From Atractiella rhizophila (Eukaryota), in assembly GCA_021432655.1 (NCBI GenBank), contig MU271348.1, positions 1-51,400 on the forward strand: a stretch of 51,400 nucleotides of DNA. The letters run 5' to 3'. The position numbers were made by a program, and so were the translations under genes. Positions within the stretch are counted from its first letter, which is position 1, and the number at the start of each line of letters is the position of its first letter. Under the pieces are notes generated by a model, which had not been told where the DNA came from, made no database searches, and saw only the letters and a program-made list of their open reading frames with translations. Positions 1 to 51,400 of the stretch are shown piece by piece.

Positions 1-577
1 TGTACTCAGACTCGAGAGAAACCAACTGTTGAATCTTTGTTTTCTGCCTGTCCAATCTGAAATGAACTGAATACGAGGCGACCTTGCCAGGTGCTTTCGC
101 TCTCAGCACTATCTCGTCTTCGTCACGACATCTGCCGCTTCTACACGTAATTTTCTTTGTCACTTACGTAGCCGTCAACGAACAGTATCTTCATGCTCAA
201 AGCGTGATCTATCACGCTTCCTGAGGTGATAGCGGGGTCGGTGTCGAAGCTCGCTCCCAACCTTCTTTGACTAACATCCAACCTTACTTGCTCTTATCCT
301 ACATTTCTACCATGCTATTTGTCATTTTTCAAAGTCATTAGTCTTCTGCATCATTGTCCTTATAGAATTACAATGATACAAATAATACACGACTAGAATT
401 CAGCAGCACATGGAAGAGCTGTTACTTGTACTCGATTATTACGCTTTACTTTAGCAATAGAACAAACTCGTAAACTGGCAAAAGGGTGCGCTTGAAAATT
501 GTCTGCTACACGTTCAATAATACAGTAGGAAAGTAGAAAATGTTGGCGTCACGGCGGATGGTGCAGTAATCGCATCC

Positions 578-3500
578 TCATCTGAGAAAGAGATAGAAAT
601 GCCACTGAATGGTTTCATGGAGGATGGACTTTTGTCGCGTTGAAGCATGCCCTACAAGCCAACGTTGGATGTGACTCTATGGAGGGAGATAAGCTGAACA
701 CGTACGGGTATCTGGAACGACATGCCTCGCGTGAGTCAAAGCAGGATCCTTAAAATTGGGATGTGCGGCAAGCCATTCTGCTTCAGCTAGGTAACAATAC
801 AATTGACCACTGAGAGAGAAACATTTGTTCAAGAAACTTACCCTTTTCGGCTACACCTTTAAGCAGTTGCGTCTCGTCGACGACTTTGAACAGATCACAT
901 TTTGAGCAGTCTGTGCATGCCCCCCCTATTCCAACGTCGTGTCAGCCATAAGCATGAAACCATCGGCCAGACAAAAATGCGTACCTTGCGCTCGAAAATG
1001 TTGACAGAAATGCCCATATCCCTCCAGACCGATTGTCTGCCGACAGACGAAGCACATGATGTGCCCTACGCTCTCGACCTCGTCACCCACGCCAAACACC
1101 GAAAGGAGGGATAGCCATACCACACCGACAGACAATCTTATTACATCCTTCAGCCTTGACGTAGGAAACGCCACATCCCCCACAGACTCTGGCCACCTAT
1201 ATTTGTCCAAATGTGAGTCTAAACATGGGCAAGAATAAAGGCGAACCGCATCGGTCATTCTCTTCTCGACGAAGAGGCGAAGACTGGTTAGTCCTGTAGA
1301 ATCTTCGCAATTGTGTCCTGGAAGATGGACCTTTTGACACTTTAGGCAGCTCCTCTTCCCGCAAAATATGCTGTTCAAAGTCGTGGACAATGTAGGATGG
1401 CGAGCTTGGCCGCCGCACTGGAAGAAGACCTTCATTCGATCATTCTCTCTCTTCCCTCCCCACCACCTGCTGCTCCTTCTTTGTGTTGTTGCATTCACTC
1501 GTTCAGAGACATAGTGAGGGAGCCCGCGCGCTGTCCGTTGCTCGTTCCACTTCTTCATCGCTACATCAGCTTGTAGATCGAGGTACGTTTTGATACATCG
1601 AAACGCGCCAGAGGGGCTGATGAAAGGATCGGTCGAGTTTGCTTCAGAGAGATCGTTCTTCTGCCCTCGTGGTTTCGGAAGACTGTCATTATCGATTTCG
1701 AGCATCTCGATAGCATTGTTGAGCATTTTAGGATCGTGGACGAGGAGAAGAAAGAGGTAGAGGAAGCATAGTGTAATGTAAAGGAGTGGAATGATTCCTG
1801 CCGCCGTATTAAGGAAATGGATGAGGATCACTAGGTAGTCCTCGCCATCTGCTTCCGGATTGAAGGGCCATGGAAAAAGGTTTCGAATCCCACCTTGAGT
1901 ACGCCTCGATTTAGGAGTGTTTGGTAACTCGTCCAGTGTTGCGACCTCTACATAAGGGCAAAAGGGACACTTGACGACGCTCTCCTTTTCCTTCTCACGC
2001 TCCTTGACAAAAACCATAAGCTCTTCCTCCCACATCCTTTCCTCTAACAGATCTACCAAACCCCTGCCCTCCGCCCTCTCGCACCTCTCATCTCCCAAAC
2101 ACCTGCGAATCTCTCCCATCCCATAGATACCTTCACACCCATCCCCAGCACTCAAACACCCCAAATCCCCCTCCTTCCTACCTTCTCCCCAAATCTTCTC
2201 CTCCACCTCTCGTCGCAGACATTCCCTACAAACAGCATGCATCTCCCCTCCTTTCCCTTCCTCGCAAAACGTACAATCTTCAAACGGCACCTCGTCGTAG
2301 CAACAAGAACATTCCAGCTTCCCCTCCGAGTCTGTGCTCCAGAGAAAATGACGGTTCAATATACGGGCCCAAACCGAATCGGCGGCAGAGAGTGAGTAGA
2401 GATAAGGACGCCAGACGACCCGCTCATACTCTTCTCGTAAATTGTCATCGGCAATTGAACAAGGCGCAAGTATTGGTCGAGGCGGGAGAGGCGGTGACGG
2501 AGGGACTGGTTGTTCTGAATATGGCGACGGGGGGAGTTTCGAAGTCGATGCTTCTGGCGCAGACTCCGCCACCGATGAAAGAGAAGGGGGTGAGGTGGCG
2601 GGAGTCGTCTTTGCCTTGTCGTCTTTAGCATTGGATATCGCAACGGACAACGGCTTGGTGGATGTGCGCGATTTGAACCGAAAGAGGTCTTTCAGAGCTC
2701 CCTCGAACATAAACTTCTTCGTTCCAGATGTTCTTTTATCTTGCCTCTGCGCCATTGCAACATTGGGAGCTACAGGCGGAGGGATAGATGGTGCAGTTCT
2801 GCCCGGAGTCGGCATGAATTCTTTGGCCAGTATTCGATAAGCCTTCTCAAAATCGTAATTCACGTCCTCCTACTCCTCTTCAGCTCTAACTTGAGATCTC
2901 ACAAATCCGAGCACGTACAAGAACAAGACTGATCCTGCGCTCCAAAGCGTTTTCAAGTACATCCTTCCTCCAAGACTGGAATGTCCAACCAATCCCGCTC
3001 TTCTCTCTCCCTTTTCCCTTCAAATCGCTCATACGCTTCCCACTACATAGAGCGAACAAGACCCCTTTTACCTCCTTTACATACTCTTCGGTCCTAAACA
3101 GATCCTCCACGCCCATCTCTCCCGGATGCTCGCGTCGCGGCACTTCCTCCTCCTTCGTCCCAAACCAAAAAGAGAAGAAGGGTCGAGGCTCCTTGTTATA
3201 TTTCCCTTCCGACAACGGGGAAGGACCAGAAGCGAGGGGTGGAATAGATGACTGAAGGAGAGCCTCAATCGCAGATGATAGAGTAGAAGATGGTGAGGAA
3301 AGAAGGAGCTGACGCAAGTGGGAATGGGCTACTTGAGGGAACATGCTCGAAAGGTGGCACCTGACCGTCGATTCAAGTCAGCCTGATGAAGAGGTAAGGA
3401 AGAATAAACGAACGCACAGATCTCGGTTTCGAGTCGCTAGCACATCCACCGCTTGCACCTTGGTGGAATTTGAGGAGAGAACGTCTCGTTCGTCACCATT

Positions 3501-3848
3501 CAAAACCACTGATGCTGGTCGACGGAAGAAAGGAGTATTGGCATTGTTCATCAGTACTTTCTTCCTTTCCATAGGAGTATACACCCCGATCTCCTCCGCC
3601 ACCGTCTCCTCCTTCACAACTACGCTGGGGAAATAGCCACTATTCCCTTCACATATTTTGTCCACGACCATCTGCACAATGTTGTCCGGAGAGTGTCCCC
3701 TCGCGGAAGAGTCGTAGCTCTTGATGGCATCGGCGAGGAAGTACCGGTTTGCGTCTGGGAAGAGGGAGAGGAGTTGGGAGTAGGATAGACGCTGGAGAAG
3801 TGTGAGGTTTAGTTCTTGAGTCGGTTCTGGCTGTATAGAGCGAGTCAT
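578..3848 (-). CDS. RBR (RING1-IBR-RING2) E3 ubiquitin ligase, RNF216/TRIAD3-like, multi-exon
   Basis: RING1: ECSCCYD...CTFC...HAVCREC...CLSAGDGC. IBR halves: CPFCPY ... FQCGG...CGKRSCLKCQKVHLPGHNC. Splicing restores RING2 VCGGCGVSYVKAEGCNKIVCRCGHIMCFVCR followed by YGHFCQH...CTDCSKCDLF, the RNF216-type tail. Short GT-AG introns join ORFs 3378-3848, 2886-3344 and 926-2863. The last exon and stop (578) are less certain. Confidence 0.9.
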
Positions 3849-4723
3849 CGCGCCTCAAAGGGCCTGCATATGGTATCCAATAGCCTCTAAATTTGAAGGG
3901 GGTCTATCGATGGTGTGGAATGACACGTCAAGTGCAGTCTGAGAGGGCTGCGAATCAGAATCAGCCTGCGATGCGATATCAACGGACGGACGCTACACCG
4001 GTGAGATCTAGACTCCAACGGGAAGGCAAGTCATAAAATAGGCGCTCCTGCTATAAGGCTTAAAATGGAAGCTATTTTGAGCTTGTCCCTATGTTGCTAC
4101 CACTCAAGCTCTCCTCTTGCTTCGGTCCTTGGGGTGTCGGGTTGCACGCTTGAGGGGCTTTTCCCTTCCAATATGCTAATTGCTTCCTTTGTGCAACAGC
4201 TTTGCGAACACAAGAATCATTAATCAGTGTGGAGGCAAAATGTGAAGAATGTACTTCCTATCTTTTTTTGCCTTTTACTTCCTCAAATGAGCACACTTCA
4301 CCCCTCAGGCTTGCGCAATCAGTGGAATCATTCATTTTTCATTCTACTTACTAGATCCTACCAGATCTATAGTACATTTTTTATCTATCCCAGATAGATA
4401 TTTTCTGTATTTGGAAGAAGCAGTAGTCAGTCATAACTGACCGAGGTTCGCGTTCATTTCAGGCAGGCAATGATCTTTAGAGATTGTCGTAATACGCATA
4501 TGTATCCCACCATTTCTTTCGTCTCGTTGCAGTCTGCGTCCTCACAGCCGAAGGTGCAGCCAGCTGTACATTGGAAGCGAATACAGGAGGTTCTGGTTAC
4601 TTATTGCGTATGAATCTTGTCCACTGGCCCAACTGAGGTGAATACAGATAGTTTATTCACAACTGATAGCTCAATTTACAATTACGCTGTCTCGACGAGA
4701 AACACTTCTCCACTGACTAGTAC

Positions 4724-5869
4724 TTATTCCTGATGTGGTCGGAAACTGACGACCTTTCCAAATGTGTCCGCCATCCCCCAGATTCCCGCTGACCATCCAG
4801 CATCAAAAGTCGACGACATCAGCAGATGAAGGGACGAACCTCTCAAAGCGCTAAGCTGGACGATTTGGCTATGATCTACAAATAGGTTGACATCCACTCC
4901 AAACTCCCTAACATACCAATTAAAGACCTTAGGATCTGCAGCCTCGAACATGACCTTTTCTGGGGGTAGACTCTTCATGATGTCTTGAATAACGTCCGTC
5001 CTCCATGTCTTCACATTCTCCGTTATACCCTCGCTCTCAATCATCATCCTCTCCACACCAGCCTTCACAAACTGTTCTCCGAGCTGCAAAAGCTTCTCTG
5101 GAGAAGACGAACCAGTGGCTTCAAGCTCAGCGGCGGAGGTGTCACCTCCAGCCCCAAATTGAATGCCGATCTCTGGCTTAGCAATGAGGCCATGAGAGTG
5201 GACGAGGTCAACAAGTCGCAACCAATCGCTAGGCGGGAAAGAGAGAAAGCCTGAGGAGAGCTCGATCACGTCGAAACCCAGTGATTTGCACTTTTTCAAG
5301 TAGCGCTCAGCGACGGTTCCCACATCGGCATGGGTCAGAAGATGCTCCATGAAACCTCCCTACGATTTCATATCAACAGCTTAAATGGGTCCGGAGGAGC
5401 TTGAAGATGCAGAAAACAGACCGTTGAAATGTATACCCCATGATCATGGGCAATCCCCAACAGTTCCCGCAATTTATCCTCAGGGAATAGCGTGAACGAT
5501 CCTATCCAATCCTAATACTTAGGTATCTCTACCACAAAGACGCTTCAAAAACCTGCCGCCAGCAAATTTGAGTCCATCTACATGCTCCCCCATCGTTTCC
5601 AGTACGTCCAGGAGGTATCTCTTCCCCATAACGGAGTAGTAAGGCCCCCTGATCTCTGTCACCCCAACCTTTCGAGGCTTGGGTTGACGAGGATTGGAGC
5701 GAATGAACCCAAAACCGTTCTCGTCTTGCAGAAGGACTGGCGGTTTTGGTCCCTTGGAGGAGGATAAGGCCGATGAGGGAGAAGTGGTGCTTAAAGCTCG
5801 AAAATAGTCCACACAGTGTATCCGTCTTAGCTTGGATGCGTGATGGAAGGATCTAGGCACAGACATCAT
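4724..5869 (-). CDS. Phosphosulfolactate synthase (ComA)/plant HSA32-like TIM-barrel protein with probable mitochondrial presequence
   Basis: Motifs GVTEIRGPYY, VDGLKFAGGSF, VYISTGGFME, GFDVIELSSGF, MIESEGITENV, MFEAADPKVFNWY, VNLFVDHSQIVQLSALRAGIWG. Three short introns; the first is GC-AG (5502-5556, donor GCAGGT). Confidence 0.93.
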
Positions 5870-6193
5870 GGTAATGATTGATAATGATATCGCTTGTTGG
5901 TAGCTTGGTGCTAGTAGGAAGAGGAAACGGGGCCCTAGGCACTGCAGGTTGAAGATGCAGTGGATTTGTTTGCGAGATTGTTGAAATATGACATGGACTG
6001 CTGTGTAGATAGCAAAGGAGTTTGAAGTCACGATGATGCAAAGTTATGACATAAGGCACGTGATGTGTGGCAGCAGTTTGGTCGCTCAAAATGCATTTCG
6101 GGTGTAGATTCCATTCCATGCGTTTGGCTGATTTTGAACGATATTATCTTCAATAGCAACGACCCAACGACTTGATTCTGTGGGTGGAAGAGG

Positions 6194-6725
6194 TTAAGCA
6201 CAAATCTGCATCCCATTGTCAGATAGTGGTTTTGAGACTGCTTCATTTGCTCACGCTCACGCCAGTTACATTTGCTGGCACTGCAGCACACGAAGGATCA
6301 TTCACACTGGCTTGCTGGAACCTTCCGACTTCGTTTGTGCAATCTGAGTCTTCGAACCAGATCAAGCAAGCCTATAAGTCACGGCGGGTGAGTTTTCAGT
6401 CAAGGGTTCTTGTGATGAAGGAGTAACGCACGGGACTGGCGCTGAACAGAACGTCTACGGCGGCCACAGTTTCACCCTCGTCGCAAAAAGGGCAAACTGG
6501 TTGACAGGTCGACGGTTTGCAGGTTGAGTTGACTGCCCGAGATAAAGGATCAAGACTATCCTCGGAGTGGAATTTCTTACCTTGAAAGACGTCGTAAGTA
6601 ATAGCCGCGTCAGTTGCACAACCAGCTTTATTGAAGTATTGAATCCAGTATTGGCTTTCGTCCTGACCGACGACGGTTGAAGTAAGGAGAGTGACAAAGG
6701 AAAGGAGCGTAAACGTCGTCTTCAT
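6194..6725 (-). CDS. Small secreted cysteine-rich protein A
   Basis: Signal peptide MKTTFTLLSFVTLLTSTVVG. Four exons give ...GCATD...STCQPVCPFC...VAAVDVL...ACLIWFEDSDCTNEVGRF...DPSCAAVPANVTGVS-ICA*. TATAAAAG at 6791-6798. Confidence 0.85.
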
Positions 6726-7197
6726 GCTTTCTACTGTAGCAGTGGAAGTGATAGATAGGACGCTGGGGTACCTAATATGCTCCTTCTGCGCTTTTATAGT
6801 GAAGTCAGACTTAGCCAGCGACTATGTAATGAATCGCCAGAGGCCGAAGTTGTCGTGCTCATTCTAATTCTTTGCTGCGACCGTCGGTTCGGTCGACGTG
6901 GTGGTCCAATCCAATCATAGACCAACGTGAGTTCAAAGAGCGAAGCGGTTTCCAAAGTATGATACGCGCGTGCTGTGTAACTTCTGCAAGTAAGCTTCAT
7001 CACAGGATGCACAGACCGATGTAGACAAAAAGTGATCCGTCAAGCGCGGCTAACATGTCGACGGCAGCGAGATTGGGGACAATGGGGAAAAACAAGGCAA
7101 ACGGAAAAGGAAAATCAAAGGGAAAACCGGGTTCAATGCAACAAAAAAACCGAAGGCCAAGGTAAAAAGGCAACCCCCGAAAAAACGGTGTGCTTAC

Positions 7198-7670
7198 AGC
7201 GACTCCGCCCACGGTGATGCCAGCAGGGACAGTGGCGCAAGACGGGTCACTCACGTCCGTTTGTTCGAACCTGCCAACTTCATTCGTGCAATCCCGATCA
7301 TCGTACCATACCAAGCAGGCCTGCATTGAAATCGTTGTCCACCTCATCCTTCGTGATGTTAAAGGGACGTACGGCAGTGGTGCTTAGCATGACGTCAACC
7401 GCTCCCACAGTTTGGTCTGCGCAAAAGGGGCAGACTGGGTAACACGTAGCTGTCCCATTTCCTATAAACACAAGGAGGAGGTCATCAGGTTGCTGGAAGC
7501 CAATGACGATGCATTCACTTACCTTCGAAAACATCGAAGATGATCTGATTTTCGGTGGCGCAGCCTTCTTCAGTGTAATAGCGAATCCAAGTCTGAGTGG
7601 CATTGGCCTGAGCAAGAGCCCGGGTAGCAAGGAGTGAGAGGAAAGGAAGGACCGCGAGCGTCAACTTCAT
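7198..7670 (-). CDS. Small secreted cysteine-rich protein B, paralog of A (3' end unresolved)
   Basis: Signal peptide MKLTLAVLPFLSLLATRALA, then ...GCATE...TCYPVCPFC...VGAVDVM...ACLVWYDDRDCTNEVGRF...DPSCATVPAG. Intron positions match gene A; the final exon was not located. Confidence 0.8.
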
Positions 7671-8498
7671 CGCTAAGCCTACTATATGACAAACGAGCTC
7701 GAGTAAAAACAAGCTGCGTGAGGGAATCGGTGCTACCGGAGCACCTGCTTCTTTTATGGGAAGAGGAAAGAAGAGCCAAAAAGTGAGAACGGAAAGCGAT
7801 CAGAGCGAGGAGAAACCGGATCAGAAAGTGCGGGTGCGAAGGTTTAAACAGTCACGTTGACCGCGAGGTCGTTTCCAATGTATCAGCAAGCTGAAACAAC
7901 CGAAACCACAAGGCAGCCTTCCATGTCCCAGCAATTGCCAGCAAAACCTGGTGGCAATGTATTATGACGGTCGCACGTATACTAGAATTAGATTCAGAAG
8001 AAGCCGTTTATCTCACCAAGCCAGGAAAGGGAGGTCTCCGCAGACTGCGAACATGTCAAGTTCACAACAAGCCGTTGAACCTTTACCCAAACTAAGCTGC
8101 CTATTCACAGTTGTCTTGCCTTTCGCTTCATGGCACAACCTGAGTCCTGGGGCCAAGGGGGTTGAAAGCTAAGAGCGAGAAGGATCCGCCTTCATCCTGC
8201 TGTTTAGCTCTGAGCCTCATGCACAAACCTCAACTTGCAAGTGAAGTATTAAGCTGTGACGATACCACTTGGGATAAAGATGCACATGGTTGTACTGGTA
8301 TAGTTAAGGATGAGAGATAAAAGATGAAAGAATTTGGGTTCAAATATTCAGCTATACGATTGGCGTTTCAAGCAGCATATACCGTAACAGAGCTCAAATA
8401 TGTAAAAGTCAATAGCGTTTGTGATCTGTTCGAAACTTCAGGTTATTAATATGTTGGATTGCTTCCCCAGAGCACCTCGTCGGAACTCTGAGATAAGT

Positions 8499-9035
8499 TA
8501 GGTCCCGTGACTACATTTAAAGCAAGATATCTAAACATCTATTTCGACACCATTCTAACACGCTGGCATCGCATCAACTCGTGCAGTAACTCTTTAATTT
8601 GGATAACAATGAGCTAAATTGATCACAGTGGTTCGAGAGGTCGCACAAGTCGAATGAATGAGACACTCAGCTTCCAACGACCCGCAAATTCTGCCCATCC
8701 AGAATTCTTCTGCCATCAACTGAAATACCACACTTCCAAGTTCTGCCCAAAGTCCCACCCAGATTGATAGGTCCCGTGACCACATTTGAAGCAAGATATC
8801 TAAACATCTATTTCGATACCATTCTAACATGCTGGCATCGCATCAACTCGTGCAGTAACTCTTTAATTTGGATAACAATGAGATAAATTGATCGCAGTGG
8901 TTCGAGAGGTCGCACAAATCGAATGAACGAGACACTCAGCTTCCAAAGACCCGCAAATTCTGCCCATCCAGAATTCTTCTGCCATCAACTGAAATACCAC
9001 ACTTCCAAGTTCTGCCCAAAGTCCCACCCAGATTG
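8499..9035. repeat. Tandem duplication of a 269-bp unit (8499-8767 / 8768-9035)
   Basis: Both units start TAGGTCCCGTGA and end CCCACCCAGATTG. Nine substitutions counted by eye. Confidence 0.97.
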
Positions 9036-9192
9036 TGCTACGAATGCATAACATACAACTGGCTTCGTCGTATTCTCTATGTATCAAGAAGGCTCGCTTT
9101 TTCGTCGGAATTGAACCAACCATTCACAACCAGCGACCACCTTCACCTTCACGATTTTGTGCTCAGAGCACCTTCAAAGTAGCTTCTTTTCC

Positions 9193-12100
9193 ATGTCCAA
9201 CCCTGTCAAAATTTCGCCCGGACCCTCTACACCTCATGTACCCGGTACAATACCCATAGCGCCTGCACCTGCGGGCTCGAACGGAAGTGGGAAGACTAAA
9301 GGAAAAGAGAAAGATGATGGGCCGCCGAAGAAGAAAAGACGGGTATGTAGTTTATCTAGGCATTGGGAGGTTCTGCTTTTACTACGTTTCTGGATCAAAG
9401 CTGGCACCCACCTGTCTTGCAGCACCTGATTACAGCACCTACTAAGAGCTGTGTTGAAAGCATGTCCTCGTGCCCGCCGTGCAAGCTGTAATTTGAGGAT
9501 GAGTGTGTTGCCACCTAGTACACCTTATTGTGATTTTAACATGAACTCAGCGCGTCGTACACTTTAGCTCTAGAATATGCAAGTATTATTAACACCTCTA
9601 CACGCGTCGATAACAAGCTTCCTAGCTCAAAACGGTACCTTCAGTTAATGACGTTGATGGTGTTTCGTCGCCTTATTATTCTACGATGATTCAATGTCGA
9701 TATTGAGTTCTTGCAAGCCCAGTCCCTCCATTCATCTCTACGGGTTGTAACGCGTTCAATTACCTTCGTCAATTTGTGCCGCTCCTTGTCATTACTGATT
9801 GAGATCATATCCCTAATGCTACCATAGCTATTTCAGCTATCAGCTACAATGGGCACGAACCCTTTTCTCCTGAAGTACTTTCTCACGATACACTGGAATG
9901 CAAGGCTCTCTGCACAATCCACATTTTCTGCTCAGTGGCGTACTCTTCTCTTCACCTGATGATATCAGTCAGCGAGTGCATCGCTCAGACGATCTAAAAG
10001 ATATCACCCGGGTGCCGGTGGCAACTTGATCATTCGTTTCGCGATTCTCTGTTGCAAAATTGTGACTCCCGACGACTTCGATTCGCTCCGATTTCATTGA
10101 TGCGGTTATTTCTACACATCGTCTGACTGACTGCTCTTGCCGCGCATAGAAACAACTGGTCGCTTGCGATGCTTGTCCGCCTCTCTCACTCTGCAAAAGC
10201 GTCACCTGACATAACCAACTCATAGGCAGACTTCGGCGGGTTCGCTGTGATCGAGGAACTGAGGAAGCGAAGCCGAATAGCTGCTCAGAGTGTGACAGGA
10301 AGGGAATAGCGTATAGCCTTTCTCTCCTTTAGTTCCGGAATGTGAAGCTTATTCTTCGGTTCGATGGGACAGCTGTACCGACTTCCAAGCCCAAATGCGT
10401 CCGAAAGAGAGAGGTGGGAAGCTTATATCCCAAGCTAAGTGCGTGTGCGCTGCTCCAGCAGAACGAGAAAGATTTATCGTACGGTGTAGAAGTATGTTTG
10501 GAGAGAATGAAAAAGCGAAACAAAATGGCAATCCGACTATCCCTGTGCCTCCACAAGCCTCAACATCTCGCCCAGCTATACAGTCTCGTATATCGGCATC
10601 AACACTTAATCCTGTCTCTCCCACTCCTTCTTTTTCCCAATCGCCCGATAACAAATTGTACCAAACCGTCCTGACCCAAGAAGTCTCCAAACTTCTCGTG
10701 CAAACTTACTATACAGTACGGTATCATTCCATATCTTTGGTCTATAGTGCTTAGCCAACGTAATAGTACACACATCCACAAATCCCAATTCTCGACTCAG
10801 ATACCTACCTCTCTCGCTTCGAACAGTGCATTGACGACCCTTCCTCAGCAGATCAAATGACCACCGTGCGCCAAATCGTTCTCATTGATACGAACTCTAA
10901 CCCCGGCAACAGTGTCTACTTGCTGTAATCCAAGCATTTGGCTCCCGCGTTTCAGATCATCCCTCTGTCCTCCCTCAACCTGCACCTTCTCTAGCTTCGC
11001 TTGCTCTGGCTGGCTCATCCTCTGACCTTTCACCTTATGGATTAGCAAGGGAGAACTTTGCGAAGCATATGGAACAACGCGCATTAAAGATTGTCGATGA
11101 GCTAGGAGCGATGAGGAGGGCAGAGATGGATAGTATTATTTCACTCATCCTCTTGGAGATGTTGCTGGATTGTGCGTTCATTTTTGCCTTCGAGTTTTTT
11201 AATAAATAACGCTGAGCTAGACGGGGACCCAAAACGATCTAAAGGGCATACGTTTCTATCAGCTGTCATTGAGCATATGCGAGAGATGCGCTATCAGAAA
11301 GGTTTGGATGGGGATGTCGAGACGGACAGCATTAAGGGCATCAACATGATGGCTATCGAAGGTGGTCTCGTTTGGTGGTTCCTTTATGTTCGTTTTCCGT
11401 CGTATTCGTCTAAGATCCCACGATGACGAGAAGGATTCAGGTTCGTGATGCTCTAAATGCCTGTCTTAGCGGTCGAATACCACACGTGTACGCCTTTCTT
11501 CTACTCCCAAGATTATGAATGCTGAGGAGCATGAGCAGGACGGATCAGGACATCGAACTATTGAGCCCTGTGTCCCTTAAGTGTAGCTTTGAAGGAGTCA
11601 TGGGCGAACTAAACAGTCCTGACCCGACAGTAGTTGCGCATGCTGCTATAATTGGTAGGCAGCTCTCCCCTTTTATTTCTAGGTTACCTACCTAAGTTCT
11701 TATCCCATAGGATTATTCAGCCATTGGACACACCTCGCTCGCGAGATAGCCCGCACATTCCTCGGACCTCTCCCCTCCTCACGAGCTTCAATATCTGAAC
11801 CCGACATTCGCTCTTTCTGGCAGGGGACTGACGAATCGTATATGCTGTCGGAGACGTTTGCTTCCCGCAAAAACCAGGTTTTTGGTCCCATGGCCGAAAA
11901 GTTCGAAGGCACCCTACGAGTGCTGACTATGTCGCGGGCAACGGTGACAGAGGCTGTCCATCGAGCGATATTGGGTCGGTGGGAGAGGGCAAGGAGGGAC
12001 GGAACAGGATCTGAAGGCAGCCCAGGGTTTGGAATGGGAGGCGGGATTGGAGCGCTGGATGGGTTGAAGAGGGAGAGCGAGGTGCGAGTGCTCAGAGCGA

Positions 12101-12881
12101 GTCGAGAGATCGCAGGCTTGATTGGGAGACAACTGAACTCCAATCTCTTCGTTGGAGGAGGATTATATTTCGATCTCACATCTGCGACTGCGAACATCCT
12201 TCTCGATGCTCCATTTGTCAACACGATCGGGAATGAGGAATGGACGGTAGAGACTAAACGAAGAGACGTAGGATCGTACGTCATTTCTGCGTTATTTCCC
12301 CAATTCTAATGAGAGATACTTGGGACGACAGGTGTATTGCAGCGATGAAACAGATGGCCTGGTGCTGGGGGAACATCCACTCCGATATTGTATCTCTCGA
12401 ATCGCGCCTGCAGACGCTCACCTCCCAATCCCTATCAACAGCATCCCTCTCTGCCTCCTCTGGCATCTACGCACCAGGCTCTTACGAACCCATCATCGAT
12501 CCACTCCTCTTCTCCGTCCCCTCACTCCCCGCTCTTCCAAAGATACCTACGCTCCAGACATCCGATTTCGCCTCTTCCGCCTTCGCAGATATGATTGCCG
12601 AGATGTCATCAGGCTTCATGCCGAGCAGTATGAGCGTGGAAGAGATGTTGATGTCCCTAAGCAACCCGCTGGCTTTTGGTGGAGTGGAGGATCCGATGAG
12701 TTTGGGAGTTGGAGGGATGGGCATGGATTTTGGAGGGGCGGAGGGGATGGATGTCTTTGGTTATCCGTCAGCTGTGTCGGGTGCTCCCCCTCCTCTCGAC
12801 CCTCCTAGTAGTACGGGGGATGTAGGATGGGATGCAGGAGACACGGAGCAGAATATGCAACAACCGTTCTTCCTTGGTTGA
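9193..12881 (+). CDS. Zn(II)2Cys6 transcription factor 1
   Basis: NLS PPKKKRR. Spliced cluster C-PP-C-RLRRVR-C-DRGTEEAKPNS-C-SE-C-DRKGIA-C. Middle region AFGSRVSDHP...YGLARE...DELGAMRR...IISLILLEMLLD. Acidic, Met/Gly-rich C-terminus. Exon 2 boundaries are inferred. Confidence 0.85.
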
Positions 12882-13362
12882 TCCCAAGGGAAACACCAGA
12901 TTGTGGCGAGCTGGGAACCATTAATTGATTTCGGATTTCGCATCGTGGATGCACCAGCAAATTGTATCTTGCTTCATTATTCCAGGCAGTCAGTCGATTG
13001 TTAATCCGCTCCGTTTGGTCTGTGTCTGTATTTCGGGAAACGATCAATATAGCATTCCGTTGCACAAATTGTCAAGCTTTTGTCTCAGTGAGGCAGCTAC
13101 TATTAGAAGCGAGAAAGACAGTATTCATTGAGCTAGGTAATCGCAAACAAGCAACACACTTCACAGAGTGATGTGGAGAGTATATAAGGTAAGTTGTGCC
13201 GCATTCAAGAGCACAACAATGTGGTTCGGAATCGTAGCGCAAGCGCAAAAAAAAACACAGGCAATTTGAGGAGAAACAAGGACAAGAAAGTCGAACGAGG
13301 AAATTCAAGCCGAGAATGACAGTGAGGGGGTAGAAGATCATGGATGGCTGAAGGTGGTGGAG

Positions 13363-14448
13363 TTAGAGGGCAAGCATCACCACTCCGACGAGGGCAGCGA
13401 GAGCAAAGGAGACCTTGAGCGAGCTAGCAGCGCCATCTTGGCCCTTACCAGTCTGTTGTGGGGCAAGCGTGCCAGTGGTACCGGTACCAGTCAGACCCCT
13501 GTTAAGAACTCGCTAAGCACTAGTTCCGTTCTTGGATGGAGAAACGTACGCAGGTTTGCTGGTCGAACTAGAGCTGGAAGTTGTCCTAGCCGATCCAGTG
13601 CTCGATGTCTTCGACGCGCTGCTGGTAGTTTGGGCAGTGGCCAGAGTGCCCGCGAGTGTACCCAGGTCGGCAATGATATCGGCAGAGAACTGTCCAGTCG
13701 CTCCGGTGACAGTAAACCTGGAAGAGAAGATGTCTTTCGTCCGGTCGTCTGAGACGACGGCGCGGATGAAATAGAATTCTCCAGAAGGTCCGATATCTTT
13801 GGGGATCGTGACCTTTAGTGACTGTTTGGTGGCGGCAGTTGTTCCAAGGGATTCCAGTTGGGTCTAAAATCCAGCAGAAAGTAAGGACATAATCTCGGAG
13901 GAAACACCCAGGAAACCGTGAAGCGTGAACGATTGTAAACTCAGCTTGAGTACAGGCACCCTTGTCCATTGTGTTCGGAGCAAGCACTCATGTTGGTGTT
14001 TCAATACCGAAGCGGAAGTCCGCACACATCAGATAAGCATGGCTTTTAAAACGACATCAACATGGACCTCCCCGACAAACCTCAGAGCAGGTTCGGTCCT
14101 TGCATCTGAACTGACTCCATTTCCAGCAAGCCAGCAGCAGCTGTAATTATTTCCACAACGCCATGCCTCCTTAGGGCTTTCAACTGAGATTTTACTCGAA
14201 AACAGAGAAAAAGCATTCCTAAACAATAAATCAAAGAGCGGAGGACGAACCTGCTTTGACTGGCTCCCTGTCCAAATCTGGAACTCGACGTCGCCAATAT
14301 CCTTCAGCGCTGGCTTATCGCTGTCGTTCTGCCATTCAATCTCGAAGCTCTTTCCTGCCGCAATTTCGCTTGCTCCAACGGGGTTCGTGATGAAAACGTT
14401 GGCCTTGGCGAGAAGGGGGAGAGCGAGGGCAGCAAAAATGGGCAACAT
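13363..14448 (-). CDS. Kre9/Knh1-family Ser/Thr-rich GPI-anchored cell-surface protein
   Basis: Signal peptide MLPIFAALALPLLAKA; FITNP...GKSFEIEWQND...; spliced KVTIPKDIGPSGEFYFIR...FSSRFTV; Ser/Thr tract; GPI signal GAASSLKVSFALAALVGVVMLAL*. Intron 1 is 387 nt. Confidence 0.9.
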
Positions 14449-14850
14449 GTTGATTTCTATAGTGTTGGCTCGGCTGAAAATGTAAGAGTTGTGGATGAGA
14501 CTGTGTAGATGAATCTGTGATTCTGGCTTGTAAAGAGTGTCTAGAGCAAAGAGCGAAGTGGCGGATGGCCTGAGAGGGGTCGTGCAGTTGGGCTGGGCTG
14601 AATGGATCGTTGGCGCCTTTTGAGAAGCGGATGAAGGGAGATCAGAAGGTCTTGGCACGCGGTAACAAGCGTTTCCGTTTTTCCCGAAAACCTTGTGAAT
14701 TCCTTGGTCACGTGGATATGTTTAATGGAGTGTGTGAACTAGAAACGATGATATTTTATGTATTGTATGAAAGCCTAGCAGAATATTAAATGCTTGCGGG
14801 AGAAAAGGCAGAAACAGAATAAAGAGAGCAATCGTCCGGAGGAGGAAAGA

Positions 14851-17800
14851 TTATTGATTCCTACTGATCACAATAACAGGCGATAACCAGGTGTCGTAAT
14901 CAGCCTACACAAGCATGTCAGCATCCCTATCGGATCGGCAAGCGATGGGGTAAGAAGACGAACCATGAGTTTGGGATTGCCAGTTATTTTCAACGCCCTG
15001 TATTGTAATTCCAATGAGAGGTGAATTTTCAAAAGATAGGGAACTGGACGAACCGAACCAGGATCCTGTAACGACCGTTAGGTGCTATGATTGACTTTCC
15101 AGCAACAGTCACTCGTCCATTCCACACATACGACTCCGGCTCGTCCACGCTTCTGGAGAAATATACGTTCGACATTTCTGGGATGTTGCCGATGACCTTT
15201 ATCTGGTCGTACGACAGGCGGGATGGAAGGGCACGGTTGCTGAATGGAACGGTAGGCGTGTAGTCGATGTTTTCAGCAACCAAGTCGATCGACACTCTAG
15301 GTGACCCCACTATATTGATATGAATTAGACATTTTATGTGCAAGTGAGTTAAGAGAAGGGACGAACTGGCGTAGAAGATTCCAAGTAATGGGTAATCTTC
15401 TCCGGTAAAGGTGTAGGATCTGGGACCTTCTTGAATCTCCCCACCCTTGATATATGGCGTCTTCAACGTATTCTTGGTGTAAATATACGGTGCTCTCGTC
15501 CCGCCAGTCGGAAAGATGCCAGGCTTATAGAACAATGTCTGGTAGTCGATAATCTTCGCATTTCTCAACTTATTCGCGACTCCGAAATATGGTACCCTAA
15601 GCGTCTCCGAACCAGCCTTGAAGAGGATCTCTCCAGAGTAAAGCGGAAAGCGAGAATCCTCGGGAGGATGCTGGAACCGGAGTTTAACACTGACGGTCTT
15701 CCCTGGCTTGACAGTAACCTTTTTGGCTGAGAAAACGCGAGCTCGCAAGGCTGGAGTGGTCGCGTATTCGACGGTCATGTCAGGGACGATAATTCCCTTC
15801 TCGAAGGTAAGAAGAGCCGGAGAGGGAGAGTGCGTCAACGTGTATGTCTTTGTCTTCTTCCCAGTATTGGTGAGCTTGATCGTTCGAACCGACTTGAAAT
15901 ATTTGGTGTCGTTGAGAGAGAGATAGTCAGGAGAGACCAGCGTCGTCCCCTTGTGGACAGCGGTGTAGACATCGATCATCCCCGACCCTGCTTGGAGGAT
16001 AGAAGCTGGCCAAGCTTTCTTCATGTAAGACAGAGGTTGCCTCTGAGCGGTGGAGGAGAATATCGATCGGATTTGGAGAGGCGTGAGCTTTTCCCTCCTC
16101 CGCTGAGAGAGGAAGAGAGCGGCAGCCCCACTGATCGCAGGGGTTGCCTGTGCCAGGTTTCGTCAGCGCAGAAACGAAGAGAGAGATCAGTAAGACGCAC
16201 CATACTGGTCCCTGAAATGATAGCATAACCTCCAAGTCGTCGCGGGAAGGTGCTAAGGATGTTTCCACCAGGAGCGGCGAAGGAAGGTTGTTGGTACTGA
16301 ACACACCGGGACCAATTAGCGTCACTGAAAGATGTTGTGAAGGGGTTCCACTCACCATATCATTCGTAGGTCCCAAATTTGTGAAATCAGAGGGATATCC
16401 GCCATCCGATCCCGCTTTCACCGTCTTCCAGGATTTAGAGTAGAAATGAAGAGTGGAAGTCTTATCCTCCCCCCATCGCCGTCGCAGATACTCTCCATCT
16501 TCCTTGCTGATGAGGGAAGCTTTCTGCATCTTGAAGTGTTCCGCGTATTGATCAAGGTAGAGAGGATTGTCACCGTCATTCTGAACTGGTGCGCCACGTC
16601 AGTGGTCCGTTCATTTACGTATCTCAAAAGGATGACATACTTAAGAGAAATTGAGCACCGGCTTTCTGAGCGTTCTGGAACTTCAAGGCCAAACTACATC
16701 CGCCCCTCGCAAGCAGGACGACTCGCTGGGAGAGGTCTTCTGAAGTGCCCCAGCCGTAACAGCCGTCGTCAGGTTCTGTGACGTTGGTCAAGGCGAAAAT
16801 GGTGAGTGTCCTCTTCCACGGAAGTACGCCGTAATACTCTACTTCTCGCCCAGTTTCCTCGACGTATGATGGGATTTGGTAGAGTTTGGTGGTATCGATG
16901 GAGGCAATAGACCTGCCAATCCGATATCAGCACTGCTTCCCAGACATGTAACGAGGAGGAAGCCAACCATGCTTGGCGGGCCGTAGCAGGCGATCCAGCA
17001 AAGAAGGAACCTTCTGAACCTGTAACGTTGGATGTTAAAACTTACCCGGTATCGCAGAAAGGAAGGAGGCTTACCGTCGTTTCCAGCTGCAACTACAACG
17101 ATACGCCCCAATTTAGAGATTCTGTCCGCAACCAAGCTGTCTGCGGATTCCGTCCTGGTGCATTGTTAAGAGCAAACTTATGAATGAAGGAAAAAGTGGT
17201 ACCATCCACTCGCTCCTCCAAGAGATAAGCTAAGAATGTCTGCACCATCTCGGAAAGCTCGTATCTGAACCCAGTTGACAAAATTAGCGCGTCTGCCTAA
17301 GAAAGAAATCCTCTGAGAGGAAAACCGACCATAGCTTCGATGATGAGGTTCGTGCTAGTTGTGGGACCCTTGCAGCCGAAAATCCGGTACATTCCTACCA
17401 CGTCAAATAATATCAATATAACTGTGGATCAGCGATCAACAACAAGGACAAACCGAGTTCAGCAAAGGGAGCAACGCCGGTGAATCCATAGAAGTTAGGA
17501 TTAGCGCCAATGATGCCTGAGACATGAGTTCCTTTGGTTGGAAGCAGATGATTAGTTCAGGAAGCGAAATGTTGAAAAAGCGCACCATGATCCCCGCAAG
17601 GATCCTTCGCCATTTGAGCCTAGCTGGCAGTAGATGGATGGAGAAACATACGTAAGGATACTTGTCTGGTTTAGGCGGAAGTCCCCCGCCATAATCGTTC
17701 CCGACCTAAACGAAGGTATTGATGAGAGTGAGAGTTAACTGTAAATTGACATACCAGATCATAGCCAAAGGAAATCTTGCAACCTTTTCCAAAGCATCCA

Positions 17801-18554
17801 CCCAGAGCGGGATGTTTATAGTCCACACCTAGTCAACATTGTTGAGCCTAGGTCAAGAAGGGAGAACGAGAAACGGACCAGTGTCTATCACAGCTACCTT
17901 GACTCCTTTCCCGAGAATTCCTTCCTTGTGCAAAAGCGAAGCCTTCGTTTGGATATGAGGAGCGAAGTTGTCATACTTGAATTTAGACGGAGGAATAGAA
18001 GGGTACTTGACTACAGTACTTCGTTCGACATAGGTTGCATTGGCAATGAAATCAGGAGACATCTCTACAAGTTGAAGTCGTTCGACGAGGTGAACATGAG
18101 GGGTCGAAGAATCATAGCTGGGGGAAGGGTGAGATCCAGAGGAGAGGAAGTGATTGCGATTAGGCCAAGCGTTTTCAACTATCCCCTGCCATTATCAGCT
18201 TGGGAGAGAGACAGATAGAAAGAACAAACCTCCATCCATGGACAGCACATCTTCCAACTCGACATCTTTGTCAAAAACTACTGCAGCGCCGTGGAAGAGT
18301 TCTGTATCGTCGAACTCACTCTCGATTCGAAACGCGTGTCCAAGGAGCTCAAGATGACTATAAAATCGTTTGTGTGGGGTGGCAGAGGAGTTAGAGTTTG
18401 GCAAGGTGGAAAACTGAGAAGAGAACTTTTGCGCGTTCGTTTCAGGAGAAAGTTCGACAATGTAAGCGTTGGGAATGACGGAGGATCCCGTGCCTGAAGA
18501 AACGGAAGGGTAAGGGAGAGTAAAGAGCGTAAGGAGGGTGAGCGCTCCAAGCAT
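14851..18554 (-). CDS. Secreted S8A subtilisin-like serine protease with probable PA insert and C-terminal Fn3/DUF1034-type region
   Basis: Signal peptide and prodomain VIPNAYIVEL. Catalytic motifs VAVIDTG, HGTHVSGIIGA, VVVAAGNDG and ISGTSMATP (split by an intron), then ASILQAGSGMIDV and LSLNDT. Many short introns; ends ADYDTWLSPVIVISRNQ*. Confidence 0.95.
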
Positions 18555-19283
18555 GTCAGAAAGACTGTGTCCAAGTTGGCGATGCGAAAGAACCTGCGGA
18601 GGCAATGAGAGGAAAGTAACGATATCTAGACTGAAGGAATTAGGCTTTTATGAAACCGTGATAGACGCTCGAATGTACGCTGGGATATTTCGTTTCCGTT
18701 TCTCGTTTTCAAGATGGAGTTTGACCGTTGGAATATATCACCCACGAGCTCCCATTCTAAGCAGGTCACGTTCAGGCTGTCCATTGGACCACTTAGAGCA
18801 GCCTAATGACTGGAATATTGGGGTGTGGGGAGACAGCATGACTGTCAAATGTGGCTGGAATGACTTGAAAGCAAAATCCCAGAGAAGTCTTTTCGCCTCC
18901 TTTGCTTCCAATCCAAATGATTGGTGCAAAATTACGTTGGAGGGAATGTGACTGGTGAGCTCCAATGTATTGTGTGCGATCATACCTGCAGCGAGGTCAG
19001 AATGAAGATCACTAGTTAGAAAACGCAAGCCAAGACGTGAAAGAGAATGAGGCGAGGGTATGGGCGGTATCCTAGTTTGTGGGCACGCTAACCCTCCTTC
19101 GTATTGAAAAGTCTATTTTCCTTCGAAAATCGATTAGGACAGCTTGTTTTGCATTTGTACACATTCAGTTGGACGTAACAGTAGTACACTGCAAACATGA
19201 TGGCCATCAGCAAGAGAACCTCAGATGCAAAGACATAGCATCCTCACCATGACTAACGACGTATCTAGAGCCCCACTCTCCCG

Positions 19284-21643
19284 TCACCGCCTCCCAGATT
19301 TTAACCAGTCAAGATCCTGTGAAACATCTTTGAAAGCATATCCTAGACAATATAGTGTCCCGAAAACGATGTCTCGATAGTTCGAACTCAATTGATTCAG
19401 TTCCTCGGGTAGGTTGGGATGTTGCTTGAGGATGCTGTAGAGATGAGAAAGGAGCGCCACACGAGCTAGATGGGATGAGGTCGTATCCTATTTCTCGATG
19501 TTAAGGATCAGATTTGAACGGGCTAGAAGAACTTACGATCTGAAATTCAAACATCCTACCAACAACCACTTTAACCAGCTGTCTAGATTTAGCCTCTAAC
19601 ACTTGCAAAGCCTCCATTTCACCAGGCAGAAACTGAAAGCCCGATTGCTCCTTCTGTTTTACAACCGCCAAAACCTCAAACATCAACCGTCCAACTTCGC
19701 ATTCCATGTACGCGAAACTGCTGGTGAATGTAGGAGCCAGACGTGAGGCAATGATGCGGTAGAGGGCCGAGAGATCTGCGAGGAGCATATTGAGGTAACT
19801 GAGTACTTGATTCAAGAGATGGACGAGAGGGGGACGTCGAAGTCGCCTCATAGCTGTCACGACCGCACATTATCACTGGGAGGGGAATATGCATGAAAGG
19901 AAACAAACGGAGCAAGAAGTCCTGTATTATCAGCCGTTGAAAAATCGTGAGTCGAATCAACTGTTCCATCCCAGTCTGTATCGTCTGACCGTGGGAAGAT
20001 GCGGAAAACTCACAGTAATGCTATAAAGCTCCTTGCTTTCTTTCCTCATCAAATCCTCCTCCTTCAGCCTCATTTCCAGGTTTGTGCAGTTCGCTATCCC
20101 ATAGGGAGAATCCCGGAAAATAATTTCAATCTGCTCGTCCGTTCTACCTCACTTTATGTCAGACATCTTTCCCGTCACAGTAGGCAAAAGGCGGCTCACA
20201 TTGCCGGCGGCGTTCTCACTTGCATCGCTGAAGCTGCATCCCTCTTGAATAAAAGTGGAGCGATTGTTTCTAAGAGGAACGTCCGAACTCGCGTTGAGGT
20301 TGTAGGGTCGAGCTAAGATTTAAGCATTCAGCCATATTGTGGTCTGAGAAGGTTTTCTACACACGAGAAGGCCGCGAAAATGTTCCACTGCGGCAACCAC
20401 CAAGCTTCGGATCTGATACCGATCACCTTCAGTCTTCTCTATCGCGGTGTCCAATCTATTATAGGTTGATCAGCATGTATCTGGATGGAAGCAAGGCACA
20501 AAGCGAGAGTCAAACCACTCACACGCGCTCGAGAAGCAAGAGGGATATAACACTTTCCACTGTTTGCAAGCGCATTATCCCCCCTCGATCACAAGAGTTA
20601 AGCGCTTGCGCGAGAAGTGTGTGGCAAGAAGAAGCTCGGAGCGCTCCAAAAGGGAGGGAAGATGGTGACCCCCAGACTTCACTAAGGGAGGACAAGGGCG
20701 AGCTGCGTATGACCGCCTTTCCGCAGGTTAAACGATGAAAGAGCAGAGAATGAAGACTGACAGGATGATCGGAAAACCAGGCTCCGACAACAAGCAAGGT
20801 TGAGAATATCACCTTCGAGGTATATGTGAGAAAGACGCTGACGGAATAAAGCAGGAACGAACCTCTTCAGGTGGGCATTTTCCAACGGTATCTTCATCGA
20901 CAACAGTATCGTCGTAGTTAGACCAAAAGTGAGTGATGGGCATATGAAACTGTAGGTTACTGCCAATTAGTAACGTTCTTAAGCATGAAGAAACGGAGAG
21001 AGCGGACCTTGAGCACTTCAGTTTGCACCGACTACATTCAGAGATCAATATCAGTCATATTCCAGATGCTTAGAAATGCTTACCAGTAAATGCCGCTTGA
21101 GTTCCGTCCTGTCGACTGTCAAGCCGAGACTTTGTTCTGCACGGGCATAAACTGTGACCTTGCTCGATGAAAGGTTCCAGTGTGCCTCCTGGATTCTTTC
21201 AAATTCTTTTCCAAAAAGTATTCTTTACCAAAGCGTCAGTTGAATGTACGGAGGTAATATAATCGACACATCGAATGTAATAGAAGATCAGGTGAGATAC
21301 ACACATGAATGAAATGAAAGTAGAAAGAGCGAAAGAGCACCTACTTGGCATTTTCAATGTTCTTCCCTGATCTATTTCTTTTCTTCTTCACCCCAGGATC
21401 GATGATTGGGACAGGCACGCATTCGATGCCCTTCTTCGAGCAATGAGCACACGGCTGTCGCCGATTGGTTGAATCCCGAGACGAGTTGTTAGGTGGTGAA
21501 TCGGAAGAAGAAGAGCTGGGGCTTGATGCTGAGACGGAGGGTAGAGGCGTGGTCGCTGGGCGACACTTGACGTGCGCTTTGTTGCACGCCACACAGGAGG
21601 AGTTAGGAGGTCGTCGCTTTAGCCTTTGAGCGTTTGTGGCCAT
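19284..21643 (-). CDS. Zn(II)2Cys6 transcription factor 2
   Basis: SSCVACNKAHVKC...CAHCSKKGIEC...RSGKNIENAK. Middle region GAWFSDHP...FGALRASSC...DRGGIMR...ESVISLLLLE. TATAAAAA about 65 nt upstream. Confidence 0.85.
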
Positions 21644-23065
21644 GGATCTAGACGCTGAGATCGTAGATAGAGGGCGGCGGCGTGTGGTAGAAGGTCATGT
21701 AGCTGGGGTTTTTATATCTGAAGTGGTCGTTTGATAGTGATGACTCTGGGTTGGTTCAAAACTCACATTATCGTCCTCTTGTCTCATCTCATCCATGATT
21801 GGAACCTATGTGGGAAACGACACAATAATTGTATGTAAGATCTAGAAATTGAGAAGTCTTTTGGGTTGGCTCAAAACAAGACGGACAATCCTATTCATGG
21901 CGTAATAAACAGAGTAAGAGAGGCAAAGTGTGCTTGACATGTGACCTACATTTCGTCGTCGTCAATCATCCAAGGTAAGAAAATACAGTCAGCGCATAAG
22001 AAGCCTCACAGACACATTTCCACACGAGTTCCAGAAACTGAGTGTCTTAACTACTTACAGCATTATCACAGAGAAAAACGAAAAGCCACGTTGCTAACTA
22101 AATGTATAAAACATCTAAGTCCTTTCAACATCCTGGTCAGGTAAACAAAGTGGTCATCCGAATCGTTTCTGACGGTCTTCCAGCGCCGCGTCGTATGATC
22201 TCTTCTGTTACCCCCGTGTTTCCACTTCGCCATCATGCTCATCCTGGTGACGCTGAAAGCAGTGCCTCTTCGCTGAGGTTGCCGCCACTTGTAGATGATA
22301 TGAGGCTGTAGCCAGCCGAGCAAACATAACTGGCCCTCCACCAGCACGCGCTGTTGATGAGGACTGTCGGAGCCCTACGACCACGAGTCGCCTGTTAAGA
22401 CCGCATTAATGTATTAATAGGAGCCGTAAGTGGTCAACGCGGTGACGGGTGGGAAGACTGTAAGAGGGGTAAGAGAAGTCAGAAGAAGAAGCATGAAGAT
22501 AGCCGGATTCGTTGGGCTTTGGTGCTCTTGCCAGAGTTTCTGTGGGGCTAAGGAAGGTTGAGCATAGCAACATGTCTTGACGGTCTAAGAATTGCCGTGC
22601 TTTCCTGCTTGATAATCGTCAGATGAGTAGAGATGCCGCTTGCAAATGGAGGTGGAAAGAATCCTGTTGTTCCAGCGAAGACCGAGGATCAAGTCCTCTT
22701 GCATGATTGCAGACGGTAACGATCGCTTCTTCCGCTTCGAGTCGAGAAGTTCGGAGGTCGAACGTTGAACAGTGTTCCTGGCATGCCTTTTGTCGCTTTT
22801 GGCCGGCTCTAGATGTCAGAAGTTAGGCTCGAAGAAGTTGGAGTGTGTAGACATCGCGAGAAGCATTCATGTTAATGTCTTCGTGGTCGTTCTAATAACT
22901 CCAATGATTTTGAGCTGCAGAGCCTTATGATCATATCAGTGGTAGGGCTTATCACGGATCTCAGAGGTCTCAGCTTTGCCAATGACATCTGGAAGATTGA
23001 TTGGACCGATTGGACCACAACAACAATGAGAGAAGAAAAATTTGTATTGACACCGAAAAAATGTA

Positions 23066-23136
23066 CTCTCCCTAGTGGAGTCGAACCACTGTCGCCGACA
23101 AGACAAGTAGGCATCTTACCGTTGGAACAAAGGAGA
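23066..23136 (-). tRNA. tRNA-Asp(GTC), non-canonical or possibly pseudogene
   Basis: TCTCCTT-TG-TTCC-AACGGTA-AGAT-G-CCTAC-TTGTCTT-GTCGG-CGAC-AGTGG-TTCGACT-CCACT-AGGGAGA-G. It has a 7-bp acceptor stem, a perfect T arm/B box, anticodon GTC at 23104-23102, discriminator G, and a T6 terminator 4 nt downstream. Confidence 0.85.
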
Positions 23137-23498
23137 TTTGATAAAAATTGCTTTCGATTAAAAGTATGTATTACGTTTGTTCACCATTTGATTTCTCGAT
23201 TCCTTAAGTTCTTTACCTGCAGTACCGAAGGTCCCAAAGGCGAGTACAGCCGAGTATGCCAGAGTCCCAGCGCCGTGCTCTAGGACGTGGAGCTTGGATT
23301 AAAGACATACACAAACGTACACTGTAAAATAAGGTTCCAAGGATCCGACAGATTAGCTTAGGTTTCAGACGCCAGACTCCGCCACAGAATCCCAAAGATC
23401 GACCACGATCTCGAGCTTCCGCTGTGGAGGACTTCGCTGCTTCTCCAAACCAGCCCCTTCTCAAGCACTCTTCAAGTCTCTTTCCGACAAGAAACAAG

Positions 23499-25228
23499 AT
23501 GTCTGCCACTCAGCGTTCACATAGAAGGTCGAAGGCTGTCTTGGAAGGCGTGTTGCAGCCGAAGGGAGATCTCATTCTGAGGCTGGAAGAGGATGAGGGA
23601 AGGAAGGGAGTTGGGAGGGAGTTGAGGGGAGCGGGAGTGGTGGAGAAGGAGGTATGCACGCTCTCTTCCGCTTTCGTCATCTTCAGTCGTTAATCGTTAA
23701 CGACAATGTAGAACTTTCCTATTATCTCTGTTCAATCTCCCGACTCCAAGCTCAAGAAGCGACAGAGTGTCTCTGAAGTGCGGGCGAGGTCGGAGGGCAA
23801 GTTGGAAGGCAAACGACATGTTCGCCACAGACACCGTTCGTCTTCTCCATCTCTTTTACAAATTGTCGGGATCGAGGTTCATTTGTATTCTTCTCCCACA
23901 GAGTCGATCAGCGTGGCCTGTCTCGTGGAGAACAATCGCGCCGAAACCACTCAGGTGGACGGGAAAGAGCAGGTCGACGCGGCGTCCTTTTTTGGAGCGA
24001 GAAAACAAAGAAACGACCCGTCCTTCTCTGAAGGGAGAGAACAAGTTATTCCCTGCCTCAAACCCAATCCCAGGCGTTCTTCCCGCCGTTCCATCGACGC
24101 GGAGGCTAGGACTCATTGTCCCATCGTCTCTAACAAAGTGGAGGGACCACTCGACCTCCTCTCCATGTTGCGGAAGCCTAGTTCGTCTCCTGCTCCTTTC
24201 CCTATTCCTAAAAGTGCAGTGATTAATCTTCGGGTTGGATAGACATCTACAACCTTCGACTCCTCACAGATTTCATCAAGGACCCAACTTTGAGCTGGGA
24301 GGAAGAGAGCACAACCGCCAATGCAGCAAACTCTACAGTGCAAACTGGACCTGAATGCGAATGCGAAATAGGCATCGTGCCCATGGTGTTCATCCATCCT
24401 CCCTCCGGAGAGGGGGAGGTTGAAGAGTTCCCAGTGGGAGTGGAGGTGTACCACAGGGAAGAGGCGGAAGCGGAGGCGAAAAGGCAGGAGGCGGAGAGGG
24501 AGGAGCAGAGGAGGAGGGAAGAAGCGGAAGACGATGAGCCGATCGATCCTTTCTTCTTACCTGCTGGTCAGTCCTTTTCCTCCATCCCTCCATATCTACT
24601 TTAAACCTCTGATGGCTCTTTCTTCAGTCGTTCAAGGGGATGACGTGAAAGATTTGCCTTCTTTCAGAAGCAGGAAGTCGTGCTGTCTCGAGACTCTCTC
24701 GTCCAATGACGCGGAAGAAGACAGGGGAAGAAAACGAGGGTCTCTCGTCGGCTCCTTCAAACTTGTTCAACCAGAAAAGGGACCATCCAACAAGAGTCAC
24801 AAATCGAAGACTCGATCGACGAAGGACAAAACACTTCTGATCGCGCCGTCGAAGGACTCAAGAGGACGTCTCGCCAAACGTTCGTCTTACTTTCTTCCTC
24901 ATTCTATGTTTCTCATCCTTTCGCTTCATGTCATGTTACAGCCAAACCGTCCCCCTCGAAGTGCGCCAAACCTTCGTCTACCTCTACTTCTTCCTCTACA
25001 TCTTCAACGCATGTCGCATACGCTCGCACTCCACCCTCCACTCTCGCTAGCCTCGAATGCAAAGTTCACGCGGCCACAAAGAACTTTCGCAGACCGACCT
25101 CCAAGGTTGCGCTCGCGAATGGAGTGAAGATTGGACTCCCTAGAGCATTGGACCACACGGTGACGACATATGTGAGGCAAAGGAAGCTGGACGTGCTTGT
25201 TGAGGAGGAGGAGGAAGAGGAAGCTTGA
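23499..25228 (+). CDS. Hypothetical, largely disordered charged protein (5 exons)
   Basis: Four canonical short introns join ORF pieces in frame from MSATQRSHRR to ...LDVLVEEEEEEEA*. No domain recognised. Confidence 0.65.
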
Positions 25229-26023
25229 TTCCGCTCTGGCATGTCCACCAACTGAATCGAGCCCTTAGTTGGTACTCGACTGGGATGTAGAAGAGTCCCT
25301 TTTGAGATTGGATCTCGAGCTTGAAGTCTTCCTTTCTGTCTTTTCTTGGGATTAAGATGGACGATCATCCTATTTCTTTCTTGTTTATATTTTTGACAGG
25401 TCATCGACAAGGGGTTAGCCTTAACGCTTTTAATACTTTCTCCTTGTGTTAATTTCTTTTCAGATCGATCTTTTCTCCTTGAGTTACATCCCTCCTTCAT
25501 GGACTTCATGGACACAAAAAAAGCTTATTCACTCATTAATGTTTCTCCTCTTGTTTTTCTTGCTTCGCTTCAACTTCAACTTGACACACATCGGAAACTA
25601 TACTCATTCATTAATATTTCCAGTGCTTGTCCGTTCCTTTTCTTCCTCTCCCCTTTGTCACATCCACATCAACATATCATTATATCACCTTCCAAAGGGA
25701 CACTCTTGTATTCCAGAGGTTCATAGTTACCGCGTGTAGCCTTAGGCAATAGTCAAGCGTGTATGGAAATTACCATGTTGTACTCATCATGAATCCTCAA
25801 GATCGTTGAAACCTTGAGCTTTACAGAATTGCATGGAACGCATACATTGCATAGGCACGGAACATACTAAGAAAACTACATCGTCAAGGGTCGTTCATCC
25901 AAAAGTTTCCATTTAATGCGGAAACAGTCGGATGATATACGGTCACGAAAGGAGCGAGGCCAAATATTCAAGAGAGCCCATTCGTAACGCTGAAGAGGGA
26001 ATCTTCCTTGTCTGACGCATCCT

Positions 26024-27825
26024 TCATCTCTGACCAGATATCTTCTTCATCCTCCTCGAGATATTCGACAACCGGCGCACACCTGGGACCTGTAGAGTTC
26101 GCTCCCCCAAAAGCTGCTCAGGTTCCCACCACCGCTGCACAGATGCTTTCGGCGTTACATCCGTGGAGAGACAAGCGTGTTCACCATCGAGAGTAGACGC
26201 TGGAGAAGGTTCATCAATCCTCTCACGTCCGAAGGACTTCCCACGCTGGATCCTCTGAAACACTTCTCTGGGTTCATTTCCAAAGGCAGGAACGCAGTTC
26301 CCAGCGTAGACACTTTGAGGGAAAGTGGTAGTCATCCCGTTAGTGTTTCTACCAGGGGCGACACTGGCAGGAGGGCCGGAAAGGTCAACCGGAGTATTTG
26401 GACCCGATGAGGTGCTTCGAAAAACTTCGTGCGGGAGACACGAGTTCTTCAGTCCTTGGAGTAAAATTCCTGGCAGGCTCCCATTCTTCAGGAATCGTGG
26501 GTAACCTGGTGTTCTCAGTCGTCCGAGCGGTTTGTGGTTCAGAGTTAGGAGGCGTCGCCAGAGTAGACTGCTTCCCCATCTGGGCATGGAGCTTCTCGAT
26601 TTCAACAGCGATTACGTCCCTGACAGCATCGACCAGTTCTCTCTTCATGGAGGTGACAAAGTGAGATTCCGAAAGACGACTGGGATCACTTAAGGGTTCA
26701 AGTGGGTCCGGCGCGCTGATTCTATCATTTCTGTTAAGGGTGGGCGAAATGGCTTGCATCCTCTGATTCCCCATCGACGCTGGCGCTGAACCGAAAGTCC
26801 TTCTAGCACCAAGACTGGGAGGCGGAGGAGATACAGAAGTAGGAGAACGAGGTTCAAATGGGTTCTGGAATACCGGAACGCTGCGTGGACGAGGAGTCTG
26901 TATGTGGATGGGTTTGGGGATAACACCCTTCTTTGACTGTGGCAGGTGACGAGAGGAAAAGAAAAGGCTCGATCTTTGCCTAGAATCCACAGGAGTGTCG
27001 GATGACGCAGTATCGAAAGACTGTTCCTTGCTTCGCCAACCATCTTCCAGGTCGGTAGCAACTTCCTCTTCTGGGCAACAGGTAGAACATTGGCTTAAAG
27101 GAGAAAGAGCTGGGGAGGAAGGCGTCTCTTCAACGGGAGTGATAGGGCGTTCGGATGGAAGTGCGTCAGACGATGGGAATCTCCTGTGAACATCTTCCTC
27201 TAGGTCATCCACGACGACAGTAAGGTGCCTGAAGACTTGAATGAGGTCTCCTATATCCGAATGGACAGAATCCAGCTGGTGATGAAATGCATCTGCAATC
27301 TCGCCGTATTTAAGTTCCATGTCGTCGAGCTGCTTCCGCAATGAAGCCGTCCTTGAAACAACCCGATTCAGAATATAGAGATACACCTGCCCATCTGATC
27401 AATCGATGGCGTAGGAGGAAGAGAGTCATTACCACAAGAACGCAAATGATGCATAATGTCAAGAGCCAGAAGGAGCGCTCAATAGCAGCAATCTCTGATC
27501 CAATAATCCGCATTGCGATCGTATGTCCTTCCAACTCTACAAGACGGTTGGAGCTGGTAGTAGCACTCGAGTGCGCAATGTCTGCGTCATCGCTGAAAGC
27601 TTGTGTCTGATGCGCACCGTCTGTGTGCTCTACGAAAGCTTCTGCCAGTGGTTCCGCTGTCCCAGCAAGAAGCCACAAAACAGAGCTGACGAACCAATCA
27701 ATTAGACAATGTATAAACGCAACGACGTCAAACTTCATTTCCATATAAGACAAAACTGTTAGAGTCGAGAGATCAATATTCGCTTGGGTATCTGAAGAGT
27801 CTGGAGTCTTGGTAGATGTGGGCAC
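26024..27825 (-). CDS. Hypothetical membrane-anchored coiled-coil protein with disordered tail (apparent frame break near 26420)
   Basis: A 46-nt phase-0 intron (GTAATG...TTGAT...GCAG) gives TM FWLLTLCIICVLV|VYLYIL followed by heptads SLRKQLDDMELKYGEIADAF. The ORF stops at 26385; a coding-like frame continues to 26024. Start codon uncertain. Confidence 0.6.
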
Positions 27826-28160
27826 GAAAAAGTGAGAGGTCAGCTCTAGAAGCTTTTAAAGGTTGGTCATCTTCAGTAAGGCAGTAAGGGATTGAACAAG
27901 GATTAGTGCAAGCGTATGAGTACAAAGGGGAGGTAAAAATTCCCGAACGTTACGCCACTGTGACTTTGTCCAACGACCATGGACAAAGGGATGATAATAA
28001 AGGACAAGTGTACAGTAGCAAACAGATCTTCGAAGTTTTGATTTATAAATCAGCCTCAGACTCTCGTTTGAAAGCACGCATACCCCTTTGCCAACCTGCG
28101 AGGAACAACATCAAGATAATATCGTCATCATGCATCACACTGAGATCCAAACTCAGCTTG

Positions 28161-28755
28161 ATGGTACGGTCTGCCTTCAATTGGGATGATAATGACGAGT
28201 CTGTAGACCTGAAAAAGCTTATCGGAGAAGTCAGACAAAAGAATCTTCTGCAACTGGATACTGTGCCTCATTGGAGATTGTTCACAACGGCAGCCATCAT
28301 CGTTCGTCCGTTCCTTATCTCATTATCAGTTTGACAAAGGGATGTAGTTGGTACTTTATGTCGGTCTCTCTATCTGGACCTCTTCGCGCGGGGAAAACAG
28401 TCAGTTGCGACACCTCCAGCAAAATCTTAGGACTTTGGAAGAAAGAGTGAACAGGATACAAATGGCCCACGAAGATGGCGGCGCAAGCGTGCACCGAACA
28501 TCCCATCGACAACAGAATCACTTCAATCTCCCCACCAAACATCACCCCACCCGTGTTCACAGTGTTACTATGGATCACTACTCTCAAAGGCTGCAAGCAC
28601 AACGCGCTTGGCACGTTCGGCGCGAACTGCACCGTCCCAGCCAGCGGGGGCAGAGATTGCATCCCGTGGGATATGAAATTCGCAGGAGATACCTTGGACG
28701 TAATGCTCATGAGGTGTATACTCATGAGCCTAGACCGAGCCCGTATTGGAAGTAA
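28161..28755 (+). CDS. Hypothetical single-pass membrane coiled-coil protein
   Basis: A 46-nt phase-0 intron 28302-28347 (GTTCGT...TTGAC...TAG) gives TM WRLFTTAAII|LVLYVGLSIW followed by QLRHLQQNLRTLEERVNRIQ. Start uncertain. Confidence 0.6.
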
Positions 28756-29674
28756 TAAGTTTGGGTCAGACAATGAGAATTGATGCGAAGAAATCTGAGA
28801 GTACTTTCACGCTTAGTGAAGCTTCCTGGACTTGAACGAATTGTATATAGCCAAAATGATCTGTGATGACTGAAACATGAAGATACGAGGTATTATAGTA
28901 GCATCCTGCCAGATGCTACAAACCTGGGTACCAGAAAAGACTCGAGTTAATCTCTCGTACATGGCGCCAGCATGATTCTTGCCAAAACTAGCCAAGTATC
29001 TGTCCAACACCACCATCTTCTTCAAATTGTACGCTTTATTAGGCAACAATGTGACGGGGTAGTCAACCACATATCAGCCAGGACTGCGTGTAAAAAAGAG
29101 TGGGAGACTTTCGAGAATATCTCTCTGGTCAAAGGGAAAAGATAAACTTAACGAGCCTAATTTGTGTCCGGGGCTGACAGTAATGCTCCGGTTTCAACAT
29201 CAACATTATATCTACTTCTAAACTGAAGCCTGCCTTTTTTTGCATTTTACTCGCCTTCGAGTTTATTAAGGGGCAGATCATTTTTAATATATGAAGTTAG
29301 CTTCAATGTTCCCGGTCGTCTACACATCCATTGATATCCGGGGAGCCCCATGTCTCAAAAGCAGCTTTCCCAACAATGAGGCATCTCTTTTCAGACTGGA
29401 GAACTCCAGGATTCCTTCCAGGAAGTGAGAAGGTACGAACTGTATCAAATTTCAAGAAGTATGCCGTTCCGTCTTCCTCGCTCCAGTTCCCATGACTTCC
29501 AGCATAATATCTCCTAAATATCCCAAATTGCAATCATGATGGGTAGAGCCTATGAGTCACCATGTTGGCTCCGTCGGCCAGGCTAGGAGTAAGTGAGGTC
29601 ATATCTCTTTCCCTGATCTTATAAACACACGACGCCAATATCCTTTCAACCAGAAAGTGGATATCCAAGGCGAG

Positions 29675-32481
29675 ATGACATCCAAGTTACTCTTCAAATC
29701 CATCTCTGCCCACATGCAGGGCGAAGGGGGGAAACCACAAACTGCGGTTACGGACTGGATCGAGCGATTGTGCTCTTCAAGTTACGATGAGAACTCGCTA
29801 GACAGTCTGCCTGATTTGGTGGATGTTATCGACATTCAGGTCAGTCTTTCCACATTACAACATTGGATGTAGGATAGAGGGATGGCGGATGAAGCTGATC
29901 ATGTTTCTGGATAGCCGGAAAGTGGGCCGACCGAAGCTAGTCGCGCGTTGAGGAAGAAGTTGAAGTATGGAAGTAAGGAACAACAGTTGAGGGCTCTTAC
30001 CGTGTGTCTTTCTTGTGTTCTCTCGTGGGAGCGAGGTGTCACGCGGTTTCATGTTCTGTACGTGATGACTTCGCAGAACAGAGGAGGATGGAGAGGATGT
30101 GAAGGGATGTATGCCAAAGATTGCATCCCCTATCTTTCAACACAGTACCTATTATATGACCTTATCATGACCTTTACCTTCCTCATCAAAGACGTCGCCA
30201 CATGCTTAGGTTAGATCCAACCGATCTACTTGCAAGTGGCTACGGTTGAGATAACTTCACTACTACGTCTTGGTGCGGCAGGAAGACAGGAGGCACCGTT
30301 GTGGTGTGCTCCATTCAGATTCATTCTTGTTGCACCCCACAAAAAGAGCAAGCCGTAATCACTTATAAGTGATCTTCTCATGGCTAGTTTCATGAGACTC
30401 GAAATATTTGAAACATGGCCCGTGCTTGGCTCTAGAAAAGCGCAGTCCTTCAATAGTGGGCGAAGAACAGTCGATACCGGATTTCCTGCTTCCTTTATCA
30501 GTTTGGAGGATTGATTTGCGAGATCATTTTCCTTGCTCCCTCCTGCTCAATTGACCAGAATTTTGTTGTGACACTGCACTGTTGAAGGGAGAGGCAAGGG
30601 AAGCATGTTGAGAGCGCCTATACCCCCAATCTCGCCGGGCCGTCCTCGTCTGTCACACTTCGGAAAGCAAAGCTTTTCCTTCTATTTGAAGATGGCAGAG
30701 TGGAGTGGAAGAAGGAGACACGCCAAAGGGTTTACTCTCCCCTAAGTCCACTTCAAAAGAGCATGACGGTCTTTACCACCTCTTAACTCGGCTGAGTTAA
30801 AAGTTGTACCTTATGTCCAAACATGGAAGCAAAACGTTTCCTCCGAGCGATAAGATCACGATTGTCGGTGAAAGAACAGCAGAAACGGCTCGTTTGGACT
30901 TCCTTTCTGCTGCTGGCTGAAATTTGTTGTTGTGTTGTGACAATGTGGCACCGCCTTACCTGTTCTGCCTAGTTACTACGTGCTCTGGTCGAGAACTGTT
31001 CCCGCCACTTCAAACGTACGTGCCTTCATCTCTCAGGAAGCCTCGTCGTGACCCTTCTTTAGTGCATTTTGGTGATCAACAGCTGTTACAACGGATCAAA
31101 GAGATGGCGAGGGATTCGACAACAGATCCAAAAGTCAAAAAGAAGTTGATGGTCATCCTCGCAGGCTGGGAGAAGGACTTTGCAAACGAGACGGATTACC
31201 GCTTGAAGACTTTGGCCGGACTCTGGAAAGAGTGCGGCGGTGTCAAGAAGGTGCGTTTCGCGTTCTAGCGATATCCTGCCTAGAACGCGTCTGAGAATTG
31301 AGAAACTTTCGTTCGGATGCAGCCTCCGCCGCCGACACCTGAACAACTCGTGGAGCAAGCGATCGCGCGGGAGAAGAGGGAGAAAGAGCTTGAAGACCGA
31401 CGGTTGTCTGTTGAACGTGCGAGGGAGGAACAGGAGCGTCAGAGGCGGGAACGACTTGAGAGGGAGCGAGAGGAACTGGAGCGGAAGAGACAGGAAAAGG
31501 AAGACAAGAAGAAGAAGTCGAGCACCAAACCAAGTGTGAAGAGGGAGCCATTTAATCTGGAGAAGGAGAAGCCGAAAGTTATGGAGACTATCGCGGTGGG
31601 AACACAAGGAGCGAATACGTGCGCAATGCCTTCGCTTCGCGAAGGAAAGTGCTGATTGAAGGTCGGAACAGGTTGATTAATTCCCTCCGACATGTCAACA
31701 TTCACACTTCCTCTCCTCAAACGGATCCCGCCGTCCAACAAGCCCTTACTTCCGTCAAAGCTTCACGCAAACAAATCGTGCGCTACATTCAACTAGTGGC
31801 CCAGAACCCGTCCTCAGATCCGAAAGGTGAATTCGTCGGCACGTTGATATCGACGAACGAGAAAATTATCGAGGCTTTGGAGGCATACGACAGGTGGGGG
31901 ACCGAGGAAATGACTGCTGAGGAGGCGGAGAGTGTAACGAAAGGCATGAAAGACGTGGACCTTTCTTCCGTTAGCAGGACAAAGGGTAAAGAATTGGAGC
32001 GATTGCAGGAGAAGCAGCGCGTTAGGGTTGGAGCTCATTTGAAGAGGAGGGAAACGATGGATGAGCTCTCGTCGCCGACCAGCGCGAGCGCAGGTGGTGT
32101 GCATCCAGACCTCCAGGATCTCTCATTCGACGACAGGTACGTCTTACCCTACTTTGCATGACTCCCGCAAGCTTTCTTACATTGTCCATGGGATGCAGAG
32201 GCTTGCAACAGCCCATCCAACCAGGCGCCAAGTCTTACAATCGAAATTCCTTCGATCCCGGACTGTCTGACTATTCAGATCACACGGATTCTTCTGACGA
32301 GGAGTCACATAACCGCGCGACAGGGTCAAACAATATCAAAGGATACCAACAATACCTGGACGAACACGACAAAAAGAAAGGACTCCTCGACGATGATGAC
32401 GATCCATTTGCGGACCCTGAGGACGACCTCGTTGGGACGCCAGGGATTCCGAATAGGAAATTGAGTTGGGCTGAGATTTAG
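29675..32481 (+). CDS. LSB5: LSB5-like VHS-GAT endocytic adaptor
   Basis: KPQTAVTDWIERL...SGPTEASRALRKKLKYGSKEQQLRALT|LLRALVENC...LLQRIKEMARD...VKKKL (VHS); FNLEKEKPKV...LINSL...RKQIVRYIQLV...EFVGTLISTNEKIIEAL (GAT); acidic tail DDDDPFADP. Intron 2 is 971 nt. Confidence 0.9.
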
Positions 32482-33220
32482 ATATGTTGTTGACAGTGGA
32501 TTGAATGTGTCGAATGGAAAGGGTGGAAAGAATAACGGAATCTGTGTGTGTTCCCTAATGGACTCACAGTGGCCACTGCAGTGTATTATAAATGACCTAT
32601 TAGGCCAAGTCTGTTTCTCGTATCGATAACGATGTCAAAATATCATGATTTGAATTATCACTGTATCTACTTACTGTAGAATTAGCGGTGTCCGCGGATC
32701 TGGCTGTAAAGGATCACGAAGGGATGTTGAGGGATGCAAACAGATCTCGCCAGACCAGAAGAGGGACGTGGCTGAGGAAATGGTGGGAGTGAAGATGAAA
32801 GGCGGTTCAACAATTTATGAACTGAAAGCTAGCGGGATAAAACCCGCGGCTAGAAGACAACTTCATCGTGTGTACTTCGTCGACTTTCTTCTCTTGATTT
32901 CGACTCTGGCCCTCCGTTGCCCGTGAGCATCAAGGTGACTGATCGGTTTCCTCATACTTGCGGTTGTTTCTCAAACCGTTTGAGAAAATCGTAGCTAAGT
33001 ATTGAAGCGTTGGTGCCAGAAAGATCCTCTGCGTGGAGTCTCAACAGCAGAAATCCAATTCTTAGCTCATTGAATTACGTTCTCCCTTAAATGTGTCTAC
33101 TGCCATTGGTCCTTTGATTCATCGATCGATTCACATTAACACCTTTGACTTTGGATATTGAAAACCGAATTTTTCTCATCAAGTAATTGCAGTAAACTTG
33201 GGTAACGGAATTCATGTTGT

Positions 33221-33810
33221 TCAAGGTACATATGAACCGACGTTGTTCCTATTTACCATCTTAGTTCAGAAAATTGATGCGATGGAGCTACTTACGCGAA
33301 GTTCGACTGTGGATAGACATTGCCAGGAGGGGAGTAAAGACAGTCATAAAGAGGTGCTGCCGCGCCGTCAAAAACAGCCAAACTATCGCATTGTTTGACA
33401 GCACAACCAATCTGGGTTGTAGCCTTCCAAACTACCTAGCTTTTTCATTCAGAAATCTGCCAGTCATGGAGAGGGAGAATATAGACCTGTGTAAAGTGGC
33501 TAGCTTGTGGATTAGAAGGATCATATGCTGGAGCTTCTCCGTCTCCGTTCACCCAATCATCTATGGCGGCAGTGATATCGCCATAACCAGCAGCAAGATT
33601 CTCCCCATACCCTCCCGCTACTCCGCCTCCGTGCTCGAAAACACAGCGATTAACCCACGTCTGTGCTGCAGATTCTAGCGTAGTAGACCAAGTAACATTG
33701 TTGGCCTGATAGTGCCCTCTCCAGAAGTTGTGCCTGTCGAGTGCCGACTGCTGGAAGTCATCCAGCGCTACTGTGGCGGATATGATGGACAGGAGAAAAT
33801 GGAAAATCAT
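33221..33810 (-). CDS. Secreted CAP (SCP/PR-1/Pry) protein, acidic
   Basis: Signal peptide; HNFWR, CVFEH, YGENLA, DDWVN..E, SHFTQ|VVWK..QIGCA, CLYSPPGNV; two introns. Confidence 0.95.
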
Positions 33811-34234
33811 TGGGATTGGGATGTAAACAGAAGTCGAAACCCGTTCTCTTTTATGAGAGGTCGGACGGGGACGGATGTACGGCTAGCAGAAACCAAGGAC
33901 GGAGTGCATTAGTCGCGAGGGGCGGGCAACAAGTGATTAAAGGATGTGTAAGATCTTTCATGACTCTATGGCTGAGACACGTATGAATTATCTTTCATTA
34001 TCAGTTGGAGTCACCAAGACGATAACGTCTGCGTCACTCAGCATCACTTACTGCATCATGATCACCGACGCGTGCTGTAAAAAGTCGCAAAGGCTCTTAA
34101 CGCTTGTTACGTATCGGGGCTGCGTTCACTTGCTTCGTCCTCCTCTTCTCGAACGCAGCTAATACTAGTACTGTTGAATGGATATTGTTTCAACAAAGTC
34201 AAATGCGCGGAATTGTGTCTACATCTGCAATATC

Positions 34235-34886
34235 CTACTTCTTCCACCTGTACAAGATGAGCTCCAAATCACCTCCGTCCTCATCAATACCGGGGACGTA
34301 TTCTCTTTCTGACTCAACGAATCCTGTATTCTCCATCAATTTCCTGCTTCTCGCGTTCTTCCCGAGGACAACTGCCAACGCATTCTCCCTCAGCTCCTTC
34401 GGCAAGGCAATCATGAACGATTTCACAGCTTCGGAGGCGTATCCCTTCCCCCAGGCTGAGCTTTTAAAGTTGTAAGAGAGGTTGTATGGGCGAAAAATGT
34501 CGTATGTAGGGTGGTAAAGGAGATTGTAGCAAATCATCCCGATTTGTTCTTCCTGGGCTGCAGATCCCTTGGGAAGGTAGACGGCGTAATAGATGCTCAG
34601 AGGCTCGGAGTATGGCAGCTTTGCTTTGACCTCGTCGGGAAGACTTTGGAGAACTTCAGCGGGAGGAGTCAAGATCTTGCTCAGCTTCAATTGGCTAGCT
34701 TCAAGAGTGGGAGAAGTTCCGTCAATCCTGCTCAGTCGCATTTTATGGGTGACGGTTCTCACTTCGGGGAAACACTTACATCCACTTCCCCACCAGTGGA
34801 TCAGACCAGATTGCATGACACCCGGCAAGGTCCACCATTGTCATCGGGCGTAGAACGAGCCGAGGGGTGTTGACTATTTGATCCAT
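34235..34886 (-). CDS. GNAT acetyltransferase, RimJ/RimL (Acetyltransf_3) type
   Basis: Exon 1 MDQIVNTPRLVLRPMTMVDLAGCHAIWSDP; exon 2 AWGKGYASEAV...NARSRKLMENTGF; one GTAAGT...CAG intron. Confidence 0.9.
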
Positions 34887-35151
34887 CTCGAAAGGAATAT
34901 TGTGAGGAGGTTTAGCGTTAGACTCGCCCCTTTATATCTCTTCTGACCAGCACACGTTGTGGAAGCAAAGAGGAGAGTCGCACGATCATGTCGCGTGCCA
35001 TCCTGGTGGAAGGCTTGAACAAATGAGTCATCTGGTTAGGCAAGAGGGATGCGCAATGTGTGCTGTGACAAAATGAACACATGCATTAAAGAGATCGTAG
35101 TTAATACTACCCATATACACACGAGGAATTTGACCCACTCCTGCGGCTTTC

Positions 35152-37514
35152 TCAGGCATCAATCTGGCGAGCGTGACCAAACGTTCGCTGCCACTCGCTA
35201 TCGAGGCTGAAATAAGCCCATCCTAGAGAACATAGCACTCCTCTCATAACCTCCCTTTCCCTTTCCGCGCACCTAGTCATCTCTTGCGAAAGGAACGGGT
35301 GACCTTTGACAACTGCATATACATGGCCTAGGACTGTAAGGCGGGATAAGTAAGACTCTTCGTTGTCCTTGAGGTCCCAAAGGTTAGGCCAGCGATCCAA
35401 ACACAAACACGCAGAAGCGGTCAAAAGACTCACATAAAGATGCTCCTCTAACTTCCGGATCGTGAAATTCAAGCATTCTCTGGACTTCTGCTCCAACGAT
35501 GGAGACACGGCCTGAATACCAAAGGCGAGAGCTGCCTTATGCGCCACGAAAACGATGCGGGGTATCTCGCATTCAAGTTGGGCGAGGCAGGAGGAGAATT
35601 CTCTCGCAATATAACGTCCGAAAGCCTCGCGGTACGTTTGGAGTTCTTTCTCTACCTTATTGATACGCAGGAGCAGTTGTTCGAGCAGCTGGGGGATTGC
35701 GGATCCTGGTAGACGGCGAAGAGCTGGAGCGGCGTCAGATGGGTATGGTGAATTACAGACCACACATACGGAAGACGAAATTGTTCATCAGGTAGCGTTG
35801 CAAAGTTGCAATTCGAATAACCTATATCACTCTTCAGCGCCCTCTTCTGGGACGGATAATTCCCGACACTCACAATGATGTTGTAAATCTCACTCTCATT
35901 CGGCATGGTAAAGACGAAGGGAGGGGCATCAATGTCGATGTCCAAAAACCGCTCCACTCCATACTGAGAATGTTTGAAAATGACTTCTATCATCCCAGAC
36001 GTCCTAAATGACACATTGAGGCCATGTTGATTGAGACAGAACAAGAAAACCTACAAAGCAGGTCTATCCCCAACTTGCATCGCAGTCATCGCATCTCGAC
36101 CAAAGATCATCGGCCCAATGCGTCGATGCATGACGGACCGTACTTCTTGAGGAGTAGCAGGGTCGGTCTGCATTTTCAAGGCCATTAGGCTTCATCTAAT
36201 TGATGGGGAGGAGAGTACCATCAATTGCCTGAAATGTCCAATGGTGCTGAGCACATAAGCTCTCCGTTCGTATGCTGTTTCCTCAGCATGATCCAGTCCT
36301 AAATTTATATTTTGGTATTGAGTTGCTCGCAACAAGCACGGAAATAAGACAACAGACCACAATCCAAGGTGCCCTCTAACATAAGAGCAGCAATGACGCT
36401 CTCTAGAGCATTACTTCGCATCAAACCGCCTTTGTCATAAATTTCCACTGCCTTCATGGTCAAGTCCCGACATGCTGATGCTCGCATCGTGCCGTAGCTG
36501 CATGACGAGGAATTGGCCCAAACCTCAGGTAAAGATCGTGACGAAGGAACGCCGAGAATCGCCTTCATATTGTTCAGTCCCCAATTTTGGCGTGCTGCAG
36601 AGATGTGAACACTCACAGGATGAGACGTTCCACGAGCTCCAATGAGTAGGAGGGCCGTGTACATGACCTGAGGATTAGAAAATCAGTTTAGCCCACAAAG
36701 AAACATTTTGGAGGCTCTGAAACAAAAAGGATTAAAGAGACGCGTACAACTTCAGCTTCGCTCCTTCTCCCACCTTCCCAATCCCCAAAATCCATCCAAA
36801 ACTTCTCGCTCGCCGGCAGGGAGAACTGTTCCTTACCACCCATCAGGACGACTCGGCATGTGTCTGCGGGGATGCGCACGCGCGAGACTTCGGCTTGGAC
36901 TACAATAATTTCATCGTAAACATTTCAGTCTCCAAAGTGCAAGAGAAGGAGATAATGTTGTAAACGAGCAGGCAGACGAACCGGACATCAGTTCCCTCCG
37001 AACCTCCCGGTTGGAATGGAAGAGCATGAGCTCCCTCTCTCCTCTCTTGTATGGCTCCGTCCACAGCACCATCTGGGATTCGCTCTCAGAGCTGCCGCTT
37101 CCACCAGAATTTGTGGGAGATGTGGCAGAGCCAAATAATAATCTATTTGAATCAAATCAACCTGATACCCTTATGAAGAAAAGCGGGAAGGACGTACCGA
37201 GCTCCCTCAATGCGTCGTCCGCTCTTTCGACGGCGGTATTTCATTTTCTCTCCTTCCTTGGGATAGGAGCACTTCACACCCTTATCTGAACACCTGTCGC
37301 ACACCTCTTCCGCGTCGTTGCTGCTACCGCTGGACCTGTTGTTGCTGTTGCTACACTTGATCCTCGCTTCGCTGCACGGGATACATGACGGCGCCTTCTT
37401 TCTAGAACTTGCTGTTACATGAGATACTTTGCAGCTCGTTGCTTTTGAGGATTTCGAGGAATTAGCGCTGCTCCCGGTCGCTGAGCTGTTGGAGGATGCA
37501 GTAGTTGGTGCCAT
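35152..37514 (-). CDS. Zn(II)2Cys6 transcription factor 3
   Basis: PSCIPCSEARIKC...CDRCSDKGVKC...KSGRRIEGAR. Middle region GARGTSHP...YGTMRASAC...DKGGLMR...ESVIAALMLE. C-terminal VLCSLGWAY. Confidence 0.85.
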
Positions 37515-37547
37515 CAGTTCTGAGCGGTCGGAAATCCGGTTGATAAC

Positions 37548-37572
37548 TTGGATTGGATTTGATTGGATTGGA
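37548..37572. repeat. Imperfect (TTGGA)5 microsatellite, i.e. CCAAT units on the coding strand, about 35-60 nt upstream of the TF3 ATG
   Basis: ttgga ttgga tttga ttgga ttgga. Confidence 0.7.
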
Positions 37573-38761
37573 CAACGATAATTGCGCAAGATAACAGAAA
37601 GGAAGTGAGGGAGGAGACGATGAGCGGGTGTGACCCTTTTATGAGGAAGAGATGAGGATCGGTGTCCCAGTACGTTCCACAAATCTAGTTCCGGATCGTT
37701 CAAGTCTTCGGATCGTTGCCTTCGGTTCAAATTGCGCTCACAAACTTGAGGTTCACTGCCACATCCCAGACGGTTTCAAGGAGGGTTACATTTCACATTC
37801 AGCCGAACAAGAGAGATAGAGAGGTCGGTAGAATTGCTGACTGTTCTTCCCTACTCCCGAAGCGAGCACGAGTAGCAAAGACAGGGGAGATAGTGGAGCT
37901 GCTGACACCAGAATGCGTTTGTGCTTGTCCGATTACGCGAGGCTTGTATCCCGTTCACTTCCTGGCTTCTGGTTTACTGTAACGCGTCTGTGTAACCTCT
38001 GTTCTTCGGGTTCTGCTCATTGGATTGCCACAACACAGAGCTTTGAACCTGTTATGTCATAACTAACTTCCAGTATCAAGCTTTCCTTTGTGCTCTATTA
38101 CAGACTATTTTGGGTGATGACGTACCGCAGGAATGCCAGATTCAATTGCAGAACGTCGCCCTCCCTTTCTGCATTCATCGCTGTGATCCTCCCTGATCCT
38201 CCATATTCTCCTTCCAACATTAAAATCGGGAGCTGATCTACCCATAATAACTGTAAGCCGTCAGACTAACGATGTAATGTCAGTGGGTTTGCCGCAGACA
38301 AACAACAAGGGACACGGGATCGGTGAATGGTGTACGGGATCTTGACGAGACTCGAAGTATGTAGTGGAGCTCAGTTCGCTCCAAAGTGGAAGCAGGGGCG
38401 GGACAGAAGCGTTCCGACGACGACGAGTACGGATACAGAGGTTGGAGCTATTGGGTCAGGAATTAAGATCCGTGGCGGTTTAGCACAACTTACCAACAAC
38501 ATTCAATTTTGAAATCATCTTTCGAGCTCCCTGCCTCTCTCTTCTTCGGCTCCCGGCTCTTCTGAGCCGATTAGCTTCTAGACGAGATGCATCAACAATC
38601 ATTTAGCAAGGGGATATTTGTTGTCATAGGTACATTGTAAGCGAATCAGTGCTCTTAGTTTTCATTCTACACTCTGTCATGATCAATACGTTGTTATTCA
38701 TACCATAAAATGGAAGAAACCGAAGTAAAGAGGGCGATAATTTTTTTTCTTGATGCTATTG

Positions 38762-40441
38762 TTAAGCTGCTGGCGTGGACTTCTTGACCTTGGATGAAGA
38801 AAGCCAGCTGGTTCCCTTCGCGTCTAGCTGCAAGCGACATAGCTCAATGAGAGCTTCCTGCTTGTTGTGAGCGTGACATTTGCCCTTCGCAATGTGTTGC
38901 CTGCCCATTGCATTCAAATGGGGTTGAGTTGGAGCGGGAACAAGAGAAAAAAAACGAACCTTGCTTTGGTCGGCCTTGCGAGGAAAGGATCGCCATCTAA
39001 CAAAGGCGGATTCTTTGGGTCGTCTATCGTGAACTCCTCCGAGAAGAACTTAAAAGACGGATTTTGACAATTGCCTGTTAAAAAGTGATCAACGAAGCGT
39101 GAGTCGGTTGACGGAGGAACACAAACCGAAGTGTAGCAGTTGTCCTTTGAACCATTCTAGAATCTGTTTCAGAAAACTATGTGAACTCAACGAAAACGTA
39201 CCTTCTCGACCATCCGAAGGAAGGATGACCTTTTCACCAAGCCGTACCTCCACGTAGGTCTCCTTATCAAAAACAAGTTTTGTCCACCGTTCTCTTGTCT
39301 CCTTCGTCTTCGGACAATGAATCTTTTCCAAAGGAGAGCGAGGGACCTTTATCTGGACCCGTTTATTTTGATGATCCCAGTAACAGATAAGATCATCTGT
39401 CATTCTGTGGATTGTCAGAATGCTGCCTTTGGGTGAAGCCTTGATCGCGTTCAAAGGTTCCGAAACAGCCGCAGAGCACTGGGAACCACCCTTGCTAGGA
39501 CCTGAATTACTGACAGCGACCTTGGCGCCTTGGAATGTATCAGGAGGAGAGCTGACGCGGAAGGCAGACTCGGACAGATCTTGATTAGAAAGCAGGGTTG
39601 GCATGCTCGGAACGTCGCTGACGGCGAGGTGAGCACCTGTGATACGTTCGTCATGAGGAGGGTTGTTGATATAAAAGGCAGGATCGAGAAAGTTTCTGCT
39701 AGAAATCACTGGCAGGCTCGTAGGATCGTTGAGGATGGTGCCGCCAAATGGCGGCGAAGACATATTCAAAGGAGCACCACCGAGGCCAAAATCAAAATCC
39801 AGCGAATGCAGGTTCTCCCAATTGTCAGTGAAAATGGCAGCTGTTGCATTGTCTACATCGATTGGAGTTCGAGATCGAGAGTGAGAACGTGGGAGCATTG
39901 AAGCAAAAGTATCGGTAATAGCAAATTCTGCGCCAGATGGGCGATGGGAGTGTACCGTTGAAGCTGAAGGCTGGATATCATCAATGCTCAAGGCTGCTTC
40001 AAGAAAAACTAAATCTCGGTTTTCGTCGACCCGAGGATAAAATGTCGGAGCTTCGGATGATGGTGGAGTGAACCTGGTTGCTGACTGTGACCGGGTGACC
40101 CAGGATGAACGAGAATGCATCCTGAGTGGCGCTGGTGAAGGAGGAGTGTTCTGTGCTGACGGAGGATTGGATACTGGAGGACTTTGCAAGATAAAGGTGG
40201 GTGGAGAGTGTCCTGAACGCCATTGACTCTGATGGCGTAGGTGTAAGCGAGCTGTGCTACCAGTAGGAACTGTTTCGTCCTGTGTTGGAGCGTCTCCCAC
40301 AAGCGATTCGAGTGATCGGTGAGGAGCAGAAGGACCACGAAAGCGCCCTCGAGTCAGAAAGTTTAGGAGAGACCTACTCCTAACGGCAAGACGGAATCTA
40401 AACGTATTGCCATCAGGTGAATCCCTCCCTGTAGACTGCAT
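38762..40441 (-). CDS. Hypothetical protein A with conserved, unrecognised C-terminal domain
   Basis: Long ORF 39089-40477 plus three short introns, ending ...RQHIAKGKCHAHNKQEALIELCRLQLDAK...AA*. Clear paralog of 44667-46086. Start uncertain. Confidence 0.8.
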
Positions 40442-41151
40442 AATGAGGCATGAGGGTGCTGGGTGGTGGAGCAACACCTTATAACGTGAAGCTTATGTAA
40501 TGGATTTGTTCTTCTCGTGAACGCAGGTGTTCCAGTGCGTCTGGAGCTTCCATCATACTTTTGCGCGTTCAATTGCAGTCAATATCAAGACCTGCCATCG
40601 TCTCTCGAATATCCGCACAATCTCCCTCCCACCACCCACAGTGTTCTTCTGCTTACTAGGTGCGACCATACGGACACTTGAGCGCTTTAGACAAATTCAA
40701 TCGTCTTGAGACAGTCACCGCCAGCGTTACCCGTACTCTGAGCCGATTATCAAACATTTGCAAACAAGAGGATGAAGAGGTTGCACGCATACTCCAGGCA
40801 GGGTCCAAGTTTCAGGGAAAAATGACATAGTTGATGTAACGAGAATGTGCACACGTACATCCCTGCACATATCTGCTCGCAACTCGCCGCCCGCCCTCTT
40901 CACCCTCTCTATTTTCTTCCTCCGTAATCTCGGTAGGCTGTGAGATACAGTTTGTTTGTTGATCTCAGTATGCTTATTTTGTTTGATGCGTTATGGATGT
41001 ACCCTTTGTGTCAACAAACACATAAAAAACACTTCCCCTTCACATCCACAACTCTTACATATCTATCTTTCATCTTTCAAAGGCAGAAGTAAAAAAAACA
41101 GGAAGGACGTCGTTTAAGGCACTGTCCAGCTACTTCGAACTTGCGATCGAG

Positions 41152-42729
41152 ATGAGCGTCCGTCTTCTCTTGCTGCTCGTTGAACAGTCACTGCTGAAAA
41201 CATATGATACAGCTAGCATTCGCCTTCCTCCTCCAACTCTACCAAAAGCTCGACCGTCGTCTCACCCAAACGGAAAACTCCCATCGAACGCTGCTCTCGC
41301 GTCTGCAACAGTTAGAAAAGAGAGTCGGCAGCACGAAATGGGAGAAAGAGAGGCAAGCGCAGGTTCGACGGATCGAGCAGGACCTCGAGAGGGTGGGACG
41401 GTGGTGCGAGATCCATTTGGGAAGATTAGGTGAGGTGAAGGAAACTGTGACTGTGGACAGAGTCGATCGGGGTTACGGAGAACGCGGTGGAGGGATGGAT
41501 TTGGAAAGCAAGGGAGCTGGAATGGTTGCGGATCACGCACTGGCGCAATCTGCCTCTGCCTACTCCAACGCTCAGCATGCCGCCTATCTACCTTCCACAC
41601 TAAATGCCCCGTCCTCTCCAAACCTCCAAAGCGCGTCGTGGTGTCTAAGAGAACAAAGGAAGCGTTGAAGAGGCGGCCGACGAACGGACAGGATCATCAA
41701 GCCAATGCGTTCTCCTCTTCTTCCGACGACTTCGAGCACTCTCCCTTCACCAATAACAATGCCAATTCCAATGGAAGGGTCGGATTTGACCCGATGGCAC
41801 CTCCTCCGTCTTCGTACAGCTCGAAGAGGAGAGATAGACATCCTCCTCCTAATGTCGACGTCGATCCTGCAGCGATATCGAACAGCAACCTTGCGAGTCG
41901 GTTCTCGGATACAACGATGGCCTCTTCCTTCATCTCTTCCCAACACAATACACCCGCCAAAGCCAAGGCGGACGGTTTCAGGCATCAGCAGGGACGAACG
42001 AAGCACAGCTCCCCCCTTCCCCCTGATTTCCCAAGCCAGTCCAAGTTCTCCTCCGCCACATCTTCCTGGGTCGACATCAACGCCAACTCCGTCGCCTTCC
42101 CTCGGGTCAGTGCCGAAGATTTGCGGATTCATGAACCTGAGCATGGATATGAAGGCGAGGCCGAAGTGCTCTTCGATCCTGATTATACCCCAACGCCGAC
42201 TCCGAAAGCAAAACTCTTCTCTGAGCCCGAGTCCATCGAACCAACGAACCATACGAGGGGTCCTGTGAGAAATGGGAACGTCGGTCCGTCACCTGAACCG
42301 TTCAGTTCGTGGTATCGAGATGGGCCAATCCGTCCAGAAGGTGTGAATACCGACTCAGAGGCGGTGGAGCAGACGAATGCGCCATCAGTGAATGGAGCGG
42401 GAATGAATCGACAGGACCCAATGCGTTCCTTTGACCTTGCTCGAACCCAAACTCGAACGCGAATGCAGGGAAAGAGGTTCGGTTCCCTCTCTTCAGTTGT
42501 GAGTGCTTTCCGAATTCGCAAAACGAGCTTCCCGACCGTTCGACGGACGAATACGTTGGATGTGTCGAGGCCAGAGGAGGAGGTGAAGGAGAGGGAGAAG
42601 GAAGGGAACTTGAAGAAGACTTTCACCATACCACTGTGGGGTTTGGATGGCCCGAGGAGGAGAAAGAAGAGCTCGTTGGGTGAAAGTGTCAAGGTGGTGC
42701 AGGAAACACAGCGGTTTTCGAGGGTCTGA
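41152..42729 (+). CDS. Hypothetical N-terminal coiled-coil, disordered protein (apparent frame break near 41620)
   Basis: ATG AGC|GTCCGT...TACAG| gives MSLAFAFLLQLYQKLDRRLTQTENSHRTLLSRLQQLEK. ORFs 41204-41668 and 41638-42729 overlap in different frames. Confidence 0.6.
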
Positions 42730-43110
42730 TAGATCGTTGTAACGAATGCGATGCCATAGACATGTAGCATATGTACTGTTGACGGATATACCAATACCAT
42801 ACCATATAATACTGGATATGACATCCTAACGATTGAAACCAATCCTGATATCCTGTGTGAACTCTCCCACGGAGGTTGCCATTAGACGCGATGAAACACA
42901 TCCCAAACGCTGCGGCATTACTTGACATTATTTGCTGAAACATTGTGAAACTGATTTCAATGCTGAAACGGGAAGACACATTGAAACAAGACATGTGAAG
43001 GATTGACCCCGCCTCCCGACCAGCATACAAAAGGGCATTCGCTTCGACCATCTTCCTCATTCTCTTTTTCTTCCTCTCTTCCCCTCACACAACATCGATC
43101 AGCTGCTAAG

Positions 43111-43893
43111 ATGATGCTCACATTCCTTAAATTCTTCACCCTCCTTTCCATCTTCTCCCTCTCCACCGTCCACGGCGCGACCTCCCTCAACGCGTTCGCC
43201 AAACGCACACTCGCAAGACACAACTTCTACCGCGAACAATACGGCGCGGAGCCTCTCAAATGGTCCCCTGCTCTCGCTAAGACGGCCAAGAAGTGGGCTG
43301 AACGTTGCGTGTTCCAGCATGGCGGGGGAGTCGCTGGTGGATATGGCGAGAACATCGCTGCAGGTTATACAGACGTGAAGGCTGTCGTTGACGATTGGGT
43401 CAATGGAATTAATGAGAGCGGATCGTACAATCCCAGTAACCCCACCGCTAGTCACTTCACTCAGGTTAGCTATGTTCCCTTTATTGTCGACTGGGAGTGG
43501 AATGGATGGATTAATGTAGAGCTGACGATGCGTGTGATGCTATTGCAATGGATAGGTCGTTTGGAAGAACACGAAGAAGGTCGGATGCGCTAAGGTCCAT
43601 TGCGACTCTCTCGCCGTCTTTGATGGTTCCCCTGGTCAGTTTTCTCCCTTTTATTTGCAAACGTGCTGATTTAATACTGGATGGGATAGGTAACCTTTAC
43701 GTCTGTGAATACGACCCTCCAGTATGTATTCTTCATTCTCCAACATTACAGACATGTCCACTGACAAGCATTCTGAAGGGAAACGTTTTCCCTGCCGATA
43801 ACTTCAAGTAAGCTTCTCCCTTATCCTCCAACACCATTATGTCCTGTTGACGTCGATTGCGAAAGGAAAAACGTTGGGACGAAGGAAAATTAG
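43111..43893 (+). CDS. Secreted CAP (SCP/PR-1/Pry) protein, basic
   Basis: Signal peptide; HNFYR, CVFQHGGGVAGGYGENIA, SHFTQ|VVWKNTKKVGCA, |GNLYVCEYDPP|GNV; four introns. Confidence 0.95.
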
Positions 43894-44666
43894 GATGTGA
43901 ATCAACCCACCACAACACTCGTTTTGATAACAACACGAAGAAGACCTCTTCGCCACATTCGTTTTGATAACGCAAGCAACATCAATTCTTTCAAGCTCTG
44001 CGTAGCATCTGTATCCAGGAGCCAATGCTCTGTCTTGAACAATCTGAAATTCAAATGTTCATCATCATAGCTTTATCGATATAACCTTTCACAGCAAGAC
44101 TCCTTTGAAAGTCAGGGTAGCTTCATTATTTGATATCAGTAAGCATGATGCATATATCATTTCTAATGAACGGTATGTTCATCGCGTGTTACACTGGTTA
44201 CACAGAGAACGTGAGATGGGGTACTTAAAGTTATACAAAGTGGAAGGAGAATGTAACTCCTTCACCAGGAATCCAAAAGCACTAAAAGGTAACGCTCGTC
44301 TAAACCCAGTACAATTACAAAATTATAGGCAGGAAAGCAGTTCCAAATGCTTGAGCACTATGCATTAGATGTCCTCAAGTGGATAAAACGGCTGATGTGA
44401 GTGATGGATGAGAGAAAGGCGAAGTGCGACAAAGTTGACCGTCGATGATGAAGTAAACAAACTAATGTCACCACAAGCAAATCAAATAGGCACTGAAGAA
44501 TGGGAATAGAAAGAATCAGTATCCCTAGCCACACCAAGTCGACGAGGAAGCTCCAACTTGGGCAAGCAAAGCTGGAGGCGGCTGGACTCTCCTCGCCCTC
44601 TGTAAACAGGTCAGCTCACCATTAGGCAGAGAAAAGGAGGACAAACATGATGGCTCCTGATAGGCC

Positions 44667-46086
44667 TCAACTCCACAGAGGTTGTATCATGATCCTGTCC
44701 CTTTGATCAGCCCTCTGCATCATGTAAGTAGAAAGAGTATAGCGCACAGCGGCGTGGGCAGCGTCGAGCTGGAGACGACAAAGCTTGACAAGACTTTCGT
44801 GAGAATGATGAGAAGGGCACCTGCCCGAAGCCAAATGTTGCCTGTTCAAACGACACATCAGCACCTATCCACTAGAAAATGGTGCTACGAACCTGCAGTT
44901 CCTAGGGCGAGTAAAAGGGTCACCGGTCAGTAACGGAGGATTATTCACATTGTCGGTCGTAAATGCAGGATCAAAGAATTTGAATCGAGGATTTTGACAG
45001 TTGCCTATTCATCCCTGATCAGCTCCAGTCAAGAAAAAATATTGCAAGAACCTTACCAATTTGCAAAAGTTGCCCCTTGAACCACTCTGCACTCATAAGA
45101 TCATATGAGCACCTCAAGAAGTGGGGAAAGAGACACGACGAACCTTGGCCATCGTGATCCCAGGGATAAACCACCCTACCGCCAACCCTAACCTCGACGT
45201 ACGTCTCTTTATCAAAGACTAGAATCGAATATTTTTTCTTCTGCTCATTTGTCCTGGGATCAAGAAACATCTCTTCCGTCGATTTGGCCGTTCCCTCTAC
45301 CTTTCGATTTTGATGATCCCAATAGCAAACAAGATCGTGGAGCAGACGAAAGATAGACAGTAATCCACCTTTGGGCGACACTTTGATGGATTTAAGTGGA
45401 CCGCAATCAATGTTGAGTCCCAAGTCCATATCTGGTTCTCCAAAAACAAGAGGGAACATTCCTTGATCGATGCAAGGGATGGGATCATTAGGAGGCAGAT
45501 CGTCCTGCGTAGGAGAGCGTTTAACAACAATATTAGTTCCTGGTTCCATCTGAGGCTTCGGTGTCTGCGATTCGAAGAACGCTGAAAAGGGATTCGAGGA
45601 AGAGACATCCACAGATGAGCCAACAAATTGGTCCGTCAAGCGATGCTGCACGTTCTTCTCGTCCACCATGTTTTGGATTTGATGGGTAAGCGTTCCGTAA
45701 TCGAAGCTGGTGGGAACTGAGGAGGAAATTTGAACTGCAGGAGGAGATTCAGAGGGAGGTTGGTTGAAAGTTGCGAGGAATGAGAAGACGTTGTCATTGA
45801 ACAGTAGGTTCCTCAACATTTGAGTCGGGATCCTCCCCATCTCCCCTTCGTCGTTGACGAAGGTCAGGTGCTGATTATCCAGCATCCATTTGGTCGACCT
45901 GGAGATCGTGACTGGGCTGCTGGATGTTGTGGAGGTGCCGACTACTGAAGTCGCACGAGTGGACTGAGGACGAGAAGCGGCATGGTAAGGATGGAACCTG
46001 TTGCTTGAGTTCGGGGATGCAGAGGTAGCAGCCTCGAGGGAACGGGTTTGAGAGACGCTTCCTAAACGGTGCGCTTCAGGTGCCAT
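44667..46086 (-). CDS. Hypothetical protein B with conserved, unrecognised C-terminal domain
   Basis: ORF 45019-46086 plus three introns at the same positions as in protein A; ends ...RQHLASGRCPSHHSHESLVKLCRLQLDAAH...PLWS*. Confidence 0.8.
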
Positions 46087-46306
46087 GTCGAGAGGTGCCT
46101 CGAGGAGGTTGTCGTTCGTTCTTCAAGTAAGTGGGAACTCGTTGATCTCGTTTTACTCGTCTTTGTCGAGCCTCGAACCGTATCTGTAACCTTCCAATTC
46201 AATCCGCTTCGCCTGTTCTTGCCGACGCTGTGGTTTTGCCTACAATCCTCAGCTCAGTTCTCTGATGGAAACTTGAGACAGATTGCACACTTGACAAGGC
46301 AATCAC

Positions 46307-49300
46307 TCCCTCAAACAATCAAGGCGAGAGATGTCTGGTTCGACGTTCATATTCCGACCTGGAGCAAAAGTAGTAATCGTCTCTTTGAGAAGACGACTTT
46401 CCAGGTGCTTCAAGTTGGTAGATTGAGCGGTGAAGGAGAAGGAAAAAGGATGTAACTGCAAAACGTACAAGGCTTATGAGAGGAGGAGGAAATAGTTTGT
46501 AAGATGAAGGGGTTTATAAAGCTTCTCGTTTCACTCGTTCGTCTCGTTCCCGTCAAGTCGCAATATGGACAAATAAGGACAAACACGTCTTTCAATGGGC
46601 CGTGTACGTAAATAGGCTTTGCTTCACGTTCCCTACTCCATGATTGAAACGAACCAAGATAATCCCCAAGCTGTGCAGGAACTGGAACGAGCTTGCCTCC
46701 TGAGCGGCAGATCTGAGTTGATTTCGCTGATGATGTGGGGGAGAGGGCAGCTGACAGTATCCTTGGAATGGCACGCCGACCTGACACGTTCAGCCCAAAT
46801 CCGACAGGATTAAACATGCTCAAGGCTCTGGGTTGAAGGGTGAGGAGTGGATTTCGGGAGATGGAGTGGGCTAGCAGAGAGGAGGCTTGCCGCAGTGAGA
46901 ACCCCTGACCTCCTCCGGCCGTGACACCCCAACCTCCAGAAGACTTTGACGCCGATAATGGTTTGCCGTGCCTTTCAAGGCTTATCGTGCAAGCTTATCG
47001 TGCAAGCTTATCTTTATGTTGAATCGCTGTCTCGTGGTGGAAGGGGAGAAGGGGAAGACAAGCTCAGCAACTTGGAGCGAACAGCAGCCGTATTTTCGAC
47101 GGCTACCATGGTTGCCGTTCCTCAACTGCACAAGGACAGGATCTTCAGCATCAGAAAACCTCGGGATGCCCCTCATCGCAGCAGCCAAAACACACCCACG
47201 AACGAGGACACAGTACGAAAGCTTGCACGTCGCAGCGCAGCAGGTGGAACGTTGTTCAAAGTACAACGATTCAGAAGGACTCAATGCAGATCGATCGCCT
47301 CGTTCTCTCAGTGCTTTCTCTCCTATTACAAAGCCGAAAGCTTCTCCAAATTACTCCACACTTATCATGACGTATTAGAGCCTTCAGATCTTCAGCCCGT
47401 GTCAGCCTGCAGCAGACCATGTTCATCTTGATCTCCGCCCAAGCTCAGCCCCCCATCGTTCTATTCCTGGACAGTGCGAGAGGTACTTGGAAGTAGCTAC
47501 CAAGTTAAAATGGCACAAACGTGCCAACAGAAGGCGTCATTGGTTGATCACTGCCTGGTTGTGTCGTCTAAACATCCCCTTCTGACCCGCGGAGGCTGCA
47601 TGAAAGGAAGAGTTGAAAGAAGGAAGGAGGTCCGAAAACTGGATTCGCAAGTGTCATTGAGAAAAGCTTTTGAAGTATCCTCGAGTCGTCAGCTTGTGAA
47701 GCTGAACGATATATTACGGAACTAGGCGAATACCAACGCTATCTCGATGTTACAATAAGAAGGAAGCTTTGTGTTTCGCGTCTCTGCAGCAAGATCTTGG
47801 GAGCCCAACTTCCTTCACCCAAGCTTGCCATGCAAGTTTAAGGAAGGAGCTCTCAAGGAAACGTATCCAAAGGTATGAACAAAGGTCTTTAGACGATAAT
47901 TCTGATTATGCCGTACCAACCTGTAACAACTTGACCATGCTTGCGATCAACTGACTCAGCACAAACACGATGAATCGATTCGCTTCATTCGATAGTGAAA
48001 AGGTGGCGGTTACGTGCTTCTGATAATAGTCTCATAACTTCTTTTCTTGGGTAAGAGAAAAGGTGGACAAAAAGAATGCTGAGGATAAATATCCACACTA
48101 GAATACAACCAGTGTTGAAATCCTCAAGGCGTGGAGCGTTTGCCCAATCGCATCCATAAATTATCTTTTCTTTCCTCGTGTTCTTTGGAATAAAGATCAC
48201 GACGGAAAGTCGAAAGATGTTCGTTGGTCATTATCCCTCAAACAATCAAGGCGAGAGATGTCTGGTTCGACGTTCATATTCCGACCTGGAGCAAAAGTAG
48301 TAATCGTCTCTTTGAGAAGACGACTTTCCAGGTGCTTCAAGTTGGTAGATTGAGCGGTGAAGGAGAAGGAAAAAGGATGTAACTGCAAAACGTACAAGGC
48401 TTATGAGAGGAGGAGGAAATAGTTTGTAAGATGAAGGGGTTTATAAAGCTTCTCGTTTCACTCGTTCGTCTCGTTCCCGTCAAGTCGCAATATGGACAAA
48501 TAAGGACAAACACGTCTTTCAATGGGCCGTGTACGTAAATAGGCTTTGCTTCACGTTCCCTACTCCATGATTGAAACGAACCAAGATAATCCCCAAGCTG
48601 TGCAGGAACTGGAACGAGCTTGCCTCCTGAGCGGCAGATCTGAGTTGATTTCGCTGATGATGTGGGGGAGAGGGCAGCTGACAGTATCCTTGGAATGGCA
48701 CGCCGACCTGACACGTTCAGCCCAAATCCGACAGGATTAAACATGCTCAAGGCTCTGGGTTGAAGGTGACGGAGTGGATTTCGGGAGATGGAGTGGGCTA
48801 GCAGAGAGGAGGCTTGCCGCAGTGAGAACCCCTGACCTCCTCCGGCCGTGACACCCCAACCTCCAGAAGACTTTGACGCCGATAATGGTTTGCCGTGCCT
48901 TTCAAGGCTTATCGTGCAAGCTTATCGTGCAAGCTTATCTTTATGTTGAATCGCTGTCTCGTGGTGGAAGGGGAGAAGGGGAAGACAAGCTCAGCAACTT
49001 GGAGCGAACAGCAGCCGTATTTTCGACGGCTACCATGGTTGCCGTTCCTCAACTGCACAAGGACAGGATCTTCAGCATCAGAAAACCTCGGGATGCCCCT
49101 CATCGCAGCAGCCAAAACACACCCACGAACGAGGACACAGTACGAAAGCTTGCACGTCGCAGCGCAGCAGGTGGAACGTTGTTCAAAGTACAACGATTCA
49201 GAAGGACTCAATGCAGATCGATCGCCTCGTTCTCTCAGTGCTTTCTCTCCTATTACAAAGCCGAAAGCTTCTCCAAATTACTCCACACTTATCATGACGT

Positions 49301-50160
49301 ATTAGAGCCTTCAGATCTTCAGCCCGTGTCAGCCTGCAGCAGACCATGTTCATCTTGATCTCCGCCCAAGCTCAGCCCCCCATCGTTCTATTCCTGGACA
49401 GTGCGAGAGGTACTTGGAAGTAGCTACCAAGTTAAAATGGCACAAACGTGCCAACAGAAGGCGTCATTGGTTGATCACTGCCTGGTTGTGTCGTCTAAAC
49501 ATCCCCTTCTGACCCGGGGAGGCTGCATGAAAGGAAGAGTTGAAAGAAGGAAGGAGGTCCGAAAACTGGATTCGCAAGTGTCGTTGTGAGAAAAGCTTTT
49601 GAAGTATCCTTGAGTCGTCAGCTTGTGAAGCTGAACGATATATTACGGAACTAGGTGAATACCAACGCTATCTCGATGTTACAACAAGAAGGAAGCTTTG
49701 TGTTTCGCGTCTCTGCAGCAAGATCTTGGGAGCCCAACTTCCTTCACCCAAGCTTGCCATGCAAGTTTGAGGAAGGAGCTCTCAAGGAAACGCATACAAA
49801 GGATGAACAAAGGTCTTTGGACGATAATTCTGCTTATGCCGTACCAACCTGTAACAACTTGACCATGCTTGCGATCAACCGACTCAGCACAAACACGATG
49901 AATCGATTCGCTTCATTCGATAGTGAAAAGGTGGCGGTTACGTGCTTCTGATAATAGTCTCATAACTTCTTTTCTTGGGTAAGAGAAAAGGTGGACAAAA
50001 GAATGCTGAGGATAAATACCCACTCTAGAATACAACCAGTGTTGAAATCCTCAAGGCGTGGAGCGTTTGCACAATCACATCCATAAATTATCTTTCCTTT
50101 CCTCGTCTTCTTTGGAATAAAGATCACGACGGAAAGTCGAAAGATGTTCGTTGGTCATTA
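46307..50160. repeat. Tandem duplication of a 1927-bp unit (46307-48233 / 48234-50160)
   Basis: Identical ORF sets are offset by exactly 1927 bp (e.g. 46410/48337, 46946/48873). Both units end GATGTTCGTTGGTCATTA. Confidence 0.98.
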
Positions 50161-51088
50161 GTTCAAACAATATCAACGCGAGATGTTCGCGTCTCGCAGG
50201 TTCAGTCTTATAAGTTGCTTCCCAGTCTCAGAGGGCAGCAACTCAACCAAGTGTCCCATAATGAGGACAAGATCCCGAGTTGCTTCTAAAGAATCTACGA
50301 AAACATGCTAAAGCTTCGGTAATATAATTCCTTCATGGGCAGCTTCACTATTCGATAGCAATCCAACTTAGCCCACAGCAAATCGAGACAAAGTTCAGCA
50401 AGAAGAGGAAGCGATGCCGGTCGCTCATCTTCTCATTATCACTATCATGAAAAGTCACCCACATCATAGATGAATACACAGACAATATTTTCCATAAAAG
50501 TAAGGGCGAGACGCGTATCCGAAAGATAACTGATGAATTTATGGCCCTCTAGTGAGAAATAACAAAGCGCGTCGCTTCGCTCTTACTTGATTTCGTAGAC
50601 CTATAACACAATACGTAGACATAGCTCAGAGACGGACGCACGTAAGATCTATCCATTCCCAGCCCTTAAACCATACCCACTGATTTCGCGAAATTTCTCG
50701 CACAGTAAATCGTCGCTGTTCTAGTCTCCGCCCCTAATCTGTGGTGGACTTCGCTGAGGAAGAGCACTACGATTCCCCCGGCCCCCCTCAGGAGCAGCAA
50801 AGCATCTTGGACAAGCAGTTAGACGACCATCTTTTCAAAGTTCAAGCTCTCTTACCTTATACGTTTCAGCGAGTAACCATCACACCATGCTTCCACTCCT
50901 TCTCCTACTTCCCTCATTAATACACGCACAAACAGCTGTGCAACCTTTACAGCGACTACGTTAGCTTTTCCTCATCAACAGCTAAGCTAAAACTCAAGTT
51001 GACCTGATCTTGCAATATGTAGTGCTCTCGTTCTTACTCGAATGTGACCCATATTGGTGCACATGACTCCTTCGCCGTCCATGCTGGC

Positions 51089-51400
51089 TCAGTAGCTGCT
51101 AATCAGTTGTATGATGTCTCGACGCAGCTCGACAATGGCATCAGGATGTTGCAGGGACAAGGACATTGGAGTAATAAGTGAGCGTCTTCTTTTATATTCT
51201 GCTTTAAGGAAGGCGAGGAGAGAAGGGAGAAAACGAGTCGAGTGTTGGTGTGTTTGGGGTTGTCGGACCTCTTTCATGGTTGCTGCATTGACATGGGACA
51301 TTGCAGCGAGGTAGTCAGACATGAGAGCTCGACTACCCGAGCTGAGAGACATTTGAAGTTTCCATGCTTTGAAGAACCTTTCTTAACGTATCATGCCAGT
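51089..51400 (-). CDS. Possible terminal exon of a gene extending beyond the window
   Basis: Open frame ...RFFKAWKLQMSLSSGSRALMSDYLAAM...IIQLISSY* preceded by a possible AG acceptor. No domain recognised. Confidence 0.3.

What the first reader, a model, noticed from the sequence alone, without database searches (positions are those of the whole stretch)
30002..30972. 971-nt LSB5 intron: hairpin array with a switch-like pairing to its own 3' splice site and a crossed stem pair
Seen: boundaries are fixed by VHS continuity (RALT|LLRALVENC). Stems include GGGATGTA 30104-11/TGCATCCC 30122-29; GCCAC..TAGATC/GATCTA..GTGGC 30197-240; the 16-bp palindrome ATCACTTATAAGTGAT 30358-73; TTTCCTTGC 30528-36/GCAAGGGAA 30594-602; and TTAACTC/GAGTTAA 30783-800. 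GCAGAACAG 30073-81 can pair locally with TGTTCTG 30052-58 (loop contains a C-box-like GTGATGA) or perfectly with CTGTTCTGC 30960-68, between the likely branch point and the AG. GTCCAAAC 30815-22/GTTTGGAC 30892-99 crosses CAGCAGAAA 30877-85/TTTCTGCTG 30904-12 (pseudoknot or alternative folds). Inference: an undescribed structured RNA or splicing switch in a conserved endocytosis gene.
Basis: partly seen in the sequence, partly recalled or inferred. Interest (0 to 1): 0.7.

Follow-up and report, generated by a model that had tools for sequence, protein, structure and literature searches.

The report
Long spliced intron, one notable helix
This is a real, correctly delimited and spliced 971-base intron in a fungal endocytosis gene (LSB5-like, best match Atractiella rhizophila); most of its "hairpins" are near what chance gives, and only one long-range pairing onto its own 3' splice site stands out, so far without proof of function.

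Summary
The intron 30002-30972 is real. All 15 quoted strings sit at the quoted coordinates. RNA contigs of two runs join 30001 to 30973 (GT..AG). The spliced model equals a 508-aa public protein named Atractiella rhizophila.

The intron position is old. 16 of 64 informative fungal metagenome loci have an intron at the same codon boundary, but only 49-80 nt long. The 971 nt are therefore a lineage-specific expansion.

There is no Rfam family, C/D snoRNA, tRNA, protein domain or repeat copy in the window.

Exact 8-9-bp pairs at any distance are at background. Local 7-bp pairs are about twofold enriched. Local folding z ranks 17 of 413 tiles.

One feature exceeds chance. Only 1 of 600 shuffles and 14 of 1040 native tiles match it. 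It competes with a local hairpin in silico.

Verdict: an ordinary long intron, with a possible structural splicing helix that is untested.

The parts
29589..29653 (+). 5'UTR intron, 65 nt, GT..AG
   Evidence: Joint 29588->29654 in one contig of X2.
29675..29839 (+). First coding exon (ATG at 29675), 55 codons
   Evidence: Gene model. Joint to 29915 seen in X1 and X19.
29840..29914 (+). Intron, 75 nt
   Evidence: Joint in X1 and X19. Has a CTGAT motif 16 nt from its end.
29915..30001 (+). Exon 2, 29 codons, ends ..RALT
   Evidence: Matches Pfam VHS profile positions 38-65.
30002..30972 (+). The 971-nt GT..AG intron, phase 0
   Evidence: Joint 30001->30973 in X1 (1 contig, depth 6.85) and X19 (1 contig, depth 447.9). 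Unspliced contigs of X19 tile 29972-30983.
30973..31015 (+). Exon 3, 43 nt (LLRALVENCSRHFK)
   Evidence: VHS match is continuous over residues 21-145 of P0001.
31016..31062 (+). Intron, 47 nt
   Evidence: Joint in X1 and X19.
31063..32481 (+). Rest of the coding region: exons 31063-31250, 31323-31618, 31672-32136 and 32199-32481 (stop). Introns of 72, 53 and 62 nt.
   Evidence: Joints. The translation is identical to P0001. Poly(A) loose end at 32665 in X2.
30058..30116 (+).
   Evidence: the repeat finder I1: 22 nt, 77% complementary. Pair list from RNAduplex, -42.0 kcal/mol.
30945..30984 (+). 3' arm of the long-range duplex. It covers the CTTAC motif, the pyrimidine stretch, the AG (30971-72) and the first 11-12 nt of exon 3.
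   Evidence: Statistics.
30955..30959 (+). Candidate branch-point motif CTTAC (A lies 14 nt from the intron end)
   Evidence: Motif scan. The same pentamer sits 19 nt from the end of intron 32137-32198. The consensus itself is recalled, and the branch point is not mapped.
30052..30080 (+). Local hairpin that competes for 30074-80 (7-8 bp, 15-nt loop holding GTGATGA)
   Evidence: -9.4 to -11.2 kcal/mol. P is 0.88-0.90 in the 2 contexts where the long-range helix is absent.
30104..30129 (+). Hairpin GGGATGTA/TGCATCCC
   Evidence: Strings confirmed. P is 0.96-0.97.
30197..30240 (+). Imperfect 44-nt hairpin GCCAC..TAGATC/GATCTA..GTGGC
   Evidence: Outer stem P is 0.99-1.00. The window 30160-30279 has z = -3.63.
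30358..30373 (.). 16-bp perfect palindrome
   Evidence: Self-BLAST E = 7.7e-4. P is 0.43/0.94.
30528..30602 (+). Stem TTTCCTTGC/GCAAGGGAA
   Evidence: P is 0.96-0.97.
30783..30800 (+). Hairpin TTAACTC/GAGTTAA with a 4-nt loop
   Evidence: P is 0.95-0.97. The X19 difference at 30792 falls in the loop.
30815..30912 (+). Two crossing complementarities: 30815-22/30892-99 and 30877-85/30904-12
   Evidence: Strings confirmed. Only the second is predicted: P 0.91/0.30 vs 0.00.

Best explanation
This is an ordinary U2-type spliceosomal intron at an old intron position of the LSB5-like VHS/GAT gene. In the lineage of this fungus (best match Atractiella rhizophila) it has grown to 971 nt, about 12-20 times the usual size.

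It is transcribed with the gene and removed precisely. The mRNA then encodes an uninterrupted VHS domain.

The extra ~900 nt are most likely non-coding filler, possibly a decayed insertion (inferred, not shown). They do not host a separate RNA gene.

Most of the listed stems are what about 1 kb of non-coding DNA of this composition offers.

Shown: the boundaries, the splicing, the shared intron position, and the absence of known RNA families, ORF domains and repeats in the window.

Inferred: lack of a dedicated function for the interior.
For: - Splicing: joint 30001->30973 in X1 and X19. The model is identical to the 508-aa P0001. VHS is continuous over the junction at 81.6 bits.
- Intron sizes: the other introns of the gene are 65, 75, 47, 72, 53 and 62 nt.
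- Shared position: a GT..AG intron at the same codon boundary occurs in 16 of 64 motif-bearing loci, 49-80 nt long, median 52.
- Known RNA families: 0 at gathering score in 51,400 nt. Six sub-threshold hits, best E = 0.86.
- Other elements: 0 C/D candidates on either strand; 0 tRNAs; 0 Pfam families in 9 intron ORFs.
- Repeats: no copy of the intron elsewhere in the window, best E = 0.5.
- Structure: 8- and 9-bp pairs at any distance are at background. Mean local folding z is -0.69, rank 17 of 413.
- Variation: differences between X19 and the window lie in the intron at 10 places.
Against: - Local 7-bp inverted pairs are about twofold enriched: 18 vs 8.6+-3.1, and only tiles overlapping the intron reach this.
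- Whole-intron MFE z is -2.32.
- The + strand folds somewhat better than the - strand: mean z -0.68 vs -0.39.
- The duplex between 30058-30116 and 30945-30984 is matched by only 1 of 600 shuffled bodies and 14 of 1040 native tiles. For the 22-nt core the figures are 0 of 600 and 38 of 1040.
- Exon 3 starts with the two rarest Leu codons, TTA and CTA (5.3% and 7.9% of Leu codons in long ORFs of the window). Both lie inside that duplex.
- No close relative could be compared, so lineage-specific constraint is untested.
Confidence: 0.6

Rival explanations
1. Structural splicing helix with a competing hairpin.

The segment 30058-30116, which starts 56 nt after the 5' splice site, pairs with 30945-30984. 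[quoted passage not shown]

The local hairpin 30052-58/30074-80 forms first during transcription and competes for the same bases. The balance between the two folds could set splicing efficiency.

Alternatively, the helix could hide the AG and branch-point motif and so delay splicing.
For: - The 22-nt core has 17 Watson-Crick pairs plus 2 G.U pairs, at -23.8 kcal/mol. The full duplex has 33 bp at -42.0 kcal/mol.
- 1 of 600 and 0 of 600 shuffles reach these values, and 14 of 1040 native tiles.
- The helix is predicted with P 0.97-0.99 in 5 of 7 sequence contexts. The local hairpin has P 0.88-0.90 in the other 2.
- The position of the 5' arm resembles the yeast RPL7B enhancer, which pairs intron positions 49-76 with 331-356 (PMC12311795, passages read). 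It also resembles zipper stems, predicted at high confidence in 32 of 88 probed yeast introns (PMC12350175, passages read).
- Rare Leu codons lie in the exonic part of the arm.
Against: - The feature was picked post hoc from many. Against native tiles the 22-nt core reaches only 38 of 1040.
- The prediction flips with context: P 0.00-0.03 in 2 of 7 contexts.
- The 3' arm covers, or lies downstream of, the likely branch point and pairs the AG. This does not fit the zipper-stem definition and should hinder rather than help.
- There are no comparative data.
- In X19 the contig carrying the spliced joint has depth 448 against 17-46 for the unspliced contigs, so no sign of strong retention is seen (depths are rough).
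Confidence: 0.25
2. The intron hosts something independent. This could be an intronic small RNA (snoRNA-like), a long non-coding or antisense transcript, or a DNA-level regulatory element.
For: - A C-box-like GTGATGA lies at 30062.
- One 151-nt contig of the root metatranscriptome X1 lies wholly inside the intron (30342-30487, depth 2.8).
- The density of local hairpins is raised.
Against: - There is no D box within 50-260 nt and no terminal stem: 0 candidates, against 0.43 expected by chance.
- No Rfam hit was found.
- The X19 intron contigs include pieces that run across both splice sites (29972-30180 and 30490-30983). Their depths are similar to the interior pieces (46 and 23 vs 17-25). That fits unspliced precursor rather than an excised or separate stable RNA (contig depths are rough, and the library type is unknown).
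- The single X1 contig is at noise level, and DNA carry-over cannot be excluded.
Confidence: 0.07
3. Origin by mobile DNA. The extra ~900 nt derive from a transposon, MITE or introner-like element that inserted into a formerly ~50-80-nt intron. The inverted repeats would be its relics.

This concerns origin and is compatible with the best explanation.
For: - Same-position introns elsewhere are 49-80 nt.
- Removing 30073-30968 (896 nt bounded by the 9-bp inverted repeat) would leave 75 nt, which is a normal intron size. This is arithmetic.
- Introner-like elements are described as longer than regular introns and as having stable predicted structures (PMC3609843, abstract and passages read).
Against: - There is no target-site duplication beside the 9-bp repeat (read directly).
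- The complementarity runs on into conserved exon sequence, which an inserted element would not supply.
- No copy occurs elsewhere in the 51.4-kb window.
- No transposase-like ORF was found.
- GC content equals that of the surroundings: 0.473 vs 0.455/0.520.
- The intron position is shared and therefore not newly gained.
Confidence: 0.2

Closest known systems
Zipper stems / structural splicing enhancers of long S. cerevisiae introns (RPS17B, RPL7A/B). Sources: PMC12350175 and PMC12311795 (passages read); PMC2536676 (search-listing abstract only).
   Same: Both have a long-range helix whose 5' arm starts some 50-80 nt after the 5' splice site, in an intron much longer than the short class. In RPL7B a mutually exclusive alternative fold competes for the same bases. 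Here the local hairpin 30052-80 competes for 30074-80.
   Different: Here the 3' arm lies on and downstream of the likely branch-point motif and pairs the AG and the start of exon 3, rather than ending upstream of the branch point. Nothing has been probed or mutated. No conservation is known. The organism is a Pucciniomycotina basidiomycete, not a yeast.
Structures that mask or position 3' splice sites or branch sites. Sources: COF1 hairpin (PMC3239191) and concealed branch sites (PMC11162794), search-listing abstracts only.
   Same: The AG and the CTTAC motif would be base-paired if the helix forms.
   Different: Those are local hairpins near the branch point. Here the partner lies about 880 nt away. 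No alternative 3' site or skipped form was seen among the joints.
Introner-like elements of fungi (PMC3609843, abstract and passages read)
   Same: The intron is longer than regular introns, has canonical splice signals, and its predicted structure is more stable than shuffles (z = -2.32).
   Different: Introner-like elements are defined by many near-identical copies and by newly gained positions. Here the position is shared with 16 other loci. No copy is seen in the window. The whole genome could not be searched.
Ordinary basidiomycete introns at this same site
   Same: They share the codon boundary (after RAL[T/V], phase 0) and GT..AG ends.
   Different: They are 49-80 nt long, against 971 nt here.

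Membership tests
U2-type spliceosomal intron | GT..AG ends, and an exact exon-exon joint in RNA | tested here: met
   GTGTGT..TAG. The joint 30001->30973 is seen in X1 and X19.
U2-type spliceosomal intron | Branch-point-like motif near the 3' end | tested here: inconclusive
   CTTAC has its A 14 nt from the end. The consensus is recalled, and the lariat is not mapped.
LSB5-like VHS/GAT protein | VHS domain above Pfam's gathering score | tested here: met
   81.6 bits against a cut-off of 29.8, residues 21-145 of P0001.
LSB5-like VHS/GAT protein | GAT domain | tested here: inconclusive
   23.7 bits, below the cut-off of 31. Homologues carry precomputed PF03127. Sources name P0044 'Protein lsb5' and P0047 'LAS seventeen-binding protein 5'.
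Zipper stem (PMC12350175) | Stem of at least 6 bp | tested here: met
   9-bp core, and 19 of 22 positions paired when G.U pairs are counted. This is in silico only.
Zipper stem (PMC12350175) | 42-85 nt in total linking the 5' splice site, the stem and the branch point, with the stem lying between them | tested here: not met
   The 5' linker is 56-71 nt. But the 3' arm (30945-30984) overlaps and lies downstream of the CTTAC motif at 30955-59. The branch point is not mapped.
Zipper stem (PMC12350175) | Helix confidence from in-vivo DMS probing of at least 70% | not testable with these tools
   No probing data are available.
Downstream stem (PMC12350175) | [quoted passage not shown] | tested here: not met
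   Only about 13 nt lie between CTTAC and the AG, and the partner arm is about 880 nt upstream.
Introner-like element | Many near-identical copies in the genome | not testable with these tools
   No genome is held. There is no copy in the other 50.4 kb of the window, and no look-alike in the scan's index.
Introner-like element | Newly gained intron position | tested here: not met
   The same boundary is occupied in 16 of 64 loci.
Intronic C/D box snoRNA | C box and D box 50-260 nt apart, with a terminal stem | tested here: not met
   0 candidates on both strands. The only CTGA sites are at 30792 and 30917, and the only exact C box is at 30062. Rfam gives nothing. H/ACA architecture was not scanned separately.
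Any Rfam 15 family | Score at or above the family's gathering threshold | tested here: not met
   0 matches in the window. The best sub-threshold hit has 20.5 bits against a threshold of 47.
H-type pseudoknot | Two crossing helices that form together | tested here: inconclusive
   Both complementarities exist. The nested folding model predicts only 30877-85/30904-12. No pseudoknot-capable folding was run, and there is no covariation.

The most novel reading that the evidence does not exclude
A fungus whose introns are normally about 50-80 nt may splice this 971-nt intron only because an ~880-nt-range helix ties a segment about 60 nt behind the 5' splice site to the branch-point/3' splice-site region. 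A co-transcriptionally formed local hairpin competes for the same bases.

LSB5 output would then be tuned by RNA folding. This would be a zipper-stem-like structural splicing enhancer or switch outside the Saccharomycotina, with an unusual geometry in which the arm lies on the 3' splice site.
Probability: 0.2. Interest if true: 0.5.

Novelty: new member of a known kind. Interest (0 to 1): 0.22.

Why it matters
As it stands this is an annotation-level result. The intron is already implied by the public 508-aa protein model, and it behaves as a normal intron.

It would matter only if the long-range helix proved functional. Structure-assisted splicing of over-long introns is documented in budding yeast. 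An example in a Pucciniomycotina root endophyte, with the helix placed on the 3' splice site, would widen that principle and offer a simple mutational test system.

The result also shows how such 'hairpin array' findings can be judged against native-sequence controls.

Tried and rejected
- **Whole genome.** None is held for this window. Copy number of the intron and the genome's intron-length distribution are therefore untested.
- **Metagenome scans.** The scan with P0001 alone matched 425 stretches, none a relative. The second scan, with the 20-protein alignment A1, gave only distant relatives: best-segment identity to the query is 26-57%. No alignment or covariation test of the intron itself was possible.
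- **Earlier findings of this scan.** Nothing by place, by sequence or by words.
- **Tandem repeats.** Two trivial arrays, scores 31 and 37.
- **TIR/TSD reading of the 9-bp repeat.** Rejected. There is no duplication of flanking bases, and the complementarity continues into the exon.
- **Variants as a structure test.**
  - 10 single-base differences in X19 and one 3-nt gap in X1.
Those stems cover about 15% of the intron, so about 1.5 hits were expected, and the test is uninformative.
  - The 3-nt gap at 30373 can be placed so that the palindrome stays intact.
- **X1's single contig inside the intron** (30342-30487, depth 2.8). Too little to call a transcript.
- **Parts of the stretch without cover** in X1, X2 and X7 are not evidence of anything.
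- **A void result.** The row 'H2b' used coordinates shifted by one base (my slip) and should be ignored.
- **Not run.** Whole-intron z-scores for other 971-nt tiles were not computed. The 120-nt window scan covered 420 of 428 windows before the time limit.
- **Literature.**
  - 'LSB5' + 'intron': 6 papers, none about an intron structure judging by listing, title and abstract.
  - 'Atractiella' + 'intron length': 3 papers hold both terms, 2 listed, no relevant statistics. PMC4392786 gives only genome size and gene number for 'Atractiellales sp.'.
Full report
**What is there**

The window is eukaryotic, and the region holds a multi-exon gene on the + strand.
- Reading the sequence and translating candidate exons gave a 508-codon model.
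- Coding exons: 29675-29839, 29915-30001, 30973-31015, 31063-31250, 31323-31618, 31672-32136 and 32199-32481.
- Introns: 75, 971, 47, 72, 53 and 62 nt, all GT..AG.
- The translation is letter-for-letter identical to P0001, a 508-aa public protein that a source names as a hypothetical protein of Atractiella rhizophila.
- The next relatives are only about 33-43% identical over the exon-6 query.
- P0001 has a VHS domain at 81.6 bits (cut-off 29.8). It runs continuously over residues 21-145, that is, across the junction at residue 84/85.
- P0001 also has a GAT match of 23.7 bits, below the cut-off of 31.
- Exon by exon, exon 2 matches VHS profile positions 38-65 and exon 4 matches positions 85-128.
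- In a 20-protein alignment the junction shows no insertion or deletion relative to the homologues.
- Sources name homologues 'Protein lsb5' and 'LAS seventeen-binding protein 5'.

**RNA evidence**
- 23 public runs hold part of the gene, 6 of them on record as RNA, among them root metatranscriptomes.
- I laid four runs, all as contigs.
- The joint 30001->30973 (skips 971, GT..AG) stands in one contig of X1 (RNA, depth 6.85, 43 letters on the shorter side). It also stands in one contig of X19 (kind not on record, depth 447.9, 30 letters on the shorter side).
- All other introns of the model are also seen as joints in at least one run.
- There is an additional 65-nt intron in the 5'UTR (29589-29653, X2), and a poly(A) loose end at 32665 (X2).
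- X19 also holds unspliced contigs that tile 29972-30983 across both splice sites, at depths 17-46. The contigs carrying the spliced joints have depths 448-654.
- Contig depths are one figure per contig, so this is only a rough sign that most transcripts are spliced.
- No joint inside the intron was listed: no internal exon, no nested splicing, no skipping of the 43-nt exon 3.
- X19 may be the strain from which the window was assembled, so it is not independent support for the sequence.

All 15 quoted strings are at their coordinates. The tests against chance gave the following.

| Feature | Intron | Control | Source |
|---|---|---|---|
| Inverted 9-mers, any distance | 2 | 1.63 in shuffles; 139 of 300 reach it | |
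| Inverted 9-mers, any distance | 4 | 2.75 in native 971-nt tiles; 60 of 208 reach it | |
| Inverted 8-mers, any distance | 11 | 9.8 in native tiles; 85 of 208 | |
| Local (<=120 nt) 7-mers | 13 | 5.8+-2.3 in shuffles; 1 of 300 | |
| Local (<=120 nt) 7-mers | 18 | 8.6+-3.1 in native tiles; 2 of 208, both overlapping this intron | |
| Hairpin-type local pairs | 12 | 5.4+-2.5; 4 of 208 | |
| Short palindromes | 6 | 3.1+-1.8; 25 of 208 | |

Folding results:
- The whole intron folds at -312.1 kcal/mol, z = -2.32, and 0 of 20 shuffles are as stable.
- 120-nt windows were computed over the whole window (420 of 428, + strand). They have mean z 0.02 and sd 1.19.
- The intron's eight windows average -0.69, which ranks 17 of 413 running tiles. 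None is among the 15 most negative windows.
- In the finer scan of 29400-31599, the intron averages -0.68 on the + strand and -0.39 on the - strand. Outside it the averages are -0.01 and -0.08.

The 'hairpin array' is therefore a modest enrichment of short local stems. It is not an outstanding structure.

**What it is not**
- Rfam: no family at gathering score in the 51,400 bases. Six matches at E up to 10 in 29600-31400, the best at E = 0.86, all far below threshold.
- C/D snoRNA: the C-box-like GTGATGA at 30062 has no D box within range, because the only CTGA sites are at 30792 and 30917. There are 0 C/D candidates on either strand, against 0.43+-0.66 in shuffles.
- tRNA: none.
- ORFs: the longest stop-to-stop frame inside the intron is 106 aa. 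Nine intron ORFs give 0 Pfam families at E <= 1.
- Repeats: no part of the intron recurs elsewhere in the window, best BLAST E = 0.5.
- Composition: GC content matches the surroundings.

**Relatives**
- No genome is held for the window.
- A metagenome scan with P0001 found no relative.
- A scan with the alignment A1 returned 77 loci, all distant, with 26-57% best-segment identity to the query.
- 64 of the 77 carry the EASRA..RKK motif just upstream of the junction. They divide as follows.
  - 16 have a GT..AG intron at exactly the same codon boundary (after RAL[V/T], phase 0). Lengths are 49-80 nt, median 52. Some are duplicates of one another, for example L058/L059/L076.
  - 28 read straight through. 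Several of these look like cDNA or like ascomycete-type sequences.
  - 20 fall in the 'other' class. 17 of these lose the frame directly after RKK or RKKL, which suggests an intron there instead. L066 has a 50-nt candidate with a GC donor at the same boundary. For L060 and L061 (GT directly after RALF) no acceptor was found.
- The intron position is therefore old and widely shared, and the 971-nt length is specific to this lineage.
- It cannot exclude a lineage-specific function, because no close relative was available.

**The one feature that exceeds chance**
- RNAduplex gives -23.8 kcal/mol for this core, with 19 of 22 positions paired when G.U pairs are counted.
- RNAduplex gives -42.0 kcal/mol for a 33-bp interrupted duplex between 30058-30116 and 30946-30983.
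- The 3' arm covers the CTTAC motif (30955-59, the likely branch point), the AG (30971-72 pairs with 30069-70) and the first 11 nt of exon 3.

| Probe | Body shuffled | Native tiles of the same geometry | Source |
|---|---|---|---|
| 41 nt | 1 of 600 reach -42.0 (mean -31.0, sd 3.0) | 14 of 1040 (mean -29.2, sd 5.1) | |
| 22 nt | 0 of 600 | 38 of 1040 | |

- Partition-function folding puts the helix at P 0.97-0.99 in 5 of 7 contexts: the intron alone, +-20, +-50, +-100, and intron to exon 4.
- It puts the helix at 0.00-0.03 in the other 2 contexts (29915-31015 and 29675-31250). There the local hairpin 30052-58/30074-80 takes over with P 0.88-0.90.
- The 'switch-like' description thus holds at the level of the folding model. 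But flips of this kind are common for kilobase RNAs, and the feature was selected after the fact.
- A small further hint: exon 3 begins with TTA and CTA, the two rarest Leu codons here. They make up 5.3% and 7.9% of Leu codons in 21 long ORFs of the window, and 3 each of 47 Leu codons in this gene. Both lie in the duplex.

**Crossed stems**
- Both complementarities exist.
- In nested folding, only 30877-85/30904-12 is predicted (P 0.91 for the intron alone, 0.30 in the longer context). 30815-22/30892-99 has P 0.00.
- Local 8-mers of this kind number 8 in the intron against 4.3+-2.3 per native tile, and 20 of 208 tiles reach 8.
- I see no basis for calling this a pseudoknot.

**Comparison with what is known**
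- The best analogy is the zipper stem, or structural splicing enhancer, of long budding-yeast introns.
[quoted passage not shown] Such stems were predicted for 32 of 88 probed introns.
- In RPL7B a helix pairs intron positions 49-76 with 331-356. A mutually exclusive fold, bound by Rpl7, turns it off (PMC12311795, passages read).
- Here the 5' arm has a similar position. But the 3' arm lies on and behind the likely branch point and pairs the AG, so the zipper-stem definition is not met. The expected effect on splicing is ambiguous.
- Introner-like elements share the length and the predicted stability (PMC3609843, abstract and passages read). They are defined by many copies and by new positions. 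The first could not be tested and the second is not met.
- I found no paper on an LSB5 intron structure. The search for 'LSB5' + 'intron' gave 6 papers, none relevant by listing.

**Verdict**
- This is a genuine, correctly delimited and spliced long intron at an ancient site.
- Its interior shows no sign of a separate RNA gene or of coding or mobile-element remnants.
- Its local stems are only mildly above background.
- One long-range duplex onto the branch-point/3' splice-site region is statistically notable. It is a reasonable but unproven candidate for structure-assisted or structure-gated splicing.
- My estimates are about 0.6 for 'no dedicated function' and about 0.25 for a functional helix or switch.

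Noticed in passing
window 29589-29653: A 65-nt GT..AG intron in the 5'UTR of the same gene, seen as a joint in one X2 contig. A second X2 contig (29572-29669) runs through it unspliced.
   Followed up: partly
window ~32665: A poly(A) loose end in X2 marks the likely 3' end of the mRNA, about 184 nt after the stop codon.
   Followed up: no
window 30399-30519: X19 holds two versions of this intron stretch, at depths 24.6 and 7.5. They differ at 6 of 121 places, as expected for two haplotypes or nuclei.
   Followed up: no
window 30973-30978: Exon 3 opens with TTA and CTA, the two rarest Leu codons in long ORFs of the window (5.3% and 7.9%). Both lie inside the long-range duplex.
   Followed up: partly
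window 35160-36240; also 4322-4441: This is the strongest run of negative local folding z in the window: tiles starting at 35282-35522 average -1.05 to -1.22, and single windows at 35522, 36122 and 4322 have z of -3.68, -3.27 and -3.59. The 35-36 kb region overlaps long minus-strand ORFs. No Rfam family was found.
   Followed up: partly
window 38640-40100 and 47390-48600: Tiles here have as many local 7-bp hairpin-type inverted pairs as the intron: 11-14 per 971 nt. Their content was not examined.
   Followed up: no
P0047 and P0005 (public protein records): P0047 reads RALT followed by an unrelated stretch (VRSFTRTEDAV..) exactly at this intron boundary. P0005 lacks the equivalent of exon 3. 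Both look like gene-model errors at the same splice site in other fungi, and they hint that the site is also an intron there.
   Followed up: no
window 30358-30373: A perfect 16-bp palindrome. My own estimate is about 0.015 expected by chance in 971 nt and about 0.8 in the whole window. X1 has a 3-nt gap at its edge that leaves the palindrome intact.
   Followed up: partly
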